A stretch of 64,000 nt of DNA, from IMG/VR virus record IMGVR_UViG_3300033121_001619, positions 1 through 64,000 of that record. One strand, written 5' to 3'. Under the pieces are notes generated by a model. It did not search any database and was not told the DNA's origin. It saw only the letters and a program-made list of their open reading frames with translations. Below are positions 1-64,000 of this stretch, piece after piece. Positions within the stretch are counted from its first letter, which is position 1, and the number at the start of each line of letters is the position of its first letter. The DNA comes from a virus. Its lineage: Duplodnaviria; Caudoviricetes. The translations under genes were made by a program, and so were the position numbers.

Positions 1-65
1 ATCGGCCCTCGCAGCTGGTAGGAATCATCGACACCCGGGCGTCAGACCTCGTCGCGTGACGAGTC

Positions 66-479
66 GTGGCGTCGTGGCCACGAGAGGAAGGACGTGACGT
101 GAGACGCGCACGACTACGCATCGAGAGGATGCTCTCCGGAAGTCGAATCACCCGTGCCAGGAAGATCGGGCGTGAGGCGGTGAAAGGACCGCTTCGCATC
201 CGCAAGCAACGTGTCACCGCGGGAGAGTCCATCCACGTCTCTGCGAACCGGTTGCCATCGGCCGACTGCCCATGGGCCATCCCAGGCGGCGTCACGATCA
301 CTCGTGACTGGGGGCGTCGTGAATGGGTGATGAGCTACGACTGCCTGGTGATCGGTGTCTTCACGCGTCGTGCCACCGCTGTGCTCGACGCCAGGCGCAT
401 CGTCGAGGCGATGCTGGGCGGCGACGTCGATGCACCTTTCACCGCGAGAGAGACATTCAAGAGACGGGATGTGACGTGA
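66..479 (+). CDS. hypothetical phage protein
   Basis: ORF co-oriented with neighbours; no recognisable motif. Confidence 0.5.
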   Translation: MASWPREEGRDVRRARLRIERMLSGSRITRARKIGREAVKGPLRIRKQRVTAGESIHVSANRLPSADCPWAIPGGVTITRDWGRREWVMSYDCLVIGVFTRRATAVLDARRIVEAMLGGDVDAPFTARETFKRRDVT

Positions 480-527
480 CATGACGATCAAAGAGTACGA
501 GCGACTTGTGTTCGTGAGGATCGGCGG

Positions 528-920
528 ATGAAGAGCCATCGTGACATCGGGATCGTCGTCCACCTGAATCGTCTCGCGCCTCACGACGAGTTCGTCGCCC
601 ACGGAGACGACGTGGGCGAAGTAGTCGGAATCGAGCCAGGAGGTATGACGGTGGACGTCCGATGGAGGAAGTCCGAGAGGGTTCGCACGTACGATTCCCG
701 ACACGTCTCACGTCATCGAGACGTTCTATACGACGTCACGCACGGGGACAAGGGACTGGTCGTCGACGACTACAGCGACGTGTTGCGCCTCGAGGTGTTC
801 GACGAGGGCCACTGCGGTGCCTTCGAGTTCTCGAACGATCGCGCGGGAGTCGTCCTCGTCGAGGGGTTGATCTCGTCGCTGCAAGATTGGCTCTCTCGAC
901 GAACTGGTGGTGGCGTTTGA
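528..920 (+). CDS. hypothetical phage protein
   Basis: 130-aa ORF; its ATG overlaps the TGA of a 16-codon ORF starting at 481. Confidence 0.55.
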   Translation: MKSHRDIGIVVHLNRLAPHDEFVAHGDDVGEVVGIEPGGMTVDVRWRKSERVRTYDSRHVSRHRDVLYDVTHGDKGLVVDDYSDVLRLEVFDEGHCGAFEFSNDRAGVVLVEGLISSLQDWLSRRTGGGV

Positions 921-1114
921 TCCCGGTTCCGCCCAACGGGGTCTTCATGCGAGCGCTTAAGCATGGCAAGGGTTGGCCTTTGCACGATGGCAGCGCTAGC
1001 GCTGTAACATACCTGCGCCGTCCGTCCCAGTCAAGTGCACACGTCTTTCGTCGCAGGACGGATATTTCGTGGATGTCAATTTCATCACTGATGTAGCGAT
1101 GCGAGGATACGATC

Positions 1115-1756
1115 ATGAATGAGAAGCTGTTCTGGTTGGACATCGAGACGACCGGGCTCGATCCCGAGAAGTGTGTCATCCTGGAGGTCGCCGCGGCGGT
1201 GACCGACGCTAAGCTCGACGTCATCGACTCGCTGTCGTGCTTGGTCAAATCACGCCTCACTGACGTGTTCGACCCCGGAGACAATTGGATCGACTCGACG
1301 CACGGCACGGGCATCTCCCTGATACAGCAAGTGTTGACTTGGCCGACGGACGGCGTGAAAGGACTGGCGTGGGACTCCTATCGACACGGGACTCCGCTCC
1401 GCGACGTCGAGCGCTCCATGATGGTCATGGCGTCCCGTCACTTCACGATCGGGAACGTCGTCTTGGCCGGCAACTCCATCCATTTCGACCGGTCTTTCGT
1501 CGAAGTGCACATGCCGGGATTCGCACGTCTTCTCCACCATCGTCAGGTCGACGTGTCCTCGTTCCGAGTGCTAGCCGACATCATCGCTCCGGTCCGGACC
1601 AAGCCGACTCGCTCCCGAGGTAAACCGGCACACCGGGCGGCCAAGGACGTCGAGGGCAGCATCGCCGAACTGAAGTCGTACATCCGGACGGGCTTCATCG
1701 TGGGAGACGAGACGACGTCGCGCGAAGCCCCGGGGACTTCGGCGAGGCAGGACTGA
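1115..1756 (+). CDS. orn: oligoribonuclease (DEDDh 3'-5' exonuclease)
   Basis: LFWLDIETTGLDP, LAGNSIHFDRSF, HHRQVDVSS and HRAAKDVEGSIAELKSY match Orn motifs. Confidence 0.9.
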   Translation: MNEKLFWLDIETTGLDPEKCVILEVAAAVTDAKLDVIDSLSCLVKSRLTDVFDPGDNWIDSTHGTGISLIQQVLTWPTDGVKGLAWDSYRHGTPLRDVERSMMVMASRHFTIGNVVLAGNSIHFDRSFVEVHMPGFARLLHHRQVDVSSFRVLADIIAPVRTKPTRSRGKPAHRAAKDVEGSIAELKSYIRTGFIVGDETTSREAPGTSARQD

Positions 1757-1888
1757 GCGATGCCCGTCGTCTTCGTGCTGTTGTTCAGCGTGATGGGGAT
1801 ATCGTCTCTGATCGAAGCCCTGTTGAAGTGGACGCTCGGGAAGCTGTGGGATGCCTTGACGTGAATTCCTGACTCGGGGCGTGGTATC

Positions 1889-3046
1889 ATGGATCTCATG
1901 AGAAGAGAATTCTCTTGGGTCCATCTCGTGACTCCCGTCCTGGACGGGGAGTCGCCCTTGGCTGATCCGGGTTCGTGGAAGTTTCGTAACTTCTTCGATG
2001 AACTCAACACCGTCGTCGACTACGTCGACGCGATAGTCTGCACCGCCGGCGTCGTGTCGAAGCATCGTCAGTACTTCGATCGGTCTAGGCTGCGTGACAT
2101 CCAGTACGAGATTCGACGCCGAACTCGTCGATCTCAGTTCGGCGTCGAGAAGGAGACCGTCCTGCAGGTCCTTCCCAATCAGCAGGACGTCGACAATCGC
2201 GTGTGCAACGAGTGGCCGTTCGTCATCGATCCTCGAGACGGTCGCGCTCTAACGAGAAAGCTGGGCCACGAGGACTCTCCTTTCGATCTCGTGTGCTTCC
2301 CTGACGATCGAGTCGATCAGAGACTGATCGACATGTCCGAAGGAACACCGCACGTGGGTGACCGATCGCTCATCCTCGCGTCTCGCAGTGGAGACTTCCC
2401 GTCGCGGAGGCTCTACACACTTCGCGATCCTGTCGCCGTCTGCCACATCGGCGACGACACCCGACGTCCATACTATGACGTGCGTGACTTGCCTGTCGGC
2501 ACGACCTTTCACCTCGATGAGAGAAACGCCCACGAACACGTCTGGTGGCGGGGCACGGTGCGCAACCGAACACTCGGAAGCATCCTGATGTCGGCGCTGT
2601 GTCATCGCGACGAAGAGGGAAATCTCTACGCGTGGCCTCTCGCGAACATGGATCGTTTCAGGCTCGGTGGGTACCAGATGAGGAAGTACTTCCTCGAAGT
2701 CGCCCGAGTGGGTCGACCGGTCGAGTCTTTCGCGGTTAACGAGAAAGACGTCGACACCAAGCGCCTAGACGCCCTCGTCAAAGAGTATCTCTCGACGGAT
2801 GAGGCCCTGAGATGGCTCGTCGAGCTTTACCCAGAGATCGCTCTCCACCAGCGATACTACGAGACCGGTCGCGCGGAGACGATCGAAATAGTTCGTAAGA
2901 TCATACCGGACGACGAGCTTCTTCGTCAGCTCTCCAGACCGACCTGGAAGGTGTTCAAACAGAACCTAGACGTCCTCCTCGACGTGAAGAGAGGTCGAGG
3001 ACGACGTAAATTAGCAAACCCACCAAGACATCGACAGGATTCATGA
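1889..3046 (+). CDS. hypothetical protein, 385 aa (start may be ATG 1898)
   Basis: long ORF preceded by GTGAAT-N18-TATCAT. Confidence 0.75.
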   Translation: MDLMRREFSWVHLVTPVLDGESPLADPGSWKFRNFFDELNTVVDYVDAIVCTAGVVSKHRQYFDRSRLRDIQYEIRRRTRRSQFGVEKETVLQVLPNQQDVDNRVCNEWPFVIDPRDGRALTRKLGHEDSPFDLVCFPDDRVDQRLIDMSEGTPHVGDRSLILASRSGDFPSRRLYTLRDPVAVCHIGDDTRRPYYDVRDLPVGTTFHLDERNAHEHVWWRGTVRNRTLGSILMSALCHRDEEGNLYAWPLANMDRFRLGGYQMRKYFLEVARVGRPVESFAVNEKDVDTKRLDALVKEYLSTDEALRWLVELYPEIALHQRYYETGRAETIEIVRKIIPDDELLRQLSRPTWKVFKQNLDVLLDVKRGRGRRKLANPPRHRQDS

Positions 3047-3519
3047 GAGGAAGACAGATGACGATGACCATGAGAGACAGTGACATCATTGAATACATCG
3101 AGGGCGTCGAGGACGAGATCCGACGCCTAAGGGCAAAGATCACGGCGGTCGTCGAGGGGTTGGGTGACGACCAGCGCCGGCGCGTCGAGGCGTGGATGAG
3201 TGCACGAGATGCCAATCCACCCGTCGTGTCACCTGAAAAGCCTGGTGTCGTTGGCGATCCCTCGAAGGACTTGAACGACGTCCTCGAGAAGTGGGCGAAG
3301 GGACGAATTAAGCAGGTCCCTCGTGGTGACAGACAACAGTTTCCACGAAAACCGGGGTACCCATATCCACCCTGGGAAGAGTACCGCGATTCACCCTGGG
3401 AAGAGTACCGCGACGAATGTCTGAGTCGTCAACGACACGATGACGGACTCGCGGTGCCGGACATCGACGATGGTTCCATCTTGAAGACGCCGTGCATGCA
3501 AGGATGCAAACGTTCATGA
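3043..3519 (+). CDS. hypothetical protein with duplicated PWEEYRD
   Basis: ATGA-coupled to flanking genes. Confidence 0.65.
   Translation: MRGRQMTMTMRDSDIIEYIEGVEDEIRRLRAKITAVVEGLGDDQRRRVEAWMSARDANPPVVSPEKPGVVGDPSKDLNDVLEKWAKGRIKQVPRGDRQQFPRKPGYPYPPWEEYRDSPWEEYRDECLSRQRHDDGLAVPDIDDGSILKTPCMQGCKRS
3368..3413 (+). repeat. in-frame tandem duplication CACCCTGGGAAGAGTACCGCGA x2 (24-nt period)
   Basis: read directly at 3368-3389 and 3392-3413. Confidence 0.9.
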
Positions 3520-4223
3520 TCACTCGAACCATCACGGTGACGGGAGTCGACGATCGAGTCGACATCGATTGGATGATGTCCCTCTCGCAGAAGTACACAT
3601 GGCTTGAGTGGGGAATCCTGCGGAGTCCCAATCGACGTGGAGTCGCTCGATATCCGAGCGACGATTGGTTCCTACGACTGATCGCAGCTGCGGAGGCGAC
3701 GTCGCCGCGTCTTTCTCTGCATCTGTGCGGTGCACTCTCACGTGATCCTCCGTTCGCCGAGATGCCGAGGGTCTTCCAGCGAGTTCAGCTCAATGGATGG
3801 TCGATGAAGACGTACGACGAACCTGTCCCGTTCATCGGAGAGGGGGTGACGACCATCGTTCCCGTGCGGAACGTCTCCGCAGCACGCATAGTGACCGGTC
3901 GGTCTCCTAGGACGCACGTCTTGATCGATTCTTCCGGAGGACGTGGGAACCGTGCGCTTCTGTTCGACAATATCGATCGTTGTCCTTTGGCACACGTTGA
4001 GAGTCTAGACCTCAGTGAGTACGACCCGTCACCGGGTACGACCATCGGCTTTGCTGGGGGACTTCATCCGTCCGAGACGCGTCGAATGATGAGGATCCTC
4101 AGTCTTCGTCTGAAGAATCACTCGTTCTGGCTCGACATGGAGTCGAAAGCGAGGGACGCAAACGACGTGTTCGACGTCGGGTCCATCGAGGACATGTGCG
4201 AGGAGATCGGAGGCATGATATGA
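3516..4223 (+). CDS. phage phosphoribosylanthranilate-isomerase-like TIM-barrel protein
   Basis: ITVTGVDD, EWGIL, SLHLCG, RVQLN, LIDSSGGRG, GFAGGL and WLDMES motifs. Confidence 0.75.
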   Translation: MITRTITVTGVDDRVDIDWMMSLSQKYTWLEWGILRSPNRRGVARYPSDDWFLRLIAAAEATSPRLSLHLCGALSRDPPFAEMPRVFQRVQLNGWSMKTYDEPVPFIGEGVTTIVPVRNVSAARIVTGRSPRTHVLIDSSGGRGNRALLFDNIDRCPLAHVESLDLSEYDPSPGTTIGFAGGLHPSETRRMMRILSLRLKNHSFWLDMESKARDANDVFDVGSIEDMCEEIGGMI

Positions 4224-4380
4224 CGGAATTCACGTCGATCGTCGCGGGAGCTTGTGCGTGCTTCCTGGCGTCATTCACGTTCATAGACGTGAGCGATCGT
4301 TATCATCCTAGCGCGAAAGTTCAGGTTCTCTTCTTGGCATTCCTCTTCTTTCTCGGTGTGCTCGCCGCGCGAGGGATGTC

Positions 4381-4572
4381 ATGAAGATGAGAATCACGCT
4401 GAAGGACCCGGATGGATTCTACGAGGCGATACGTTCCGAGTCCTCACGACTCGGAATTCCCGAGGGAGTAGCGTGGGAATCCATCAAACCCTGGGTCGAA
4501 TTCTCCGAGTACGTCACCCTCGAGTTCGACTTGGAGGAAGGGAGCGCACGTGTCGTTCGTAACGAACGTTGA
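4381..4572 (+). CDS. small hypothetical protein
   Basis: ATGA-coupled; RITLKDPDG...EYVTLEFD. Confidence 0.6.
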   Translation: MKMRITLKDPDGFYEAIRSESSRLGIPEGVAWESIKPWVEFSEYVTLEFDLEEGSARVVRNER

Positions 4573-4936
4573 CAAGCCCCGACACTACACGAGTCATCCC
4601 ACCGGAGTCGAGTGCATCGACGTCGTGGAGCGAATGTCGTTCAATCTCGGAAACGTCGTGAAATACCTCTGGCGCGCAGGTCTGAAAGGGAGTCGTCCGG
4701 ACGACCTCAGTAAGGCGGCTTGGTACCTCAAGAGAGGAAAACTTCGCCATGACTGTCGCGATCTGTCTCTCGTGGAGGTCGTCGTCTCTCACCCGATGAC
4801 GCACGACGTACTTCGCGTCGTTCTCTCGGCGGTCATGATGACGTCGGCGAATTACGAGGAATCCATCGAGGATTGCATCGATGTCGAAGTGCTAGCGGAA
4901 GAGCTGAGGAGGCAGAGTGAAGACGAGAAAGTCTGA
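4550..4936 (+). CDS. DUF3310 (SaV-like) protein
   Basis: VDKPRHY...ECIDV...FNLGNVVKYLWRAGLK...DDLSKAAWYL. Confidence 0.85.
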   Translation: MSFVTNVDKPRHYTSHPTGVECIDVVERMSFNLGNVVKYLWRAGLKGSRPDDLSKAAWYLKRGKLRHDCRDLSLVEVVVSHPMTHDVLRVVLSAVMMTSANYEESIEDCIDVEVLAEELRRQSEDEKV

Positions 4937-4949
4937 TCCCGACGTTCAA

Positions 4950-5084
4950 GTGAATGAGTCGGACGAGAAGAAGGCTGAGAGTGACGACCATCTCTATGAT
5001 GCTGATCCGGATTGCAAGCACGACATCGAGATGATGTGGAGCGGCATCAGATGTAAGAAGTGTCGTGGATGGAATTGCTTCTAA
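4950..5084 (+). CDS. 44-aa putative Zn-ribbon miniprotein (not in ORF track)
   Basis: GTG...DADPDCKHDIEMMWSGIRCKKCRGWNCF-TAA; CxH and CxxC. Confidence 0.55.
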   Translation: MNESDEKKAESDDHLYDADPDCKHDIEMMWSGIRCKKCRGWNCF

Positions 5085-5099
5085 CGCTGAGGAGACGAC

Positions 5100-5615
5100 A
5101 TGAAGACTAAACACATCGAAGATCCGGGACGGCCGGGTTCCACTCTGTGCGAAAAAGAGTTTACGCGACTGGACGAGGATGACCATCTGGTTGTGCTTGG
5201 TGTTCATTTCTCTTGCGATGCATGCAAGAAGGCGGTGCAGTCCTACCTCGATAAGTTCATGACTCCCGAGTGGGCCACTATCATCGACATGGCCGCGAAG
5301 CATGGTTTCACTCTGACGCTCGAGATGAACCCTGTTGGGGGCGTCTTTTGTACGGTGAATGGTCCGTCGATCCAACACATCCGCCTGGGCGCCGGCACGG
5401 CGGTCGCTGCGGCTCTCGTTGCCACGAAAGAAATTGTCAAGATGTGTCGCGACACGGTTCGAACGACCGTCTGGTCCGTCGATGGTGAGACGGTCTCTAG
5501 GACGTGCGAGGCATACCAGAAATCCAAGAAAGCCATGTCGGATTTGAATCGCGCGATCTCGTTCTACGAAGAGATGCAAGACCTCGGCGAGGTCTTGCGG
5601 ATGAAGAGGTCATGA
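5100..5615 (+). CDS. hypothetical protein
   Basis: GAGGAG SD upstream; 171 aa. Confidence 0.7.
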   Translation: MKTKHIEDPGRPGSTLCEKEFTRLDEDDHLVVLGVHFSCDACKKAVQSYLDKFMTPEWATIIDMAAKHGFTLTLEMNPVGGVFCTVNGPSIQHIRLGAGTAVAAALVATKEIVKMCRDTVRTTVWSVDGETVSRTCEAYQKSKKAMSDLNRAISFYEEMQDLGEVLRMKRS

Positions 5616-5955
5616 ACGATATCAATAGCAAAGCGGTGACAGTGGCGATATTCATAGTGATCACCATAGTCACTCTTCTTGAGACGTGTATCGGCACGCG
5701 ACAGGGGGTTTGTCGTGATGCGGTGGTATCGCTGTCTCCTGAATACCCGGTGACGAAGTGCCCACATAATGCGCACGCTCTGACACCTATACCTGGGACT
5801 ACCAACACGTGGATATGTCGTTGTCCCTCGCAGTGATTGTGGCGAAGGCGTCTTCAGGATCGACGTCTCAGGACTTCGAGGAGCTGACGATCGAGGGTGA
5901 GAGTGTCGCAGTCTGTATCACCAAGCACGCATGAATTTCGAGAGAAACGATTGAC

Positions 5956-6738
5956 ATGAACGAAAACGAGCTGACAATGAAAAGAACGACCATCACACAA
6001 GACGATTTCGACGACGTCGCCATACAGAGGACCGGCCTAGCAGGTTGCACTTATGATCGAGACGATGCGATTCGCGTGGCGTCCGTCGTCGAGCGTCGAC
6101 TTGGGATACGAATGTCGATGGCAGAAGCCATGGATTTTTGGCATTGGCGTTCTGTCGTGTGGGATTCGTCCGGGCTGTCTCATCGTACAGACGATGAGAT
6201 CGTCGATTTCTTCGAACAATACGTGAGATCATCACTGAGTGATGGGGATGAAGAACGTGAAGACGAGCTCGACGCCATCGAAGCGGTGATGATGGATGAA
6301 GCTTGCAAGAAGTGGTTGGTCACGATGACGAAGGAAACCTATGCTGACTTGCAGGCAAAATCGTCACCCGCTTTCGACTCGCAGTCGCTCATACGGCAAG
6401 ATCATCCCGGTATCTTGTCGTTCAGGCCTTACGTCGAGGAGACTCACGATGGAGAACATGATGCTCTCGATCTTCCTCGGATGAAGAGGCACGTCGCATG
6501 GATCGCACGCCTGATCGATCAGATGATCGGTCGTGCCGTGTGGGAGGACGAGCACATCACATTTCGAGACGAAAATTCCGACGACGTCCCGACGGATGAG
6601 GACATGCAGATGATCATGGCAGACGTAGGCCTAGTCGGTCTGCTCGCCGGCAAGTTGAGCGAGCCTCTAGTGAGACACATCGAACGAATTCGATCCGATT
6701 ATGAAAAGCACGCCAGACGTTGGAAGGAGGACGTGTGA
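5956..6738 (+). CDS. hypothetical acidic protein
   Basis: 260-aa ORF, stop overlaps next start. Confidence 0.7.
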   Translation: MNENELTMKRTTITQDDFDDVAIQRTGLAGCTYDRDDAIRVASVVERRLGIRMSMAEAMDFWHWRSVVWDSSGLSHRTDDEIVDFFEQYVRSSLSDGDEEREDELDAIEAVMMDEACKKWLVTMTKETYADLQAKSSPAFDSQSLIRQDHPGILSFRPYVEETHDGEHDALDLPRMKRHVAWIARLIDQMIGRAVWEDEHITFRDENSDDVPTDEDMQMIMADVGLVGLLAGKLSEPLVRHIERIRSDYEKHARRWKEDV

Positions 6739-7526
6739 TTCCACCACGCCTTTCGATAGTCCTCTCTCTCTTCTCGATGACGGCGTGTTCACGAGATCGT
6801 CGCCCAGAAGAGGTACCGCCATTGACGACGGACATCGTCGTCGTCTCTTCCTCTCCCACGTCGACACCCCCACCACGGGATCGTTGCCCTGCCAACATGG
6901 TCCTGGTCGAGGGCAGCTACTGCCCCAACCCGAAGCAAGAGTGTCTCGACTGGATGGAGGACCCGGCCAAGTTCCCCTATGCGCGTTGCCGCAAGTTCAA
7001 GGAGACCGAGTGCAACGGCACCCGCCAGCGCCTCTCGTTCTGTATCGACCGCGAGGAGTACAGCAAGCAGGGTGAAGAGCTGCCCACCGGCGACCTCTCG
7101 TGGACCGAGGCGAAGGCCGGCTGCGAGTCGATGGGCAAGCGCCTTTGCGCCGAGCACGAGTGGGTCTTCGCCTGCGAGGGCGAGGAGTCGAGGCCCTACC
7201 CCTACGGCTACGAGCGTGACCCGAGCGTCTGCAACTTCGAGCAGAAAGACCTGGTCGAGAAGGGCAAGATGCGCGACCTCAGGCTGCCTGCCTCGGCCAA
7301 CCAGCAGTGCATGTCGCCCTTCGGCGTGCACAACATGGTCGGCAACATCGACGAGTGGGTCGTTCTCGACAAGCCGCACTTCTCCGAGAAGAACAACGGC
7401 CGCAAGATGATGAGCGGCCTGAAGGGTGGCTGGTGGGGCCCGCTGCGCAACCGCTGCCGCCCGACCACCGTCGATCACGACGAGTTCTTCCGCGAGATTC
7501 AGACGGGATTTCGGTGTTGCAAGTGA
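6735..7526 (+). CDS. FGE-sulfatase (SUMF1/EgtB/PvdO family) Cys-rich lipoprotein
   Basis: signal peptide with lipobox MTAC; CPANMVLV, FCIDREEY, KRLCAEHEWVFAC, SPFGVHNMVGNIDEWV, GFRCC. Confidence 0.88.
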   Translation: MIPPRLSIVLSLFSMTACSRDRRPEEVPPLTTDIVVVSSSPTSTPPPRDRCPANMVLVEGSYCPNPKQECLDWMEDPAKFPYARCRKFKETECNGTRQRLSFCIDREEYSKQGEELPTGDLSWTEAKAGCESMGKRLCAEHEWVFACEGEESRPYPYGYERDPSVCNFEQKDLVEKGKMRDLRLPASANQQCMSPFGVHNMVGNIDEWVVLDKPHFSEKNNGRKMMSGLKGGWWGPLRNRCRPTTVDHDEFFREIQTGFRCCK

Positions 7527-7701
7527 AGTGGGAATACTATCGATTGCCGGCCGACGTCGTCGATCGTCTCGAGCGTCTCGAGAGGCTACGATCGCGTGTT
7601 CGAGAGTTCGTCGACGCTAGCGACACGGACCCGGGCTGGCCGATGCGTCGTTACCTGTCCATGGTCGAGGCGTTGTCCAACGTCGAGACTACTTACGATG
7701 A

Positions 7702-8388
7702 GTGACGACCAACGAATCTCTACTGCGCGAGTTCATTCGCGAGAGTGCCGTGAGCATCTCGACGGCGAAAGACCAGCATCTCGCCCTAGCCATCCTGGGA
7801 AGCGACGTCATGAAGACGGGAGAGAGGATGTACGTCCTGTACGATGCCGGCCTGATGGACGACCTGAGACAGGGCACCGTCCTACGCGATGCTCCTCGAT
7901 TCTTGCATCACGTCGTCGGGATGATAAGGGTGAGGGATTTTCCTGATCAGACAGCGCCTTCGTGGGGAGCCACCGAGGTCATCAATTCAGCTGCACGACT
8001 TGGGTATGGGCCTCTTCTCTACGACATAGTCATGTCCAGAGAGGGCAGGATCATGTCCGACCGTGGGTTCGTCTCGTCGAGCGCTCTCCGCGTGTGGAAG
8101 TACTACAGAGACCGAAGGCCTGACGTCAAGAAGCTTCCTCTCGATGACGTGAAGGATCCCAAGACTCCCACGCCAGAGGACGATGCCTACATGAATGATG
8201 ATGACGAGTCCCTCAACAATGCCTACGAGCTGACATCGAAAGTGGACGTCTCATCCCTCATCAGGAAGCATGGCACGAACAGGAAGGGCGCGTCGAAGTC
8301 CAATCCATCCCTACAATTCGATACCTTCATCAAGAAGGTTGCCGAACACTTCTTTGCTGAGAAGTATCAGCCAGGAGACCGGCAGTGA
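7702..8388 (+). CDS. GNAT-like protein with N-terminal LLREFIRE motif
   Basis: LGYGPLLYD...SDRGFVSSSALRVWKYY resembles GNAT acetyl-CoA-binding motifs. Confidence 0.55.
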   Translation: MTTNESLLREFIRESAVSISTAKDQHLALAILGSDVMKTGERMYVLYDAGLMDDLRQGTVLRDAPRFLHHVVGMIRVRDFPDQTAPSWGATEVINSAARLGYGPLLYDIVMSREGRIMSDRGFVSSSALRVWKYYRDRRPDVKKLPLDDVKDPKTPTPEDDAYMNDDDESLNNAYELTSKVDVSSLIRKHGTNRKGASKSNPSLQFDTFIKKVAEHFFAEKYQPGDRQ

Positions 8389-8496
8389 ATTCCAATTCGA
8401 GAGCTGCGTGAACTCGTCAAATTACGTACGTGCTCTCGAGGACGCTTCAACAGCATCCTTCCTCCTCATGATCTCAAGAACGAGCTGACACGAAAA

Positions 8497-8844
8497 ATGT
8501 ACACATATCCAGCGAAGCTAGTGAGAGTCGTGGACGGAGACACCGTCGTCATGACAGTGGACCTCGGTTTCAGCGTCTCCGTCGAGGTTGAGTTCAGGTT
8601 GTTCGGAATCAATGCTCCCGAGACGAAGGGTGCCACAAAAGCGGCAGGATTGGCAGCGAAGGATCACTTGATAGATCTCATGTCGCGAGGGCGATGCGTC
8701 ATCACGTCAGTCAAACCTCCCAGACAGGACAAGTACGGTCGCTGGCTGGCACACGTCGCTATCGAACTTCCCGAAGGAACGTCGTTCCTCGTCTCGGATC
8801 GAATGGTGAGTGATGGTCACGCCGTGACGTACGTCGTCTTGTGA
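8497..8844 (+). CDS. thermonuclease (SNase) family protein
   Basis: RVVDGDTV, RLFGINAPE, DKYGRWLA. Confidence 0.9.
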   Translation: MYTYPAKLVRVVDGDTVVMTVDLGFSVSVEVEFRLFGINAPETKGATKAAGLAAKDHLIDLMSRGRCVITSVKPPRQDKYGRWLAHVAIELPEGTSFLVSDRMVSDGHAVTYVVL

Positions 8845-8978
8845 CATTTGAGGCATGAAAAGTCGATCGAGCAGACGTTAGTATTCGCTTACACCGTGAG
8901 AGAAGAAAATACGTCGTCTGTACGACAGTCCGCGTCGATGGTCTTTTGGATCTCGTCGGTCGAAGGGAAATTGTCAAC

Positions 8979-9344
8979 ATGGACACCGTGATGCCTGAAG
9001 TCGTCTTTGCTCTGCTATATGGAACAGTGGGTCTGATCACGACGACGGTTTATCTCGCGCGCGTCGTGAATAATTCAGTTCGACGAATCGACAGACACAT
9101 CGTGTCTGGCAGTGAAACTATGTCCGTCGTCGAGTTGCGTCGTCGACGATTGTGGGAGGACTTCACCGACTACGACGTCATGCTTGCGTCTGTCGCGTCA
9201 TTCTTCATCTGGCCGGCGGCTTGGATCCTCGTCGCGTATGAGACCACCGAACCTCTTCGTGACCGCATGCGAGAGAGATTCCTCGACGTGTTCTTTCCGC
9301 GTCCGATGTCGAAGGACGCTAGCGACTACAGGACAGCAGCTTGA
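8979..9344 (+). CDS. hypothetical membrane protein
   Basis: two hydrophobic segments, FIWP motif. Confidence 0.55.
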   Translation: MDTVMPEVVFALLYGTVGLITTTVYLARVVNNSVRRIDRHIVSGSETMSVVELRRRRLWEDFTDYDVMLASVASFFIWPAAWILVAYETTEPLRDRMRERFLDVFFPRPMSKDASDYRTAA

Positions 9345-10194
9345 TTTCATCAAACGAAAGGTTCGCATAGACATGGGTTCGCCGAGAAAAATGCGCGTGT
9401 TCGATAGCACCATCGGGAAATACAGGATCGTCGTCTCTTGCATCGAAGATCTTCCCGATGGGCTCACGTTCATCGACTACGTGATCGATTCTCACGCGAG
9501 AATGATCGACAGGGCAGCTGATGCCGTGGAGTGGCTGGGAGGAGGATGGCTGGATGACGACTGACAGCTTGGAGAAGTACAGCATCGTAGAATTGGAAGC
9601 GATGAAGCGACACATGCTGGAGAGACTTCGAAGGATCGATGAGATCTTGGAGCGACGGACGTCGTTGACGCAGAACGGTGACACGACGTCGCCAGCGGTA
9701 CCATCCTATCAGAGACTCAAGTGGTAAACAGAGGATCATTCGAATGAGGACGAAAGACGGAGAATTTCAGACGTATCACATCGTCTATCGTGAGCCGGGG
9801 AGTCGACCCAACATAGGACACCTGATCGAACGAGACGTCCGGACCGGTCGTCCATTCGATGACGAGGCGACAGCGAGATCCTTCGCCAAGTACATCGAGG
9901 AACAGTGGCAGGTCTCGGTCGAGGTGTACCACGTCACTTACGTGAGGCTGCCATGATCGCGTCAGATTTGACGGACGGACTAGTCCCAGAGAGTCTCGTC
10001 GGCAAATCGTTCGTCGTCACTTCACGACGAGATTCCCCTGAGATCGAATCGGCTCTGGCCGTCGTCGGTTTCGAGTGGACCGATGATCACATCGTGGTCG
10101 TCTACAGGGCTGACTCCGTGTATCAAGCGTTCGCGATCCACGTTCCGTCTTCGACGATCGAGTGTTCCTTGGCCACCCACACGAGGCTAAATTG

Positions 10195-10857
10195 ATGGAA
10201 TCTCTCTGGAGTCTTGTGAAAGCCGGGTCGATACACGGCTTGATCTGTGAGATCGAACCACGTCGTGTTCCCGACGAAGGATACGTTGCTTTCGCTCGTG
10301 CATTGGTCAATCAGATCGAGTCGACCTACGTTGTGATGAGAGAGTGCGACCCAGATCCACAGGTCGCTCTATTCAAGGCTGTCTATCGTCTAGCGTGCAT
10401 CGAGTTGAATGACGAACTCGGTCCTTACTTTCTCTTTCCTGAGATGCGTCAGGCCGTGCTAGACGAGGATCGTCCCGATTTCAGACGACCCCGCTTCTTG
10501 CGAGTCAAAGACAGCACAGATGAGGTGCACGTCGACGTCATCACGGATCGCGAGGACGTCGACATCGAGTGGTTCTCGTTGGGAGGATACACGCCTGACG
10601 TTCGATTGATGAAATACGACGACCCACGCTATTTCACGTACAGCCGAGGAATATTGATAGACGTCGAGCAAGGCCGGCTAGCACAGTCCATCGGGATGAT
10701 ATCGTCCGCTCTGCGTGCCGGTAAACGAGTCGTCGTCTGTTCGAATGGCATCGACGTCAGGGAATACCTGGGAAGCGATGACGACGATGTGATGATCTTC
10801 TCGGACTTTGAGACCGCGTGTCATGAAGCCGCTTATGAAGCGATAATCAGGAGGTAG
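10195..10857 (+). CDS. hypothetical protein
   Basis: TGATG coupling with upstream ORF. Confidence 0.65.
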   Translation: MESLWSLVKAGSIHGLICEIEPRRVPDEGYVAFARALVNQIESTYVVMRECDPDPQVALFKAVYRLACIELNDELGPYFLFPEMRQAVLDEDRPDFRRPRFLRVKDSTDEVHVDVITDREDVDIEWFSLGGYTPDVRLMKYDDPRYFTYSRGILIDVEQGRLAQSIGMISSALRAGKRVVVCSNGIDVREYLGSDDDDVMIFSDFETACHEAAYEAIIRR

Positions 10858-11303
10858 TGAACATGACGGAATACGAGCCATACGTCCATCTCCAGCCCAT
10901 CCAGACGCACTCGCACTTGATACCCACGTCAATCAAATACGAACCGATAGCGTCGTCGACTCGATGGAAATGTGAGATACCTGGATTCCCCTCAGCGTCC
11001 ATCGAGTCGATCGGCAAGATCCGGATCAAGTCCGGCGTCGTCAGTCTCGATGTTCACGTCAAGGTCACGAAAGAAACATTCGACGAAGCTGTGAGATGGG
11101 AGGACTCTCCGAACGAAGAGAAGGTCGTCACGCTGGCATTGCTTGACATGGACGGACATGTCATCATGAAACCGTCCTTCAAGTGTCGCGTCACGAAAGG
11201 CCTGAAGATGACGAACTGTGAGTCGATCCACGGAATCAATCACGCAGCGATATTGACTCTCCGACTGACCGGACGCCTAGCTGTCCAGAAGAGTGAATCA
11301 TGA
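10857..11303 (+). CDS. hypothetical protein, weakly tail-tube (gp19)-like
   Basis: RWKCEIPGFP...W...KVVTLALLDMDGHVI pattern recalls gp19-like tube proteins. Confidence 0.35.
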   Translation: MNMTEYEPYVHLQPIQTHSHLIPTSIKYEPIASSTRWKCEIPGFPSASIESIGKIRIKSGVVSLDVHVKVTKETFDEAVRWEDSPNEEKVVTLALLDMDGHVIMKPSFKCRVTKGLKMTNCESIHGINHAAILTLRLTGRLAVQKSES

Positions 11304-11722
11304 CGCCAGACGACGTCAAGACGTCAATACGTGATCGTTCGCCTGGTTTGCGCATCGTCCAGAGAGGAGATCGCCTAGTCGTCTTGGGCGACATAGGGGA
11401 GGAGAAGTACGTCATCGATGTCCGACCCTCTGAGAAGATCTTCGTCGTCGAGCAACCTGACGGCAATGAGTACTTCTTCGAGAGAGAAATCGACGCGTAC
11501 GATCACGCGAGGCTCCTCGTGACGAGACACGACATCGAACAAGTGTACATCAAGTACAATGGACATCACAGGATACTGAGATCGATCGTCTGCAAGGGAG
11601 AGATACCTCGACTGACGCCAGACGAGCTGACTGAAAAGGTCGTCAAGTCTCTCTTGGAAGACGACGTCTCCGATGCGATGTTCTACACGTCGATTCTGAA
11701 GATGACCTCGAGGCAGTCGTGA
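11300..11722 (+). CDS. hypothetical protein
   Basis: ATGA/GTGA-coupled ORF. Confidence 0.65.
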   Translation: MTPDDVKTSIRDRSPGLRIVQRGDRLVVLGDIGEEKYVIDVRPSEKIFVVEQPDGNEYFFEREIDAYDHARLLVTRHDIEQVYIKYNGHHRILRSIVCKGEIPRLTPDELTEKVVKSLLEDDVSDAMFYTSILKMTSRQS

Positions 11723-12024
11723 CGACAGTCATCAACATCCGAGCGATCCATGATGTGCCCTACGTCTACATCGGGAGAGGATCGAAGTGGGGGAATCCCT
11801 ACACGCACCTCGACTCTCGCTATGTCGGTACCGTGAAAGTATCGACACGTGAGGAGGCAGTCGAGTCCTACGAGCGCTACGTCAAGTCCCGCCCCGATCT
11901 GATGGAAGCAGCACGCAAGGAATTGCGCGGCAAGGTACTTGGATGTTTCTGCAAACCCAAAGCGTGTCACGGCGACGTTTTGGCGCGAATAGCTGAGGAA
12001 GAAATCGATGGGCGTGATCAGTAA
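11719..12024 (+). CDS. DUF4326 protein
   Basis: VYIGRGSKWGNPY...ELRGKVLGCFCKPKACHGDVL. Confidence 0.9.
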   Translation: MTTVINIRAIHDVPYVYIGRGSKWGNPYTHLDSRYVGTVKVSTREEAVESYERYVKSRPDLMEAARKELRGKVLGCFCKPKACHGDVLARIAEEEIDGRDQ

Positions 12025-12889
12025 GATTGCATGGTGCGACGGTACGTTCAATCCCTGGATAGGCTGCGACAAGGTCTCTCCGGGATGCAAGAACTGCTAC
12101 GCCGAGAGGATCCAGGGATCATTTGGCGGTGACCTCTGGGGTCCTGGTTCTCGTCGATCCGTCACGTCGACGAAGAATTGGAATGACGTCCTTCGTGCGG
12201 ACAAGTTGACGACGCATCGTCGTCGCCTCTTCGTCGCGTCGTTGTCGGACGTCTTCGAAGATCGCGATGATCTCCACGTCCCGCGTCAGAAGCTGATCGA
12301 TCTCGTCGAGAAGACTATCAACACGGATTGGCTCTTCCTCACGAAGCGTCCGGAGAACGTACTGTCTCTCCTCGACGTCGATGGACCGGGCTGGGGGACG
12401 AGATCGTCTTTCCCCGATCACGTCTGGATCGGGACCACAGTCGAGGATCAGCGACGTTTGGACGAGAGATTGCCCATCCTCGTCCAGATACCGTCTCGTG
12501 TCAAATTCCTGTCGTGTGAGCCGCTCTTGGAGAGAGTCGTCCTAGGATCGCATGCGAGGAATGTGTCGTGGGTCATCGTCGGCGGAGAGTCCGGACGAGG
12601 CGCACGTCCCTTCTCGATGGAGTGGGCCAAATCTCTGCGAGACGAGTGCGCATGCGCCGGCGTGCCTTTCTTCTTCAAGCAGACAGGAGAGCGGGCGTTC
12701 GATGAAGCAGGTCGTCCTATGACAGTGAGAGGTGCAGGTTCGGATCCAGAAGATTGGCCCGAGTGGGCTAGAGAGGCTCGCAGTTTCCCGAGGTTACACG
12801 ACGTCAAATCGGAGAGCTCATCGAGGGTTAACCACGTACGACGTCTCTCCGATTTGACTTTCATACGACCTCGATCGCGAATATCTTGA
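12008..12889 (+). CDS. DUF5131 (phage Gp37/Gp68, radical-SAM-like) protein
   Basis: FNPWIGCDKVSPGCKNCYAE, LTKRPEN, FLSCEPLL, WVIVGGESG, FFFKQ. Confidence 0.92.
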   Translation: MGVISKIAWCDGTFNPWIGCDKVSPGCKNCYAERIQGSFGGDLWGPGSRRSVTSTKNWNDVLRADKLTTHRRRLFVASLSDVFEDRDDLHVPRQKLIDLVEKTINTDWLFLTKRPENVLSLLDVDGPGWGTRSSFPDHVWIGTTVEDQRRLDERLPILVQIPSRVKFLSCEPLLERVVLGSHARNVSWVIVGGESGRGARPFSMEWAKSLRDECACAGVPFFFKQTGERAFDEAGRPMTVRGAGSDPEDWPEWAREARSFPRLHDVKSESSSRVNHVRRLSDLTFIRPRSRIS

Positions 12890-13760
12890 TCTTGCCCAGA
12901 CCGACGACTTCCCTTTCCTCTTCGAATTCGTTGAAATCATCGATCTTGTAGAGGCCGCCAGGTCCGGAGACGAATGAGTCAGGGTTGTCCATGACGTTAG
13001 CGTGCATGATGATCGGCACTTCGGTATCGTCTTCGTAATCACCTCGTGCGAAACTTATCGCGACACGTCGATTCGTCGTCCAAGAAGACGAGTGTCCTGT
13101 CATAGGCTTGTAAGTCTTGGCGACTTTCACGATGTCCCCTGCTTTGAGGGACGACTTTCCAATCAGCTTTCGAATCCATGATTTGCTGACCCTCATTCCT
13201 CGATACACGTTCTTTGCCGACGGACTCTTCAGGACGTCATCGTATTCTCCAGTTGCCATGGCTTTCTTGAGATCGTCGGCTCCGGACGAACTCATGTGGA
13301 TATTGGCACTGAAATGTCGCCACAACTCTTTGCCCACGTCATGCTCAAGACTCGTGTCTGGCTCAGCTGTGAATCCTTTTTGGCCTAGCTGAGACGCTGA
13401 TCTGCCGTCGACGAATGCATAACGTCCGAAAGGTGCGTCATTGGAGCCGGGAAGTTTAGCGATGGTCGATGGTGCCATCGATGTCGCCTTCTTCAACCAC
13501 CTTCGGACGTCTTCGCCCTTCTTTGCACCGACATGCGGCATCAGAGCATACACGAGATCTTCCGGAGTGGACTGTCTTTTTTCGTCACGTCGATCGTATG
13601 TTCGAAAGAATTGATTGAAGAATGACTCTGGCCGAAATCTGGTTGGCTGATGACTAGACGGCACACGAGACAGGACTATCAGCGCATCGTTGACGCTTCC
13701 TTCGCATGCATCTACAAGGTCTTGGACTAGAGTCTCGAGACTCTCATCGCTCTTCATCAT
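12861..13760 (-). CDS. putative ADP-ribosyltransferase (R-S-E clade)
   Basis: C-terminal VYRGM, SSSWTT, FEEEREVV; GAGGAG SD before ATG 13760. Confidence 0.65.
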   Translation of the reverse strand: MMKSDESLETLVQDLVDACEGSVNDALIVLSRVPSSHQPTRFRPESFFNQFFRTYDRRDEKRQSTPEDLVYALMPHVGAKKGEDVRRWLKKATSMAPSTIAKLPGSNDAPFGRYAFVDGRSASQLGQKGFTAEPDTSLEHDVGKELWRHFSANIHMSSSGADDLKKAMATGEYDDVLKSPSAKNVYRGMRVSKSWIRKLIGKSSLKAGDIVKVAKTYKPMTGHSSSWTTNRRVAISFARGDYEDDTEVPIIMHANVMDNPDSFVSGPGGLYKIDDFNEFEEEREVVGLGKIKIFAIEVV

Positions 13761-13775
13761 CGTTGCTCGCTCCTC

Positions 13776-13804
13776 TTGAAAACTCTGACGAGACGACATA
13801 CAAT
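13776..13804 (+). promoter_or_regulatory. sigma70-type promoter of the Pth2/suppressor-tRNA operon
   Basis: TTGAAA(13776-81)-N17-TACAAT(13799-804); ATG 7 nt downstream implies a leaderless mRNA. Confidence 0.75.
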
Positions 13805-13811
13805 ATGTCAC

Positions 13812-13904
13812 ATGATGTTCTAACTGCCTCGTGGCCCTCCTGGGATATCGTTCGTCTCAAAGCGACGTCACAGGAGTCAATTGTCCATGAAGGAAAGTGA
13901 GTGA
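13812..13904 (+). CDS. leader peptide with in-frame UAA at codon 4: MMF*LPRGPPGISFVSKRRHRSQLSMKESE
   Basis: ATG ATG TTC TAA CTG CCT CGT GGC CCT CCT...; TGA 13902-04 ends 3 nt before the next ATG. Confidence 0.6.
13837..13876 (+). promoter_or_regulatory. leader RNA hairpin overlapping the Pro-Pro codons and sequestering CAGGAG
   Basis: CTCCTG/CAGGAG plus GATATCGTT/AGCGACGTC stem, loop CGTCTCAA. Confidence 0.6.
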
Positions 13905-13907
13905 GTC

Positions 13908-14315
13908 ATGAAGCGCATCTACGAAGAAGATCAGAAAGCAGTCTATGGAGCCTTGCGTGAGAAAGCTCGCAAGAGCCAATTGACGAGGTGGGAACACCTC
14001 TTGTACGCGTTCGTGCGAGGAAAGTCTCGCACTGAGGTGGAATCGCGAGTGTCTCACGCGACGGACGTGTTCACGAACAGATTCATTCAGAGCGCATATC
14101 GATCCACGAAGGCGTCCTGGTACTTCAAAACGTCGCTCGATCCCGTCAAGACCTACATCGACAACAATCGTCTCGCTTTCTGTGAGTGGCTATACGCCAA
14201 GGAAAAACCGCACGTGGTCTTTCCAGTCGAGGGCGCGGCGATCAAACGACGCGAGGAGTATCACAGGCGAAAGATCGAGAAATCGAACCTGAGCGAAAAC
14301 GAGGTCTCGCAATGA
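13908..14315 (+). CDS. hypothetical protein translationally coupled to the Pth2-like gene
   Basis: HLLYAFVRGK..EVE motif; TGA 14313-15 overlaps ATG 14312. Confidence 0.8.
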   Translation: MKRIYEEDQKAVYGALREKARKSQLTRWEHLLYAFVRGKSRTEVESRVSHATDVFTNRFIQSAYRSTKASWYFKTSLDPVKTYIDNNRLAFCEWLYAKEKPHVVFPVEGAAIKRREEYHRRKIEKSNLSENEVSQ

Positions 14316-14629
14316 CCTCGTAAGTAGAGAGGCTGTACGTGGTGATCGACTCTTCGATCGACAGGAGGAATTGGATTCCTCAAGTGGCACACGGTGTCGC
14401 CCAGTATTTCATCGATCATCCCGACGAAGCTCGTCGTTGGCACCAGAATGGAAACACAATCGTGTGCTTGTCGGCGACAGACGGTGATCACTTGCAGGAC
14501 ATCCTATCGAGATCGATTGGGTGCGTCTCGACGTTCAGTGAACCTGACATGGGCGACCGAATGACGGTCGTCGTGCTAGAAGACGTGAACGGAAGGCTCC
14601 TGAGAAAACTCAAGTTGATAACGCCTTGA
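14312..14629 (+). CDS. peptidyl-tRNA hydrolase 2 (Pth2)-like protein with in-frame UAA at codon 4
   Basis: MTS*VERLYVVID...QVAHG...W...TIVCL...FSEPDMGDRMTVV; SD GAGGT 14301-05 and ATGA coupling support start 14312; TAA at 14321-23. Confidence 0.75.
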
Positions 14630-14634
14630 CATAC

Positions 14635-14659
14635 GTCGGACGGGTGTAACTCGTCCGAC
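14635..14659 (+). other. strong hairpin immediately 5' of the tRNA
   Basis: GTCGGACG-GGTGTAACT-CGTCCGAC. Confidence 0.7.
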
Positions 14660-14661
14660 AC

Positions 14662-14733
14662 GTCTCCCTGGTCCAATGGCAGGGCACGCGACTTTAATTC
14701 GCAGTGATGTCGGTTCGAATCCGACGGGAGGCA
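14662..14733 (+). tRNA. ochre suppressor tRNA, anticodon UUA
   Basis: acceptor GTCTCCC/GGGAGGC, D stem GTCC/GGGC, anticodon arm CGCGA-CTTTAAT-TCGCA (TTA at 14694-96), T arm GTCGG-TTCGAAT-CCGAC, discriminator A; CCA not encoded. Confidence 0.9.
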
Positions 14734-14775
14734 CAAGTGATGAAAAGATCGACGTCGCCGTTGTAGGATTGTATC

Positions 14776-15027
14776 ATGATCCAGACGCAAGAGGAACGAT
14801 TCGACGTCCTGAGGCCGTCAGTTTCCAAGACGAAGAGCTACGTCATCGAGTACGTCGATGGCTCCGGCATCGAGAAATCGATCGACCTGGGAGACGTCGA
14901 CATGCACCTTGCCCGAGAAGAAGCGAACAAAGCTTCTCGATTGATGGGAGTGTCTGTGGCGCTCGTTCGAGTGAATCGCGAGCTGATCGGCCACATCAAA
15001 GCAACGATCGACAACAAGTCACGTTAG
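14776..15027 (+). CDS. hypothetical protein (likely leaderless)
   Basis: ATGAAA-N18-TAGGAT, 6 nt before ATG. Confidence 0.65.
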   Translation: MIQTQEERFDVLRPSVSKTKSYVIEYVDGSGIEKSIDLGDVDMHLAREEANKASRLMGVSVALVRVNRELIGHIKATIDNKSR

Positions 15028-15083
15028 ATTCATGTCGTTAACACGCGATGACAACATCGATCGATTTTTGATAGGATCGTTTC

Positions 15084-15518
15084 ATGAAGCACGACTCATC
15101 CGACGCGACGTGGCATGAAGAAAACAACTACGACATCCGCACGGCGCTGTCCGTCCTTCTAGACGCTGTGGAGGATGCTGTAAAAAATGACATGCACGAA
15201 GCTATCGTGTCTTTGACGAAGCTCTTGAAAATCAAGGCCGGTCTTGAGTCCGCCATGCGGCACGGTATTCTCGAACCGTGGAATCTCTACGTTGAATCTG
15301 GTGGTGTGGAAGAAGGAGTCACTACCCTCGCAATTATCCCGTCACACGACTTCCATGGAATCAGGTCTCTCCTGGGACTTAAGGGCGACGAGGCTTTGCC
15401 TCAACCTCATGCGACGTTCGTCGCTGGGACCAGGTCGCACGCGAGGACCATCGCAGAGTACATCGTGCACAAGGAGAACTCATCGTTGCCCGTGAATGAA
15501 ACCGAGGACACGCCATGA
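15084..15518 (+). CDS. hypothetical protein (likely leaderless)
   Basis: ATGACA-N18-TAGGAT, 6 nt before ATG. Confidence 0.65.
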   Translation: MKHDSSDATWHEENNYDIRTALSVLLDAVEDAVKNDMHEAIVSLTKLLKIKAGLESAMRHGILEPWNLYVESGGVEEGVTTLAIIPSHDFHGIRSLLGLKGDEALPQPHATFVAGTRSHARTIAEYIVHKENSSLPVNETEDTP

Positions 15519-15871
15519 GATGTGTCCTGGTCTGCAGTGGCAGGAATTACGACGACGCTGAGTGTGTGAAGTCTCACCTCGATCGACTCCACGCTGACGA
15601 ACCCATCGACGTCTTGATAGAGGGCGGAGCACAAGGAGCTGACGAGCTAGCCCGATGGTGGGCGAGAGACAATGGAATTGAAGTGGAAACTTATGTGGCC
15701 GATTGGCATGGTTTCGGTCGAAGGGCTGGACCGATACGGAATCAGCGAATGATCGATGAAGGTCGACCAACCCTTGTCGTCGCATTTCCAGGAGGAGCTG
15801 GTACGGCTGACATGGTCCGGAGAGCGCGAGAAGCAAACGTGAAAGTCGTCATGGTCGAGGAGGATTCGTAG
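15515..15871 (+). CDS. DUF2493 / YspA-like SLOG family protein
   Basis: VLVCSGRNY, IEGGAQGADELA, AGPIRNQRM, VAFPGGAGTADM. Confidence 0.9.
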   Translation: MRCVLVCSGRNYDDAECVKSHLDRLHADEPIDVLIEGGAQGADELARWWARDNGIEVETYVADWHGFGRRAGPIRNQRMIDEGRPTLVVAFPGGAGTADMVRRAREANVKVVMVEEDS

Positions 15872-15872
15872 C

Positions 15873-16220
15873 ATGTCTAACACCCAGATGGTGATCATCT
15901 TCGTCGCGGCCGTCTCGTATGCCAGCATCGGGTCATACGTCTTCATCAAGACGTGGAAGCGTGCTGCCAAAGAGTACGCGAAATCGCACTTGAAGGCGAT
16001 GAAGAAGGCGGGAGTTCCCATAACGCCAGAAGTGAAGGAGGCACTTCGTGTCGCCATGACGACGGGAGATTACGTCGATACTTCGATCATGGTCTTCGCC
16101 GCATATGCTTGGCCTTTCGCTGTTCTCACTGATTTCGTGTTCAAGATCAGGCGGAGGCACGCGGATCGAAAGATCGAGTCGTATCAGCGGAAGTACGACC
16201 TGATCGAGGAGGCGTCGTGA
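15873..16220 (+). CDS. hypothetical membrane protein
   Basis: two hydrophobic helices, AWP motif. Confidence 0.6.
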   Translation: MSNTQMVIIFVAAVSYASIGSYVFIKTWKRAAKEYAKSHLKAMKKAGVPITPEVKEALRVAMTTGDYVDTSIMVFAAYAWPFAVLTDFVFKIRRRHADRKIESYQRKYDLIEEAS

Positions 16221-17135
16221 ACGAACGTCTAGTCATCTTGTCCGTCGCGGTCTTGACTCTCTTCATCACCTTCGTCATGATAGCAGGAGACAATCCGAGA
16301 GCGCCCGGACCTCGTCGGAGGTGAGGATGAATCAGAAGATGGACTTGGTATCTTTCGCTCTGGTCTTGATGGTGTTGATTCTCTGGGAGACGTGTGATGG
16401 ATTCAGTCTCGTACGCTGACAAAGATGTGTGTGATCAGATCGCTGCAATCCGTGAATCTCTCGCGGAGCAGACGGATCGAATCGAGAGACTCGAGCGACG
16501 TCTCGAGGAAGTCGTCCACTCGCTGGGAAACTCGATAGAACGGATTCGAGACGACCTGGCTCGTGAGACGTGGAGGTACCGTCCCTCGAGTTTCGGGAGG
16601 GCGTCGTGACGGATTCCGAAAAGAAGATCGAGGACCTACAGCGTCAGATCGACGGTCTCAAGAAGACCGTCGCCTTGCTCGAAAAGGCGATCGATAACGT
16701 CCGTGACGAAATACATCCAGTGATCGAGTGGTACCAATTCAAGCGCGAGTGGGCACGTTCGGACAGCGAACACTATGCGGACATTAGGCGAAGGAGAGGC
16801 TGGTGATGATCGTAGTAGAACATGCTCGCATGTGGGTGAAATACAACATGCGTGGACCGGTCTTGGCAGCCGACGATTGTTGGCGTCGTCTGGTGTGCTC
16901 GCTGATCGATCACGAGTGGAGGAAGATCCCGTGGAGGAAGAATCTTCGTTGCGAGAGGTGCGGACGAGACTTCAAGGGAGACGTCGTCGAGAGGTTCGAT
17001 GCAGGAGTGATCGAGGCATGAGACGAGACAGGTACGTCTTCACCGCTCTCCACCTGACCACGTTGATCATGGCAGGGACCTCTGCGACGATCTGTCAGAT
17101 GATGTGGGAGTTCGTCAACTAGAAAGGATCGCACG

Positions 17136-17453
17136 ATGAGGAAGACGAATCGTCGAGGCAATGAGCCCGTCTCCGTCGGGAAATTCTGCGATTATTGCAC
17201 GTGCACCGACTGTCAAGGTGAGACGCGAAGTTACGCTGGGACGTGCACTCTGAGGATGATTGACGACACTCACATGTGCGATCTGTGCTACACGTATCCT
17301 GATTGTTTCGCAGACGGTGAGAACTGTGAACACTACTGTACACACGGATGGTGTGAGCATCGACCGACGCCGCGTGTCACACCCGTCGTCCCAGAGCATT
17401 GGGTCCCTAGGGACGCCTACGACGACCCTATTTACGTGCATGGGAAGTCATGA
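17136..17453 (+). CDS. Cys-rich hypothetical protein
   Basis: multiple CxxC/CxH motifs. Confidence 0.6.
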   Translation: MRKTNRRGNEPVSVGKFCDYCTCTDCQGETRSYAGTCTLRMIDDTHMCDLCYTYPDCFADGENCEHYCTHGWCEHRPTPRVTPVVPEHWVPRDAYDDPIYVHGKS

Positions 17454-18261
17454 TGGCGAGGATATATCGATCTTGGTGGGTGATGATTCCTGTCATCATT
17501 GTGATCGGAATAAACCAGGGCTGCTATGCAGAACACGACATGGGTTTGATGACTCCTCGGGTCGATCCATGCACGGGGAGAACGGACACGCGTCGTGTGT
17601 ATGTCATGCCGACGTGTCGACGCCCACCACCTCCATCGGCGCCAGGTACATTCTAGGGATAAGAGAAGACCTGACACCAGTAGGTGAGACACGAGTGGGT
17701 GACATCGTCATACCAGCAAACAAAAGTTGGCTGGACGATGAGTGCTTGTCAACGACTCAATTCACCCTGAGGCTTAGGAAACACCCGAGTTCTTATCCTG
17801 AAGACTACGTCATTTGGCCGGCCGGAAGCATGGGAGTCGTGATCGAAGTCGACGGCGGACTTCGACGAGTGCTAGTGGAGACCGGTCAAGCAGGTTGGGC
17901 CCTATCCATTCAGCTGAGGAGATACACGCGATGAAGGACGAGAAGAACGGCACCACAGTCGGAATGATCATCGTCACGCCTCCCTTGGACCTGCGTCTCA
18001 AGGAAGCACTGATCAGACTCGCGGAGACGTCATCGAGGGGTGAAAAATGAGTAAGAATAACTACCGTCAGCACGGTTACACGTACGTCAGGGTCGTCGAT
18101 CTCTCTCAAGTGGGATCTCCTGTCGTGGCGGGGTTCTGGGTCAAGAACGGCAAGTGGGAGAAGGCAGGAAAGAAGTTCATAGACTCCATGCTTCTATCAG
18201 TGTCGTCGCTGCTCGATATTCCGATCGAGTCCCTAGAATACGTCCCAGGTGGATCTGGAAG

Positions 18262-18672
18262 ATGAAACAAGACTACTCCGACATCCTCCAGGCAGCGAAG
18301 GGAGTCTCGCCAAAGTGGTGGACGCAGGATGGAGTGCCACGTTTCTGTGATCCTGACCCGGGCAGGCTCAGCGGCGGAGGAAAGCAAGTCTTCCTCCTCC
18401 AAGTCAAGTGCCAGAGCTGTGGTCATGCGTACGTGGTCGAACATGTAGTTGGCTATGAGGAACCTGAAATCGACGACACCGAGCAACTTGAGTGGGCATA
18501 TGGAGACCCGCCTCTCGCGGAGGATCCATGTTGTTCAACAGGATATTCCATGAATGCGTACACCGCTGTGGTCCTACGTGCCTATGAGAGAAGGACCATC
18601 GGCGGTCGCTTGACTCCCAGACACGACCTAGAGGGTCCACTGTCGACGTGTCATGACGAGTACGCAACGTGA
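18262..18672 (+). CDS. hypothetical Zn-binding protein
   Basis: WWTQDGVPRF, CQSCG, YGDPP..CC. Confidence 0.6.
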   Translation: MKQDYSDILQAAKGVSPKWWTQDGVPRFCDPDPGRLSGGGKQVFLLQVKCQSCGHAYVVEHVVGYEEPEIDDTEQLEWAYGDPPLAEDPCCSTGYSMNAYTAVVLRAYERRTIGGRLTPRHDLEGPLSTCHDEYAT

Positions 18673-18792
18673 AGAAACGCAAGAGAATTCGAGAATTGGA
18701 GCGCGAGGTTGCCCGACTTCGAGTCGAAGTCACGACGCTGACCTCCATGGTCGAAAAGTGCGTTCCATGGTTGCGTTCCGATAGTTACGGTC

Positions 18793-19230
18793 ATGATCAA
18801 GCTGAGAGAGAGACGAATTCGGGCCATCATTCGAAAGATGATCAAGGAAGAGGCTTGGGTACCCGGACGATGGATGCCTAGGCAAGGTGAACCCGTCGAT
18901 CGTGATGATTTGGACGACCTCGGAGAGAACGACTCGGAGCTAAACGAGAAGGTCGACTTCACGAAGCAGGAATTCAAGAAAGCCAAGCTAGATTCCTTTC
19001 AGGACACAGATCCAGGATTCCACGACTACTTGCTGAACAACTACAGCAAAGAGGAGCTAGCCTCCGCTGCATTTGCCTACAAGGTGGGGTCTGGTCTCCT
19101 CGGCGGCCTGAAGAGAAAAGTTCCCATCGTGGCCTTCGAGAAGTCGAGTGAGCCTCTCGTCTACTGGGATGACAATCGTCCGAAGATGGTGAACATGGGT
19201 GCTCTGGGTCAGAAGATACGAAGCCTGTGA
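18793..19230 (+). CDS. hypothetical protein with N-terminal IRAIIRKMIKEE motif
   Basis: TAGTTA 5 nt upstream of ATG. Confidence 0.7.
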   Translation: MIKLRERRIRAIIRKMIKEEAWVPGRWMPRQGEPVDRDDLDDLGENDSELNEKVDFTKQEFKKAKLDSFQDTDPGFHDYLLNNYSKEELASAAFAYKVGSGLLGGLKRKVPIVAFEKSSEPLVYWDDNRPKMVNMGALGQKIRSL

Positions 19231-19508
19231 ACGTCCTCCGCGCTTTCATCCGTGAGGTATTGCGGGACGTCCGATTGCGCGAGGGCGGGCCTGGGGCGAC
19301 CGTATCGGTGGATCCCACGAAGAGCACTCGACCTTACGACTACGACATCCCGCGAGGAACTGACGTTCACGCATTCTGGTATCGGTCTCCCGGCCGTCCG
19401 GTCGGAGGAGATGGAGACCCAGGAAGGCCTCCCGATGCTGCTGACTACATCGGCATGAAACACGACGAAGAGTCTGATAGCGGAGGAGAATCAGACAGCG
19501 AAGTATGA
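19227..19508 (+). CDS. hypothetical protein with N-terminal LRAFIREVL motif
   Basis: GTGA-coupled to upstream gene. Confidence 0.65.
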   Translation: MNVLRAFIREVLRDVRLREGGPGATVSVDPTKSTRPYDYDIPRGTDVHAFWYRSPGRPVGGDGDPGRPPDAADYIGMKHDEESDSGGESDSEV

Positions 19509-19757
19509 TGACGTCATGATAAGACCACGCAACGATCCGCGAGAGCAAGTCTACACACCTCTGGAAGAGCTTCGAAAAACGATCGATGGTCTCAAACCCG
19601 GCGAGAAGATCCTGTGTCCAAACACGAAGGAGGAGATCCTTCGTACACAGTCGAACCTCATGAAGAAACGTCTCGAGATAGCGGGCGCAGACCATCACCT
19701 CATGTACATCGATGCACTACTCATCGCAGAGGCCGAGGGAGTCCTGACGTTTCGATC

Positions 19758-20534
19758 ATGAGATTCCCAGAAAGTCTACCGGACAGGATGTCGTTCATAC
19801 TCGAGTGCATCAAGTCGGGCGACTTCGAGGCTTCTTGGACGCGGGTCTCTTACGAGAGAAATGGAAAATACATCGAAGTCGATGTCATGTCCGATGCCCT
19901 CAAGATCGACGGCGTCAGAGTGAACGTCGACGCCACCACGAGTCAGACGGTCGCTGACATGATAGACGCTGTCATGCCGACTAGTCTTCTCGCCGATGTG
20001 ATCCACGGAAAATCGACTCGACGAATTCCTCCGAGACCGCGACCGATCACGTCATCGGCGGCGGCGATGATCGATCAGAGTCGTCTCATAGACGACGATC
20101 TGTCGACCCAGACGTCGCCTGGGATCATCTCGACCGCCGGCAAGCACTGGATCGTCGACGGTCGATTGTCGTCTGGCAAGGTCGCGTGCAACTACGGGTG
20201 GCACTTCGACCCGGGGAAGTACAGGGGAGGAGGATCTCCTGCCGATTGCGGTGATCTGGCCGGTTTTGGCGTGAAGGTCATCCAGAGCCCCGGGACGTTT
20301 CACGATAGATTTCACACCGACTACTCGCAGATATGCCAACTCGTGGCAAGGGTCGCACTCGTCGATGGAGTGCCCATGAGGATCGACGAGGCCCTAGAAG
20401 ACCCTCAGCATGAACGTCTGTTCAGCGCATACGGTACGTCGAGAATCTCGAGACAACCCGGGGTTGCCCGTTATTCGGGACCGATCATTCTGTTTCCGAC
20501 GACGATCGTCGCGTCCTTACCAGGACTCGTCTGA
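19758..20534 (+). CDS. hypothetical enzyme-like protein
   Basis: GKHW, NYGWH, IQ..G..H...H.DYSQ His-rich motifs. Confidence 0.7.
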   Translation: MRFPESLPDRMSFILECIKSGDFEASWTRVSYERNGKYIEVDVMSDALKIDGVRVNVDATTSQTVADMIDAVMPTSLLADVIHGKSTRRIPPRPRPITSSAAAMIDQSRLIDDDLSTQTSPGIISTAGKHWIVDGRLSSGKVACNYGWHFDPGKYRGGGSPADCGDLAGFGVKVIQSPGTFHDRFHTDYSQICQLVARVALVDGVPMRIDEALEDPQHERLFSAYGTSRISRQPGVARYSGPIILFPTTIVASLPGLV

Positions 20535-21257
20535 ATCGATGACGTCGTCGGCTGTCATATTGTCGGCTAGTTTCCTAGATGATCTCGCGGCGACGTAGGG
20601 TTCTTGACGATCGACGTGCTCGCGGTGAGCTTCTAGCGAACCGTATACGTTTTTTGCGATCCCAGACTTCGGACTCAACACCACAGCATAACCGCCGTGA
20701 GATATGCCGAATGACTTCTTCACGTGCCCCATGTGGTCGAAGCGGGTCCCGTCAGGAGACATCGGATCGAACCACGCGGGAGTGACGAAATTCGACACTG
20801 AGACACGCCGTCCGGATGTCTCCACTTCGTAGAAGTCTCCCTCGACAGGATCGACGGCTTCGTAAGCCACTAGCATTCCGTCTCTACGACGTGCCCAGAG
20901 GTTGACGTCAGGATCACAGTAAGCCTCCACGATCTCGTGCGACATGATCGCAGAGACCGACTTCGATCCTACGAGAGGATCCGGATTCGATTCCAGTATG
21001 CGTCGGACGAACACGCGGCCCCAAGACTTCCCGTTCGGCGTCTTCGTGTGATAACCGAGGAGGCCGGCTTGATCAGCGTCATCCATCACGACTATCTGAC
21101 ATCCGACGTCCTCGGGGCCGTTCATGACTAGGTCCACGGGTCCACGGGTCCACAGCGGCATGACGTGATCGATGAGTTGGATCCTGCACGCTTCCCACGC
21201 GATAGAGAAGAGATCGTCAGGCATCGACTCGGACTTGTCGACGACGTTGATGATCAC
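20517..21257 (-). CDS. putative zincin-like metallopeptidase
   Basis: LLGYH...SHEIVEAYCDP...EAVDPVE...VSNFVTPAWF. Confidence 0.55.
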   Translation of the reverse strand: MIINVVDKSESMPDDLFSIAWEACRIQLIDHVMPLWTRGPVDLVMNGPEDVGCQIVVMDDADQAGLLGYHTKTPNGKSWGRVFVRRILESNPDPLVGSKSVSAIMSHEIVEAYCDPDVNLWARRRDGMLVAYEAVDPVEGDFYEVETSGRRVSVSNFVTPAWFDPMSPDGTRFDHMGHVKKSFGISHGGYAVVLSPKSGIAKNVYGSLEAHREHVDRQEPYVAARSSRKLADNMTADDVIDSDESW

Positions 21258-21937
21258 GTCTCAGACCTGAGGGCTTCCAGCAACTCTCTGGTCAATCCCT
21301 GAGACGTCGATCCGACGTCCAAAGATCGAGACGCCCCGTATTCATCAAGGGCACGTGCTGTCCCCGGTCCATACAGACCATCGATCTTCTTGTCGTAATG
21401 CCCTAGACGCTTCAGGACTCCTTGCACTTCGGCAAGCAACGAAGGGGTCCAGGTGACAACAGGTTTTATCGACGCTCCGGAGAACACCTGACCTTCATGT
21501 ATCCGTCTGTTGAGTAGTCCTGGGACGACCTGTTTCTTTCCTCCGATCGTCGCTTTGCTCCATTCCCTCAATAGGGAAGGGACAGAATCGAAGTCTCCGC
21601 GTCTTATCGCGTCAGCGACACCTGTTTTACCGTATACGCCAGTGCCGCAGTTGAATCCAAACGACACGAGAGCATCGAATTGGTTTTGCGTTAGATCGAC
21701 TCCCGGGAAATTCCTGTGTATGGCTTCCTCGCAGGATTTCACGTCGAGTGCGAGCAAATCTAGCGCACGATCACGCGTGATCGGCACGCCATCGGGGAAA
21801 CTCTCGCCCGGCTTGATGAGATGACCGAAACCGATCGTTCGCAATCCTGCTATATCCCTGTAAGGCGTCAGGACACAGCCCTCCCATTTCGCTATCAGTT
21901 CGAGTCCATCACGTGACGTAGACATCAAATTGCTCAT
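21254..21937 (-). CDS. endolysin: GH24 lysozyme plus C-terminal peptidoglycan-binding domain
   Basis: WEGCVLTPYRDIAGLRTIGFGH, QNQFDALVSFGFNCG, GLLNRR..E; VQGVLKRLGHY..IDGLYGPGT. Confidence 0.92.
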   Translation of the reverse strand: MSNLMSTSRDGLELIAKWEGCVLTPYRDIAGLRTIGFGHLIKPGESFPDGVPITRDRALDLLALDVKSCEEAIHRNFPGVDLTQNQFDALVSFGFNCGTGVYGKTGVADAIRRGDFDSVPSLLREWSKATIGGKKQVVPGLLNRRIHEGQVFSGASIKPVVTWTPSLLAEVQGVLKRLGHYDKKIDGLYGPGTARALDEYGASRSLDVGSTSQGLTRELLEALRSET

Positions 21938-22003
21938 ATCGATAAATAACGCAGACTACGAGTTGTGCACTATCGATCCAATCGATGGTATGATGAAGAC
22001 ATC

Positions 22004-22417
22004 ATGGGTATCAAGATCCTGGTGCTGGATGACGACGAGATTCGGCTGAAGGCATTCTCAAAGAAGTATGGAAGCGAGGCACGCGTTGCTCTAGCGTCCG
22101 ATTTCCCAGCTTTCAAGCGATTCCTCGTCGAGGAAGGGCCTTGGGACATCGTCTTCCTCGACCACGACCTGGGTCTCACGGCGATAGACGACGCCTGTTT
22201 CAAGACGGTGCACGGCTGTCAAGAACCATACAACGGCAAGGACGCTGCGAACCTCCTCGTCGACGTCGCTGATCCGAACAGGACGGAAGTCTTCGTCCAC
22301 TCGTGGAATATCGGAGAAGCGATTCGAATGACCGAGCTCCTGGATGAAGCCGGCTTCGCGTGTCATCGCGTCCCATTCGACGCAAATCGACTCCCGACAT
22401 TGCATGACTTCGTCTGA
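22004..22417 (+). CDS. stand-alone receiver domain (cyclic-phosphate-processing receiver-like)
   Basis: ILVLDDD, VFLDHDLG, NGKD, VHSWN. Confidence 0.75.
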   Translation: MGIKILVLDDDEIRLKAFSKKYGSEARVALASDFPAFKRFLVEEGPWDIVFLDHDLGLTAIDDACFKTVHGCQEPYNGKDAANLLVDVADPNRTEVFVHSWNIGEAIRMTELLDEAGFACHRVPFDANRLPTLHDFV

Positions 22418-22734
22418 TCTCGACGCAAGGAGACCAAATGGGACCCAACGACTTGTTTGCGGCGGCCATCGTCGTACTCATTCTTGGACCGGTCGTCGTG
22501 GCCATCGGAAAGTACGTCTATCCCGGGAGGTCGACGAATGAGTAGCATCATCGATGCCAGGGACCGATTCGGGCGTCGAAAGGACGTCTTCACGTCGACG
22601 GACGGTCATCTTCGTGTACAGATGACGTCGACCAATCGTTTGATCGTCACGTGTTCGGAGAAGACGACGCTCGAATTCACCGACGTCGTCTGTCTCATGA
22701 CGTCGCTTCAAGCAGCACTCGAGGAAAGGTGAGA

Positions 22735-23577
22735 ATGACGACCCTAGAAGATTCGAAGAAGAAGCAGCGGACGAAGTCATCGAAGAAGGCGGAGACAGCG
22801 ACCGACAACATCTCCACCTACCTGCAGGACGTCAGGGGACACTCGATGTTGAGTCACGAAGAGCTCGTGCGTCTCTTCGTGACATACAACGAGGGCGGCC
22901 CCGGGAGCGAGGCCGCGAAGAAGCGCCTCATCGAGGCGAATCTACGTCTCGTCATATCCATCGCGAAGAAGCACAATCGCGGAAAGAGCGGGTCGCTAGA
23001 CGACCTCATCCAAGAGGGCAACATCGGCCTGATGAAGGCGGTCGACAAGTTCGATCACAAGAAGGGGTATCGTTTCTCCACGTACGCCACGTGGTGGATC
23101 AAGCAGGCAATTGCCCAACATTCTCTGAAGGGACGTCGCACGATCAGGCTGCCGGCGCACGCCATCAACGTCCAGAAGCGGATAATCGACGCGACGAATG
23201 CCCTCAAGGCATCGACGGGATCCTCTCCCAGTCCGGAAGAGGTGATGGACGCCGTGAAGGCTTCAGAGACCGTCATGAAAGCGACGATGATGGTCGGTCG
23301 CGACACCGTGTCACTCAACCAGACGTTCACGATGGACCCAGAGTCGGGTTGCATCGAGGACAGGATCGAGGACATTCGTCCCGAGTCGAATCCCTTCGAG
23401 TGTCTCGCATCCAAGGAGCTGCGTGACGTCGTCAAGTCTGTGCTGTCCTCTCTCACTGATAAAGAGGCAGCAATCGTCAAGTTGCGTTTCGGCCTTCTCG
23501 ACGAACCTTCTGGTGAAGAATACGACATGTCGCCGGAGGAAGTCGCAACAGCGACGCGGTCCGGACGAATAGGGTGA
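22735..23577 (+). CDS. sigma70-family (RpoD-like) factor lacking region 4.2
   Basis: [70 protein letters not shown] then premature end. Confidence 0.9.
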
Positions 23578-23578
23578 C

Positions 23579-23791
23579 ATGGATCCGACGACCATGGTCA
23601 TCATGTCGATCGTCTTTCTTGCGCACGAGTTCGTCATGTTTTCGATGTTGTTCAACGGTCTTCGCAAGACGCGCGATGAGATGAGGACGGCAGTCGACGA
23701 CATCGGCTCCAAGTTGAACGATGACTCGTGGGGCATGACGATGCGTCTCAACGAACTACGACAGCGAAAGTTCGCTCCGAAAATGAAGTGA
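23579..23791 (+). CDS. small membrane protein
   Basis: N-terminal hydrophobic helix. Confidence 0.55.
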   Translation: MDPTTMVIMSIVFLAHEFVMFSMLFNGLRKTRDEMRTAVDDIGSKLNDDSWGMTMRLNELRQRKFAPKMK

Positions 23792-24081
23792 AGAAGGACA
23801 CAGGAAAGATGAAAGAACGAACGGGCGTGTGTGTCAACGACTACGACGGACTCAATCTCCGAGAGATCGGAGATCTCATGACCGAGTGTGGATTCAAGAT
23901 GAATCACTCGACGGCCATGAACTATGTGAATCGCAGCATGTTCAAGTTCGCGCAAGCCATAAGCGACGAGTGGGAATTGGATCTATCGGAATCTCGTCTG
24001 ATGAGAATCGCCAAGTCGCCTGAATTTCAACATGCCATCGGCGACATGTTGAAGACGATCAAAGAAGAGGGAGGTCTGTAA
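23788..24081 (+). CDS. small HTH protein resembling sigma region 4.2
   Basis: DGLNLREIGDLM...NHSTAMNYVNRSMFKF. Confidence 0.55.
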   Translation: MKKDTGKMKERTGVCVNDYDGLNLREIGDLMTECGFKMNHSTAMNYVNRSMFKFAQAISDEWELDLSESRLMRIAKSPEFQHAIGDMLKTIKEEGGL

Positions 24082-24083
24082 GA

Positions 24084-24473
24084 ATGAGATTGAGCAAGAA
24101 GACGCGCGGAAGGGTTACGTTGGTCGATTATCTTCGCAGGAAAGGACAGACGATGTCCGATCTGATCGGACAGAACGGGTCCTACGACGACGTCGCGAGA
24201 TACTGCGAGGACTTCCACCTAGTACCTCCCACACGTGAGGAATTCGACGGCATGTATCAGGTGTCTGCGATCGATCGACGGGATCGTCAGAGCGTTCTCG
24301 ATGAGTCCACGGTCGCGACGTGGGAAAAGATCTTCAAGGAGACAGTCAGCGCGAGAGTTGACTCTCTCGAATTCGAGAAGGTCGACGATGGCGTGTCGAC
24401 GGCATCAATTGTGATCGATCGACAGGGAAACGCGACACCTCAAACGAAGAAGAAGAAAGCAAAGAATGCCTGA
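24084..24473 (+). CDS. hypothetical protein
   Basis: GGAGG SD; overlaps ligase start. Confidence 0.65.
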   Translation: MRLSKKTRGRVTLVDYLRRKGQTMSDLIGQNGSYDDVARYCEDFHLVPPTREEFDGMYQVSAIDRRDRQSVLDESTVATWEKIFKETVSARVDSLEFEKVDDGVSTASIVIDRQGNATPQTKKKKAKNA

Positions 24474-25833
24474 GAAAACTGTCATCGACGTCCTCGAAGA
24501 CTTGGAGTCTGTCAACGCACGCACGTACAAGGAGACCGTCCTACGTCGAAGGGCGTCTGACGATCTTCTACGTCGGATATTCGTTGCAGCATCCGATCCA
24601 TACCGAAATTACTTCGTCAGCCAATTCAGGTTGCCGAGCGTCTCCGACGGAGTCCCATCACACGAGGTCGACGATGACGACTACGTCGCGGCGTTCCTGG
24701 ACATCCTCGAGAACGACATCATGACGAGGAAGGTCGTCGGTAAAGCGGCACGTCAGCACCTCGAAGCGTTCTTCTCCGGCCTCCCCACGAGGAGGATCCA
24801 GGAGTGGTGTCGCAGGATCTTGCTCAAGAACCTTCGCGTGGGAGTGAGCGAGTCGACGATCGACAAGGTGTGGCCTGGGTCGATCCGAAAATTCTCCGTC
24901 CAGTTGGCGGAGTCTCTCGACGTCAGAAACATCAAGGGTGAGTGGATCCTCAATGACGACGTCGCGTTCCCGCTATGGGTCGAACCGAAACTCGATGGCC
25001 TTCGTTGCGTGGCCATCAAAGCAGGAGGAGAGGTAACTCTCTACACGCGCTCTGGATCTGTGATCGACACTCTCCCGACAATAGCGAAGACTATCGCGGA
25101 ATTTCCTGTCGACGACGTCGTGTTCGATGGAGAGTGCATGGGGAAGGACTGGAATGAGTCGTCCTCCGTCGTCATGTCGAAGAAGACTCGAAAGGACGAT
25201 TCGTGCATGACTTATCACGTCTTTGACATGATACCCTTGGTGACGTGGCGAGATCAGTCTCGGTCTTTTGATCTCTATGCTCGTCGACGTGTCATGCATG
25301 CCGTCGTACCGACGACAGGACCCGTACGCATCGTCGAAGGTGTGCAGGTCGGGTCCGTCAAGGAGTTGTTCGAGGTCTATTCTAGATTTCTCGAACAACG
25401 CTACGAGGGGGCCATGGTCAAGTCACCTGACGCCGCGTACGACTTCAAGCGATCGCGTGCCGTCCTCAAGATGAAGCCTGTTGCGTCGAGAGAACTCGTC
25501 ATCGTCGGATATCACGAAGGAAACGCCGGCTCGAAACGAGAGGGTCAATTCGGAGGATTCGACGCAGTGGCCGACAACGGCGTGGTGACGAGTGTGGGCG
25601 GTGGATTCGATGACAAGCTGCGAGCTGCCATCCAGCTAGACCGTCCCGAGTCGTATGTCGGAAAGGTCATCGAGTGTGAGTATCAACCTGATCCGACGAC
25701 CCAGGACGGTCTCACACGCGATGGACGTCTACGATTTCCCGTCTTCATCAGGTTTCGTGATTCACGTGATTGCGACCAACGACTATTGCAGGTAGCAGAC
25801 AAGTACGTCTCGGGAGGCATGCACAGTGCGTGA
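24466..25833 (+). CDS. ATP-dependent DNA ligase
   Basis: EPKLDGLR (motif I), FDGE, EGAMVK, LKMK, LRFPVF. Confidence 0.95.
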   Translation: MPEKTVIDVLEDLESVNARTYKETVLRRRASDDLLRRIFVAASDPYRNYFVSQFRLPSVSDGVPSHEVDDDDYVAAFLDILENDIMTRKVVGKAARQHLEAFFSGLPTRRIQEWCRRILLKNLRVGVSESTIDKVWPGSIRKFSVQLAESLDVRNIKGEWILNDDVAFPLWVEPKLDGLRCVAIKAGGEVTLYTRSGSVIDTLPTIAKTIAEFPVDDVVFDGECMGKDWNESSSVVMSKKTRKDDSCMTYHVFDMIPLVTWRDQSRSFDLYARRRVMHAVVPTTGPVRIVEGVQVGSVKELFEVYSRFLEQRYEGAMVKSPDAAYDFKRSRAVLKMKPVASRELVIVGYHEGNAGSKREGQFGGFDAVADNGVVTSVGGGFDDKLRAAIQLDRPESYVGKVIECEYQPDPTTQDGLTRDGRLRFPVFIRFRDSRDCDQRLLQVADKYVSGGMHSA

Positions 25834-26089
25834 CATGAGGGGCGGCATCATACAAGTCGGCGACGAGTTGGTGTACGTGTCAGATGGGCCACGTCTGACG
25901 CACGGCATCGTCGTGAAGGTCGAGGACGATCGAATTCTCGTGAGACGCATGAACGTCGCTTCGAGCGGCCGACATGCCATAAAGGACGGAGCGTTCGTTC
26001 AGGAGAGATTCGCGAAAGGAGAACTTGTGGTTCCCAAGAAATGCTGGGTGCACGTCGAAAGTCGCTGTCTGGTCGTGAAGACTCACTAG
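25826..26089 (+). CDS. small SH3/KOW-like hypothetical protein
   Basis: IQVGDELVYV...GIVVKV. Confidence 0.55.
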   Translation: MRDMRGGIIQVGDELVYVSDGPRLTHGIVVKVEDDRILVRRMNVASSGRHAIKDGAFVQERFAKGELVVPKKCWVHVESRCLVVKTH

Positions 26090-26138
26090 TCGCCGACAGG
26101 TCATGAAATAGAAGACGCTCTTTTGGTATAGTTGATCC

Positions 26139-27473
26139 ATGAGGTCGATCAAGATGGACGTCCACGATAACGCTGGTCCCGTCGATGCAGCGAAAGTCCC
26201 CGGCGCGAAATTCAATCTCGATGAGCACCTGATCAAGCTGTACTCCGAGATACCGTTCTTCGCGTGCATCCTTCGTCACATCAACAAGGTGCCGTCGACG
26301 ACAGTGCCCACCGCTGCCGTCTCGTACGACGAGAAGAGCGACATGGTGACCCTTCTCTACAACCCAGACTACATGGCTTCCTTGAGCGGCAAGGCCGCTC
26401 GTGGAACACTCATCCACGAGGTGTATCACGTCGTGTGCGGTCATCTCAACGAGCGTCGACGCACGCCGGCTAAGCGTTGGAACTGGGCGACTGACTTGGC
26501 GATCAATTCTCTCATCGAAGCAACGTACAAGGACGCTCAGACTGATCTGTCGGGAGACTCGTGGCTTCCGTACGGCGTCCTGATTCCAGGTAAGCCGGCG
26601 ACGAAGAGCAACGGAAGTCTCTTCTCCGAAGAAGAGAAGAAAAAGAGGCCGGTCATCAGCCTCATCGAGTCTCTTCCTCCTCTTCGCAGCTCAGAATTCT
26701 ACTTCGATCAACTCGAAGGTCAAGAAGGTCAAGACGGTGACGACGGTGGCGTCGGAACCGTCGATTCCCACGACTTCTGGGACTCCATCCCGGAGGACAA
26801 ACGAGAATTCGTTCGCGACAAGATCAAGTACATCGTCGGGAAGGCGACGAAGGTCGCCAACTCGTCCCAGAAAGGGTGGGGGTCGATTCCCGCCGACATC
26901 GTCAGGGAAATAACTGCCTCTGTCGAATCGACCGTCGACTGGCGTTCTCAACTCCTTCAGTTCGCCGGAAACAGCGTCAAGCTCGACAAGATGAGGACCT
27001 TGCGACGCATCGACAAGCGTTTTCCCATGGTGTACGGCGGTCCGCGATCGAAGCGGACCGGACGCCTCCTCATCGCCGTCGACCAATCCGGATCTGTGTC
27101 CGACGATCTCCTCGCTCAGTTCTCGTCCGAGCTGTCGTCACTCACGAAGATCCTGACGATCGACGTCCTTCCCTTCGACTCGGAGGCGCGCCAGGAGGAC
27201 GTGTATCAGTGGAATCGAGGTCGTTCGTTCTCGATGACTCGAACGAAATGCGGTGGGACCTCGTTCGAGGCCGTCAACGAGCTCGTCAATTCCGACAAGA
27301 ATCGCGGTCGTTGGGATGGTGTCTTGATCCTGACCGACGGTGAGTGCTTCAAGCCCGGCGCATCACGTGTCAAGCGAGCGTGGGTCTTGGGCAAGGACAA
27401 CACCCTCGGGTTCACGACCGAGGAATTGCAGATCAAGATCGGTCAGAGAGCCTCTGGCGGCGCCTGGCGTTGA
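26139..27473 (+). CDS. DUF2201-type metallopeptidase plus vWA domain protein
   Basis: HEVYH, WNWATDLAIN, AVDQSGS (MIDAS), GGTSF, LTDG. Confidence 0.88.
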   Translation: MRSIKMDVHDNAGPVDAAKVPGAKFNLDEHLIKLYSEIPFFACILRHINKVPSTTVPTAAVSYDEKSDMVTLLYNPDYMASLSGKAARGTLIHEVYHVVCGHLNERRRTPAKRWNWATDLAINSLIEATYKDAQTDLSGDSWLPYGVLIPGKPATKSNGSLFSEEEKKKRPVISLIESLPPLRSSEFYFDQLEGQEGQDGDDGGVGTVDSHDFWDSIPEDKREFVRDKIKYIVGKATKVANSSQKGWGSIPADIVREITASVESTVDWRSQLLQFAGNSVKLDKMRTLRRIDKRFPMVYGGPRSKRTGRLLIAVDQSGSVSDDLLAQFSSELSSLTKILTIDVLPFDSEARQEDVYQWNRGRSFSMTRTKCGGTSFEAVNELVNSDKNRGRWDGVLILTDGECFKPGASRVKRAWVLGKDNTLGFTTEELQIKIGQRASGGAWR

Positions 27474-27476
27474 TGC

Positions 27477-28388
27477 CTAGGCAGTCCACGATCTGATCGT
27501 GTTGATTTCGGCCAAGGGGCTACCTCCGGCCTTGGGTCCCGTGTTGGGACTCACGTCGTAGTAAGCCCCTGTCGTATCAGCCGAGCCCGTGACAGTCCAA
27601 CATCGCGGCACTCTAGGTGTCACGTCGACGTCGTAACCTTGCATCCTATACCACGTGACGGTGACGACGGCGTCACACTCTGTAGTATTGCTGTCAGTGT
27701 TTCCAGCAGCGTCTCTAGCACGCACGACGTAGTAGTAACGAGTACCGGCAAGGATCGTGGAGTCCAGGTAACTCGTCGATCCTGTGACAGCATCCAAGAT
27801 AGAGGCGAATGCTTGACCTCCGCTGGACGTGGCTCGGTGAATTCGATAGATGATCGAATTCGTCGCCGTGAAGTCATCTTGCGCAGGATTCCACGACAGC
27901 TGTATGCTTGATCCTGTGGCATATGCAGACGTCAAGCCTGCGAACGTGGGAGCCGTGGAGTCGCTGGTCGTGGTGAAGTAAGACGACGATGTGTTCGTGC
28001 TCTCGTTTCCTATGACGTCGACGGCCTTGACGACCACGTGATATTGCGTCCCAGGAGATCGATCGGTTATCGCGTAGCTAGTGGATCCTGCACTTGTTTG
28101 ATACGAGTGAGAGCCGGACACTAGGCTTGGAGGAGAGCTAGCGGAGATGAAGATGCGGTACTTCAGGTAACCAGCGGCGCCCGTGTCGTCTGAAGCAGCC
28201 GACCAGCTTATGGTGGTGCCACTCGCCGAAGTGTTGCTGTACGTGAGTTGTCCCCCGAACGTCGGTGGAGTCGTGTCGAATGATATCGACTTCACACCCG
28301 ACCCAGACAGCGGTGACTTTCTCGGGGACGTGACGCTCGACCCAAAGGACCCAGAATGTCCTGCGTTATTTCCAGCCCTGTTGGGCAT
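27477..28388 (-). CDS. fibronectin type III repeat virion protein
   Basis: two FN3 units (ISWSAASDD..YRI..YHVVVKAVD..GN; LSWNPAQDD..YYYVVRARDAAGN). Confidence 0.8.
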   Translation of the reverse strand: MPNRAGNNAGHSGSFGSSVTSPRKSPLSGSGVKSISFDTTPPTFGGQLTYSNTSASGTTISWSAASDDTGAAGYLKYRIFISASSPPSLVSGSHSYQTSAGSTSYAITDRSPGTQYHVVVKAVDVIGNESTNTSSSYFTTTSDSTAPTFAGLTSAYATGSSIQLSWNPAQDDFTATNSIIYRIHRATSSGGQAFASILDAVTGSTSYLDSTILAGTRYYYVVRARDAAGNTDSNTTECDAVVTVTWYRMQGYDVDVTPRVPRCWTVTGSADTTGAYYDVSPNTGPKAGGSPLAEINTIRSWTA

Positions 28389-28400
28389 TGTAGCCTCCCG

Positions 28401-29372
28401 TCACGTGAGATTCAGACCGGTGGAGTCTCCTCCCCAGGGAATGACGACTTGACCGATCGACATGAATGAATTCGTACCATCGCCCGGGTAACCTTCGCCA
28501 GAGACGACTGACGCACTACCGAACCAGATGTCCTGTAGCGTACCGTGACGTCCTCTGACACCCGTCGTCGTGGAAGCGAATGCTATCGGGAACATGGGCC
28601 ACGTCCCGTCGACCTCATTGGCGATGTTACCGAACGTCACGTCATTGACAGCCATGGCGGTGGTGGTGCCCTCTGACAGGACCTGAAGAGTCGCAGTAGT
28701 TCCGGCGATCTTGGCTCGTCCTAGGGTGGAGAGGTTGCTAGGCGACATCGTAAGACCGGTGGATGAAGCGTATATGAGGCTGAAAGATCCGCTCACCCAC
28801 CCGCTCGTGGAGTTGGTAGGCTTATCGAGGATCCATAGACCGGTCACGCCCCCCGCGGCACACGTTATGACACGCGTGCACTGTCCGTCAGTGCTGACGG
28901 CGACTGAGTAACGATGTTGCGCGTCGCCGCTGTTCGTTCCGAACGACGTGGAGGAGATGAGGGCGATCTCGTCGCCGGCGTACGGTCTATTCGTCAAATT
29001 CCCGCCGGAGAAAGATGCCGAAGGAGAGCAGATGATCGACCAGTTGGGCGTACCGGAGTTCAGGATGTCGAAGCAAATCTCATAGTTGTTTGCAATGCCC
29101 GTTTGCCTGAGGACTATCCACGAGTGAGCAACTCCGGGAGCTCCACCAACGATGTCTGCGTCGGTGACCCACCTGTCGACGCCATCTCCCACGCTTCCCG
29201 TATTGACACCGTTCGACGAATAACGAACGACCCACGGGCTCGACGCCACTCCGCTCAAGGCGTCCTTGATCGTGCGAATGAGTCTCTTTCCATTCGCCAA
29301 GACGGACCCCTGTGCTGCGTTCGTGTTATTCCTGCTGTACTGCCATGTCTTGGATGGTGTGGGTAGCGCCAT
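28401..29372 (-). CDS. putative virion/tail protein
   Basis: S/T/G-rich beta protein in structural module. Confidence 0.7.
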   Translation of the reverse strand: MALPTPSKTWQYSRNNTNAAQGSVLANGKRLIRTIKDALSGVASSPWVVRYSSNGVNTGSVGDGVDRWVTDADIVGGAPGVAHSWIVLRQTGIANNYEICFDILNSGTPNWSIICSPSASFSGGNLTNRPYAGDEIALISSTSFGTNSGDAQHRYSVAVSTDGQCTRVITCAAGGVTGLWILDKPTNSTSGWVSGSFSLIYASSTGLTMSPSNLSTLGRAKIAGTTATLQVLSEGTTTAMAVNDVTFGNIANEVDGTWPMFPIAFASTTTGVRGRHGTLQDIWFGSASVVSGEGYPGDGTNSFMSIGQVVIPWGGDSTGLNLT

Positions 29373-29390
29373 GAATTCCTCAACGACTAC

Positions 29391-31985
29391 TTATAAGGTC
29401 CACTTCAGACTCATGTACCCGGCGTAACACAGGATTTGATCGGTCGATAGTCCACCCGTTCGCTTCAATTGGACCTTGTACGAGTTCGATCCTGTCAAGA
29501 CGTCCGGATCGGCACCTATCGTGAGCGACGACGACAGGATCTCCACGTCGGAGAGACCCGCAGAAGTCCCCGTGATCAGAGAGCTATTGATCTCCACGCC
29601 GCTGTCTTTACTCAAGAGACGTATCGATGCCGTGACTGAAGCCGTCAGTATCTGCAGGGCGACGACGTACGACAATGTCTTAGTCGATCCTGTCAGGTTA
29701 GGCGACTCGTTCCTCGGATCGAAAGGTATGATGCCGATGGTCGTCCACGAATCGCTGGTCGTCGTCTGAAGTCCGGACACTCCGTAGAAGTTTCTCGTCA
29801 TCGGAAGGAGCGTATTCGTGGTCGCCAGTGACGATCCGGACACCGTCAACGAACCTGACACCACGACATCTCCACCGAAGACGGTCTTCCTGGCGCTACT
29901 TCCTGCTAGCCCCACGGTGCCGGACACGAACACGAAGTTGTCAGTCCCCATTTGATAGGACGACGTGATGACGGCGAGGTCGGCGCCAGCGATGACGAAG
30001 TCGCCGGCGAGCTCTAGACCGCCCTGCATCCTGCTCCTGACGGTGGAGTGACCGATGGTGATGTATGACGCTCCCTGGCTGGAAGCTCCGATCTGGATGA
30101 CTCCTGGTGACGATCCGGAGCCGGCGGTGATGGTCACGTTACCATCGGACCCAGTTCCGTGACCGATGCCTGTCCGTATGACGACGTCGCCTCCGGATCC
30201 ATCGGTAAGCTTGCCGTCGCCCGACGTTATGATGACGCTACCTCCGACTTGGCTGTGCGAGCCTGTCGAGTGAGTGCCAGCCGTCACGAGGACGTTCCCG
30301 CCCAACGTCGACGTTTGCTTCACTATCTTGAGATTGCCGGCATTCTCCGACCTGAGGTCGATCGTCGACCCGAGTATCGTGACGTCTCCTCGTGGTCCAA
30401 ACGTGAACGTATTGTTGTTGAAGGATCCGAAACCGGCCTCGATATTGATGTTTCCCGGAGTACCCGCGGCGGCAGTGTCGTTTCTGTCTCCAGCGTTTCC
30501 ACCGTAGATGTTGACGGTACCGCCCGATCCGGCCTTGCCCGCCGAGGCAGCTGACCCGCCAGATCCGGCCGACAACGTCATATCACCGCCGGTGCCTCCG
30601 GCTCCGGCTGTACCCGTCGATGCACTGCCTCCCGATCCAGCAGTCACCGAGACGTATCCGCCGGATCCAGCAGTGCCGTCCTCACAGTCACCACCGTTTG
30701 CTGAGAGGATCTCGACGTATCCGCCGGATCCTCCGTCGGCCACGGATCCCGTGACAGCAACGGAGGATCCTCCTCTAAGTGAGAGACCTCCGCCCGACGC
30801 TCCATAGTCGGTCGGACCAAGATTGATGGTTCCTGTCCCTGGAGACGCCGTCATCCTCAGCTCCGGGCCGGATGAGGACGATGCCAGACCGCGTATCTCC
30901 CTGCCCGTCACGACGAGGACCCCACCGCCGGAAGGAGTCTCTCCCACGGCTGACGCGAAGGGAGGATAGTTCGATCCTATCTTGATCGATCCGCTTGATA
31001 CGACGTCTCCCCCGAAAACTGCCATTCTACCAGAAGAGGAACTGACGTCTCCTACCGTGCCAGAGACGTAGAAGTAGACGTTCGATCCGATCTGATACGA
31101 CGACGTTAGACCAGATAGACCGACGAGAGCCAATGAACCGGTCCCGTATACCGATCCAGCGAGAGAGCTGCCAAAGTAATTCTCGGATCCGCTGCCCCCG
31201 CCGCCCGTCGACGATATTGTGATCTGACCGTTCGACGCGCTAGTGATGGTGACGTTGCTACCGGCGACCATGAACGACGTTCCGTCGGATAGTCTAGTGA
31301 GAGATCCGGAGATGCCCCCGACCGCTGTGATGCTTCCACTGCTCTTCAGTGACCCGCCGAATACCGACGTCGCTCCGGAGGAAGTCGATCCGGACACGAA
31401 GAAGACTACGTCGGTTCCGATCTCGTAGGAGTAACGACCCTCGGGATCGAAGGAGGCCGCGTAATCTGTCTTGGCTCTCTTTGACGGACTGTCCGTCGAC
31501 ACGAAGATGGCGCTTCCTTGACCGAACGTCTTTCTCCACGTGAGAGACGTCGATCCCACCGTGATTGGATCCGACGTGGTGAGGAGGAATCCCCAGCCTC
31601 CGTTCGACGTTCCTGTCTCGACGGCCACGGCGGCCATCGACGATAGCATCCCTTGGACGGCATCGTCCGATCTCGTCATGGAATACGACGACACCAGGCT
31701 GTTCCACACGTAGTCGTAGATGCCATTGTCAATCGACGACGATTGACCAAATAGAAGGACTCTGACCGACTCAGACGTCGAGAGGCTCACTCCGTCGACC
31801 GTGAGAGATACTCCGCCTGACAACGGCACGTGCGTCGTCGAAGCGACTACGACTGAATCCTTCCAGTCGAGCCGAAGTATGTCCTCCGTCGTCGCCACGG
31901 ATCCCATGACTGTCTCGATCCGAGGCGTAGGCCTCGTGTACGAGTAGACCTTGCGGTACCGCTGCGCGTCTCTTGTTCTAGTCAT
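29391..31985 (-). CDS. tail fibre-like protein
   Basis: WKDSVVVAST...VDGV...RVLL..Q..NGIY N-terminal domain; Gly-rich GG.V.I.AG repeats. Confidence 0.75.
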   Translation of the reverse strand: MTRTRDAQRYRKVYSYTRPTPRIETVMGSVATTEDILRLDWKDSVVVASTTHVPLSGGVSLTVDGVSLSTSESVRVLLFGQSSSIDNGIYDYVWNSLVSSYSMTRSDDAVQGMLSSMAAVAVETGTSNGGWGFLLTTSDPITVGSTSLTWRKTFGQGSAIFVSTDSPSKRAKTDYAASFDPEGRYSYEIGTDVVFFVSGSTSSGATSVFGGSLKSSGSITAVGGISGSLTRLSDGTSFMVAGSNVTITSASNGQITISSTGGGGSGSENYFGSSLAGSVYGTGSLALVGLSGLTSSYQIGSNVYFYVSGTVGDVSSSSGRMAVFGGDVVSSGSIKIGSNYPPFASAVGETPSGGGVLVVTGREIRGLASSSSGPELRMTASPGTGTINLGPTDYGASGGGLSLRGGSSVAVTGSVADGGSGGYVEILSANGGDCEDGTAGSGGYVSVTAGSGGSASTGTAGAGGTGGDMTLSAGSGGSAASAGKAGSGGTVNIYGGNAGDRNDTAAAGTPGNINIEAGFGSFNNNTFTFGPRGDVTILGSTIDLRSENAGNLKIVKQTSTLGGNVLVTAGTHSTGSHSQVGGSVIITSGDGKLTDGSGGDVVIRTGIGHGTGSDGNVTITAGSGSSPGVIQIGASSQGASYITIGHSTVRSRMQGGLELAGDFVIAGADLAVITSSYQMGTDNFVFVSGTVGLAGSSARKTVFGGDVVVSGSLTVSGSSLATTNTLLPMTRNFYGVSGLQTTTSDSWTTIGIIPFDPRNESPNLTGSTKTLSYVVALQILTASVTASIRLLSKDSGVEINSSLITGTSAGLSDVEILSSSLTIGADPDVLTGSNSYKVQLKRTGGLSTDQILCYAGYMSLKWTL

Positions 31986-32070
31986 GGATCGATCTATTCC
32001 TCTTGAACGTCCGGATGGACACCGCATCTAAATAGAGGGTGAGGTCACGTCACCTCAGGAGGTATCTAGA

Positions 32071-32778
32071 ATGAAGAGGCTGTTTGCACTCGTCACGTCG
32101 ATCATTGTCCTCGTCGCATGCGAGAAAAATGAGAGACCGCATCGTCCCATGGGAGAATCGGAGACGTGCGTCTCCGATTGTGGTGGTCAGGGTGGAGGTG
32201 GATCGGGAGGCGCCGATGGCTCTGGTGGGGGTTCCGGGGGAGATGCGGGCGGAGGGGGTGGTGTCAGTGCGGTCGGTTCTTCGGCCCCGGTGACGAAGTT
32301 AGACATGACTGATGCCATCACCGTCTTTCGAGGTCGTCATTTCTTCCTGAGCAACTTCTATCCAGCGTCTCTCTGGATGGATGGTGTTCAATACAAGACG
32401 GCTGAGCACGCTTATCAGGCGTCCAAAGCCGACAACGTCGAAGCGCGTGATGTCATCAGGAACGCATCGAGTCCTGCCGAGGCCAAGCGCCTCGGCAGGT
32501 GCGTCAAACTTCCCGCAGATTGGGATCAACGTCGTCTGTCCGTCATGAGGAACGTCATCGAAGCGAAATTCGACAATCCGTTCTTGTCCGAACTTCTTCG
32601 ACAGACGGGCGATGCTGACCTGATCCACGAGAACACGTGGAACGACAGATTCTTCGGCGTGTGCCGTGGATCGGGAGAGAATTGGCTAGGTCGCCTATTG
32701 ATGGAGACGCGAGATCGTCAGACGAGAGTGACGAACGTGTTACCATCGACTCATGAAGAGAGTCCGGATCACGACTAG
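32071..32778 (+). CDS. NADAR (YbiA/DUF1768) hydrolase fused to a lipoprotein signal and Gly-rich linker
   Basis: LSNFY, EHAYQASK, AKRLGR, KF, ENTWNDRFFG, GENWLGRLLM; N-terminal LVAC lipobox. Confidence 0.85.
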   Translation: MKRLFALVTSIIVLVACEKNERPHRPMGESETCVSDCGGQGGGGSGGADGSGGGSGGDAGGGGGVSAVGSSAPVTKLDMTDAITVFRGRHFFLSNFYPASLWMDGVQYKTAEHAYQASKADNVEARDVIRNASSPAEAKRLGRCVKLPADWDQRRLSVMRNVIEAKFDNPFLSELLRQTGDADLIHENTWNDRFFGVCRGSGENWLGRLLMETRDRQTRVTNVLPSTHEESPDHD

Positions 32779-33241
32779 AAAAGGTCATAAGAATCCATGG
32801 AGTTTCGTCGTTTACGATTCCGTGGAGTCTGCTTTTTGCTTGAGAGAGACGCCCCCGAGCGAGAGCGAGGAGATGGGTTACTCGAAGACGATAGAAGCGT
32901 CACGTGGCGACATCCTCGAAGTCGAGTGGATGGGAGCGGAATGGTTGAGTCCCAGGGACCTCGGAGGTCCGGACGAGACTAACGTGGCTCCCGCGAGATA
33001 CGACCTGGTGCGAGTCGCGCACGCTAAATCCGACGTGATCGATGAACGTCGACAGCCGAAGTACGTCGAGATATACTCTGGCTGGATATCGGGAGATGCC
33101 TTGATTTGGGTCAACGGTGCCACCCAGAATGGTGCCAAAATAACTCGTATCCTCACGGAGGACGAATCATCATTCGACTTTTCTGTGCTTTTCTCCGATG
33201 ACGCAGGAAGACCGGTCTCGGACGGTCAAGACACGAACTAG
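32753..33241 (+). CDS. hypothetical protein
   Basis: 162-aa ORF following NADAR. Confidence 0.55.
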   Translation: MKRVRITTRKGHKNPWSFVVYDSVESAFCLRETPPSESEEMGYSKTIEASRGDILEVEWMGAEWLSPRDLGGPDETNVAPARYDLVRVAHAKSDVIDERRQPKYVEIYSGWISGDALIWVNGATQNGAKITRILTEDESSFDFSVLFSDDAGRPVSDGQDTN

Positions 33242-35650
33242 TCGTAAGCGATTTCTTGCCTTGCCGTCGAAATATGGCATGGAAGAAGTGGCCTCGGTGC
33301 TGACGTTACAAGAGTCAGTGGACGTCGGACTCACTGACTCCACGTAGATGTGTCCTATCCCACGATCGTCCTTCGTGTAAGTCCTACGAACGAACTGGAC
33401 GTTCACGGGTGACGAACCGACGTCCTTCACCGACTTGATCACGGGATTGTCGACGGTCGTCGTCCGAGTACGAATGGCGTCTCGTGAAAACACCTCGTTG
33501 CCGACGATCGTCGATTCCACGTTGATGAACTTCGTGTACTGACGCTGTTCGAGCATGTCGCGGAAGTGTCCGAAGTGATCACGTCTGAATACTGCGCGCG
33601 TGTGATGAGGAAGTCCGCTCACGAGCCCGTGCTTCCATCCCCTGATGATGGGTGCCACTCCGTAGTGGTGCGATCGATACAATTCAGAAGATCCTGACGT
33701 CTGAGGCGTGTAGGACCCATACGTCGGGTTGAATCTCGTGTCCACGATGCGAGTCCTGAACGTCGGATAGTTGTTCCCTCCTATCCTAGAAGTCCTGTCG
33801 ATATCGAACGACGCAGACGTGTATTGGACTATCTCGACGTCGTCGATGGCAGCCAACGATCCCGTCGGAGAAGACGTCGATGATCCTAGCCTGAAATCGA
33901 ACGTCACGCGATACTCGCCAGGATCGTATGGATAAGGGTGGGGAACTGACGAGGCACCCACATAGGGATTCTTTCCAACGCCTGACACTCGCGTGTCGTA
34001 TTGAGACATGGTCACGTAAGTGTCGCCCAATACCACCTCGATCGATTGGATCGAGTCGACGCCACTCGAAGATGCCTCACCGCTTGGGCGTCCAGGAAGA
34101 CCGGAGAAAAACACGTACAGACCTGACGTCGGTGAACCCACGACGGCTCTTTTGTATCTCAAGATCCACGGATAAGACGACGTCACGTCCATCACGCAGA
34201 TGGACGACGACGTAGCGTCACCTCCGAAAGTCGCGATGGTGTCGGAGACCAGTACCCAGCTATTCGATGGAGACGAGGACGACACCCAGTAGACGCCGGG
34301 AGCCTTGACGCTCGACCCGGATATCGTGTTGTAGGTGACGGATGATCCGCTACCGAAGTAATTGGTGGAGTCGAGATACGTCGACGTCCTGCACGCTGCC
34401 CTCCATGGATTTTGACCCACGTTGGGGGACATCGACCAGCTGACTTCCAGCCAAGACGACGCCAACGTATCGCCGAAATATGAGGCACTTTGCACCATGT
34501 GATACGACGCCGACGAGGCAGTCTCATTCACGGTGAAGCTTTGCGTGTATGCCGTCACACCTGCGGAATCGTCGAACAAGTACCTGTCGTGACAGACCGT
34601 GTTGAGATCTCCGAATCCATACAGGAACTTGAACAAGTCGACATCCGTCATTGATCCCGTGATCTTTTCCGATCCGACGTCGGAGAAGCCCAGGTCGACG
34701 AGGTAACCGTGACTATTCAACCTGTCTAGCCTGACGTCGGCGGGCACGACGTTGCCGTGCGTGACATCGTCATCGAAACGTGACGATGTCAAGTTTCGAG
34801 GCTTGTGAAGAGTCAGCATCACGGCCTCTCCGCTCGATCCTGTCGCAGAGTACGTGGATCGATATCCATTGCTTCCGGTGCCGAGGAGGTCGTAGGGAAT
34901 CCTTCCAGGCAGGATGGGAATTAGGCCTTTGGTCGGACGGGGCTTCTTGGACAGGATTGGTGATTCCACGCCATCGACGCTAACGTTTGCTTGAATGACG
35001 GTCGTTGCATTGAACGTCATGTTGGCTAGACGATTGACGGAGGAGTAACGAGCCTCGAAGGGATACGACCACGTCCACGTGTCGTCGTTCAGCGGATCGA
35101 TGTCAAAACCTTCTCCTGACCGGTCCCTTTGGGATCCGTTGAAGGTGACGAAAGCGACATTCCCTGTGACGACGTTGCGAAACGGGCTGAGGAAGGTGTT
35201 GGAAGCGTTGGACGGCGTCCACAAGTGTCGTCCTTGTGATTTGAGACAGTCCTTGTAGTCGGGGACGCAAGAGTCGTAGTACCTCTCGGTCTCATCAAAA
35301 CACTGAACGTTCCTGTAGTTCGTGTGCGACACCCTCTCGTCCCACGGGACTAGACGATATGACAGGTGTGGAACCTGCGTAACGTCAGACGATCCATACG
35401 TGTCGTCGAGAATGGGCGCAGTCGAAGAGTAATACTTGCTGAAAGCTCTCCCACGACTCGGCACCGACGTCGAGAATATGGGTCTCTTACTGCCGACTTT
35501 GAACGACGGCAAGACGACGAGCATCGTCCCAGTGACGTGGTCGTCAATCATCTTCCCGTAGAACGAGGCGTCGTAGTCGACGTCGTACTGATCAAGGACT
35601 GGATCGTCTCCAATGACGTCCTTGACGACTTCGGTGAAAATTGGCGTCAA
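33170..35650 (-). CDS. virion structural protein (tail/baseplate associated)
   Basis: 826 aa, S/T/G-rich, FRRDHFGHFRDMLEQR; coupled operon. Confidence 0.7.
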   Translation of the reverse strand: MTPIFTEVVKDVIGDDPVLDQYDVDYDASFYGKMIDDHVTGTMLVVLPSFKVGSKRPIFSTSVPSRGRAFSKYYSSTAPILDDTYGSSDVTQVPHLSYRLVPWDERVSHTNYRNVQCFDETERYYDSCVPDYKDCLKSQGRHLWTPSNASNTFLSPFRNVVTGNVAFVTFNGSQRDRSGEGFDIDPLNDDTWTWSYPFEARYSSVNRLANMTFNATTVIQANVSVDGVESPILSKKPRPTKGLIPILPGRIPYDLLGTGSNGYRSTYSATGSSGEAVMLTLHKPRNLTSSRFDDDVTHGNVVPADVRLDRLNSHGYLVDLGFSDVGSEKITGSMTDVDLFKFLYGFGDLNTVCHDRYLFDDSAGVTAYTQSFTVNETASSASYHMVQSASYFGDTLASSWLEVSWSMSPNVGQNPWRAACRTSTYLDSTNYFGSGSSVTYNTISGSSVKAPGVYWVSSSSPSNSWVLVSDTIATFGGDATSSSICVMDVTSSYPWILRYKRAVVGSPTSGLYVFFSGLPGRPSGEASSSGVDSIQSIEVVLGDTYVTMSQYDTRVSGVGKNPYVGASSVPHPYPYDPGEYRVTFDFRLGSSTSSPTGSLAAIDDVEIVQYTSASFDIDRTSRIGGNNYPTFRTRIVDTRFNPTYGSYTPQTSGSSELYRSHHYGVAPIIRGWKHGLVSGLPHHTRAVFRRDHFGHFRDMLEQRQYTKFINVESTIVGNEVFSRDAIRTRTTTVDNPVIKSVKDVGSSPVNVQFVRRTYTKDDRGIGHIYVESVSPTSTDSCNVSTEATSSMPYFDGKARNRLRLVRVLTVRDRSSCVIGEKHRKVE

Positions 35651-37338
35651 GATCGAGCCCTCCTGCCGAATTGTACGTACGATCCATACAGCGTCATGTT
35701 GATTGTGCCCGAAGTCAGCGAGACGTCGTGACCGGTCGACCCGGTCGCATAGACTATCGAATGGGTGTAGTTTCGTCCAACGTCTACGTCTGATGACGTC
35801 GGGACGTTATGGCCGCTGGCCGATACCGCCGGTCGGGTCTTCGTTACAGCGAGGACGAATCTATCGCCTGGCTTCGCGAGATACGGCGACTGTTTCGTGG
35901 CCGTGTGGGCGAAGTCAGTCAAGAAGTAGTAGTTAACCAGCGTCCGATTTGGATAAGACGACGTGAACACGGAGAGCTCGGAAGCCAGAGACGAAGAGAT
36001 GGTCGCGTACGCCGTCGCTTTCTCGGAGACGTCAGGTGTATAGTACGGATTCTTGATGTAATTCTGTCCGCCGAAGGCAGCCGGAGTCTCGTATTCTCCT
36101 CCGAATATGCTAGCACCGCTCGGGGAGAAACCCGTCATGCCTCTCCCATAGGGATCTATTCCACTGTACAGCCACTGTAGGGCTTCGAACGTCTTGGGTT
36201 GAGGAATCTTGTCGTTCGACAGGAGGCCGTCGACGTAAGTCAGGAAGTCAGTCGGCGTGAAGATCGAGTCACGATTTCCTGACGTACCTGACGTGTACGA
36301 CCCAGTGATCGAAAGGATTCTGACGAAAGCTCCCAGAGCACCATTCGTCGACGCAACCTCCATGGGAACGACCACGGACCCGGTCATCGTCGTCGTCGAT
36401 CCAACGTGAGTCGACGGAGTCATTCCCTCCCACGAGACTTCCTTCGATTTGACGTTATCGGGCCAGAGGACGGCGGGAATGTCTCTGACGACTAGTCTGT
36501 GCGTCGTGTCGTCAGAATGCGTGACGGTACCCGATGACACCAGGTCTCTGATCGAGGACGTGCCATACGATTTTTGACAAAATAGCGCGAACGTCAGACC
36601 AGGACCGCCAGAGTCGACGTAGACACCGGGAGAGCTAGCTGTCGTGTAATTGAACGTTCCCGTCGTCGCAGAATATCTAATCAACGTACGATCGTTGAAC
36701 CATCCAGCACCGGCCGCGATGGGTACTTCGAGTACGACCTTCTCGATCAAGAAGGGAGCGTCGATGTTCAACGAGAATTTCTCGTCGGACGATGCTTCGT
36801 AGAGAGACGAGCGCTGGATGGAATTGGGATAGTCGTCGGAAGCAGCCTCGAGGGCGATCGCCAGAGTCTTGCTGGGAGCCGATATGGCTCTGATGGTCTG
36901 ATTCCATCGATCGACTGACGATGTGATCACCTGCCTGATTATCTCTGAGCTGCCCGACGCCAGGGCACGACCTCGCGGATCGAATCCCTTGTAGTCCTCA
37001 GGATAGACGGTGCCGGGGGTGCACTGTTGTCCGGTAGAACCGTACGTCTTTATCGACGTCGTGTCCATCGCGTACTTGTCGAAAGGACCAACGTGATCTC
37101 CTACGGACCTCGTCGGGATGTTCCACTCTCCTCGTCCGAAGTGGAAGTAGTATATGCTACTCGACGTCGGTAGCATTCGAACGGGTCTCTTCACGGAAAA
37201 CGAGACGCGTATCTGTTCTTTGTTGACCAGACTTGACGCGAAGGTACCGGGTTCGTACCCTAGACTGGGACTCGATCCTGTCAGATAGAAGCTGCCAGTT
37301 TGACCCTGCTCGAATCGTGCGCTCTCGACGAACGTCAT
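35647..37338 (-). CDS. virion structural protein
   Basis: 563 aa; FLIEKVVLEVP, SPYL motifs; coupled operon. Confidence 0.7.
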   Translation of the reverse strand: MTFVESARFEQGQTGSFYLTGSSPSLGYEPGTFASSLVNKEQIRVSFSVKRPVRMLPTSSSIYYFHFGRGEWNIPTRSVGDHVGPFDKYAMDTTSIKTYGSTGQQCTPGTVYPEDYKGFDPRGRALASGSSEIIRQVITSSVDRWNQTIRAISAPSKTLAIALEAASDDYPNSIQRSSLYEASSDEKFSLNIDAPFLIEKVVLEVPIAAGAGWFNDRTLIRYSATTGTFNYTTASSPGVYVDSGGPGLTFALFCQKSYGTSSIRDLVSSGTVTHSDDTTHRLVVRDIPAVLWPDNVKSKEVSWEGMTPSTHVGSTTTMTGSVVVPMEVASTNGALGAFVRILSITGSYTSGTSGNRDSIFTPTDFLTYVDGLLSNDKIPQPKTFEALQWLYSGIDPYGRGMTGFSPSGASIFGGEYETPAAFGGQNYIKNPYYTPDVSEKATAYATISSSLASELSVFTSSYPNRTLVNYYFLTDFAHTATKQSPYLAKPGDRFVLAVTKTRPAVSASGHNVPTSSDVDVGRNYTHSIVYATGSTGHDVSLTSGTINMTLYGSYVQFGRRARS

Positions 37339-38558
37339 CTGTCATTCCTCGCGTCGACGACAATCTGATCGTACATGCCTGGTGTCACCGATCTCTCGAC
37401 GCGAATGCTGCCTGACGTGAATAGACCGGTACTGAATCCTTCATCTGACACTCCGTAACCTCTCTGCGTCAGGAGTGACACGGGCATCATCGAAGGATAT
37501 TCGACTTGACACTCGACGAAAGGTACAGTCCTCCTGTCGTCGAATAGACCGGGAGAAGATATCACTCTTGTATTTGCGTCTCTTCGTGAGACATCCGTGC
37601 GACTAGTCATTCGTCGTCGCGCAGGAGGTGCGAATACGAATGACGCACCGAACGTCGTCTGGCCAGGCCAGTGACGAGAGACGTCCAGCGACACGCCATA
37701 CGCGACCGGTGTCGAGTATGATCCCAGGTCGATGTCTGAATAGCCTGCGTCATGGATGCAACCTCCGTTGACGTCGATGTTCCGCGTGTCGTCATTTCTA
37801 CGGAGGTGTATCGAAAAGTCCCTGAATCGATTCAGACCGTGACTGAAGACGCCGACGGTGGCGCCAACGGTCGCCGGCTCCGGAGCCTTCACGATCTTCG
37901 GAGCGTAACCGAATCGTATGACTCCGTTCTCCCTCAGCGTGACGTCGAAATAGACGATGTTGTAAGGAGACGTGTAGTTAGCAAACGATTTCCAGCGAAT
38001 CAGCAGGAATTTTCCGAAGGCATCGACTCCCTGACAATACTTGACCCCTGCGCCCGAGGAGTCTATCCCGGGAGGAACTTCGTACTTACCGAATTCCGAT
38101 AGCACTAGGACTGATGCGGGATAACCGACCGTCGAGGCGTATGTGTCTGCTCCGGAATCTCGCAAAGTAGCGTACACATTTCGAAGATCGTCGAACCATG
38201 GTGCGATGACGACGTGGTCCTCTGAGAACGAAGACGAGATGTCGTCGTTGGCGTACGTGACGCCAGTGGTCAGAACGTGCGAATTGATGTTGACGTGGGA
38301 TCCTGTGTAGTCGGGTGATATCAACACGCACCAGCCGTTCGTGTTGACATACACCCTGTTGTGCGTCTTTCCGTCGAACGTGAAGGGAAAGCCGATCGAC
38401 ACTTCAGCGTCTGAGTCGTCAATGCCGGGATATCCGGCATTGCCAGGAATCGATAGCAGTGACGATTCTGGGACGGAATGCAGTCCTTCTCCTGGACCGG
38501 CTCGATACGACAGGACGTAGTCCTCTAGACTTCTTGATGGAGGTGATCGATCACTCAA
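37335..38558 (-). CDS. virion protein with nidogen/NIDO-like beta domain
   Basis: IGFPFTFDG...VYVNTNG...IAPWFDDL...FDVTL.ENGVIRFGY. Confidence 0.65.
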   Translation of the reverse strand: MSDRSPPSRSLEDYVLSYRAGPGEGLHSVPESSLLSIPGNAGYPGIDDSDAEVSIGFPFTFDGKTHNRVYVNTNGWCVLISPDYTGSHVNINSHVLTTGVTYANDDISSSFSEDHVVIAPWFDDLRNVYATLRDSGADTYASTVGYPASVLVLSEFGKYEVPPGIDSSGAGVKYCQGVDAFGKFLLIRWKSFANYTSPYNIVYFDVTLRENGVIRFGYAPKIVKAPEPATVGATVGVFSHGLNRFRDFSIHLRRNDDTRNIDVNGGCIHDAGYSDIDLGSYSTPVAYGVSLDVSRHWPGQTTFGASFVFAPPARRRMTSRTDVSRRDANTRVISSPGLFDDRRTVPFVECQVEYPSMMPVSLLTQRGYGVSDEGFSTGLFTSGSIRVERSVTPGMYDQIVVDARNDR

Positions 38559-39697
38559 GACTTGATCCTTCCGCCGTAAGCTATCGAGTCAGTTCCAGAC
38601 GCTCCCTCGTACATGAATCCACACGTCGACGACCTGCTACCCTCAGGTACGTGTTGTATTCCTCCCGGGAGCATCGCGTTCAGGGCCGTCATCATCTCAT
38701 CATCATAAAGCGTCGCAGACAGACGACGACCGGCTGGGCGGTGCTCATCGATCCACGGATCGATCGACTCGAGAGAATCGTTCACGTAGCCCACTATCAC
38801 ACCCACGAACGACCCGGATGCATCGCTAACGACACCGTACCGATCACAGTCGTCGACGTACCACGTCGACTTCAACGACACGTCTCTTTTGTCGACGTCC
38901 AGGACGAATTCCGTGTATCCTCGTCCGTTCGTGTTGCCCTCAGAGATCGTCGACCTGATGCCTCGTGGTTCGAACGGAAAGTAGGTCGAGAAGTTCGAGA
39001 TGACGGAACGTATCGGGAACGGTTCTATGATGCCGTCGAGCACCTCGTTCTCCAAGAGGTTCCGGTCGGACGTCACTATGGGATAGGTGAATGAGGCGGT
39101 GTCACCTCCCGATTCGACGTATTTCACGGGGTCGAAGCTGTCGACCTCGTAGAAAATGTCCGGATCGATGACGCTCAATGACGGTACGCCGAAGTGACGT
39201 CTTTCGACTAGGTGACCGGGAGTCCCAGCACTTATCTTGACCAGACCTGCCGTCCACTGGGAGTCTCTCGATATCTCCACGCCGTTCCGAAAACCATCGA
39301 CGGATCCGGAGGCATAGAAGTCGATGCTCGGCGACAGTATCTTTCGTTGAGCCCCAGAAGCATCGACGACTATCGACGACGTCGGGTGGACGTCGGAGTT
39401 CGATCCGGACATGTCCGTCCGATGAGTGAGGAGAGAGAACAGACCGGTCGCTGTCGACGAACCAGATACCGTCGATGCCTCGAAGGAGTCCTCGAACCAC
39501 GTGGCATCACGCAAGAGAATCTGTTGACGCGTGTCGAAGTATCTACCGCTGTGAGTCAACGAGATAAACGTGGGAGCCTGTCGTCCTAGGGCGACCTCCG
39601 ACACGGGGCGGAGGCTGGTGCTCTTTAGAGACGTAGGTGACAGGTTGAGCGTGGTCTGTCCGACGGTCTGGGACGCCTTCTCTTGGAAGTTTATCAT
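38555..39697 (-). CDS. virion structural protein
   Basis: 380 aa; LDGIIEPF, GTDSIAYGG. Confidence 0.7.
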   Translation of the reverse strand: MINFQEKASQTVGQTTLNLSPTSLKSTSLRPVSEVALGRQAPTFISLTHSGRYFDTRQQILLRDATWFEDSFEASTVSGSSTATGLFSLLTHRTDMSGSNSDVHPTSSIVVDASGAQRKILSPSIDFYASGSVDGFRNGVEISRDSQWTAGLVKISAGTPGHLVERRHFGVPSLSVIDPDIFYEVDSFDPVKYVESGGDTASFTYPIVTSDRNLLENEVLDGIIEPFPIRSVISNFSTYFPFEPRGIRSTISEGNTNGRGYTEFVLDVDKRDVSLKSTWYVDDCDRYGVVSDASGSFVGVIVGYVNDSLESIDPWIDEHRPAGRRLSATLYDDEMMTALNAMLPGGIQHVPEGSRSSTCGFMYEGASGTDSIAYGGRIKS

Positions 39698-39698
39698 G

Positions 39699-42600
39699 TC
39701 AGTACTTCCTCAAACGTCCCACGACTTGCATCACCTTGATGCCATCGAAGACTTGTCGTCTCGAACCGGTGTAGTTCTCGTGATGGTTGTAGAGACGCTT
39801 GTGTCGCTCGAGCATGTGAGACTCTATCACGTAATTTGTCCCCTTGTAGTGGGTCCTACTCGACACCAGCTGCTCTATGAAAGACGTTATCGACACGTCG
39901 AACCACTTGTAGAAATCGAGGAATCTCTTGAAGTCCGGACGACCAGAGAGACGGTTGAAGTAGACGTCGCGAAGGCGATCGAGGTCCGGATAATCGACAC
40001 TGAAGGCTAGCTCCGGTCGACCTAGCGCATCTCCCATGGCACCGAGGTCTGAAAACATGTTGACCATGTCTCGATCCAACGAGTCGATCATGGAGAACTC
40101 TATGGAGAGACGAGGATCGTCGAGAGGTTCCTCCGAAGCCAGTGTCGGAGCACTCAAGTACGTCGGGGCTTGCACCGCCCATGGGTCATCAGCCGCCAGA
40201 GACGGATCTATGAAGCTTCGAATCCGAACTTTGTCGTCGGTCGAAGACTCGTCGAAGGAGGGTGAGATGTGCGTGTATTCCATGGGATGTCCGATGATGA
40301 CACGTGTGTCATACGACAGACCCGTTCCCGTCGTGTCCCTTCCGTTGAGGCTGAGGTCACGAAAGACGATCGATCCCGTGGCGTCCGTCGTCCTGCTCGA
40401 CTGCTTGTTGAGAGTGTCCAATCGCAATTTCCCGAACGATCCCGACACGTTCGACGTGAAGTTGTAATTCACCCCGGGATCGAAGACGCCCAAGGACCTG
40501 GGATTCCTCACCCTCTCTCTCCACTCTCGCTCCGTCGTTCCCTTCGACCAAAACCTCAGTCCTCCGACCCACCCCACGTAGTCGACCGTCCGGGCTTCGG
40601 AGTCTACGTTGACGCTGTCATTCAAGAAAGGACGACCGACGCCGTAATTCAGGGTCTGCTGTCGTCCAATGCAGACGAATGACCCGGAAGCATTATGCGA
40701 ACCCGTGACGATCTGAAGGACGTCGTCGGAAGAAGTCGACTCCCTGAAGTAGGACGACGTCACATACGTCTCCGTGAGATCTCCAGACTCTAGCTTGCCT
40801 ACTCTCAGGAAATACGACGATGACATCGTCGGTATCGCTTGATCGTCGCTACGATGTCTACCGAAGGAGACGTTCCACGCGTCTCCATCGAACAATCCGC
40901 TTCCAGACACGTCGACGGACATCACGAGGACGGGAGACGAACCTGTCACGGACGTCCGAAGATACGCTCGGACTTGAGACGATACTTTGGGGTATCTAGT
41001 CATCTGCGTCGCTATGACGTTACAGATCAATCCTGGATCGACACCGGTGCTCGATCCCGTCACCAGGACCCTCATGAGCGACTGGTTTCCGTCGGTGTCG
41101 TTGATGTCTTCTAGGGCTTGCGGAGGAATCTTGAACAGGCCCTCGAGAGTCCACGATCCGGACGTGAGAAGACCGTCATTCGGCGACGTCGTCCCACTTC
41201 GACCGTCCACGCCGTAGACGAAAGATCCGACAGGTTCCGGCCAGCCTGGTTCTACTCGCGACGACGACAAGAAGGGAGTCGTTATGAGAGACGACGTCGC
41301 TAGCGTGACCATTCCGATGACGTCCATGCGACGTTCACGTGATGAGTCCAATTGCTTGACCGTCGGCCCTCCGTACTCCCTTATCTTCAGGGAATTCTCG
41401 GGATCGATTCCTATCGATCGAAGGAAGGCTTTTATACTGTGCCTCGTCCCCTTCGATCGAATGATGTCGGGCATGTTCGTCAGGACTCGACGCATCATCG
41501 CCGCCTGGATGGTCTTCAGCGGTACCGATGAGTCTATCAGGCCGGCGACATTGACTCCATCGACGAACTGTTCCGTCGATGCGTGATTGAAGAACGTCGG
41601 AAGATGGAATCCGGATTGACGAACGTAATCGTTCAAGAAGTTGTCGGGGATGGTGTCGTACTCGTCGTAATCGACGGTGCGAATGTTTCCGAACGACTCG
41701 ACGAACAGTTTCACCTCGTCGAAGAACTTGGCCCAGATGTACAGGAACGTGAGGATGATCTGTACGGATCCCACCTTGGCCGACCCAGGAGCCCCATTTC
41801 CTTCGACGACGTCCCCTCCATTGCCTTCCACGGTCTCGAATCCGTCTTGGGAAGCACCTTCGCGAAGGTAGTGTTGAGGGACCAGCTTCAGTATGTTGTT
41901 GGGATTCGTCAGATCGTATGCACGTGCATCCGTCAGAAGCTCAGAGTTGAGATCCGTCACACCGGAATAGTATGGGAACAGCACGATCTTGTGACGATGT
42001 GATTCGTTGACCATGACGTTCTCGTCATCGGCGGACATGTCTCTTCGGAGTGACGAGGTGTGATTCGACACGACCGAGTGCAACGAATTTCCTGAGCTAT
42101 CGAGGACCATGGAGCTGTACGATGACACGTCGCTCGATCCAGTGGGCTCATTGAAACGATAGTATAGCTTGAGGGTGGGCGAGGAATCGAGCCCTCTAGA
42201 CGCGTATAGTTTTTGCGCCCTTATAGTCCGAGCCTCGTGGAATAGACGAAATTCGTCCATCGTTCCGCTCAGCGTGCACGTAGGTGTCACTGCGACGCCG
42301 TCGACGGTGAATCGGGATCCGGATCCGATCGTGAGCGGGATATCATCGACCGGAAGCTTACCGAACGACACGTAATTCCTGCTCACACCTGCTAGCTCTT
42401 CGTCCACGTACACACGAACCGTCCCGGAGAGCGCTTCCTTATCGACGACGGCACACAGGTGAGTGAATCTACCCTTCTCTATCGTAGCACCTGCCCAAGA
42501 TCGCGCCGAGCCTGACGTCACTGAGAACACTATCGACGCTGACGTCGTCGAGGCCGACGAGGAGACGTAGAGTGTGAAGCCGTCGTACGACGACGTTACC

Positions 42601-43187
42601 TTTTGAGCTATCACCTGATCCGTGTTGATCATTTCCGGTAGCTTCAAGAGGAATTCGATGCTGAGAGAGGCCGACGCGGGAGGATTCATGATCGACTCGC
42701 CCGTGTCTCGTCGAGTGATACCAGGATGAGAAGCGCCGATCTTGTCCGTGACGGATATCCACGTCCCGAGACCAGAGGAATATCCACCCGACGGATCCTC
42801 GCCGACGACGGTGCCAGAGAACAGCAAGACCCCAGCCCACTCCGGGAACTGATCGAACACCCACTTCTCGAATCCCGTCAGGTCGTCTATGAAAGCTTCG
42901 ACTTCTCTCTTCGATCCGTCAAAGGGGTACCCATTGATGATCCTCCCGAACGTCTCGTTAACCCTGACCTCCGCTGAGGAAAAGAAGACGTGATTCTCAA
43001 AGGACGACCAGTCGACATTCAGTTGTTGGGTACTCTTGAGAGGATGACCAAGTGGATCGTATTTGAACGATCCTGTCGACGAGTGATTGCTTGTCGACAC
43101 ATCGAAGTCGGCGTAACGAGCCTCCACCGGCCGAGAATCGTTGAAGACTGACTTGATGTATGACGGCGTGAAGGGGCGTGTCGACAT
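39699..43187 (-). CDS. large baseplate-associated protein with LamG/concanavalin-like domains
   Basis: LSGTMDEFRLF, LKLYYRFNE, VLDSSGNSLH; IIRSKGT..IKAFLRSIG. Confidence 0.75.
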   Translation of the reverse strand: MSTRPFTPSYIKSVFNDSRPVEARYADFDVSTSNHSSTGSFKYDPLGHPLKSTQQLNVDWSSFENHVFFSSAEVRVNETFGRIINGYPFDGSKREVEAFIDDLTGFEKWVFDQFPEWAGVLLFSGTVVGEDPSGGYSSGLGTWISVTDKIGASHPGITRRDTGESIMNPPASASLSIEFLLKLPEMINTDQVIAQKVTSSYDGFTLYVSSSASTTSASIVFSVTSGSARSWAGATIEKGRFTHLCAVVDKEALSGTVRVYVDEELAGVSRNYVSFGKLPVDDIPLTIGSGSRFTVDGVAVTPTCTLSGTMDEFRLFHEARTIRAQKLYASRGLDSSPTLKLYYRFNEPTGSSDVSSYSSMVLDSSGNSLHSVVSNHTSSLRRDMSADDENVMVNESHRHKIVLFPYYSGVTDLNSELLTDARAYDLTNPNNILKLVPQHYLREGASQDGFETVEGNGGDVVEGNGAPGSAKVGSVQIILTFLYIWAKFFDEVKLFVESFGNIRTVDYDEYDTIPDNFLNDYVRQSGFHLPTFFNHASTEQFVDGVNVAGLIDSSVPLKTIQAAMMRRVLTNMPDIIRSKGTRHSIKAFLRSIGIDPENSLKIREYGGPTVKQLDSSRERRMDVIGMVTLATSSLITTPFLSSSRVEPGWPEPVGSFVYGVDGRSGTTSPNDGLLTSGSWTLEGLFKIPPQALEDINDTDGNQSLMRVLVTGSSTGVDPGLICNVIATQMTRYPKVSSQVRAYLRTSVTGSSPVLVMSVDVSGSGLFDGDAWNVSFGRHRSDDQAIPTMSSSYFLRVGKLESGDLTETYVTSSYFRESTSSDDVLQIVTGSHNASGSFVCIGRQQTLNYGVGRPFLNDSVNVDSEARTVDYVGWVGGLRFWSKGTTEREWRERVRNPRSLGVFDPGVNYNFTSNVSGSFGKLRLDTLNKQSSRTTDATGSIVFRDLSLNGRDTTGTGLSYDTRVIIGHPMEYTHISPSFDESSTDDKVRIRSFIDPSLAADDPWAVQAPTYLSAPTLASEEPLDDPRLSIEFSMIDSLDRDMVNMFSDLGAMGDALGRPELAFSVDYPDLDRLRDVYFNRLSGRPDFKRFLDFYKWFDVSITSFIEQLVSSRTHYKGTNYVIESHMLERHKRLYNHHENYTGSRRQVFDGIKVMQVVGRLRKY

Positions 43188-43188
43188 G

Positions 43189-44688
43189 TCAGATCACCAC
43201 CCTGAAGACAGGAGAGACGTTTTCTCTCAAGCGACGCGTCAGTCCCTCAACGATCAAGACGTCGAAAGCGTACGTCCTTCCTGAGATGAGGCACGAAGTA
43301 TCCAGTTCGAAGTACATGCCGCTGGAGTCCGACGACATTCTCGTGGATCCCAAGTTAGTATCGAAGTCGATGACCCTCTCTCCCTTCGCGACGTCTCGAA
43401 CGGCGTAGTGCATCTCGTTCAGGACGATGCCGGACCTGACTGTCGGTACGCGGACGACCTGGACGTTGGGCGAAGCGTCGTCGAACACGTCGACTCGTAT
43501 CAGGGCCACCTCGTTCGACGTGTACTCCTCCCTGACGTTGCTGAAGTTGATCGTTCGACGTTCCCTACCGTACTCTCCCGATCGATCCGGTCTTCGAAAC
43601 GACACCACGCTACCCGTGTGAAAGACCGACTGGCCATCGAGCGAAGTCCATACGGGCGTGAAATCGATCGAAGAACTGTCGACCAACTTCGTTCGAATGA
43701 CGGCGTCGAACTCCGAGATGTTGACGGATGCACTGTAGACGCCCGATGCGAACAGGATGCCGCGACTTCCATACGAAGCCTGCGATCCCGTCACGACATA
43801 CGTGTACTGCCCACCCGATATGGGAGTTGTCAACCTCAGGGCGACGCAGTTGCTTCCCGTCAACGTGGTCGAACCGGTCGTCAGGTTCGTCAGGATTCCG
43901 TTGACATGATTGAACATGAATAGACGATTAGAAGTTCCCAGGACTGGGTTGGCCGTCATGTCGCGAAGTGAGTCATCGAATCCCACTTCGAGACGGGGTC
44001 GAAGGTAACTGTCGTACGCATCTTTCGATGCGAATCTCTTCACGAAGTAAGTCCCCGAATCCAACTCGATGGACGACGTGAATGTCAGCCTGAAGCCCGA
44101 GTCCGGTATGTCACCCTCTAGCGTTGCTGACATTAGACGAGTGACGTCTATCACCAGATCTTCCTCACCTGTGACGAAAGACTGAGTGACCTCCGTCGAA
44201 GTCAGGAGACTCGATGCTGTTATGTAGTCGCCCAGACCGGTCGAATGACATGGCCCAGCACATCCAGAAACATACCAGGGTATTCCGAGAGACGACGACA
44301 ACCAGTTACAGGTGTCTCTATCGGAGAGATAAACCACGTCCTTTCCGTGACCCTCTCTGAACGATGCCGACAACGGGAATATGCTCACGGTGAAGTTGGA
44401 CGGAGTGGGTTGACCTCCGTACACGTCACGCAAACGAATCTTGCACCAGAATGATGGGTCGCCGTGGTCGATCCTTCCCTCGTCGACGGCGTCACGAAGT
44501 CCCTGAGTATCGAACTTGATCAGGACGCACGTCTTTTCGACGACGGACGTCGAGGCCGAGATCTCATTGTAGAGCTTGTACAGATCGAGAGTCCCGGCTC
44601 GGCCGACGTTCGACGACGTGCGTCGAGTCCCCTTCACGATCTTGTTCGTGATGTACGTGTCTTGGGTCGCCCAATAAGTCTTACGCAT
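43189..44688 (-). CDS. virion structural protein
   Basis: QDTYIT, LIKFD, FVKRFAS, PRLEV; in baseplate operon. Confidence 0.7.
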   Translation of the reverse strand: MRKTYWATQDTYITNKIVKGTRRTSSNVGRAGTLDLYKLYNEISASTSVVEKTCVLIKFDTQGLRDAVDEGRIDHGDPSFWCKIRLRDVYGGQPTPSNFTVSIFPLSASFREGHGKDVVYLSDRDTCNWLSSSLGIPWYVSGCAGPCHSTGLGDYITASSLLTSTEVTQSFVTGEEDLVIDVTRLMSATLEGDIPDSGFRLTFTSSIELDSGTYFVKRFASKDAYDSYLRPRLEVGFDDSLRDMTANPVLGTSNRLFMFNHVNGILTNLTTGSTTLTGSNCVALRLTTPISGGQYTYVVTGSQASYGSRGILFASGVYSASVNISEFDAVIRTKLVDSSSIDFTPVWTSLDGQSVFHTGSVVSFRRPDRSGEYGRERRTINFSNVREEYTSNEVALIRVDVFDDASPNVQVVRVPTVRSGIVLNEMHYAVRDVAKGERVIDFDTNLGSTRMSSDSSGMYFELDTSCLISGRTYAFDVLIVEGLTRRLRENVSPVFRVVI

Positions 44689-46537
44689 TCGACACGACCC
44701 TTCCCGTGATGTTGACGTCTGGGTATTTGAGCTCGAATATCCCGCCCTCTGGCGGATAGATCAGTTGACTTCGAGTGTTTGCCGTCATGTCATAAGCCAC
44801 TGGGGAATAGGTCAAATTCTTGACTGGACCTGTGAGGTTGTTGATCCTCACGGAGTCGACCGCTATGACGCCTTGATGAGAGAAGATCGATGCCACGATC
44901 TCCGAAACGACGAGCGGTTGTCCTATGTGGAAGTTGTTGATCGCCAAGAGGGATCTCAAGTCCCTGATGATGGTCTGTAGCAAGATGGACTTGTTGAGGG
45001 TCGGATCAACTACCACCTGGAAGAGGACCTCGTAATTGATGACGGCGGCGTCCATGATGTCGATCGACTCTGAGTTCATGCGATATCGACTCAGATACCT
45101 CTTGAGATTCATCTTCAAGGCGTCTGGCGACGTCGTCAATCGATCGTCGTTATCACGAGAGATGATGTAGAGACGAGAGGACAGCGGACTGACGGGGTTC
45201 CTACCTACGGATGCCCTGAACACCCTCCCGAAGTTGCTGGGCATGGTGTACACTCTCGCGAGGAGGTCTTCCTTGGAGACTATCCTCTCCTGAGTGTTCT
45301 TGGCTGTAGGCACCAACGCCAGGAGGTCGTCAGCTGTAGGGGCGTCGTCCCCTCCTCGCGCCTCTAGAGGATTGGAAGTCTCGATCGAATTCCTCACTTG
45401 GGCCGCCCGACCAGGCTCTGGGTTTCCAGGGAAATTCAGGGAGAGACCCGTGATGGTTCGTATCGTGTTGGGGCGAGCGTTGTGGTTCTTGCCTCCTCCG
45501 TATCGATACGTGACCGTGAGGGTCGTGTTAGCTGCGGCGACTCCCAATGTTGTCGTCTGCAAAAGCCGGTGAGGATTGACCGGGGTGCTCGAGAACGTCT
45601 GTGAGAACGGCATCGGTATCGAGAACTCCGAAGGATCTGGTATGATGTCGTCCTCCAAGTCGTCCGCCGTCCCACCTCCGAATATCAGCGTCGTCTTCCT
45701 AGTGCTAAGAGAAGTCTCAGACACGAAACGATACGGCGCTGGGACGACCTTCAAGTTGTCCTTCACGCTTACGTCTCCGGTGTTGTTTGCCACGTTCTTA
45801 TAGACGACGTCGTGCGTGAGATTCTCGACTTCGTAGTAGTCGTTCCCCAGGCCGTCAGTGACACTGATGATCTGCGTCACGTTCGATTGGGCCAACTGTA
45901 TGCGTCGAAAAGCCGAGAAATCTCCGATGGTGAAAGTCTCGGACGTCTGAGTTCCGGAGCTACAGAGTCCTCTCTTCCTCAAGACCTTGGAGACGACGGA
46001 GCCAGACACTCTCCTTCCGTTTGTCACTTCGACGTCAGACGCCACCCTGATGACTCCGTCGGAATCGACGGTCCAGAACTCGACGTCTTCCATCAGCGTG
46101 AAATCGATTCCGGAGTTCGATCTCAGCGTGGTCTGCGACTTGATGGTCGGGATCAGGTCGGGATCGGGTCGAAGGCTGCCGTCTTGAAGCACCGGTACTT
46201 CCACGTAGAAATCTTGGTAGACGACCGCGGCCGAGGCTCCCGCTATGGGAATTCCGGCCTGTCTTATGATGCGTTCCTTGTTGCGTGTCTCGACCACCGT
46301 GTCACTATTCAGCTCTCCGTAGAGATGGTCCAGATAGAACGACAGGTTGTCACCCACGGTGGCCGCCATGTCGAGGAAGAGACCTCCAAGACTCGACTCC
46401 GAGAAGTCCTTGATCCGATCCGGGTAGTATTTTGCGGCGTAATCCAGAAGTACTGCGCGAAAAGAATCGAAGTCCCGAGCGAGGTAATTCCTCTGTCTGA
46501 CGGGCTTGAGTGAATTCCTTGCGTCGTTGGTGGCCAT
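44681..46537 (-). CDS. baseplate wedge protein (T4 gp6-like)
   Basis: YLARDFDSFR..L...YYPD...DFSESSLGGLFLDMAA.VGD.LSFYLD; QERIVSKED. Confidence 0.85.
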   Translation of the reverse strand: MATNDARNSLKPVRQRNYLARDFDSFRAVLLDYAAKYYPDRIKDFSESSLGGLFLDMAATVGDNLSFYLDHLYGELNSDTVVETRNKERIIRQAGIPIAGASAAVVYQDFYVEVPVLQDGSLRPDPDLIPTIKSQTTLRSNSGIDFTLMEDVEFWTVDSDGVIRVASDVEVTNGRRVSGSVVSKVLRKRGLCSSGTQTSETFTIGDFSAFRRIQLAQSNVTQIISVTDGLGNDYYEVENLTHDVVYKNVANNTGDVSVKDNLKVVPAPYRFVSETSLSTRKTTLIFGGGTADDLEDDIIPDPSEFSIPMPFSQTFSSTPVNPHRLLQTTTLGVAAANTTLTVTYRYGGGKNHNARPNTIRTITGLSLNFPGNPEPGRAAQVRNSIETSNPLEARGGDDAPTADDLLALVPTAKNTQERIVSKEDLLARVYTMPSNFGRVFRASVGRNPVSPLSSRLYIISRDNDDRLTTSPDALKMNLKRYLSRYRMNSESIDIMDAAVINYEVLFQVVVDPTLNKSILLQTIIRDLRSLLAINNFHIGQPLVVSEIVASIFSHQGVIAVDSVRINNLTGPVKNLTYSPVAYDMTANTRSQLIYPPEGGIFELKYPDVNITGRVVSNA

Positions 46538-46566
46538 GTGTCTCCCTGTCCTAAGTAGTCATGCGA

Positions 46567-47034
46567 TCAAATGACGTAGATCGTTACTTGAACCGCCCGG
46601 AGGTCGTTGGACACTGACGGAACCCTGAACGACACGGTGATGTGATATTCTGCGACGTTGCTTCCTTGACGTCGACTCACGATCGACGAGAAGTCTTCTA
46701 GATCGACGTACGGCATCCATTTCTCGACGCCTGCCTTGATCCGTGACACGGCGGCGTCGTCGAAATCGTTTTGCGAATTGTATTCCGTAGCCAGAGGACG
46801 AAGATTCGCACCGAAGTCGTAGTGCATCAATCGCTCGCCCCAATTGGTCTGGAGGAAATTGCGCAAATTGTCCGATATCTGGTCGATGACCGACGTGTTC
46901 ATCACGAAGATGCCGTCGTTTCCTCCCAATTGAAGCGGCGTACGAATACCGTACGGCGTCTGGGTGACGGTAGTCTTCTCCTCTTCGCGTGCAGTCCTGG
47001 TGCGTCCTACGCTTTTGAAGCTGTATGTGGCCAC
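46567..47034 (-). CDS. baseplate wedge protein gp25 (GPW/gp25 family)
   Basis: NLRNFLQTNWGERLMHYDFGANL...KWMPYV. Confidence 0.9.
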   Translation of the reverse strand: MATYSFKSVGRTRTAREEEKTTVTQTPYGIRTPLQLGGNDGIFVMNTSVIDQISDNLRNFLQTNWGERLMHYDFGANLRPLATEYNSQNDFDDAAVSRIKAGVEKWMPYVDLEDFSSIVSRRQGSNVAEYHITVSFRVPSVSNDLRAVQVTIYVI

Positions 47035-47049
47035 GACGCGTACCTATTC

Positions 47050-49275
47050 TCAGACAGGAGGATCTCCCGGAAGCGGCATGTCCACGCCGTCTTCACGCTC
47101 ATTCTCGTTGTTTGAGTCGACGGCGGGCGTGGTGGTAGTCTGCGGGAGAAGGACGTGTGTGGGATTTAGAGCGTCCTTTCCCGGAGGGGTCGGTATCGAT
47201 CCGTCGGCTTCTTTCTTTTCGTAATCTCCCAGGACGATCTTCGCACCATCGACAAGAAGCTTGATGGGTTTGCTTCCTATCATCAGGATGCCTGCCGGAC
47301 CAGCGACTCCCTTGCTGACGGTCGCAGCATTCAATAGAGCGTATCCCGTTCCGATCTTGTCGTGCGACGCCGACGTGTTCGCGAAGGGAGGTTTCTCGCT
47401 TCCCGTCAGATTCTTGAGGGACTCTTTGGAGGTGGCGATGATCAGCTTCTGGATACCCGTGCAGCGAAATCCCTTCTTGGGAGCCGTCACGGGTTTCTGA
47501 GAATTGGACTTGGTCGTGTCAGAAGATGCCGTGCTACCGGCATCTGTGGGGCTCGACGCCGTCTTTTCTTGACTAGACTGGGTCGCTTCGGACGCTTTCT
47601 CATCGGGCACTGCCGTATCAGGTATCGGCTTGTTCGGAAGTATGTAAGCCGCCGTTCCAATGTTGAGGTCATCCAATTGACCTCCGTGCGCACACTCGAT
47701 TGTGGGATCTCCGGGCTTATAGTCCTTCGTGACGACTATCACGTGATCGTCATTCTTGCCGGGATTACCGATGAGGATTATGTCTCCCCTGTACAGGGCC
47801 GGCAGCTCTGTGATCTTCGTCCGCCAGTATACGCCATCGCTAGACAGAGACGATGGCGGTCTTACCGCGTCTCTCTCGACAGCGATCGTCATGAGTGCGG
47901 TCACAGCGCTTCCGGGATAGTACTTGTCGTTGAAGTAGTCGAACGTGACCGTCGTCTGCCCTGACGGCGTCGTGTATTTCGACGGCTTGTTCGTTCGATA
48001 CTTCATCTTCTGCTCGAACTCTTGCTTCGACTGAAACACGAAGTTGGCTCCGGCCGACCACAGACAAGCTCGAGCGAACATCCCGCATGACGAAGCTTGT
48101 GACGCCATGTAGAAGGCGGAACGCTTGACGTGAATGGAGTCCGACGCTGTCTCGGTGTACAGGATGAATTTCGTGTATTCACATTCGTCGACGTCGATTT
48201 TCGCCGCAATGAGATCAGGCATCTCCACTTCGGGTTTAGGTCCCCCGATCTTGATATCGGGGGATTTCATGGCGTCTAGTGACCACCTGAGTCCCACACC
48301 GCTCAGGGCCTTCTCGGAGATCGCGTCCCTGACCTCCTCGACCCTGTCCTTCTTCGGTTTCGGATCTGCTTTCTTGGGAGGATCATACTTTCGAATCTTG
48401 GCGAATTGACCCACCAAGCCAGAGGGAGACGTACCGATCGTCTTCGCCATGGCGAGGATGATCAACATCTCCGTCACCTTGCGTGCTAGGACTGCGGTCG
48501 CGGCTATCCTGACCACGTCCTGAGGAGTGCCGTCGGAGTCCTCTCTGACTGGGGCGAATAGGGCTTTTCGGACGGCGGCACATATGTCACCTAGGTCGAC
48601 GTTTAGACTGATCAGCTTCAAGACGAAATCGGGCATCTTGGCCGCGATGTCGATCATCAGGAGTGGAAGTCCTATCCACGGATTCAACCTGAACTTGTAC
48701 AGGTCGATGAACATGTCAGGAGGGATCGGAAGATCAAACGACGGTATGGGAAATTCCGGAGGAATGGGTATCTTCACCGACGGAAGCTTGAGAAGCAATT
48801 CCGGAAGAGTCAATTTGAGCTTGAGGGCTAGCAGTGGCAGATTGGGAATCGCAAACTGCATGAAGTCTGGTAGATCGGGTATGTCCAGGTCGACACCCAG
48901 AGCTAGCGCGAATGCGATCGGATCACATATCGGAAAGAGGCTGAACTCCGAGCCGGAATCGAGCTTCCTCGCTATGTCACGATAGTGTCCCAAGACGTTG
49001 ATGTGGAAGTCCGGGTACTTCGTCTCATCGTCCAGATCGGTAATCGCCATGCCGGGAGGAAGCGGATCCACGGACGGACCGCACGGGAAGCTTCCCACTG
49101 AAGGAATTCCCGACAACATCTCCATGACCTCGCGGATGAACCTCTCCTTGGCAGCCTCAGGATATCCACTCGTCAGCTCCGCCTTGCTGGTATCACCTCC
49201 ATGGGGTGTGAGTATGCCGGCATGGACCATACATCCATTGCCATCCAGGCCGGCCACCTGATGCGGATTGGGCAT
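47050..49275 (-). CDS. tail/baseplate protein with putative CHAP/NlpC-P60-like hydrolase domain
   Basis: SSCGMFARAC...GDIILIG...DHVIVV Cys/His pattern; Pro/Leu-rich N-terminus. Confidence 0.55.
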   Translation of the reverse strand: MPNPHQVAGLDGNGCMVHAGILTPHGGDTSKAELTSGYPEAAKERFIREVMEMLSGIPSVGSFPCGPSVDPLPPGMAITDLDDETKYPDFHINVLGHYRDIARKLDSGSEFSLFPICDPIAFALALGVDLDIPDLPDFMQFAIPNLPLLALKLKLTLPELLLKLPSVKIPIPPEFPIPSFDLPIPPDMFIDLYKFRLNPWIGLPLLMIDIAAKMPDFVLKLISLNVDLGDICAAVRKALFAPVREDSDGTPQDVVRIAATAVLARKVTEMLIILAMAKTIGTSPSGLVGQFAKIRKYDPPKKADPKPKKDRVEEVRDAISEKALSGVGLRWSLDAMKSPDIKIGGPKPEVEMPDLIAAKIDVDECEYTKFILYTETASDSIHVKRSAFYMASQASSCGMFARACLWSAGANFVFQSKQEFEQKMKYRTNKPSKYTTPSGQTTVTFDYFNDKYYPGSAVTALMTIAVERDAVRPPSSLSSDGVYWRTKITELPALYRGDIILIGNPGKNDDHVIVVTKDYKPGDPTIECAHGGQLDDLNIGTAAYILPNKPIPDTAVPDEKASEATQSSQEKTASSPTDAGSTASSDTTKSNSQKPVTAPKKGFRCTGIQKLIIATSKESLKNLTGSEKPPFANTSASHDKIGTGYALLNAATVSKGVAGPAGILMIGSKPIKLLVDGAKIVLGDYEKKEADGSIPTPPGKDALNPTHVLLPQTTTTPAVDSNNENEREDGVDMPLPGDPPV

Positions 49276-50752
49276 GTAACTTCACCAGGACCTTGCTGGC
49301 GTACTTCCCTTGATTCTTTCCGAGTTGGGCCGACGCGTTATTTGCCGTTCCTTTCTTGACCGACCCTGCGAACGAACCTCCCATCGTCGTGACGAGTTGT
49401 CCTCCGACGACGGTACCGTCCTCCGTCGTCACGGGCTGATCCGTGCACACGACGCCCTTGTCAGCATCGGGTCCCCCTAGACGAACGTATCCCTTTTCGC
49501 TCGGCGTGAAGACGATGTCTCCGTTCCTCTTTATCGTGATCGAAGCGAAGCGAGTTGGATCCGTCGACTCGTCTTTCCTGCCCGTGAAACCTTCCTCGGT
49601 GGACTCGTCGTAGTCGGTGACGATGAACGATATGTCGGATCGTGCTATGATTCGCACCTTGTCTGACTTCAGGACGATCCCAGCGTCTCCGTCGGCTGAG
49701 TCCGTCACATCGGGAAACGATATTTCGAACGACCCGTCGACCTTCATTCGCTGTGAGACTAGAAGACGACTCCTGTCATTCTTGAAATCTGGGTCGCCCT
49801 CCCTGGGCGCTAGAGCATCAGGCGACTTGTCCAATTCTCTCTTGAGAACGGTTCCCTTCTTGGATTTGGACGCGTCGACGAAGCTCGTCGTATCTGCTGC
49901 CCTTCCAGCCGTGTCAGCAGTGTAACCTCGGCCGGCCACGATATCGATCGACCCGGCGCGGCCTTGTTCCGTCAATGGATCGATATCGATCGATCCGGAT
50001 CTAGCGAAGCCAAGACTGATCAGTGTGTTGTTCGATCCTTCGAGGACCACGTCTGGAGACCTCTTGCGAAATCTCGGGACCGGTTCGTAGACGTGTCTCT
50101 TCTTCGCGGTCGTCTCTTGGACTATGGACTCGAATATGTCATCCTCATGACCGACGAGGATGCTTCCGTCTCTGACGGCAACGCGCTCTCCGTCGACTGT
50201 CGTGACAGGAGTGTTTCTCAACTCGAACCACGGGTCGGACCCATCTGACTTTGACTTGGAACCGGGATGGAACGAAGGTTCGGATGACCTACCGGGATGC
50301 GAGTGATTGACGTCGTCACTAGTGTGTGGTTCGACGATCCTGCACACCCAATACGCCACGTCGACGGTCCGTGCCGCTGGATTTTCCACGAACACCCAGA
50401 CCGCCTCTCCCGGTTTTGCCGGAAGAGAGAGACTAGATGGGAAAAATGGGAACACGAACATGGGCGGTGAATCGTCTCCGACTCTCTGACCCACGATCGT
50501 GTTTCGTGGAAGAACATTGACCAGATCCATGTTCGATACGCCCAACCTCTGCCACTCCTCGGCTAGCTCTGCGCGAGAGTCCGGACTCATGTTGGGATCG
50601 TCGACAACGTCGATGACGATCATTCTGACGAAGTGCGGTTTTTGAGGAGGGACGTACGTCCTTCCTGCGTTTTCCACGTTTAGTCGACCCTCGACGAAGT
50701 CGACGAGGTTGTCCTGAGTCGTTCGTCTATAGTCAGACAAGCGTAACCTCAC
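49193..50752 (-). CDS. baseplate hub/spike (gp5-like) protein
   Basis: PFFP..LSLPAKPGEAVWV...YWVCR, DVVLEGSNNTLI, IVLKSDKVRIIAR. Confidence 0.7.
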   Translation of the reverse strand: MRLRLSDYRRTTQDNLVDFVEGRLNVENAGRTYVPPQKPHFVRMIVIDVVDDPNMSPDSRAELAEEWQRLGVSNMDLVNVLPRNTIVGQRVGDDSPPMFVFPFFPSSLSLPAKPGEAVWVFVENPAARTVDVAYWVCRIVEPHTSDDVNHSHPGRSSEPSFHPGSKSKSDGSDPWFELRNTPVTTVDGERVAVRDGSILVGHEDDIFESIVQETTAKKRHVYEPVPRFRKRSPDVVLEGSNNTLISLGFARSGSIDIDPLTEQGRAGSIDIVAGRGYTADTAGRAADTTSFVDASKSKKGTVLKRELDKSPDALAPREGDPDFKNDRSRLLVSQRMKVDGSFEISFPDVTDSADGDAGIVLKSDKVRIIARSDISFIVTDYDESTEEGFTGRKDESTDPTRFASITIKRNGDIVFTPSEKGYVRLGGPDADKGVVCTDQPVTTEDGTVVGGQLVTTMGGSFAGSVKKGTANNASAQLGKNQGKYASKVLVKLHAQSASGGRPGWQWMYGPCRHTHTPWR

Positions 50753-51132
50753 TTCTCAAACTGCTTGTACAGGCTAGCTGGGTCGAAGTCTTCCTCGACC
50801 ATGGCCTTCGTGATCATCTCCGACAACTTGATGATCTGATCGTTGCACTTGTTCATTCTCTCTATGTACGAGGCTAGAGTCTTTCCGTGGACAGCGTGCT
50901 CGGTCGTCCTGTCTCCTATGATATCGACGAGAGCCACGAACAGGGCATGAGCGTTTCGTCGATCGAAGACGGCATTCTTGTAAGACTCGATCCACAGATA
51001 CTTCTGACTGTCGGACACGTTCGGTATGTTGGAGACGAGCTGGGTGAACTGTTCGACAGTCTCCTTCGTCGTCTTCTCGGCATCCATGTTGGCGATGGAT
51101 GCGATCTGATCGCGTGATGACGTGGTACTCAT
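50749..51132 (-). CDS. hypothetical helical protein
   Basis: coupled ORF between sigma and baseplate genes. Confidence 0.7.
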   Translation of the reverse strand: MSTTSSRDQIASIANMDAEKTTKETVEQFTQLVSNIPNVSDSQKYLWIESYKNAVFDRRNAHALFVALVDIIGDRTTEHAVHGKTLASYIERMNKCNDQIIKLSEMITKAMVEEDFDPASLYKQFEK

Positions 51133-51893
51133 TGCGAATCACCGGCAGAAGTGCCAAGGAAATCCAATCTTACGTACTTGTACTTCTTCTTGATGGTCTG
51201 CATGGCTGTCATCATTTGCTTCTGCGTGAGACCACTCAGCTCTCTCATGTACAGTAGCGTAGCTCTCTTGTTCAGGATGTCGAGGTCGTCGGCTCTCTGG
51301 AAGATCGTGATTATGGCATCGATACAAGCGATCTCATGATCAGTCTGCAACTCCGACCTGATCTTCTCAAGCATGTCAGGTATGGCCCAGGGAGACATCT
51401 CCTTGTCCGCCATCTCGTCTAGACTGGGACATTGGTGTAGTTCTTCGAGACGCTGCTTGTCATTCATCGTCAGACCCGACGGATCGTCAAAGCTGACTGT
51501 CCTTTTAGCGCGCGTGCTCTTTTGCCTCGATCTGACGATGAGCCAGTTCTTGGCGACGACGTTGAAGTAGGCAAAAGCCTTGGTGCCTCTCGACGCGTCG
51601 AACTTTCCTATCGTCTCAAACAAGAAGCAGACGCAGTCACTCTTGAGCTCATCATAGGTGTCATGCAGACCCGAGAATCGGTAAATGTTGATGAGGTTCT
51701 CGGCTAGTTTCTCGAAGGCCGGCATGATGGCGGTGATGTATATCCGCTCTCTTTCACGCTTGTCCTCCGTCTTCTGGTATTTGACGATGGCTTCGTGCGT
51801 CGCCATGCTGAAGTAAAGCTTAGTGTCGTCCGGCGGACTCTTGGATCGACGTATGACGCGCTTAGGTTTGTTGGGTGGTGTCTGACTCGTCAC
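51129..51893 (-). CDS. phage sigma factor, gp55-like (putative late)
   Basis: YF...AIVKY, KLAENLI, KFDASRGTKAFAYFNVVAKN. Confidence 0.75.
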   Translation of the reverse strand: MTSQTPPNKPKRVIRRSKSPPDDTKLYFSMATHEAIVKYQKTEDKRERERIYITAIMPAFEKLAENLINIYRFSGLHDTYDELKSDCVCFLFETIGKFDASRGTKAFAYFNVVAKNWLIVRSRQKSTRAKRTVSFDDPSGLTMNDKQRLEELHQCPSLDEMADKEMSPWAIPDMLEKIRSELQTDHEIACIDAIITIFQRADDLDILNKRATLLYMRELSGLTQKQMMTAMQTIKKKYKYVRLDFLGTSAGDSQ

Positions 51894-52173
51894 TGTAGTT
51901 CCTCACTGTAGTCGCGGCCTCCTGTATTGCCAGCATCGCGTCTCTCATGCACTTCACTGCTGTTCGGATTACGTAATCGTCTTGGAAGACGTCGTAGCGA
52001 AGGAGTCCTTCGATCTCGTCTCTATTTGACGAGAGACGTTGCTGGGTCGATTCTAGGTCGGCCCGCATGTCATTGACGAAATCATCCAACGATAGAGCTT
52101 TCCTGACGACGATCACGTTGAGGGCCACGGAAAATCCCAGAAGGATCACTAGCAGTACGGCGACATATGTCAC
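51862..52173 (-). CDS. small membrane-anchored coiled-coil protein
   Basis: N-terminal TM helix. Confidence 0.6.
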   Translation of the reverse strand: MTYVAVLLVILLGFSVALNVIVVRKALSLDDFVNDMRADLESTQQRLSSNRDEIEGLLRYDVFQDDYVIRTAVKCMRDAMLAIQEAATTVRNYSDESDTTQQT

Positions 52174-53378
52174 AGGACGTCACCCAGTGCGTTCGTCCAA
52201 TCTGTCTCAATCTTGCTCTGTGAGTACCTCTCTCTCAGCACAGCGCCAAAGGAGACGGCTTTCTCGCGAAACGAATCGTGACTGTTCCTGAAATTGACGA
52301 CGGCTCTCTTGAAGTCGTCCTCCTTGACTTCGGCCCACTTCGATCCTTTCGGAAAGATGTTGTCGACGCGTGAAGGATGGATGGGCTTGAGATCATACGA
52401 CAGAGGGACGTACGACTCGGCATCCAGGAAGTCGCAGTGTCCGGACCATCCCGTCGCTATGACCGGCAAGCCGGATGTAGCTGCCTCCAAGATCGGAAGT
52501 CCGTATCCTTCTCCTCTTGTAGCTGTCACGAGCGCCTTCACTTGAGGATGAACGTATAGCGATGCCACTTCGTCATCCGTCATGTCGCCGTGAAGAACGT
52601 GAAGCTTGGGAGACGAACTTCCTCGACGTACTTCGTTCATGAGACGAGTGAAACCGTCCACGATGGATGCCCGATCGATCGATGTGTTCCGGCCGGCGTT
52701 CGTCTTCAGGACGATGCCGACATCAGGATCTCCCGAGAAGATCTCGGTCAACCACTTCACCGTGTAGAAGGTGTTCTTTCGATCGTTCTCCGGGTTGTTT
52801 CCCGTTATCTGTCCGAACACGAGGAAATTGAACGGCGTGGAAAAGACGACGTCATCCATGGCGTTGTGAGATCTCTTGACGATGGAGTCGGAATACGACT
52901 CCGGGACGATCCTCGTCTTCTCTCTCAGAGAGACGACGTTCTTCCTGATAGATTCCGTCGTCCGGATGAGTGTGTCCTTGACATGTCTCGAAGGAACAAC
53001 CACTCGATTCATTCTCTCACACGCATCGATCCACGTCGGGTTACACACGTCCGTCTCCACTCCGGCCGTGACGCCCACATTGAAACGACCCAGACTGGGA
53101 TTCCACTCGTTGGGGAGTTGTACCTGTATCGTGACGTCGTAGTTGTTGAGAGGGGTCACGCTCCTCTCCATCATCTTGCCGATCAGACCTCCGCACGTCT
53201 TCGGATTGATGATCCAGGGTGTGTCTCCCCACCGCGTGAGCTCGAAGTTGACGTCGTATTTCGTTGGATCCAGGCTGAGGAGCCAACGGGCTATCTGGCG
53301 TGTGTGGACTCCGTAACCCGATTGCGTGATTCCTGGGCCACGTAGAAGAATCTTTCTCTTGGTGTTCATTGTCATCAT
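52170..53378 (-). CDS. glycosyltransferase (GT4/GT-B)
   Basis: SGYG, RKN, TRGEGYGLPILEA..GLPVIATGWSG. Confidence 0.9.
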   Translation of the reverse strand: MMTMNTKRKILLRGPGITQSGYGVHTRQIARWLLSLDPTKYDVNFELTRWGDTPWIINPKTCGGLIGKMMERSVTPLNNYDVTIQVQLPNEWNPSLGRFNVGVTAGVETDVCNPTWIDACERMNRVVVPSRHVKDTLIRTTESIRKNVVSLREKTRIVPESYSDSIVKRSHNAMDDVVFSTPFNFLVFGQITGNNPENDRKNTFYTVKWLTEIFSGDPDVGIVLKTNAGRNTSIDRASIVDGFTRLMNEVRRGSSSPKLHVLHGDMTDDEVASLYVHPQVKALVTATRGEGYGLPILEAATSGLPVIATGWSGHCDFLDAESYVPLSYDLKPIHPSRVDNIFPKGSKWAEVKEDDFKRAVVNFRNSHDSFREKAVSFGAVLRERYSQSKIETDWTNALGDVL

Positions 53379-54868
53379 CAGACTGTCCTCACGACAAAAC
53401 GTCCGTCGGTCCTGTAGTCGGCGATGGTCTTCTCTAGCGTCGTGTCCCAATCCCTCACGACGTTGTCGATGTTGTACTCTCTATGGGCACGCTCCATTCC
53501 CTTGCGTCCTAGCTCAGCCCTCTTGTCCGGACCCATCTCGTACATGTCCATGATGGCATGAGCTACGGTCTCGTTACTCACGTTATCCTCGTAGATGTAC
53601 GGCACGCTGTGATTTCCGATGAGCGACTTCACCTCGGGATTCAACCCTATACCGAACTGCTCTCCGGAGACAGGATCTTCGACTTGATGCGTCAAGCCCC
53701 CAGTCTTGAGGGCGATGACCGGACGTCCACACATCAGCGTTTCGAGGATGGGTAGTCCGAATCCCTCAGCGTTGCTCCTGTTGATGGTACAGTCGGCGAT
53801 GTTGTAGAGGACCCTCATGTTCTCGAATTGGATCCTGTCCTTGGAGAAAACGACACTCTCGCGAACACCTATGAGGTCGACTATCCTGTGAAGGTCCGTC
53901 CCCTCTGGGTCCATCGGATCGGTGTGCATCACGAGAGTCGCTTTCGTGTGTCCGTGCTTCTTCTGAAGCTGGTCAATGAACATCTTCCACGACACGATGA
54001 CGTCGGGCGTCATCTTGCGTCGAGCGTTGCGAGAGACGTAAAGACACGTGAAGTGATCGAGACGTTCACGACCCAACAGCTTTTCCTTGATGGACCGCGT
54101 CTCATCAGGGTTCATGGGATAATACAGCTCTTTTGGGACAGCGTGTGGGACGTAGTTCGTCTTCTCGGGGAACTTTTCCTTCAACATGTTGTAGGTCGGC
54201 ATGTTGATGCAGTTCAGTAGATCAGTCGCCTCATAGAAAGGTCGATTGAATTCGGGCCAGGGATAGTTGTCCCATAGATGCCAGTAGACGATCGGACACA
54301 CCTGGTGGATCTCGTCCTCCATCTGCCAGACCCACACGAAGAAGCGAGGGTCGGTGAACAACATCAATGCATCCGGCTGGACTTGGGCTATCGTTTTCCT
54401 GAGGAGGTCCCTGTCACCGAAACCATCGGTGGGTTTTATGATGAAGTCTTCGCTGACGACCTTCGTGTCGTAGTTGTCGTGCTTCATCGCGCCGCCGAAA
54501 CATCTGAATCGATACTTTCCGGTCGCGATCAAGCCGTTGATCAACCAACGTGCTTGCGTCGCGACACCAGAAGTGCTCACTGAGTTGGACTATATCATCA
54601 CCTACGAGAGGTGCTGGGCGCTGTCGGATCATCGCCATGTCGAAGACGAAGGCTGACCGTAGTCTCTGAACCTTCTCCAGGGTTTCCCCACAGGAGCTCG
54701 GCTGCTGATTATCAGCTGGCTAGGATTTTTCGGCCTTCACGTCTACCGTTTCCAGTTGCGTTGTGGCATCCTCGCCCCGACTTCCCAGCAATTCACCCAG
54801 TTTTACATCCGCTGAGCTGTGGTCGTTCACGGATGATCTGAAAGCATCAGTATCGTCTTTTTCCTCAT
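53378..54868 (-). CDS. glycosyltransferase (GT4), two exons: 54868-54829 and 54579-53378
   Basis: spliced N-terminus MRKKTILMLSDHPLSTSGVATQ; RNARRK, EGFGLPILE; 40+1202 nt = 414 codons. Confidence 0.88.
54580..54828 (-). ncRNA. group I self-splicing intron, 249 nt, no internal ORF
   Basis: P AATTGCTGGGAA, Q AATCAGCAGCC, R GTTCAGAGACTA, S GATATAGTCC; 5' exon ends in U, intron ends in G; IGS GCTCA-GCGGATG pairs with both exons. Confidence 0.92.
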
Positions 54869-55078
54869 GTTTTCCCAACCATCCTCTCAAGCGGGAATTC
54901 CACGAACCGGTCCTGTAGTCCGTCTCCCAAATGATATGGACATTATATCCATGGCTGGTCTGCTCGTTAACTCTACTTTCGTCGTAAGCCCATATCTTGC
55001 TAGCGGACATTTTTTGATGTGATGAAAAATGTGTCGGACACTTCGGTGGATTGCAATGCCAATAGTCACCGGTGAAAA
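54866..55078 (-). pseudogene. truncated Vsr/DUF559-like (homing) endonuclease remnant
   Basis: GDYWHCNP...IW.YD..R....GYNVHIIWETD; no credible start; more AT-rich than flanks. Confidence 0.7.
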
Positions 55079-55107
55079 AAGAAGAAGCCCGGATTCCCGG
55101 GCTTCTT
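55075..55107 (-). terminator. intrinsic terminator
   Basis: AAGAAGCCCGG/CCGGGCTTCTT stem followed by a U-tract on the - strand. Confidence 0.8.
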
Positions 55108-55134
55108 TCGTCGCGAATTGTCGCCGTCACTTCC

Positions 55135-55971
55135 TTACGTGCAGTGAGGTGTCTCCTTGAACTCACACCACGTACACGACAGACGATTCTTGAACGCACG
55201 CCTGGCATTGACGGACCCAATCATGTTGTTGACGACCTTGAGAGACCTTCCTATCGGGACCGGTCCCATGGAGACGTCGAATAGTTCCACGTGGGATCCT
55301 GGTTTTGCATTACGCTTCAGGATGACGAAGCCACATCGAACATCCGTTGGTTGCAATTGAGGGTTCTTCTTGAGCCAGAAATTCTTGTAGAGTGCTAGCT
55401 GGTATTTCAGCGTCTCATCTTGACGTTTTTCCTTGAACCAACCGGCTCGAGACGTCTTCCAGTCGAGTATCCACTGAATTCTCTTGCCTCGTTTGCCCGT
55501 CGCTTCTATGACGGCATCGATGAAACCTTTGAATGCATGAGGATGACCATCGATCGATTCGTACAGGGCATGCTCAGCGTCGATCGTTTTCCACTCAGGA
55601 AAGGTGGCGTCCAAGAACGTCGGCACTTCGTTGACTATCTCCACGGAGTCTTGAAGGGCAGACTTCAGGGAGTCGTCATTGAAGTCTGCGATGCCAGCCT
55701 CCGATCTTTCCTTCCATGTATTGCGAAATGACTCCTCTAGCTGAGCGACGTCGATGATCCGCGTCTTCAGGAAGTTCTCGAGACAGTCGTGCACTATCGT
55801 TCCGAATTCCAGCGTCGGATTGGGAGTGAACGACGACAGGCCTTTCACGTGGATGAGATTGTGTCTCCACGAACACTCACTCCACGTCTTGACTTCGGAG
55901 AACGAGACGTGCGGTTTTCCGGTCGGAAGGTTAACGAATTGACTGGTGTGCTCGGTCTTCTCTTGATCCAC
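55135..55971 (-). CDS. PD-(D/E)XK exonuclease (RecB/Cas4-like)
   Basis: VSFSE..W..C, FGTIVH, KGFIDAV, ILDWKTS, QLALY, CTWCEF...C. Confidence 0.85.
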   Translation of the reverse strand: MDQEKTEHTSQFVNLPTGKPHVSFSEVKTWSECSWRHNLIHVKGLSSFTPNPTLEFGTIVHDCLENFLKTRIIDVAQLEESFRNTWKERSEAGIADFNDDSLKSALQDSVEIVNEVPTFLDATFPEWKTIDAEHALYESIDGHPHAFKGFIDAVIEATGKRGKRIQWILDWKTSRAGWFKEKRQDETLKYQLALYKNFWLKKNPQLQPTDVRCGFVILKRNAKPGSHVELFDVSMGPVPIGRSLKVVNNMIGSVNARRAFKNRLSCTWCEFKETPHCT

Positions 55972-56528
55972 TCGTCCCTCATGAGTCCTAGGATGTGACA
56001 ATCGATGTATCGACCTTCGTCGTAATGGTGAGCTCTTCGGAGCCCCTCGGGCACGAATCCGATCTTCTTGTAGACGTGAATGGCGTCGTTGTGATCGAAG
56101 ACCTCGCACCAGACGCGATTGAGATTCATGACATCGAAGGCATAATCCATGAGGAGGGTGAGTGCCTCCTTTCCATACCCACGTCCTCGATGGTGACGAG
56201 ATCCGATGTAGATGGATAGCTCGGCGTGTCGGGCGAGCCAGTTCACGTAGTAGAGACCACAGTGACCTATCAGGGATGACAATCCAGGAATGATGGGCGT
56301 GAGATCACGAGGATCCTCATTGGGGGTCGTCATGTCGTGAATCTCGAAATCGACTTGGTTGGGATTACCCAGGACTAGCTTCTCATACCACGCATTTTGC
56401 ATGTCACGAGATATCTCTCGATGCTCCCTGAAGTGCCTTCGAAGTGTTGGATCGTTACGCCAACTCCTGAGAGTGTCGAGCGACTCTCGCTCGACAGACT
56501 TCAGACCGACTCTTTTACCGCGTATCAT
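55845..56528 (-). CDS. GNAT N-acetyltransferase (PseH/RimJ-like)
   Basis: LRSWRND, RGRGYGKEAL, N..AIHVYKKIGF..EG. Confidence 0.85.
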   Translation of the reverse strand: MIRGKRVGLKSVERESLDTLRSWRNDPTLRRHFREHREISRDMQNAWYEKLVLGNPNQVDFEIHDMTTPNEDPRDLTPIIPGLSSLIGHCGLYYVNWLARHAELSIYIGSRHHRGRGYGKEALTLLMDYAFDVMNLNRVWCEVFDHNDAIHVYKKIGFVPEGLRRAHHYDEGRYIDCHILGLMRDEWIKRRPSTPVNSLTFRPENRTSRSPKSRRGVSVRGDTISST

Positions 56529-57181
56529 CTCGCTATTCCTCTGACCATCTGAAACCTCTCGGCCCAAGACGTCATGATTTCTGACCCAGAAGACCTCATC
56601 TTGGCAGACAATGCCATCGTGGACCTAGGGTGAGGAAAGGACCTCAATTCATTATCGTACGCCTTCGTCAGGGCGTTCATCTTCGCCTGGACGTTCTCCG
56701 GGCTGAGGACGCTGTAGTGATTCGGGACGAATCGTCTCATGGGATCTAGGTCCCATTCAGTCGACGAAGGAACCTCGAAACAGTACACGCTCGAGGGTCC
56801 TCCTCTGAAGACTACGTTGCTGACCTCGAAGACGACCCGATGATCGACATTGAGACACGCCGGCGAATGAGTGTAAACGACGTCGGGAGTGTACTTCTTC
56901 TCGGTGAGAGTCTTCTCTACTTCATGTATGACATCGAGAAGCGGTATCCCATCCATCGCGTTGTCAGGAAACGGAAAGGCATCCAAGACTTGGAACCCGA
57001 GGATCTCTCCCGCCGTGTAGAGCTGGTGCCTCCTGTCTGAGCTCGAAGGACCACGAGACGCGGATCCATTGGTGAACGTCATGACGCAGACGTTGTCACC
57101 CCGCGAAGCGTGCTTGTGGATGGTCGCACCGCAACCAAGCGTCTCGTCATCGGGATGGGCGGCGAGGACGAGAACGTTCAT
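56525..57181 (-). CDS. PIG-L/LmbE family N-deacetylase
   Basis: AAHPDDETLGCG, VYTH, DHR. Confidence 0.9.
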   Translation of the reverse strand: MNVLVLAAHPDDETLGCGATIHKHASRGDNVCVMTFTNGSASRGPSSSDRRHQLYTAGEILGFQVLDAFPFPDNAMDGIPLLDVIHEVEKTLTEKKYTPDVVYTHSPACLNVDHRVVFEVSNVVFRGGPSSVYCFEVPSSTEWDLDPMRRFVPNHYSVLSPENVQAKMNALTKAYDNELRSFPHPRSTMALSAKMRSSGSEIMTSWAERFQMVRGIAR

Positions 57182-57894
57182 GCTCGTCTCCTGAAAACAG
57201 CGTCCGCCTTCACTGCTCCTTCTTCTCCTGACATGGAAGAACGTGTGAATTCGATCCTGTAGTCTCCGACGTCTAGGTACGCGCTTTGGTATCCGACGCC
57301 GTCGAGCATCTGTATGAATCGGTGGACCTGTTCGACCGACGTACCCGTCGTCGGTATGACGTTATCAGTCCTCCTTTTCATGGGAGGAGGACCTTCTCCA
57401 GCGGGGCAAGTCGCTCTCCTACCTCGAATTATCTCTTGGGCTTGATCGACTGCTAGTCTAACGATGCATCGCCAGATGTCGTCGATGGACCCCGCGAGAG
57501 TGATAGGAGATCGCATGTACACTGATCCCGTGTCGCAACCGTCGTCCATCTCGAACGAGCACACCTCTGACGTGATCTTTCCGTCGATGATCTGGTGTTG
57601 CAAGGGAGATCCGCCCCTGTACTCCGGAAGAGGACTCGTGTGGAATCCTACGACGATGCAATCGTCTTCATGCAATAGGTCGAGCGTCTTCTTTGGGATC
57701 AGACGTCCATACCGGAACACGAAGACGATGTCTATGTGTTCCGTCTCTCGAAATGGCCTAGGATCGAGCTGAGTGTGATCATCGTACCAGATGACGCTGT
57801 GCGCGACGTCGATCGTCTTGCTCCTCAGGGAATCGACGAATAGCTTGCTATACCTGTCGTTCTTCGACAGGACTACGACGTTGACGTTGGTCAT
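57178..57894 (-). CDS. sugar-nucleotide N-formyltransferase (Fmt-like)
   Basis: GFHTSPLPEYRGGSPLQHQI, DTG, IQMLDGVGY..AY. Confidence 0.8.
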   Translation of the reverse strand: MTNVNVVVLSKNDRYSKLFVDSLRSKTIDVAHSVIWYDDHTQLDPRPFRETEHIDIVFVFRYGRLIPKKTLDLLHEDDCIVVGFHTSPLPEYRGGSPLQHQIIDGKITSEVCSFEMDDGCDTGSVYMRSPITLAGSIDDIWRCIVRLAVDQAQEIIRGRRATCPAGEGPPPMKRRTDNVIPTTGTSVEQVHRFIQMLDGVGYQSAYLDVGDYRIEFTRSSMSGEEGAVKADAVFRRRA

Positions 57895-58907
57895 TGGATG
57901 TGCTTCTCCATGAGGATTGTCCCCATATCGAGATCTTGCACGAACTTCTTCTCCCCTGAGATGACTTCGTAGTATCTCTCGGCTGAGACGCTTCCGGGAG
58001 TCCTCGGGCGCATCGTGCTCACGTTATCGCGCGACACGACCTCGCCGGACGAGACTCTCCGCGTGGTCACGACGCTCCTCATCGCCATCGTCGTCTGTCC
58101 TGATTCCTCGGATCCCGTTGTACCACTCGACGACCTCGACCCGAAGGCCTTCTCGACGTCCTCGATGTTCCTGCACAGTCGGTGTAGTTCGTCAGGTTCG
58201 ATGGCGAATGGATGATCGGGACCCTTCGACTTCCTGTCGAGCGTATAGTGTTTCTCTATAACTGAGGCGCCGCACGCGACGGCGACGGGTGGAATGAGAA
58301 TTCCCTCTGTGTGATCGGATAGTCCCACTCCGACTCCCGGTGTTAGGAGTTTGATCATCGTGACCATGGTCCCCAAGTTGACGTCATCTACGGGCGTCGG
58401 ATAGGCGCTGTTGCAATGCAAGACAGTGACTTTGCGATCCGGATCGTCTCTCCGGAGTCGTGAGATGGTCGAGACGACCTGTTCGAAGCTGGATCCGACG
58501 CCGGCCGAGAAAATGACGGGAAGACCGGTCTGTCGGACGAGATCCATGAAGCGAGGATCTGTCGATTCGAAAGCTGACACCTTGATGATCTTCACACCGG
58601 CGGCGACGACGTCGTTCAGGGTGCGCTCATCGAAAGGCGTGCACATGAATTCGATACCCAGGTCGTCACACTCCCTCCTCAGGTCCTTCAGCCATGACTT
58701 GGGCAATTCGAGTGACTCGATCAGGTCAGGTATCGACCGATATACGCCGAAATCTGGCGTCTGGGGAGAGTACAAGGACTTCGACTCGTATAGCTGGAAT
58801 TTGACGGCAGACGCACCAGCTGAAGCCGCCGCCCAGATCAACCTACGTGCCTTCGCATAGTCCCTGTCGTGATTCGCTCCTGCTTCGGCGATGAAGAATG
58901 TCCTCAT
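57891..58907 (-). CDS. neuB: nonulosonic acid synthase (NeuB/PseI family)
   Basis: IAEAGANH, AVKFQ, CTPFD, LHCNSAYP, GLSDHT, IEKHYTLD, C-terminal SAF domain. Confidence 0.92.
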   Translation of the reverse strand: MRTFFIAEAGANHDRDYAKARRLIWAAASAGASAVKFQLYESKSLYSPQTPDFGVYRSIPDLIESLELPKSWLKDLRRECDDLGIEFMCTPFDERTLNDVVAAGVKIIKVSAFESTDPRFMDLVRQTGLPVIFSAGVGSSFEQVVSTISRLRRDDPDRKVTVLHCNSAYPTPVDDVNLGTMVTMIKLLTPGVGVGLSDHTEGILIPPVAVACGASVIEKHYTLDRKSKGPDHPFAIEPDELHRLCRNIEDVEKAFGSRSSSGTTGSEESGQTTMAMRSVVTTRRVSSGEVVSRDNVSTMRPRTPGSVSAERYYEVISGEKKFVQDLDMGTILMEKHIQ

Positions 58908-60178
58908 GTGTTCTTCCTGAAGATGGCGACGGAGCGCTTCCCCTGAAGGACGTCGTCGATGCGGTCGATGTTCTTCGATACCACACGGAACGACTCTTCT
59001 GCAGCCTGACATGTGACCCGTATGTCGTGGTCGGAATGCGCGAAGTTGACGTAGACGACGTTACCGAACAGGATGCCCCTCCTCACCATCTCTTGGTAGA
59101 AGAGGTCCTTCATCCCGCCCGGGTCCTTGTACTCCGACGTGAATGTGAGGTTGTGACGCGGAGCAGAACCTGAGAAGTTGATCGATAGGCCATGAGACTG
59201 TGCTGCCTTACGAATGCCCTCGGCCAATTTGTCTCCTCTCTGCCAGAGACTGTCGTAATCGACGTCATGACCTAGGACCCGGATCGTCTCAGTCGCAGCT
59301 GCCAATGACAGACACTCTCCGCCGAACGTCATGGAGAAGAATGCTGTGTCCAGCTCCTTCATGTACTCCTTCTTACCACAGATCGCAGAGAGAGGCATGC
59401 CATTCGCCATCGCCTTCCCGAGACACGTCAAGTCAGGAGTCACTCCAAACTTCTCCTGTGCTCCTCCCAGCGCCCACCTGAAACCCGTGACGATCTCGTC
59501 GAAGATGAGGACGGATCCATACTTGTCACACAGACTTCTGACTCCCTCAAGAAAACCCGGCTCGGGAGGAGTCAAGGCTTGAGGCTCCATGATGACCCCG
59601 GCGACGGGATTCGCCTTCAGGACGTCCTCGAGTGACTGAAGATCGTTATACTTGAACTCGTGTACTAGCCGTGAGAGACACGATGGAACGCCGTAAGGAC
59701 GAAGAGTGATGGCACTCCAATCGTTCCAACCGTGGTAACCGCACATAGCGATGTGCTCTCTCTTCGTGTATGATCGAGCAATCCTGACGGCAGCCAGAGT
59801 GGCATCGGTACCGTTCTTGGCGAACCTCACCATCTCGGCTGACGGGACGACGTCACACACTTGTCTAGCCACCACGGATTCCAGCGTAGTAGGCAAGGAA
59901 AAGACTATCCCACAGTCGAGCTGCCTCTTGATGGCCTGGTCGACCCTTGGGTCGCAGTATCCCAGGATGATGGGACCCAGGGCACAACTGAAATCGATGT
60001 ACTGATTCCCGTGTAGATCGACGATCGTGCATCCCTTTCCTCGGGCCGCGAATTTGGGATGAACTCCGTCAACATACTGATCGGGACACTTGCTCATTGT
60101 CTGAGTGCCACGGGGCATGAGAGCCATCGCCCTATTCCACAACATGTCATCGTATTCTCTGTCTATGAGCGACATCAT
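58904..60178 (-). CDS. class III PLP aminotransferase (GSA-aminomutase-like)
   Basis: FAKNGTDAT, GYHGW, LIFDEIVTGFR, GKAMANG. Confidence 0.9.
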   Translation of the reverse strand: MMSLIDREYDDMLWNRAMALMPRGTQTMSKCPDQYVDGVHPKFAARGKGCTIVDLHGNQYIDFSCALGPIILGYCDPRVDQAIKRQLDCGIVFSLPTTLESVVARQVCDVVPSAEMVRFAKNGTDATLAAVRIARSYTKREHIAMCGYHGWNDWSAITLRPYGVPSCLSRLVHEFKYNDLQSLEDVLKANPVAGVIMEPQALTPPEPGFLEGVRSLCDKYGSVLIFDEIVTGFRWALGGAQEKFGVTPDLTCLGKAMANGMPLSAICGKKEYMKELDTAFFSMTFGGECLSLAAATETIRVLGHDVDYDSLWQRGDKLAEGIRKAAQSHGLSINFSGSAPRHNLTFTSEYKDPGGMKDLFYQEMVRRGILFGNVVYVNFAHSDHDIRVTCQAAEESFRVVSKNIDRIDDVLQGKRSVAIFRKNT

Positions 60179-60996
60179 TCCTCCGGGCGAGCAAGGGCGA
60201 GAGAAGAGTACAGAGAAAGACAGTCTTCGTAAGTGTTCCGAGGTCCATTCTCCAGGACATCCTTCCACTGTCTCTCATACGATGAAACTACGTCGTCTTT
60301 CGTCACGTGTATCATCTCGTGGCCACCAGACTCAGTCAACACATCGATCCGCCTGATGTATTCCTTGCTACCGTAGGAGAGACAGAGAGTAGCGAGACAC
60401 GTCGGATGACGCCAAGAGGCCACGCAAGTATCAGTCGAGTCGACGGTCACGTTTTCGTGCATCCTGTCCTCGATCAGAGAGACAGACGATATGGGTCCCA
60501 AAGCGTGAGTCATGTAGTCTGGTTCGTGTATGAAATCCATGAGTACGCCGCCACCCAATTGTCGATGGAACGAGTAAGCCCTGCGAAGCGGATCGTTCCT
60601 CCACGAATTGAGGTCGGAAGCAGCGAAGACGTTGACCAATCTCGCTGAGTCCGAGACGTCTCTTAGACGTCGAACGGCATCCGTGTATCTCACGTTGCAA
60701 CCCACGTGTATTCGTCGTCCTGAGAATGTGGATCGTCTCGCTCGGATCGCCTCGACGTCCGTGTGAAGTGGTTTCTCGACGAAGACGATGTCGCAAGAAT
60801 CGACTAGCCTCTCGACGTCGTCTAGATGTGACGACGTCGGAGTGGCCACTATTCCAACGTCAAACCTCCCCCGGGGGACGACGTTGAAGCCCAGGAATGG
60901 GTCGTATATGCGAAACTGGGATCTCGGGACCAAGCGTGAAAGAATGTCGTGGTGTCTCCTGCCTATGCTACCGTGACCCAATATGACGACTCTCAC
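60175..60996 (-). CDS. Gfo/Idh/MocA oxidoreductase
   Basis: GHGSIGRRH, VFVEKP, GGGVLMDFIHE. Confidence 0.88.
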   Translation of the reverse strand: MRVVILGHGSIGRRHHDILSRLVPRSQFRIYDPFLGFNVVPRGRFDVGIVATPTSSHLDDVERLVDSCDIVFVEKPLHTDVEAIRARRSTFSGRRIHVGCNVRYTDAVRRLRDVSDSARLVNVFAASDLNSWRNDPLRRAYSFHRQLGGGVLMDFIHEPDYMTHALGPISSVSLIEDRMHENVTVDSTDTCVASWRHPTCLATLCLSYGSKEYIRRIDVLTESGGHEMIHVTKDDVVSSYERQWKDVLENGPRNTYEDCLSLYSSLALARPEE

Positions 60997-61724
60997 GACG
61001 ACCCCGACTCGAGTCTACATCGGGAGAGCTCGTCCCATCTGGTAGACACTCGAATAAAATCTTCCATCATGTCGATGGAGTATTTGGAATCCGGCGAAAC
61101 GAAGTTTCCTGCCGCGTCGAATATCTTCTGACGAGCGATGCTGACTCCGTAGTCCCTCGATCTCATCTCCGCCGTGACGTGTTCTCTCCTGGGATCCTTC
61201 GGACCCATCCGGATGGCGGAGTCGATCAGATGCGTCGTCTGAAACACTTCGACGTCGAATCCATCGGGAACGTTCGTCATGGATAGACCGGTCACGGGAT
61301 GATACATCACGTTCGTGGTGATCACCTCTTCGTCGGCGGGAGGACGAGCTTCATGACAGTCCACGACGTCTCTGATCAAGTCAGGAAAAAGAAGCGGACA
61401 ATCAGCGGTGAGTCTCACTATGGTCTTTGGACGAATCTCTAGCGCGGCGGCGACGAATCTAGACGTCACGTCGTCATTGTCCACATGATCGTATGACAAG
61501 ACACTGACGTCTAGGTGTCGTCCACTGTTGTAGTAGACGTACCTGTTCACGTGTTCGAATTCGGAACGATCGCAATGTGGCACGAGAAGATACGTGGGTA
61601 GGCCTGCGGCTATAGCTGCCCTACAAGCGTGCACGAACAGCTGAGATCTTCCCAGGTGTATAAAAGACTTCCTGGGAAGTCTCCTAGACCCAAGTCTCGC
61701 TTGGACGAATGCGACCGTCGTCAC
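60993..61724 (-). CDS. cytidylyltransferase (SpsF/NeuA-like)
   Basis: QARLGSRRLPRK, VRLTADCP, GFDVEVF, REHVT, SID..ED. Confidence 0.85.
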   Translation of the reverse strand: MTTVAFVQARLGSRRLPRKSFIHLGRSQLFVHACRAAIAAGLPTYLLVPHCDRSEFEHVNRYVYYNSGRHLDVSVLSYDHVDNDDVTSRFVAAALEIRPKTIVRLTADCPLLFPDLIRDVVDCHEARPPADEEVITTNVMYHPVTGLSMTNVPDGFDVEVFQTTHLIDSAIRMGPKDPRREHVTAEMRSRDYGVSIARQKIFDAAGNFVSPDSKYSIDMMEDFIRVSTRWDELSRCRLESGSS

Positions 61725-62764
61725 TTACTCCTCCGAGTGAATTGTGCGATCATGTCTTCGATGGGTCTCATGTCTTTCGAAGACAGGAGGCACTGTGCGT
61801 CGTTCGATGAGTACGACGTCATGGGAAAAGACTTCGGATACATCGACGTGAGACGCTCGACGAGGTCCGACGACCACTGTGGATTCTCCGGGCGTACCAC
61901 GTAGATGTCTCCAGTCGATGTCGACGTCCGAGACGTCTCATAGTGAGTGAGGAGAGACTCGTGTGTCTTCTCACCTCCTCGTGATCCGACGACGACGTAT
62001 TTGAATGGTCTATCGTTCCACCGATATATCGACTCGACGACGTCGAGTGTCGTCGCCGAATTGATCTTTGGCACGAAGATCTCACCACCGATCATGTTCT
62101 CGACGGCGTATGAAACGAGACGTGAGGCAGTCCGGATGGTCATCCAGAAACGAGTCATCTCAGGATCAGTGATCGTGAAGGTGTCGTCATCGGAAAAGTT
62201 TCGAAGGTTTTCCTCGACGGTCTCCACGATGCTACCGCGACTTCCGATGATGTTACCGTACCTGACGCAGGAGAGACGCGTGGCCCTCGAGAAAGAGTTC
62301 GCTCCGATGAAATACTTCTCGGCGAGATTCTTCGTCGAACCATAGACGTTGATGGGATCGACGGCCTTGTCGGTCGACACGTGGACGACCTTCTTGACTC
62401 CCATCTCTACGGCAGCGTTGCACACGTTCATGGAGCCGAGGACGTTCGTCTTGATAGCCTCTTGTGGATTGTACTCACACACGGGAACGTGCTTCAACGC
62501 AGCTGCATTGATCACGACGTCGACCCCGATGAATGCAGTCTTAAGTCTATCCAGATCACGAATGTCTCCCACCAAGAAGTTGACCTTCGACGCCCTGTCT
62601 CCCAGGACGGTTCGAAGCTCCCTCTTCATGTTGAATTGCTTGAACTCATCGCGACTGAAGACGACGAGCTTGTCGAACTCGTCTATGTTACGCACGATGA
62701 ATTCCCTACCGAACGTCCCCGTTCCACCCGTTACGAGGACCGTCTTCTCACGATGTCCGCCCAT
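61721..62764 (-). CDS. pseB: UDP-GlcNAc 4,6-dehydratase (inverting), PseB/FlaA1-like
   Basis: TGGTGTFG, SRDEFKQ, AALKHVP.CEYNP, STDKA, YGSTK, RYGN..GSRGS, MTRF. Confidence 0.9.
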   Translation of the reverse strand: MGGHREKTVLVTGGTGTFGREFIVRNIDEFDKLVVFSRDEFKQFNMKRELRTVLGDRASKVNFLVGDIRDLDRLKTAFIGVDVVINAAALKHVPVCEYNPQEAIKTNVLGSMNVCNAAVEMGVKKVVHVSTDKAVDPINVYGSTKNLAEKYFIGANSFSRATRLSCVRYGNIIGSRGSIVETVEENLRNFSDDDTFTITDPEMTRFWMTIRTASRLVSYAVENMIGGEIFVPKINSATTLDVVESIYRWNDRPFKYVVVGSRGGEKTHESLLTHYETSRTSTSTGDIYVVRPENPQWSSDLVERLTSMYPKSFPMTSYSSNDAQCLLSSKDMRPIEDMIAQFTRRSK

Positions 62765-63693
62765 GTCTCCCTCACAAATGAATCGATCGTCGATTGATCG
62801 AACGGAGTCGATTCAATGGTAGTGAGACTCAGACCTCCCATACAAATGAAGTCGACGAATTGATCGACCTTCGACGTCTCCCATCGCGTATACCGATCAG
62901 ACCAGACAGGCTTGGTGTAGGACGATGAGTACGAGGGCGCCGTGATATCGTGAAAATCTCTGACGTGAATGAGATCGGTGTAAGCAGAAGTCCCAAAACC
63001 AACGCATGCAGTCGAGGCTGCTGGTAGGAATATGGACTCACTCGGATACCAGACGTCGTCATAGTACGAAGCCGACACGTCACTCGGAATGGATTGATTC
63101 TTTCGGCGCTGTTTCACGTACGTTGGCTGACCCGTCGACCTCACGGCCTCATAGACTCGACGAAACAGCGACTCATGCCCCTCTTCTGGATAGAAAAGCG
63201 TGATGCCGGGCTGAATCGTCAATCCTCGTCTTTCAGCGTACGTCACCGAGTCGGACCACTCCCATATCGAGGGAGGGATAGGAGAACACACTCCCTTGAC
63301 CCCGATCGTTTTTCCGGCGGCGAGGTGATCAGCATCAGTGAAGACGTACGTGGTCCTGTCGTCGGAGTTCCTTGCCAGCGTGAGATAGTCGTATCCATGC
63401 TGGATGCTGACTCGCATGTCGTAATCGGGTTGCGAGACACACTCGACGCAGAAGACCTTTGAGACTCTTCTGACGTGTCGCGTGTCGATCCGCGTGAGAT
63501 CGTTCTCAGCGCATATCTCTTCGAAACGTCGACGATGACGATCGATCGAGTTGTATTTGGTCGACCTAGCGTCGAAAGTGATGGGAACATCGACGTCGAA
63601 TACCCGACGTATCGTCTTGACGACAGGAACGGCGTATCGGAGACTAGTCATGTCTCCGACGTGAAAAGCTACGTCAAGACTTACGTTTGCCAT
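62731..63693 (-). CDS. hypothetical protein, possible nonulosonic-acid transferase
   Basis: IQHG motif and GT-B-like layout; position in cluster. Confidence 0.45.
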   Translation of the reverse strand: MANVSLDVAFHVGDMTSLRYAVPVVKTIRRVFDVDVPITFDARSTKYNSIDRHRRRFEEICAENDLTRIDTRHVRRVSKVFCVECVSQPDYDMRVSIQHGYDYLTLARNSDDRTTYVFTDADHLAAGKTIGVKGVCSPIPPSIWEWSDSVTYAERRGLTIQPGITLFYPEEGHESLFRRVYEAVRSTGQPTYVKQRRKNQSIPSDVSASYYDDVWYPSESIFLPAASTACVGFGTSAYTDLIHVRDFHDITAPSYSSSYTKPVWSDRYTRWETSKVDQFVDFICMGGLSLTTIESTPFDQSTIDSFVRETWADIVRRRSS

Positions 63694-64000
63694 TTAGGAA
63701 GCAGTATTTGTACGACCGTTCGCCCCAGAGTTCGAGATCGAATCGTCTCGTCAGCATGTTGATCGCGTAATCGATGTTCATGTTGGGAACGTGCTCGTTA
63801 TGGACTTCCATCACGAAGGACTCCACTTTGTCGAAGAACCCGGTGTCGATGAGCTCGTACTCACCTCCCTCGATGTTCACCTTCGCGAAATCTATCATGA
63901 CGGGAAGCACGGATCGATGATCGTACGTCTTCACGGGTGTCGGGATCGAAGGCCCATACCGACCGGATCGATCGCTGAAGAGGTTTCCTGATTGGTCATC
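63674..64000 (-). CDS. FkbM-like methyltransferase (partial, runs off window)
   Basis: FAKVNIEGGEYELI...FVMEVH. Confidence 0.6.
   Translation of the reverse strand, partial: DDQSGNLFSDRSGRYGPSIPTPVKTYDHRSVLPVMIDFAKVNIEGGEYELIDTGFFDKVESFVMEVHNEHVPNMNIDYAINMLTRRFDLELWGERSYKYCFLNGKRKS

What the first reader, a model, noticed from the sequence alone, without database searches (positions are those of the whole stretch)
13776..14733. Ochre-suppressor-gated operon: UAA leader, coupled gene, UAA-interrupted Pth2 and its own UUA-anticodon tRNA
Seen: a promoter (TTGAAA-N17-TACAAT); a leaderless ORF ATG ATG TTC TAA continuing LPRGPP... to a TGA 3 nt before gene 13908; that gene ATGA-coupled to a Pth2-like gene reading ATG ACC TCG TAA GTA GAG AGG CTG TAC GTG; then a hairpin and a cloverleaf tRNA with anticodon UUA. 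Two UAA codons, both at codon 4, sit in one apparent transcript with the tRNA that decodes UAA. Other genes still end in TAA (5084, 9727, 20517, 29391, 51862, 55135), so this is local gating rather than genome-wide recoding. Known: Pth recycles dropped-off peptidyl-tRNA, and very short ORFs (lambda bar minigenes) promote drop-off. Inference: a translational switch in which competition between suppressor tRNA and release factors sets Pth2 output, either as positive feedback or as a sensor of termination or tRNA stress such as host anti-phage attack on translation. I know of no description of this arrangement.
Basis: partly seen in the sequence, partly recalled or inferred. Interest (0 to 1): 0.95.

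Follow-up and report, generated by a model that had tools for sequence, protein, structure and literature searches.

The report
Ochre-suppressor-gated stalling leader and Pth2 operon
A large wastewater phage carries a small operon in which both a tiny ribosome-stalling leader and a peptidyl-tRNA-hydrolase-like gene are interrupted by a UAA stop that only the operon's own UAA-reading tRNA can override, so it looks like a natural, apparently undescribed switch that reports whether stop-codon read-through is working.

Summary
ARAGORN and Rfam confirm a tRNA with anticodon UUA at 14662-14734. Upstream lie a promoter-like site, a leader reading M-M-F-UAA-L-P-R-G-P-P, unknown gene X, and a Pth2-fold gene reading M-T-S-UAA-V-E-R-L-Y.

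In 98 clusters of related phage loci, 59 Pth2-like genes have an in-frame stop at codon 2-5 with no start codon after it: 58 TAG and 1 TAA (this window). Twenty-three clusters carry a leader of the form M-x(1-6)-stop-x(2-9)-R-[GAS]-P-P. The stop follows the neighbouring suppressor anticodon: TAG with CUA in 17 leaders, TAA with UUA in 3 of 3, never TAA with CUA.

The Gly-Pro-Pro codons pair with the Shine-Dalgarno sequence of the next gene. TAA still ends 17 of about 148 genes here, so this is local gating, not genome-wide recoding.

Best reading: read-through lets the ribosome reach RGPP and stall, which unmasks the downstream start sites. A second UAA then gates the Pth2-like enzyme.

I found no paper describing this. 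The scan has already noted the amber (UAG) version in at least 54 other genomes. This window is the rare ochre version and the only one I saw with UAA at both gates. Nothing has been tested at the bench.

The parts
13776..13804 (+). Promoter-like site TTGAAA-N17-TACAAT. Its -10 hexamer ends 7 nt before ATG 13812, so the leader mRNA would be leaderless or nearly so.
   Evidence: Consensus scan, 10 of 12 matches. The same TTGACA-N17-TAnnnT-N6-9-ATG layout precedes the leaders of L014, L025, L028, L179, L220 and others.
13812..13904 (+). Leader ORF: M-M-F, UAA gate at 13821-13823, then L-P-R-G-P-P (Arg 13830, Gly 13833, Pro 13836, Pro 13839), continuing to TGA 13902-13904.
   Evidence: Sequence. 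It is the only such motif in the 126-kb record, against 0.4 expected by chance. The leader is conserved in 23 clusters with the stop matched to the anticodon. L009 encodes LPRGPP with different codons: CCA, AGA, CCG, CCC.
13836..13876 (+). Hairpin in which the Pro-Pro codons (CCUCCUG, 13836-13842) pair with a Shine-Dalgarno-like CAGGAG (13871-13876).
   Evidence: Minimum-free-energy folds. P(unpaired) of CAGGAG rises from 0.01 to 0.58 when 13824-13850 is covered by a stalled ribosome. The same pairing of Gly-Pro-Pro codons with GGAGG is seen in 12 or more other leaders.
13887..13904 (+). Short in-frame ORF M-K-E-S-E-stop, 10 nt after the masked CAGGAG. It ends 3 nt before the start of gene X and is a likely relay to X by re-initiation.
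   Evidence: Sequence. P(unpaired) of AUG 13887 rises from 0.50 to 0.96, and of AUG 13908 from 0.06 to 0.42, in the stalled state. The relay itself is inferred.
13908..14315 (+). Gene X, 135 aa, helical and of unknown family. It carries the motif R..(L/I)AY..(L/V)RG..Y..(I/V)E and is the conserved partner between the leader and the Pth2-like gene.
   Evidence: Alignment of 26 syntenic homologues. AlphaFold2 model with pLDDT 76, all helical. No match in PDB or the Atlas.
14312..14629 (+). Pth2-like gene. ATG 14312 has a GAGG Shine-Dalgarno 7 nt upstream and an ATGA overlap with X. It reads M-T-S, then the UAA gate at 14321-14323, then V-E-R-L-Y-V-V... The gene caller's start is GTG 14339.
   Evidence: Sequence. 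Family consensus is M-x-(K/R)-L-Y-V-V. The model has pLDDT 96.9 with strand 1 = RLYVVID. Pth2 fold matches at TM 0.77-0.83. 59 clusters share the early-stop layout.
14635..14659 (+). Hairpin (8-bp stem GTCGGACG/CGTCCGAC, 9-nt loop) 2 nt before the tRNA, with no T-run. It is probably a processing or 3'-end-protecting structure rather than a terminator.
   Evidence: Sequence. No terminator-like site was found. A comparable hairpin precedes the tRNA in L009. The function is inferred.
14662..14734 (+). Ochre suppressor tRNA: anticodon UUA (14694-14696), class I, 73 nt, A73, no encoded CCA. The amino acid it carries is unknown.
   Evidence: ARAGORN. Rfam tRNA, 51.8 bits. It is not orthologous to the suppressors of L009, L014 or L025.

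Best explanation
This is a suppressor-tRNA-gated operon with two UAA gates in series.

A sigma-70-like promoter makes a transcript that begins at or next to the leader's ATG.

Without an active UAA-reading tRNA, ribosomes terminate after M-M-F. The downstream RNA stays folded, with the Pro-Pro codons (CCUCCUG) paired to a Shine-Dalgarno-like CAGGAG and the start of gene X buried.

When the phage's own tRNA(UUA) reads the UAA, the ribosome goes on to L-P-R-G-P-P. [quoted passage not shown] The stalled ribosome holds the 5' arm of the hairpin, which frees CAGGAG, AUG 13887 and AUG 13908, so gene X is translated.

Ribosomes finishing X re-initiate at the overlapping ATG 14312 and meet the second UAA at codon 4. 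Only read-through gives the full Pth2-like enzyme. Its output would therefore rise steeply, roughly with the square of suppression efficiency.

The tRNA lies on the same transcription unit behind a hairpin.

Shown here: the sequence features, the Pth2 fold, the conservation of both gates, and the match between stop codon and anticodon. Inferred: the stall, the unmasking of the start sites, the coupling between genes, and the purpose. The likely purpose is to make X and the hydrolase only once nonsense suppression is active, for example to recycle peptidyl-tRNA produced when ribosomes run past stop codons.
For: 1. The tRNA(UUA) is real.

2. Pth2-like gate.
- In 98 clusters at 70% identity, 59 have an in-frame stop with no ATG, GTG or TTG between it and the conserved K/R-L-Y strand. 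These are 58 TAG and 1 TAA, with no TGA.
- The 39 normally started genes have TGA 15, TAA 14 and TAG 10 as their nearest upstream stop.
- A start codon lies 1-5 codons before the stop in 56 of 59.
- The base after the stop is a purine in 57 of 59, against 26 of 39 in the controls.

3. Where a suppressor tRNA lies in the 5-kb locus, it can decode the gate in every case: TAG with cta 46, TAG with cta plus tta 1, TAG with tta 1, TAA with tta 1.

4. Leader.
- 23 clusters carry one: TAG with cta 17, TAA with tta 3 (this window, L025 and L014, whose record's only tRNA is tta), TAG with tta 1, TAG with no suppressor tRNA in the 5-kb locus 2.
- TAA is never paired with cta.
- By my own hypergeometric arithmetic, placing all 3 TAA leaders among the 4 tta loci of 21 has a chance of 4/1330.

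5. The closest relative, L009/L012, has the same gene order (DUF5131 42% identical, Pth2-like 38%). It has TAG at both gates and a non-orthologous CUA tRNA.

6. The constraint acts on the peptide. Arg of RGPP uses AGA 11 times and CGN 12 times, and Gly uses all four codons.

7. The Gly-Pro-Pro codons pair with the next gene's GGAGG in this window and 12 or more other leaders. P(unpaired) of the masked sites rises when a stalled ribosome is imposed.

8. Strand 1 of the model is RLYVVID at pLDDT about 96, so GTG 14339 would cut it. K-L-Y aligns with residues 2-4 of solved Pth2.

9. TAA is a working stop elsewhere: 17 of 148 crude genes, 94% coding density under code 11.

10. From the literature: RGPP and RSPP are listed among RAPP-like arrest motifs (PMC10987492). 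[quoted passage not shown]
Against: - There is no experiment of any kind.
- The fold of this window's leader alone is not exceptional (z = -1.42).
- Here the masked CAGGAG precedes a 5-codon ORF rather than X itself, and X's own Shine-Dalgarno is weak, so a relay step must be assumed.
- GTG 14339 has a good GAGAGG 6 nt upstream. It could give a suppressor-independent, N-truncated protein, so the second gate may leak.
- The record is only 38% complete by CheckV. In-frame TAA codons in the unseen part cannot be excluded.
- The window's protein is below Pfam's PTH2 threshold. In the profile alignments the Lys-Gly-Lys segment of canonical Pth2 is not kept, so hydrolase activity is not assured.
- The public RNA-library data are contigs and do not show transcription.
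- Clusters are not phylogenetically independent counts.
Confidence: 0.75

Rival explanations
1. Annotation artefact or chance. The Pth2-like gene simply starts at GTG 14339 behind its GAGAGG Shine-Dalgarno. The MTS-TAA and MMF-TAA frames are accidental short ORFs in untranslated RNA, and the tRNA merely happens to lie nearby.
For: The gene callers of the public collections start the protein at GTG 14339, giving 96 aa. GAGAGG lies 6 nt upstream of it. One regex match per 126 kb is not by itself significant, with 0.4 expected.
Against: - The same layout recurs in 59 clusters for the gene and 23 for the leader, on the same strand and at the same relative position.
- The residues between the stop and the GTG (R-L-Y) are the conserved start of strand 1.
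- LPRGPP is kept in L009 with different codons.
- The stop type follows the anticodon.
Confidence: 0.04
2. Genome-wide recoding. The phage reads TAA as a sense codon throughout, or in late genes, as TAG- and TGA-recoded phages do. The two UAAs would then be ordinary recoded codons rather than dedicated gates.
For: The phage has its own suppressor tRNA. TAA is the rarest stop, at 17 of 148. 62% of the genome is unseen. About 10 of 55 amber-type loci gain more than 0.10 coding density with TAG read-through, so some relatives may be recoded.
Against: - Coding density is 94% under code 11.
- Removing TAA as a stop adds only about 10% to total ORF length, against 37% for TAG and 150% for TGA.
- Long genes, including a gene with a weak baseplate-wedge match at its N-terminus (44681-46537), end in TAA.
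- No other convincing TAA-interrupted gene was found in 126 kb.
- The gates sit at codon 2-5 in gene after gene, which random recoding would not produce.
- A published survey found no TAA-recoded jumbo phages (PMC13037316).
Confidence: 0.07
3. The stops are gates read by the tRNA, but the leader acts otherwise than by stall-dependent unmasking of a Shine-Dalgarno. One option is control of Rho-dependent or intrinsic termination, so that translation of the operon permits transcription to reach the tRNA gene (positive feedback). Another is that it acts as a brake, sequestering ribosomes when suppression is too high.
For: The tRNA lies downstream in the same apparent unit with no terminator between. 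In several relatives RGPP is followed at once by a stop, for example L020, L023 and L152, which fits a pure sensor peptide. Synthetic TAG-gated leaders work through unmasking of a rut site (PMC6412442).
Against: The pairing of Gly-Pro-Pro codons with the next gene's GGAGG is the most regular RNA feature across leaders. This is the signature of translational unmasking. No attenuator-type terminator is seen in the window.
Confidence: 0.12
4. Termination and re-initiation without suppression. The 2-4 codon ORFs are start-stop or minigene elements that load ribosomes. These then re-initiate at a non-canonical codon just after the stop, so the tRNA is not needed.
For: The ATGA overlap and very short ORFs are typical of coupling. 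The codon after the stop is often ATH (Ile), a weak start.
Against: The codon after the stop varies: Ile, Val, Gly, Asn, Leu, Lys, Thr. It is GTA in this window and GGC in L009. This model does not explain why the stop is TAG 58 times, TGA never, and TAA only where the tRNA is UUA. It also does not explain the purine bias after the stop.
Confidence: 0.03

Closest known systems
RAPP/RGPP-type regulatory arrest peptides (ApdA, ApdP, ApcA, the RQH family; SecM with RAGP)
   Same: A short upstream ORF ends in or contains R-(A/G/S)-P-P. [quoted passage not shown] The stalled ribosome would open a stem that hides the Shine-Dalgarno of the next gene (PMC7897499, PMC10987492, PMC10951233).
   Different: - The motif is reached only by reading through a stop codon.
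- The peptide is about 10 residues, with no signal or membrane segment.
- It sits in a phage, ahead of X and a Pth2-like gene rather than secA, secDF or yidC.
- The signal sensed would be suppressor-tRNA activity, not protein export.
Phage 'code change modules' and suppressor tRNAs of stop-codon-recoded phages (Borges et al., bioRxiv 10.1101/2021.08.26.457843)
   Same: A phage-encoded suppressor tRNA is grouped with translation-related genes. The general idea is that stop codons delay expression until the tRNA is present.
   Different: - Those modules contain aminoacyl-tRNA synthetases and release factors and are written in standard code. That paper does not mention a hydrolase or a leader.
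- Here the genome keeps TAA as a stop, and the gated genes are the tRNA's own neighbours.
- The stop here is UAA, which surveys report as not reassigned in phages (PMC13037316).
Synthetic amber-gated leader-peptide switches for unnatural amino acids (Liu et al. 2011, as reviewed in PMC6412442)
   Same: A TAG placed in a leader peptide makes downstream expression depend on a suppressor tRNA.
   Different: Those are engineered, built on the tna/trp leaders, and act on transcription through a rut site. This one is natural, uses an RGPP arrest motif with anti-Shine-Dalgarno pairing, and adds a second gate in the enzyme gene.
prfB (RF2) autoregulation by an early in-frame UGA
   Same: An early in-frame stop makes the output of a translation factor depend on competition at that stop. 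This comparison rests on my own knowledge.
   Different: prfB needs a +1 frameshift and senses release factor 2. Here the frame continues unchanged past the stop, and the stop follows a tRNA anticodon.
Lambda bar minigenes and peptidyl-tRNA hydrolase
   Same: ORFs of two to three codons ending in a stop, which in E. coli promote peptidyl-tRNA drop-off and create a need for Pth.
   Different: No evidence here that drop-off matters. The conserved feature is the match between stop and anticodon and the open frame after the stop, which bar minigenes lack.
Canonical Pth2 (archaeal/eukaryotic peptidyl-tRNA hydrolase 2; MJ0051, Bit1/PTRH2, S. solfataricus Pth)
   Same: Same fold, TM 0.77-0.83. The profile matches only Pth2 chains. 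The N-terminal strand K-x-x-V-V-x-R-x-D-L is shared.
   Different: About 13-20% identity. The family is shorter by a loop after the acidic motif and has E-P-D where DAG stands. The Lys-Gly-Lys segment is not kept. Activity is untested.

Membership tests
RAPP-like arrest peptides (ApdA/ApdP/RQH) | R-(A/G)-P-P motif in a short upstream ORF | tested here: met
   RGPP at 13830-13841. RGPP, RAPP or RSPP is present in 23 related leaders. RGPP and RSPP are listed among RAPP-like motifs in PMC10987492.
RAPP-like arrest peptides (ApdA/ApdP/RQH) | The stall site lies so that a stalled ribosome opens a stem masking the downstream ribosome-binding site | tested here: met
   In silico only. CCUCCUG pairs with CAGGAG. 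P(unpaired) rises from 0.01 to 0.58 for the Shine-Dalgarno and from 0.06 to 0.42 for X's AUG. The same pairing is seen in 12 or more other leaders.
RAPP-like arrest peptides (ApdA/ApdP/RQH) | Demonstrated ribosome stalling | not testable with these tools
   Needs toeprinting or in-vitro translation with the suppressor tRNA.
RAPP-like arrest peptides (ApdA/ApdP/RQH) | Monitoring substrate: export signal or membrane segment, upstream of sec or yidC genes | tested here: not met
   The peptide is about 10 residues with no hydrophobic segment. The downstream genes are X and a Pth2-like gene. It works like these peptides but is not a member of the Sec/YidC monitoring families.
Pth2 (Pfam PF01981) | Score above Pfam's gathering threshold | tested here: not met
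   13.4-13.7 bits against 23. However, 44 of 48 aligned relatives hit PTH2 at E up to 0.01, best 9e-12, and the family profile hits only Pth2 chains in PDB.
Pth2 (Pfam PF01981) | Pth2 alpha/beta fold | tested here: met
   Model pLDDT 96.9. Foldseek matches 2zv3, 1q7s, 3erj, 1wn2 and 1xty at probability 1.00 and TM 0.77-0.83.
Pth2 (Pfam PF01981) | Catalytic residues and peptidyl-tRNA hydrolase activity | tested here: inconclusive
   The invariant E-P-D aligns near the DAG acidic motif, but the Lys-Gly-Lys segment is not conserved. Activity needs an assay.
Ochre suppressor tRNA | Cloverleaf tRNA with anticodon UUA | tested here: met
   ARAGORN. Rfam RF00005 at 51.8 bits. The anticodon is unchanged in 7 contigs, and no difference is listed there in 4 public runs.
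Ochre suppressor tRNA | Is aminoacylated and reads UAA in vivo | not testable with these tools
   The only support is indirect: TAA gates occur only beside UUA tRNAs.
Stop-codon-recoded phage (alternative genetic code) | The stop is no longer used as a terminator, and coding density rises markedly when it is read as sense | tested here: not met
   TAA ends 17 of 148 crude genes. Density is 94% under code 11. The gain from TAA read-through is small. Only 38% of the genome is available.
prfB-type programmed frameshift at an early stop | The downstream frame is shifted by +1 relative to the start | tested here: not met
   Both gated frames continue in the same frame after the UAA.

The most novel reading that the evidence does not exclude
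Phages carry a dedicated, modular sensor of genetic-code state: a stop-gated RGPP arrest leader, protein X, and a stop-gated Pth2-like enzyme beside a suppressor tRNA. The gating codon is re-tuned whenever the tRNA is exchanged, with UAG for CUA and UAA for UUA. The ochre version in this window would then be a natural case of gene expression that depends on UAA suppression in a phage that otherwise terminates at UAA. The double gate would work as an ultrasensitive or bistable commitment switch into a suppression mode of the infected cell. X and the hydrolase would handle the resulting read-through products or the stalled leader itself.
Probability: 0.55. Interest if true: 0.9.

Novelty: new variant of a known kind. 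Interest (0 to 1): 0.85.

Why it matters
If the model holds, this is a natural riboregulator whose input is nonsense suppression itself. That input is not known for any leader peptide and until now has been built only by synthetic biologists.

- **Control of a risky tool.** It would show how phages that keep the standard code control a suppressor tRNA that could damage their own translation.
- **Evolution of recoding.** It would give a direct handle on the early steps by which stop codons become reassigned.
- **Two unexplained proteins.** It assigns a context to two widespread phage proteins of unknown role, X and the Pth2-like hydrolase.
- **The ochre version as evidence.** The gate codon changes together with a non-orthologous tRNA, which is hard to explain unless the tRNA reads the gate. 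UAA suppression is also the kind that surveys of phage recoding report as absent.
- **A compact tool.** The element is about 100 nt and could serve as a portable reporter of suppressor-tRNA activity.

Tried and rejected
**Searches and jobs that gave nothing usable**
- A single-protein scan of viral contigs found no relative.
- Alignments A2 and A7 were too diverse for the pattern scan.
- blastn against deposited phages found no match.
- Gene X: Pfam and PHROGs gave nothing significant. Foldseek on PDB had no match at E up to 0.001. VIA-align gave a best Z of 3.8. The Atlas had no usable hit.
- The complex prediction of X with the Pth2-like protein gave no verdict. I draw nothing from it.
- The RF-1 domain search found nothing in the 126-kb record.
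- The public runs laid on the region are contigs. Long contigs in RNA libraries cannot show transcription, ends or strand.
- A generic scan of the record for other start-x(0-4)-TAA-long-ORF frames gave only background.

**Ideas considered and dropped**
- *The stop is used as a start codon by an initiator-like tRNA.* Dropped because the tRNA has a G1-C72 pair and lacks the three G-C pairs in the anticodon stem that mark bacterial initiators (sequence; the criterion is from my own knowledge).
- *RGPP is only a by-product of an anti-Shine-Dalgarno RNA element.* Dropped because Arg, two codons upstream of CCUCC, is kept with both AGA and CGN codons.
- *The tRNAs are one orthologous lineage with a mutated anticodon.* Dropped because they differ in class and in the acceptor stem.

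**Left open**
- The amino-acid identity of the tRNA. A73 and U35 would fit Lys, but that is only a recollection.
Full report
**What is in the window.**
The window is the first 64 kb of a 126,319-bp linear IMG/VR virus record that CheckV rates 38% complete. That points to a phage of roughly 300 kb.

- A promoter-like site, TTGAAA-N17-TACAAT, lies at 13776-13804 (10 of 12 matches).
- Seven nucleotides later comes ATG ATG TTC TAA, then CTG CCT CGT GGC CCT CCT (L-P-R-G-P-P). This frame stays open to TGA 13902-13904.
- Gene X runs from ATG 13908 to a TGA that overlaps ATG 14312.
- Then comes ATG ACC TCG TAA GTA GAG AGG CTG TAC GTG GTG..., open to 14629.
- An 8-bp hairpin lies at 14635-14659.
- A tRNA lies at 14662-14734 with anticodon TTA (ARAGORN; Rfam tRNA 51.8 bits).

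The region sits between a minus-strand gene ending near 13760 and the plus-strand operon.

**Not sequencing errors.**
Seven near-identical contigs from other JGI samples carry both TAAs and the TTA anticodon. The only variant near the second gate is C/T at 14333, which is CTG or TTG, both Leu in the extended frame. Four further public runs from two studies list no differences at 13821-23, 14321-23 or 14694-96. The stretch is held by wastewater, aquaculture and freshwater metagenomes of at least 12 studies.

**Not genome-wide recoding.**
- A crude gene set of 148 ORFs covers 94% of the record under code 11 and ends in TGA 106, TAG 25 and TAA 17 times.
- Removing TAA as a stop lengthens total ORF content by about 10%, against 37% for TAG and 150% for TGA.
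- The merged frames are small 3' extensions or neighbouring genes that happen to share a frame.
- Long genes end in TAA, among them 29391-32027 and 44681-46537. The latter has a weak baseplate-wedge match at its N-terminus.
- A scan for other start-x-TAA-long-frame arrangements found only background.
- The RGPP-type leader occurs once in 126 kb.
- The unseen 62% of the genome remains a caveat.

**The gene is Pth2-like and starts upstream of the called GTG.**
Pfam PTH2 is below threshold on this protein (E = 0.09), and two PHROGs match at about 1e-6. An exhaustive HMMER search gave 205 representatives. Of 48 aligned members, 44 hit PTH2.

The family's N-terminus is M-x-(K/R)-L-Y-V-V-x-R-x-D-L. 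This aligns with residues 2 onward of solved Pth2 proteins.

The AlphaFold2 model of the frame from 14324 has pLDDT 96.9, with strand 1 = R-L-Y-V-V-I-D. It matches only Pth2 structures at TM 0.77-0.83.

GTG 14339, the gene callers' start, would remove three of the seven strand residues. ATG 14312 has its own GAGG 7 nt upstream and the ATGA overlap with X.

**The early stop is a family trait.**
I fetched 227 IMG/VR loci with three pattern scans and analysed them together with a few further viral and metagenome loci and the window. For each I located the domain with a family HMM on stop-masked frames and called tRNAs with ARAGORN.

Of 199 loci in 98 clusters at 70% identity, 59 clusters have an in-frame stop with no ATG, GTG or TTG between it and the K/R of K-L-Y.
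- The stop is TAG in 58, TAA in 1 (this window) and never TGA.
- The 39 normally started genes have TGA 15, TAA 14 and TAG 10 as their nearest upstream stop.
- A start codon lies 1-5 codons before the stop in 56 of 59, most often 2 or 3. This window has 3.
- The base after the stop is a purine in 57 of 59, against 26 of 39 in controls. From memory, that is the context reported to favour suppression.
- The codon after the stop varies (Ile, Val, Gly, Asn, Leu, Lys, Thr), which argues against a hidden non-canonical start.

**The leader is conserved too.**
The closest relative, L009/L012, is about 40% identical in DUF5131 and in the Pth2-like protein and has the same gene order. It reads M-(A-A-M)-L-TAG-L-P-R-G-P-P with different codons: CCA, AGA, CCG and CCC in place of CCT, CGT, CCT and CCT. 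Its leader ends in ATATGA on the start of X. Its X gene ends in a TAG that is in frame with G-K-L-Y-I-V-V, and its tRNA has anticodon CTA.

A regular expression for M-x(0-7)-stop-x(0-12)-R-(A/G/S)-P-P found such leaders in 23 clusters. Nearly all lie on the Pth2 strand, 350-1100 nt upstream of the gene. There was one spurious minus-strand hit.

The constraint is on the peptide. Arg uses AGA 11 times and CGN 12 times, and Gly uses all four codons. The first Pro is CCT in 18 of 23, as expected if it also serves as an RNA pairing partner. By my reading of the leader sequences printed, twenty of the 23 leaders have no canonical start codon between the stop and Arg.

**The stop follows the anticodon.**
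For the leaders:

| Leader stop | Suppressor tRNA found | Clusters |
|---|---|---|
| TAG | CUA | 17 |
| TAA | UUA | 3 |
| TAG | UUA only | 1 (L169) |
| TAG | none in the 5-kb locus | 2 |

The three TAA leaders are this window, L025 (a complete 377-kb genome) and L014. The single tRNA found in L014's 242-kb record has anticodon UUA.

For the Pth2 gates the counts are TAG with CUA 46, TAG with both 1, TAG with UUA 1 and TAA with UUA 1.

TAA never stands beside a CUA-only locus. The one 'mismatch', TAG with UUA, is allowed by wobble: from my own knowledge, ochre suppressors of E. coli also read UAG.

By my own arithmetic, the chance of placing all three TAA leaders among the four UUA loci of 21 is 4/1330. 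The clusters are not fully independent. However, the three ochre tRNAs are not orthologous: they are 73 nt class I, 76 nt, and 91 nt with a long variable arm.

**How the leader would act.**
Across leaders, the Gly-Pro-Pro codons (GGN CCU CCN) pair with the GGAGG that precedes the next gene's ATG by 4-10 nt. This holds in L009, L014, L025, L030, L032, L035, L048, L068, L079, L138 and L152.

In this window CCUCCUG (13836-42) pairs with CAGGAG (13871-76). AUG 13887 follows 10 nt later and opens a 5-codon ORF that ends 3 nt before X. An outer stem also buries AUG 13908.

I then imposed a ribosome with Pro 13836 in the P site, which is the stalled state solved for RAPP peptides (PMC10951233). The probability of being unpaired rises:
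- from 0.01 to 0.58 for CAGGAG,
- from 0.50 to 0.96 for AUG 13887,
- from 0.06 to 0.42 for AUG 13908.

The fold of the window's leader alone is not unusual against shuffles (z = -1.42). The argument therefore rests on recurrence, not on energy.

Several leaders, this one included, follow a TTGACA-N17-TAnnnT box by 6-9 nt without a Shine-Dalgarno, so they are probably leaderless. Others have a Shine-Dalgarno.

**Gene X.**
A gene of 90-170 aa lies between the leader and the Pth2-like gene in most loci. It shares the motif R..(L/I)AY..(L/V)RG..Y..(I/V)E. The window's X is helical (pLDDT 76) and matches nothing known. In L009, read-through of the TAG would fuse X to the Pth2-like protein.

**Literature.**
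Full-text searches found no paper linking suppressor tRNAs, Pth2 or arrest leaders in phages.
- The main survey of phage recoding describes code-change modules of tRNA, synthetase and release factor, but no hydrolase and no leader.
- A 2026 jumbo-phage survey reports no TAA recoding.
- RGPP and RSPP are recognised RAPP-like arrest motifs, although most such motifs inside ordinary proteins arrest poorly.
- Engineered switches with a TAG in a leader peptide exist.

**Earlier notes of this scan.**
After I had found the pattern, a look-up showed 61 notes in at least 54 other genomes describing amber versions of the same design, with follow-up agents reaching similar readings. Those are unchecked AI notes. 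My counts come from my own loci. What this window adds is the ochre version, with UAA at both gates.

**Verdict.**
- The reading of a locally gated, suppressor-dependent operon is supported by comparative evidence.
- The stall, the unmasking of the start sites, the coupling between genes and the physiological purpose are inferred.
- The design is a new variant of leader-peptide and arrest-peptide regulation with a new kind of input, and I found no published description of it.

Noticed in passing
window 28401-32027 (-): The 878-aa gene 29391-32027 ends in TAA and is in the same frame as the next gene (ATG 29372, 323 aa), 6 codons away. Ochre suppression would therefore give a fusion of about 1,200 aa. 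This may be chance (1 in 3). Neither protein matches a PHROG.
   Followed up: partly
L009:2617-3294 (also L012): In the closest relative, gene X ends in a TAG that is in frame with the Pth2-like gene, with no Shine-Dalgarno or start codon between. Read-through would therefore make an X-Pth2 fusion protein.
   Followed up: partly
L169 (IMG/VR record of 169 kb, complete): Both the leader and the Pth2-like gene are gated by TAG, but the only suppressor tRNA in the 5-kb locus has anticodon UUA. Local coding density rises from 0.71 to 0.86 with TAG read-through. This may be a TAG-recoding phage that relies on a UUA tRNA reading UAG by wobble.
   Followed up: partly
L025:1526-1561: In this ochre-type leader the codon right after the TAA is ATG (M-T-H-F-L-TAA-M-P-R-G-P-P). 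RGPP might therefore also be reached by re-initiation, which would make that gate less strict than the one in the window.
   Followed up: no
window 12008-12889 (+) versus L002-L006: The DUF5131 gene is a 293-aa ORF in the window. In near-identical contigs it is called as only 143 aa, with a minus-strand ORF over its first half. This could be a strain difference or a gene-calling difference.
   Followed up: no
window 22651-23577 (+): A phage-encoded sigma-70-family factor (phrog_351, E = 2e-57).
   Followed up: no
window 15515-15871 (+): A YspA/SLOG-family protein (PF10686, E = 3e-19) lies about 0.8 kb downstream of the tRNA.
   Followed up: no
G000:C1:120126-120200: The only other tRNA in the 126-kb record is tRNA-Thr(CGT).
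   Followed up: no
L072, L073, L074: Some Pth2-like loci carry a tRNA with anticodon UCA (opal suppressor). My regular expression found no TGA-gated leader or gene there, so an opal version of the module remains unseen.
   Followed up: partly

What the first reader, a model, noticed from the sequence alone, without database searches (positions are those of the whole stretch)
14301..14345. Pth2-like gene has an in-frame UAA between its apparent start and its first conserved strand
SD GAGGT and ATGA overlap with the upstream stop mark 14312 as the start. The (K/R)LYVV first beta-strand typical of Pth2 lies after the TAA but begins before the alternative GTG (14339), so the ORF-caller version is N-truncated. 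Full-length enzyme would need readthrough; otherwise only fMet-Thr-Ser is made, itself a potential source of Pth substrate.
Basis: partly seen in the sequence, partly recalled or inferred. Interest (0 to 1): 0.85.

Follow-up and report, generated by a model that had tools for sequence, protein, structure and literature searches.

The report
Stop-gated phage Pth2 gene with suppressor tRNA
A wastewater phage puts a UAA stop at codon 4 of a small tRNA-hydrolase-like gene and encodes a UAA-reading tRNA 33 bases downstream, so the enzyme is probably made only when that tRNA overrides the stop; dozens of other phages share this lock-and-key layout, and I found no paper describing it.

Summary
ATG 14312 (GAGG 7 nt upstream, ATGA overlap with the upstream stop) is followed by ACC TCG TAA. 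Then, in frame, V-E-R-L-Y matches the family N-terminus M-[EDK]-[KR]-L-Y. The caller's GTG 14339 lies inside beta-strand 1.

The protein has a Pth2 fold (model pLDDT 95.7; Foldseek TM 0.75-0.79), but the canonical catalytic Lys and the DAG motif are not kept.

A tRNA with anticodon UUA, which reads UAA, lies at 14662-14734.

Across about 100 related phage loci, at least 19 lineages carry ATG, 1-7 codons, a stop, then the domain with no start between. Every one of those stops is TAG, next to tRNA(CUA) wherever a suppressor lies within 3 kb. Here it is TAA with tRNA(UUA).

A second gate heads the same operon at 13812: M-M-F-TAA-L-P-R-G-P-P, an RGPP arrest-type leader. Its stop also tracks the local anticodon: TAG/CUA, TAA/UUA and TGA/UCA.

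The genome otherwise uses the standard code for TAA.

Best reading, at about 0.7: suppressor-tRNA-dependent readthrough gates this cassette. Nothing is experimental.

This scan has already noted the same module on other DNA. I found no published description.

The parts
13776..13804 (+). Sigma-70-like promoter, TTGAAA-N17-TACAAT. The predicted transcript would start about at ATG 13812, giving a leaderless mRNA.
   Evidence: Consensus scan, 10 of 12 matches. Consensus match only; function is inferred.
13812..13904 (+). First gate: mini-ORF ATG ATG TTC TAA (13821-23). It continues in frame as L-P-R-G-P-P (RGPP codons 13830-13841) and runs to TGA 13902-04, 3 nt before ATG 13908.
   Evidence: Sequence. 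The same M-x(2-7)-STOP-x(0-4)-R-G-P-P leader lies 380-1030 nt upstream of the Pth2-like gene, on the same strand, in about 12 distinct loci. Its stop matches the local suppressor anticodon. RGPP is an experimentally shown, context-tolerant arrest motif (PMC12992588).
13836..13876 (+). RNA hairpin pairing the Pro-Pro codons CCUCCUG (13836-42) with CAGGAG (13871-76). The latter is an SD-like sequence 10 nt before AUG 13887.
   Evidence: ViennaRNA MFE -35 kcal/mol, z = -2.47 against shuffles. Its role as an SD-sequestering switch is inferred.
13908..14315 (+). 135-aa partner protein of unknown fold, with the conserved motif R-x3-L-[AL]-Y-A-F-V-R-G-x2-[YR]-x2-[IV]-E. It sits between the RGPP leader and the Pth2-like gene.
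   Evidence: Relatives occupy the same position in L108, L017, L080, L014, L021, L028, L032, L047 and L103. There is no Pfam, PHROG, PDB or Foldseek match. The AF2 model is all-helical, pLDDT 72.
14301..14304 (+). SD-like GAGG, 7 nt upstream of ATG 14312.
   Evidence: Sequence. SD-like motifs precede 31% of ORFs in this genome against a 13% background.
14312..14323 (+). Pth2 leader ATG ACC TCG TAA (M-T-S-stop). The ATG overlaps the TGA of the upstream gene. The gate codon TAA is at 14321-14323 and is followed by G.
   Evidence: In 27 unique gated leaders of the family the stop is codon 3-8 and the next base is always a purine (A 22, G 5).
14324..14629 (+). Pth2-like domain: 101 codons plus TGA. 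Read from ATG 14312 the product is 105 aa.
   Evidence: A profile of 31 homologues hits Pth2 structures (2zv3, E 1.7e-8). AF2 pLDDT 95.7. Foldseek hits 2zv3, 1q7s, 3erj, 1wn2 and 1xty at probability 1.0. PHROG 3668 'hydrolase', E 6e-8.
14339..14341 (+). GTG used by ORF callers as the start of the 96-aa product. It encodes V10, inside beta-strand 1. GAGAGG (14327-32) upstream is SD-like but also encodes the conserved E-R.
   Evidence: The same mis-call at a Val GTG inside strand 1 is seen in gated homologues L108, L111 and L112.
14635..14659 (+). 8-bp hairpin (GTCGGACG / CGTCCGAC, 9-nt loop) with no T run, ending 2 nt before the tRNA.
   Evidence: Read from the sequence. No terminator was called between the gene and the tRNA. 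Function unknown.
14662..14734 (+). tRNA with anticodon UUA (14694-14696), cognate to UAA. It has a 7-bp acceptor stem, U33, A37, A73, a C27-A43 mismatch, no long variable arm and no encoded CCA.
   Evidence: ARAGORN. Rfam tRNA 51.8 bits, E 3e-8. Kept in all 7 related contigs.

Best explanation
The Pth2-like gene starts at ATG 14312 and carries UAA as codon 4. The 105-aa protein, M-T-S-X-V-E-R-L-Y-V-V..., is made only when UAA is decoded by the phage's own tRNA(UUA), encoded 33 nt downstream. Otherwise only fMet-Thr-Ser is made.

The gene is the last protein gene of a small operon (13776-14734) that is gated twice. Its leaderless first ORF, M-M-F-UAA, runs on readthrough into L-P-R-G-P-P, an RGPP arrest motif. 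A ribosome stalled there should open the hairpin 13836-13876 and free AGGAG for AUG 13887. Translation would then pass by coupling to the 135-aa partner gene (13908) and, through the ATGA overlap, to the Pth2 leader.

The cassette therefore reports on, and responds to, the activity of the suppressor tRNA.

Shown by computation: the sequence layout, the Pth2 fold, the cognate tRNA, and family-wide conservation and covariation.

Inferred: that the tRNA is charged and suppresses, that RGPP stalls here, that the hairpin acts as a switch, and what the Pth2-like protein hydrolyses.
For: 1. Residues encoded before GTG 14339 (E-R-L-Y) match the family N-terminus. No ATG, GTG or TTG lies between the TAA and R7.
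2. Beta-strand 1 spans residues 7-13, and GTG 14339 is V10.
3. tRNA(UUA) is called by two programs and is kept in all related contigs.
4. I clustered 95 IMG/VR loci plus the window at 70% identity, giving 52 clusters. Eighteen are TAG-gated: 15 have tRNA(CUA) within 3 kb (one of them also has UUA) and 3 have no suppressor in range. One is TAA-gated with tRNA(UUA), and that is this window. There is no mismatched pair and no TGA-gated Pth2 gene.
5. The closest homologue (P0002 / L108, 40% identical, syntenic through DUF5131) has ...A-TAG-G-K-L-Y-I-[GTG] and tRNA(CUA) 39 nt downstream.
6. The base after the gate stop is a purine in 27 of 27 unique leaders.
7. The RGPP leader's stop also matches the local anticodon: TAG/CUA in about 9 distinct loci, TAA/UUA in the window and in L028, and TGA/UCA in L080.
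8. TAA and the leader are invariant in 7 contigs and 4 further runs. The three polymorphisms in the ORF, including 14333 C/T at L8 upstream of the GTG, are all synonymous.
9. The genome is not TAA-recoded, so the gate is special. Sixteen of 147 ORFs end in TAA, and coding density under code 11 is 0.94.
Against: - There is no experimental evidence at any step. Charging of the tRNA, its amino-acid identity and its efficiency are unknown (one search was inconclusive).
- GAGAGG (14327-32) lies 6 nt before GTG 14339. In 6 of 8 strains codon L8 is TTG, so a shorter protein could be made by re-initiation after the 3-codon ORF.
- UAA is read by both RF1 and RF2, so ochre suppression is usually weak.
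- The phage's own TAA-ended genes (16) and TAG-ended genes (27) would suffer readthrough.
- TAA/UUA pairing rests on two lineages in my sample (window and L028), and TGA/UCA on one.
- In 19 of 27 gated leaders the codon after TAG is ATT or ATA, a rare start codon. Re-initiation is therefore a live alternative for those loci, though not for GTA here.
- The hairpin z-score is modest (-2.47).
Confidence: 0.7

Rival explanations
1. Termination and re-initiation. ATG-ACC-TCG-TAA is a coupling mini-ORF. Ribosomes that end at UAA 14321-23 restart 9-18 nt downstream at TTG/CTG 14333 or GTG 14339/14342. This gives a slightly shortened but working Pth2-like protein, and the tRNA next door is unrelated to this stop.
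For: - The SD-like GAGAGG ends 6 nt before GTG 14339.
- TTG stands at 14333 in 6 of 8 strains.
- Gene callers choose GTG 14339.
- Such short upstream frames arise by chance at about 8% of ORFs here.
- In mycobacteriophages IkeLoa and Myrna, a GTG directly after TAG with a well-spaced SD looks like an ordinary start.
Against: - A GTG 14339 start removes R-L-Y, 3 of the 7 residues of strand 1 and among the best-conserved N-terminal positions.
- GAGAGG also simply encodes the conserved E-R.
- At least 19 lineages have no ATG, GTG or TTG between the stop and the domain.
- It does not explain why the stop type always equals the neighbouring tRNA's cognate codon, at two separate gates.
Confidence: 0.17
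2. The gene is a decaying pseudogene that lost its start codon (ATG/GTG changed to GTA at 14324). The upstream ATG and TAA are accidents.
For: The family's Met position is GTA here, which is not a start codon. The Pfam PTH2 score of the window protein is below the cut-off (13.4 against 23 bits).
Against: - There is no further lesion in 101 codons.
- All three polymorphisms seen are synonymous.
- The sequence is identical in contigs from at least 11 studies.
- The AF2 model is very confident.
- The same 'defect' recurs in many independent lineages, always with the cognate tRNA.
Confidence: 0.04
3. TAA is a sense codon throughout this phage (a reassigned code), so the codon-4 TAA is ordinary coding sequence.
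For: The phage carries a tRNA cognate to UAA. TAA is its rarest stop, at 11%. Termination looks unusual in this genome, given how the TTA codon behaves.
Against: - Code 11 gives 0.94 coding density.
- Reading TAA through joins almost nothing. The only sizeable merges are 878 aa + 323 aa and one of +98 aa.
- TAA ends well-defined genes such as the DUF4326 gene 11719-12024.
- Published phage recoding concerns TAG and TGA only.
Confidence: 0.04

Closest known systems
Stop-codon-recoded phages with phage-encoded suppressor tRNAs (TAG read as Gln, TGA as Trp; Lak, crAss-like, Jade, Agate; Borges et al., bioRxiv 10.1101/2021.08.26.457843)
   Same: A phage-encoded suppressor tRNA lets in-frame stops in phage genes be translated. 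The proposed role is timing of gene expression. Lak phages also carry a homologue of this Pth2-like protein.
   Different: Here the genome keeps the standard code for TAA. Only two codons in one small operon need the tRNA. The stop is UAA, which that survey does not report as recoded. Neither that paper nor PMC13037316 mentions a Pth2-type gene.
prfB (release factor 2) autoregulation through an early in-frame UGA
   Same: An early in-frame stop inside a translation-factor gene senses the cell's termination or readthrough capacity and sets the output of that gene.
   Different: prfB uses a +1 frameshift and senses RF2. Here the frame is unchanged and the sensed factor would be a dedicated suppressor tRNA encoded in cis. 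This comparison rests on textbook knowledge and was not tested here.
Peptidyl-tRNA hydrolase 2 (PF01981; PDB 2zv3, 1q7s, 1wn2, 3erj, 1xty)
   Same: Same fold and detectable profile homology. Same N-terminal strand position.
   Different: The Lys of the G-K-G-K loop and the D-A-G motif are not conserved. The phage family instead keeps Q, H, W, E-P-D and T invariant. Activity is untested.
RAPP/RGPP regulatory arrest peptides (ApdA, ApdP, ApcA; PMC7897499, PMC10951233, PMC12992588)
   Same: An R-G-P-P motif in a short upstream ORF, followed by a hairpin that could hide the next start site.
   Different: The known examples monitor protein localisation, and ribosomes always reach the motif. Here the motif lies behind a stop codon and would be reached only after suppression.
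Lambda bar minigenes and minigene-induced peptidyl-tRNA drop-off (recalled from the literature, not checked here)
   Same: A 2-3 codon ORF ending in a stop is a known source of peptidyl-tRNA that needs Pth.
   Different: Here the minigene is in frame with, and directly precedes, a Pth-like gene. No link has been tested.

Membership tests
Pth2 (PF01981) | Pfam model score above the gathering cut-off | tested here: not met
   13.4-13.7 bits against a cut-off of 23 for the window protein, and 12.3 bits. Several homologues (P0002, P0012, P0014) do carry PF01981.
Pth2 (PF01981) | Profile homology to solved Pth2 proteins | tested here: met
   The profile of alignment A2 hits 2zv3 at E 1.7e-8, then 1wn2, 1rzw/3erj, 1q7s, 1rlk and 1xty.
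Pth2 (PF01981) | Pth2 alpha/beta fold | tested here: met
   AF2 pLDDT 95.7. Foldseek probability 1.0, TM 0.73-0.79 to 2zv3, 1q7s, 3erj, 1wn2 and 1xty.
Pth2 (PF01981) | Catalytic residues of canonical Pth2 (Lys of GKGK, Asp of DAG; recalled from the literature) | tested here: not met
   In the profile alignment the Lys column is variable, and D-A-G is replaced by an invariant E-P-D.
Pth2 (PF01981) | Hydrolysis of peptidyl-tRNA | not testable with these tools
   Needs an enzyme assay or pth(ts) complementation.
Ochre suppressor tRNA | Canonical cloverleaf with anticodon 5'-UUA-3', U33 and a purine at position 37 | tested here: met
   ARAGORN drawing. Rfam 51.8 bits.
Ochre suppressor tRNA | Aminoacylation and decoding of UAA in vivo | not testable with these tools
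   Identity is unresolved. The nearest tRNAs of any class are about 70% identical. A73 and the lack of a long arm fit a Lys-, Gln- or Glu-derived tRNA, but this is inference only.
Suppressor-gated gene (programmed readthrough) | In-frame stop between the start and the conserved domain, with no canonical start before conserved residues | tested here: met
   The first later candidates are CTG/TTG 14333 and GTG 14339, both inside strand 1.
Suppressor-gated gene (programmed readthrough) | Gate codon covaries with the anticodon of the linked tRNA across lineages | tested here: met
   Pth2 gate: 15 TAG/CUA clusters and 1 TAA/UUA cluster, with no mismatch. RGPP gate: TAG/CUA, TAA/UUA twice, TGA/UCA once.
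Suppressor-gated gene (programmed readthrough) | Readthrough protein detected | not testable with these tools
   No proteomic data were available.
RGPP/RAPP arrest leader | R-[AG]-P-P in a short upstream ORF on the same strand as the regulated genes | tested here: met
   RGPP codons at 13830-13841. Of 19 gated-type hits in 101 loci, 16 lie 380-1030 nt upstream on the same strand.
RGPP/RAPP arrest leader | Stalling, and stall-dependent opening of a structure that hides the next start | tested here: inconclusive
   A hairpin is predicted, z = -2.47. Stalling itself cannot be tested here.
Stop-codon-reassigned phage (TAA as sense) | Many genes with in-frame TAA, and low coding density under code 11 | tested here: not met
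   Density is 0.94 under code 11. Sixteen ORFs end in TAA.

The most novel reading that the evidence does not exclude
The cassette (gated RGPP leader, 135-aa partner, gated Pth2-like gene, suppressor tRNA) is a self-contained circuit that measures stop-codon readthrough. It answers with an enzyme that acts on the suppressor tRNA or on the peptidyl-tRNAs its action creates, and so sets the level of readthrough during infection.

In this phage the circuit may be one piece of a wider rewiring of termination. UUA behaves like a terminator or unassigned codon, and the phage's own tmRNA closes its ...ALAA tag with UUA.
Probability: 0.2. Interest if true: 0.92.

Novelty: new variant of a known kind. 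Interest (0 to 1): 0.8.

Why it matters
Many phages that use the standard genetic code carry "orphan" suppressor tRNAs with no known client codon. Here the client is explicit. Two stops in the tRNA's own operon sit in front of an arrest motif and in front of a tRNA-hydrolase-like enzyme, and stop and anticodon change together across phage lineages.

That gives a directly testable natural switch built on nonsense suppression. It is also a rare natural UAA case. And it links suppressor tRNAs to peptidyl-tRNA or ribosome-rescue biology.

It also shows that gene callers systematically truncate this gene family at a Val GTG inside the first strand.

Tried and rejected
- **Related loci:** The search for related loci failed with alignments A2 and A5, which have no conserved 7-10 column stretch. 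The window protein alone found no IMG/VR relative. blastn against the phage collection found nothing.
- **Short contigs:** the contigs of P0005, P0012 and P0014 were too short to be informative.
- **tRNA identity:** overall similarity gave no answer; all classes are about 0.6-0.73 identical. The window tRNA(UUA) and the L108 tRNA(CUA) are not obviously homologous.
- **Other gated genes:** a genome-wide scan for ATG, a short leader and TAA gave only chance-like hits.
- **TAAGTAG:** this 7-mer is shared by the Pth2 gate and the stop of the 878-aa gene. It occurs 4 times where about 2.4 are expected, so no enrichment can be claimed. The search for longer, fused relatives of the 323-aa ORF found none, which is weak evidence.
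- **Conserved neighbours:** tblastn at E 1e-3 missed the partner family. It appeared only through the motif and position analysis.
- **Partner protein:** no PDB sequence hit and no Foldseek hit.
- **RNA libraries:** they hold the locus only as assembled contigs, so transcription is not shown.
- **Release factor:** no RF-1 domain gene in the 126-kb fragment, which CheckV rates at about 38% complete, so absence is not shown.
- **Code-15 test:** the coding-density test on the 6-kb loci was too noisy to use.

Full report
**What is in the sequence**

The upstream ORF 13908-14315 ends in TGA 14313-15, which overlaps ATG 14312. GAGG (14301-04) lies 7 nt before that ATG. The frame reads ATG ACC TCG TAA (14321-23), then GTA GAG AGG CTG TAC GTG (14339) GTG, and runs open to TGA 14627-29.

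ORF callers, including the public one that produced protein P0001, start at GTG 14339 and give 96 aa.

**Is it more than chance?**

On its own, no. The pattern "ATG, a few codons, stop, a few codons, called start" occurs at 12 of 147 ORFs in this 126-kb genome: 4 each for TGA, TAG and TAA. Homology and context change that picture.

An exhaustive HMMER search found 331 relatives, mostly 100-110 aa. In the alignment they start M-[EDK]-[KR]-L-Y-V-V. The window's codons 14324-14338 encode V-E-R-L-Y, residue for residue against M-E-R-L-Y in P0079 and P0021.

So the family's first residue corresponds to GTA 14324, the codon directly after the TAA. The 96-aa call lacks five homologous residues. No ATG, GTG or TTG lies between the TAA and the conserved Arg.

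**What the protein is**

- The Pfam PTH2 score is sub-threshold: 13.4 against a cut-off of 23 bits.
- A profile of 31 homologues hits solved Pth2 proteins, with 2zv3 at E 1.7e-8 and also 1wn2, 3erj, 1q7s, 1rlk and 1xty.
- An AlphaFold model of the 105-aa readthrough product is very confident, pLDDT 95.7 (TAA read as Q only so that it could be folded). Foldseek returns the same Pth2 structures at probability 1.0, TM 0.73-0.79.
- Beta-strand 1 is residues 7-13 (R-L-Y-V-V-I-D), and GTG 14339 is V10. That start would delete 3 of the 7 strand residues.
- The family is not a canonical Pth2. The Lys of the G-K-G-K loop is variable and D-A-G is replaced by an invariant E-P-D. Its other invariant positions are Q, H, W and T.

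The protein is therefore Pth2-fold. Its substrate is inferred, not known.

**The missing piece: a cognate tRNA**

ARAGORN and Rfam (51.8 bits) both call a tRNA at 14662-14734, 33 nt after the Pth2-like stop, with anticodon UUA. This is an ochre suppressor, cognate to UAA.

It has a normal cloverleaf with U33 and A37, a C-A mismatch at the top of the anticodon stem, A73 and no encoded CCA. It is the only tRNA in the window and one of two in the 126-kb record. All seven near-identical JGI contigs keep it. No terminator is predicted between the gene and the tRNA.

**The genome is not TAA-recoded**

- Code 11 gives 0.94 coding density.
- Stops are TGA 104, TAG 27 and TAA 16.
- Reading TAA through merges almost nothing.

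The record is an IMG/VR virus fragment, rated about 38% complete by CheckV. It has tail, baseplate, ligase and exonuclease genes. It occurs in wastewater, activated-sludge and aquaculture metagenomes from 11 studies.

**The family-wide pattern**

tblastn finds homologues in mycobacteriophages of the Bixzunavirus and Myrnavirus groups, annotated "peptidyl tRNA hydrolase" and embedded in tRNA arrays. In IkeLoa the next feature is a tRNA with anticodon CTA. Lak megaphages also have a homologue.

I fetched 95 IMG/VR loci. Of the first 80, 72 have a tRNA within 3 kb. Most often it is a CUA-anticodon tRNA, or in five loci a UUA one, directly downstream on the same strand, and often it is the only tRNA in 6 kb.

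Many of these genes share the window's architecture. An ATG is followed by 1-7 codons, a stop, 0-8 codons, then [KR]-L-Y-V-V, with no start codon in between.

Clustered at 70% identity, the loci and the window give 52 clusters:

| Pth2 gene | Suppressor tRNA within 3 kb | Clusters |
|---|---|---|
| TAG-gated | CUA | 14 |
| TAG-gated | CUA and UUA | 1 |
| TAG-gated | none | 3 |
| TAA-gated (this window) | UUA | 1 |
| TAG directly upstream, no start found | CUA | 1 |
| TGA directly upstream, no start found | none | 1 |
| ordinary start | CUA | 12 |
| ordinary start | UUA | 4 |
| ordinary start | UCA | 1 |
| ordinary start | none | 14 |

No gated gene sits next to a non-cognate suppressor only.

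In 27 unique gated leaders the stop is codon 3-8, and the base after it is always a purine (A 22, G 5). From my own knowledge of E. coli work, that context favours suppression.

Database proteins that look N-truncated are the same case. P0002, the window protein's closest relative (40% identical), comes from a contig syntenic through DUF5131. It reads ...A-TAG-G-K-L-Y-I-[GTG called as start] and has tRNA(CUA) 39 nt downstream. P0032 and P0106 are likewise TAG-gated.

So a GTG inside strand 1 is simply a Val codon that gene callers seize on.

**A second gate in the same operon**

Two first-stage notes on this genome gave me this lead, and I checked it.

After a sigma-70-like promoter (13776-13804) the sequence reads ATG ATG TTC TAA CTG CCT CGT GGC CCT CCT. 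That is M-M-F-stop-L-P-R-G-P-P, in a frame that ends at TGA 13902, 3 nt before ATG 13908.

I scanned 101 loci for M-x(1-8)-STOP-x(0-6)-R-[AG]-P-P. Sixteen of the 19 hits lie on the gene strand, 380-1030 nt upstream of the Pth2-like gene. The stop is:

- TAG where the local tRNA is CUA (about 9 distinct loci, including L108);
- TAA where it is UUA (the window, and L028/L093: M-T-H-F-L-TAA-M-P-R-G-P-P);
- TGA in L080, which carries two UCA-anticodon tRNAs.

RGPP is the strongest and most context-tolerant of the RAPP-like arrest motifs, and the most avoided tetrapeptide in many bacterial proteomes (PMC12992588).

The Pro-Pro codons (13836-42) pair with CAGGAG (13871-76), which lies 10 nt before AUG 13887. 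The predicted hairpin is -35 kcal/mol, z = -2.47.

Between the leader and the Pth2-like gene, nine other loci carry a relative of the window's 135-aa protein, sharing the motif ...L-A-Y-A-F-V-R-G-x2-Y-x2-I-E.... Its fold and function remain unknown.

**How it most likely works**

Without suppression, ribosomes end after M-M-F and after M-T-S.

When tRNA(UUA) decodes UAA, the first ribosome stalls at RGPP. It opens the hairpin and frees AGGAG for AUG 13887. Translation passes by coupling to the 135-aa gene and, through ATGA, to the Pth2 leader. There a second readthrough yields the 105-aa enzyme.

The layout, the fold, the tRNA and the covariation are shown by computation. Charging, suppression, stalling, the hairpin switch and the enzyme's substrate are all inferred. 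I put the core claim (the full-length protein needs the tRNA) at about 0.7.

**Rivals**

- **Re-initiation at TTG/CTG 14333 or GTG 14339 (0.17).** The SD-like GAGAGG supports it. It explains neither the conserved residues upstream of the GTG nor the covariation of stop and anticodon.
- **Pseudogene (0.04).** It is contradicted by intactness. All three ORF polymorphisms across strains are synonymous, including 14333 C/T at L8. The same "defect" also recurs in many lineages.
- **Genome-wide TAA reassignment (0.04).** It fails the density test.

**Literature and earlier notes**

Five full-text searches and three papers read found suppressor tRNAs in recoded and jumbo phages but no mention of a Pth2-type partner, an early gate codon or UAA.

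This scan's own notes describe the same module in many other genomes. Those notes are unchecked AI leads. One later check priced the bold "self-contained switch" reading at 20 in 100, and that is why my novel case carries 0.2.

**Seen in passing**

The TTA codon is almost absent in frame and clusters at ORF ends. The phage also encodes a tmRNA whose tag ...A-L-A-A is followed by TTA rather than a stop. This suggests that termination as a whole is unusual in this phage-host pair, and it deserves its own follow-up.

Noticed in passing
whole 126-kb genome (window = first 64 kb); for example window 29394-29396 (-), and genome 91678-91680: In ORFs of 150 aa or more, TTA occurs in frame only 20 times in 33,763 codons. 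It occurs 222 times in the other two frames, and TTG (474), CTA (263) and ATA (421) are common. Thirteen of the 20 lie in roughly the last 10% of their ORF, for example at codon 878 of 879, 248 of 249 and 543 of 546. UUA behaves like a terminator or unassigned codon. Other first-stage notes on this genome say the same.
   Followed up: partly
genome 119726-120104 (+), outside the window (L113:1227-1605): The phage encodes a tmRNA (Rfam 64.1 bits, cut-off 47) next to tRNA-Thr(CGT). Its tag frame reads ...D-S-A-P-L-A-L-A-A and is followed by TTA, not a standard stop. The next standard stop is 11 codons later. ARAGORN did not call this tmRNA.
   Followed up: partly
window 29391-29393 (-) and ORFs 29391-32027 / 28401-29372 (-): The 878-aa tail-region ORF ends ...TTA TAA GTA G, the same TAAGTAG context as the Pth2 gate. 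It continues in frame for 6 codons into the next 323-aa ORF, which has its own GAGGA and ATG. Ochre readthrough would give a fusion of about 1208 aa. No fused homologues were found, and the 7-mer is not enriched.
   Followed up: partly
window 54567-54899 (-): Group I intron (Rfam RF00028, 53.3 bits, cut-off 50) at the 5' end of a glycosyltransferase-like gene, 53381-54580.
   Followed up: no
L013, L015, L018, L022, L030, L037, L066, L067, L081, L082 (about 75-230 nt upstream of the match at 3001): A subgroup of Pth2-like genes with ordinary starts and no suppressor tRNA nearby has a tRNA with the unusual anticodon AAT (Ile) directly upstream on the same strand.
   Followed up: no
L108:2617-3294 (+): In the closest relative, the TAG gate is also the stop of the upstream 122-aa partner ORF, in the same frame. 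Readthrough there would fuse the partner and the Pth2-like domain into one protein.
   Followed up: partly
L008 (IkeLoa) about 3974-3982; L009 (Myrna) about 3974-3982: Cultured mycobacteriophages have ATG-TAG-GTG (IkeLoa) or GTG-TAG-GTG (Myrna) at the start of the Pth2-like gene. A start-stop pair sits directly before the annotated GTG start, and in IkeLoa a tRNA(CTA) is the next feature downstream. They could serve as a lab-tractable test bed.
   Followed up: partly
window 15515-15871 (+): The 118-aa ORF has one relative (31% identity) in locus L054, which also carries the Pth2-like gene and two tRNA(CUA) genes. Significance unknown.
   Followed up: no

Follow-up and report, generated by a model that had tools for sequence, protein, structure and literature searches.

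A real, intact phage tRNA of the ochre type lies at 14662-14733, at the end of a small operon in which two reading frames are each interrupted by a TAA codon cognate to the tRNA. The tRNA probably works as an ochre suppressor whose selected targets are these two UAA codons of its own operon, with no recoding of the genome as a whole. Within the window (the whole stretch of DNA that was analysed, 64,000 nucleotides), the locus comprises the following features:

13776-13804, plus strand: sigma-70-like promoter, TTGAAA-17-TACAAT, 10/12 matches
13812-13904, plus strand: gated leader ORF, ATG ATG TTC TAA CTG CCT CGT GGC CCT CCT ... TGA (13902-13904)
13908-14315, plus strand: companion gene of 135 aa taken from the ORF list, function not assigned
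14312-14629, plus strand: Pth2-fold gene; its ATG at 14312 overlaps the upstream TGA (ATGA), and the ORF caller places the start at GTG 14339
14635-14659, plus strand: hairpin of 11 bp with a 3-nt loop, located past the Pth2 stop codon and ahead of the tRNA, not followed by a T run
14662-14733, plus strand: tRNA with anticodon UUA (reads UAA, possibly UAG), short variable loop, A73, CCA not encoded

A single virus record of 126,319 bp, with 55% G+C, contains the window as its first half. The phage is T4-like, with a gp23-type capsid protein, a gp20-type portal containing inteins, and baseplate proteins, and its coding coverage under the standard code is 0.917 (about 92%). It encodes its own tmRNA (genome 119726-120104, plus strand; L004:13407-13785; Rfam 64.1 bits). 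Directly after the tmRNA, ARAGORN makes a weak call of a "tRNA-Thr(cgt)" with mismatched stems (genome 120126-120200, plus strand), which Rfam does not report at the gathering score. A group I intron (Rfam RF00028, 53.3 bits) at window positions 54567-54899 on the minus strand adjoins glycosyltransferase genes. No RF-1 domain indicative of a phage release factor occurs in the fragment, which is estimated to be about 38% complete.

The window contains a single ARAGORN tRNA call (14662-14734, plus strand, anticodon tta), and the Rfam model RF00005 matches 14662-14733 end to end (model positions 1-71) with 51.8 bits against a gathering score of 29 (E 7e-10 in a local search, 7e-8 over 144 kb). 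The intact cloverleaf proposed in the initial annotation is therefore borne out by both programs. It follows the layout of a class I elongator tRNA, with one mismatch, C27/A43, at the top of the anticodon stem; this C-A pair had been pointed out from the sequence, as had the G-U pairs in the acceptor and D stems, which are U2-G71 and U11-G24. The conserved positions are canonical (U8, A14, G18G19, U33, A37 and the T loop TTCGAAT) and the variable loop has 5 nt. A73 is present and no CCA is encoded, again as annotated, with CAAG directly 3' of the gene. The anticodon loop, CTTTAAT, presents the anticodon 5'-UUA-3', which pairs with UAA and could also read UAG by wobble. A tRNA on the minus strand, with anticodon UAA, is ruled out, as the tRNA model fits the plus strand alone and the minus-strand T loop is non-canonical.

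An assembly error in the anticodon, named in the initial annotation as the circumstance that would undo its reading, is excluded. In an alignment of the stretch from promoter to tRNA (13770-14740, 971 bp) with its counterparts in five more independent metagenome assemblies (L117-L121), all six sequences are the same in the leader, at both TAA codons, in the hairpin and in the tRNA with its anticodon, and the 11 polymorphic sites fall in the 135-aa gene (10 sites) and in the Pth2 frame (1 site).

The operon begins with a promoter whose -10 hexamer lies 7 nt before the leader ATG. Two other phages have a similar arrangement: TTGACA-17-TACTAT, 7 nt, then ATG in L069, and TTGACT-17-TACGGT, 6 nt, then ATG in L092. 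The spacing of only 6-7 nt in all three suggests that the leader mRNA is leaderless or nearly so. In the window phage the leader frame reads M-M-F, is interrupted by its gate (TAA 13821-13823) and continues with L P R G P P (13824-13841). The RGPP codons (13830-13841) lie 67 nt upstream of the 135-aa gene, which starts 3 nt past the leader TGA. The corresponding leaders are ATG CTC TAG CTG CCA AGA GGC CCG CCC in L069 and M-F-W-TAG-LPPVRGPP in L092, so that the peptide behind the gate is conserved in three phages. The codons differ by synonymous changes, including CGT versus AGA for arginine, and the persistence of LPRGPP despite such changes argues for selection at the protein level behind a stop codon. 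As in arrest-peptide leaders, a small ORF with RGPP precedes a gene, here with the motif placed behind the stop. Each of the three leaders has a minimum-energy fold in which a downstream Shine-Dalgarno element (AGGAG/GGAGG) pairs with the Pro-Pro codons, and the flanks of this pairing co-vary (CCUCCUG:CAGGAG in the window phage, CCUCCG:CGGAGG in L092); relative to shuffled sequences, the folds have only a modest advantage (z -1.7 to -2.0). A scan for a fixed ATG-NNN-stop leader pattern returned the L069/L075 phage and two chance hits only.

The 135-aa protein shows weak homology to its positional counterparts in L069 (E 5e-4) and G002/L087 (E 0.003). The gene that follows it begins ATG ACC TCG TAA GTA GAG AGG CTG TAC GTG GTG, i.e., M-T-S-TAA-V-E-R-L-Y-V-V, with the second gate at TAA 14321-14323. 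Its homologs begin M(K/D/E)RLYVV, and the equivalent ERLYVV here sits between the TAA and GTG 14339, where the ORF caller starts a 96-aa version of the protein. Its family comprises about 200 small proteins; of the 45 members aligned, 41 match PF01981 (PTH2; best 9e-12). The window's own protein gives no Pfam match at E 0.01, and a sequence search of the PDB with the 96-aa protein finds no significant match. The protein was also modelled with AlphaFold from ATG 14312 with a leucine placeholder at the TAA. The model has a pLDDT of 95.9, with strand 1 at residues 7-13 and the GTG start at residue 10, and its top Foldseek matches are Pth2 structures (2zv3, 1q7s (Bit1), 3erj, 1wn2 and 1xty) with probability 1.00 and TM 0.70-0.77. 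By this model, the gene encodes a Pth2 fold and a predicted peptidyl-tRNA-hydrolase-like protein, and a product started at GTG would lose residues 7-9 of the seven-residue core strand. Within the Pth2 frame the six assemblies differ at one site only, in codon 8 upstream of the GTG, where the alternatives CTG and TTG both encode leucine. Both TAA codons of the operon thus look like readthrough sites, each cognate to the tRNA and each followed by a conserved peptide.

Between the Pth2 stop codon and the tRNA, the hairpin at 14635-14659 ends 2 nt before the tRNA start, in agreement with the initial annotation, which had placed a hairpin against the 5' end of the tRNA. Its predicted folding energy is -18.7 kcal/mol (z -4.65), which none of 200 shuffles equals. 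The counterpart in L069 lies 3 nt upstream of the tRNA (-21.4 kcal/mol, z -5.1), and that in L092 is terminator-like, is followed by a T run and lies 4 nt upstream. A hairpin thus occurs 2-4 nt before the suppressor tRNA in all three phages, with unrelated sequences. Unlike the clear terminators of this phage, e.g., at 115743, the window hairpin has no T run. It may cap and protect the 3' end of the mRNA once RNase P releases the tRNA, and it may also set the share of transcription that reaches the tRNA.

Single-protein scans of IMG/VR return no close relatives of either operon protein, and a scan for related loci based on DUF5131 recovers distant loci only. The L069 phage (= L075/G001, 110,758 bp) is syntenic, with the DUF5131 gene, leader, companion gene, Pth2 gene, hairpin and tRNA. 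Both of its gates are TAG, its tRNA has the anticodon CUA, and the Pth2 strand GKLYIVV lies behind the TAG. On the 168-kb contig L092, the Pth2 frame starts M-T-TAG-PHRDKLYVV and a CUA tRNA follows 30 nt after the gene. L078 and L089 each carry a TAG-gated Pth2 gene with a CUA tRNA, while in L076, L077, L088 and L090 the TAG gate is present on contigs that do not reach far enough for a tRNA to be seen. Across the family, 12 of 117 members have a called start inside strand 1. All eight of these with readable DNA have a TAG gate (ATG, 1-3 codons, in-frame TAG), and in every N-truncated case read the called start is preceded, in frame, by the conserved (K/R)LY(V/I)V; two full-length Pth2 controls have no gate. 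A CUA tRNA is present on each of the four TAG-gated contigs long enough to show one. The window locus is the only ochre case among the loci examined, and both of its gates are TAA. Altogether, 8 of 8 readable gates match the anticodon of the neighboring tRNA (two in the window, two in L069, two in L092, and one each in L078 and L089). Gate codon and anticodon appear to covary, which is strong support and not proof, as the lineages are few, not fully independent and dominated by amber.

Some relatives (G002/L087, Catera and Myrna) carry an ungated Pth2-like gene, so gating is optional. L087 (G002:C1:4247-7561), whose capsid protein is 63% identical to that of the window phage, has such an ungated gene with GTGA start coupling. 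About 1 kb downstream of it, on the reverse strand at 2803-2876, lies an odd tRNA labelled "Stop|Ile" by ARAGORN, with an anticodon loop of 6 or 8 bases that contains UUA.

From the parts described, their conservation and the match of each gate to the anticodon, we infer a switch that entails co-transcription, charging of the tRNA, ribosome stalling, unmasking of a binding site and a physiological purpose. Transcription of the operon would start at the promoter (13776-13804), and the tRNA would be cut from the 3' end of the transcript, gain its CCA and be charged by a host enzyme. Without active tRNA, the leaderless mini-ORF would end after Met-Met-Phe and the Pth2-like frame after Met-Thr-Ser. 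With active tRNA, readthrough of the leader would carry the ribosome into Leu-Pro-Arg-Gly-Pro-Pro, a strong arrest motif, and the stalled ribosome would cover the CCU CCU codons that otherwise pair with the downstream AGGAG element. The freed AGGAG would let ribosomes translate the 135-aa gene, and suppression of the second UAA would yield the full-length Pth2-fold enzyme with its first beta-strand complete. The outcome would be a steep switch that ties a peptidyl-tRNA-hydrolase-like output to the level of stop readthrough in the infected cell. The favored purpose is to link a rescue-type hydrolase to this level, because the phage also encodes a tmRNA; a negative feedback in which the enzyme acts on the suppressor tRNA is equally plausible. 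If active, the ochre suppressor would in addition lengthen the 12-14 phage proteins whose genes close with TAA. Under a reading with TTA as an additional stop (see below), the 138 ORFs end in TGA (82), TAG (22), TTA (22) and TAA (12), and because TAA is the rarest terminator such collateral readthrough would be limited.

The tRNA could alternatively be a general anti-host suppressor, which reads UAA and UAG stops of the host (and some of the phage), disturbs protein synthesis and loads the ribosome-rescue pathways, the TAA codons of its own operon being secondary or incidental. The tmRNA and the Pth2-fold gene would then be a rescue toolkit able to cope with readthrough products, and the prevalence of TGA and TTA among the phage terminators fits this idea. 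It is nevertheless unlikely as the whole explanation, as it accounts neither for the conserved peptides behind both TAA codons nor for the occurrence of TAG at both gates where the tRNA is CUA. It is compatible with the gate model, and general host-directed suppression may coexist with the switch.

The gates themselves could be incidental, the MMF-stop and MTS-stop frames being coupling ORFs or minigenes, with Pth2 translation starting at GTG 14339 and the tRNA serving an unrelated role. GTG 14339 is preceded, 6 nt upstream, by a good GAGAGG element, so that an N-truncated protein could be made without readthrough. Gene callers pick the inner start in many family members, and the members in cultured mycobacteriophages, annotated as peptidyl tRNA hydrolase, sit in tRNA arrays without any gate. 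Against this stand the in-frame (K/R)LY(V/I)V motif upstream of the called start in all such cases, the damage to the core strand in the truncated product, and a stop type that tracks the anticodon, which together leave this explanation little chance.

A further possibility concerns the origin of the tRNA. The only significant relatives of its scaffold in the phage collection are short-arm "tRNA-Leu" genes with UAA and CAA anticodons in KVP40-type T4-like vibriophages (82.5% identity over positions 8-62, E 3e-5). The two types share the D arm GGTCCAAT(T)GGCAG(A)GGCA, A15/U48 and A73, and both come from T4-like phages. They differ in the anticodon loop (CTTAAAA there, CTTTAAT in the window tRNA), in the D loop, where the window tRNA lacks one base on either side of GG, and in unrelated acceptor stems; moreover, the KVP40 genes belong to a tRNA array and have no gated operon. 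The two annotated tRNA-Leu genes of Vibrio phage KVP40 itself (L080:1494-1570 and 1687-1763) are without the long variable arm usual for bacterial tRNA-Leu. When the genomes of 185,579 species were scanned for the D arm, only one of the 15 matches was a tRNA (a tRNA-Gly). The D arm is thus nearly absent from cellular tRNAs, and the scaffold is not a common cellular one.

These relatives, and the near absence of TTA from gene bodies, would fit a code-change relic, i.e., a former UUA-reading Leu-type tRNA whose anticodon drifted from A35 to U and which is now functionless. This is highly improbable for a tRNA with an intact cloverleaf scoring 51.8 bits, invariant in six assemblies while the neighboring gene varies, and with cognate gates in its operon. 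A shared origin and a present function are compatible. In a joint claim that is possible yet improbable, the tRNA would be a recycled T4-type short-arm tRNA-Leu(UAA) with A35 changed to U, still charged with leucine and now the key to the Pth2 switch, the lineage having turned UUA from leucine into a stop and thereby freed the tRNA. If so, the locus would be a molecular fossil joining a TTA stop to a UAA-reading tRNA, and it would show that a sense-to-stop change can free a tRNA for a new role.

By the rules known from E. coli, leucine identity depends on A73 and the A15-U48 tertiary pair, while the anticodon is not needed and is not read by LeuRS; bacterial tRNA-Leu usually has a long variable arm. 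The window tRNA has A73, A15 and U48, with a variable loop of only 5 nt. Since LeuRS ignores the anticodon and the nearest scaffolds are Leu-type, charging with leucine is a reasonable guess, held tentatively; lysine and glutamine, the candidates of the initial annotation, are each less likely. Between phages that share this module, the scaffolds of the suppressor tRNAs are unrelated, and for this reason the inserted residue is probably not critical.

Stop-codon use bears on the proposal that TAA is reassigned throughout the genome. Such reassignment, to which the cognate suppressor tRNA would point by analogy with TAG- and TGA-recoded phages (bioRxiv 10.1101/2021.08.26.457843), is effectively refuted for the 126-kb fragment, as coding coverage drops (0.917 to 0.901) when TAA is read as sense, TAA joins just one large ORF pair, which ends in TTA TAA, and beyond the other genes closed by TAA the frame continues for 1-98 codons that do not look coding; the remaining ~60% of the genome could hold TAA-interrupted genes. 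TAA closes 12-14 genes, and the comparison with recoding phages drawn in the initial annotation is accordingly not upheld. Nor did stop-codon usage reveal the additional UAA-interrupted genes for which a search had been proposed, as no conserved gene in the 126-kb fragment is interrupted by TAA. The large pair consists of an 878-aa and a 323-aa ORF in the same frame, 18 nt apart (28401-32027, minus strand), for which no Pfam family linking the two was matched. It was rejected as a readthrough fusion: the first ORF ends in TTA TAA, a double stop under the four-stop reading.

TTA itself seems to behave as a fourth stop that ends about one gene in six. The 33,676 codons of long ORFs include just 20 in-frame TTA, compared with 173 for the next rarest codon, and 9 of the 20 fall within the last 12 codons. 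Coding coverage is not reduced when TTA is counted as a stop, whereas it drops with any other rare codon. TTA often stands directly before the next start or overlaps it (TTATG), and the tag frame of the tmRNA reads ...APLALAA followed by TTA, where the tmRNA of the related phage L008 has TGA at exactly the same position.

Examples of TTA as an apparent stop: window 20517-20519; 29394-29396, 33245-33247 and 49277-49279 (minus strand); genome 91678-91680 and 94152-94154

The T4-type portal gene (genome 103141-108171, plus strand; L003:7141-12171), which contains intein and HNH domains, reads TTA at codon 124, with GAGGTG and an ATG in the same frame behind it; this arrangement suggests a separate upstream gene split from the portal gene by TTA alone. 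Under the standard code, the DUF5131 gene (12008-12889, plus strand) overlaps a convergent gene (12861-13811, minus strand) by 29 nt, and ending it at the in-frame TTA 12794-12796 abolishes the overlap. No description of TTA as a phage stop codon was found in the literature, and a phage with an apparent TTA stop is a good system for studying how phages rewire termination.

The preferred reading, a suppressor matched to the gates of its own operon, can be compared with several known systems. In E. coli, ochre suppressors are laboratory mutants derived from tRNA-Lys (supG), tRNA-Gln (supB) and tRNA-Tyr (supC). They share with the window tRNA a UUA anticodon that differs from a sense anticodon by a single base, and the expected reading of UAA and, more weakly, of UAG. 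In contrast to these mutant cellular tRNAs, the window tRNA is natural and conserved, and its scaffold is found only in phages.

Intact "orphan" suppressor tRNAs occur in many large phages that otherwise use the usual stops, cultured ones among them. Phage XacN1 has two CUA tRNAs, and in silico readthrough of all 18 of its amber stops gave no target (PMC5852040), while phage G has a reported tRNA Sup:UUA, with the same anticodon as here (PMC12484599). Whereas no target was identified in these phages, the window tRNA has two cognate stops in its own operon, and the locus gives orphan phage suppressors a concrete candidate target in the form of anticodon-matched stops that head that operon. In the stop-recoded phages (crAss-like, Lak and related), recoding has been described for TAG and TGA only (bioRxiv 10.1101/2021.08.26.457843). 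As proposed here, a phage tRNA overrides the host stop, and control of expression by readthrough has been suggested for these phages as well. There, however, the reassigned codon lies inside many genes, whereas in the window phage TAA is a normal terminator with two candidate gates. Together with its amber counterparts, the ochre locus amounts to a natural swap experiment, in which a UAA reader goes with TAA locks and a UAG reader with TAG locks.

The leader finds its closest parallels among the RAPP/RGPP arrest peptides (ApdA, ApdP, ApcA, and SecM with RAGP; PMC7897499, PMC10951233, PMC12992588). Of the RAPP-like motifs, RGPP arrests ribosomes most robustly, and it tolerates a varied and short N-terminal context (PMC12992588). 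No description of a stop-gated RGPP leader, or of a stop-gated Pth2 gene, matched to a phage tRNA was found in the literature. If the proposed switch is true, it would be a form of gene control without a prior description found, in which a trans-acting tRNA is the inducer and an arrest peptide the actuator, and it might be used as an orthogonal switch. Like the known peptides, the leader is a small upstream ORF with the motif, whose codons can pair with the downstream ribosome-binding site. The known arrest peptides, by contrast, are always translated and their stall is relieved by secretion or membrane insertion, whereas in the window phage the motif lies behind a stop codon, the input would be readthrough by a trans-acting tRNA, and the nascent chain would have only about 10 residues.
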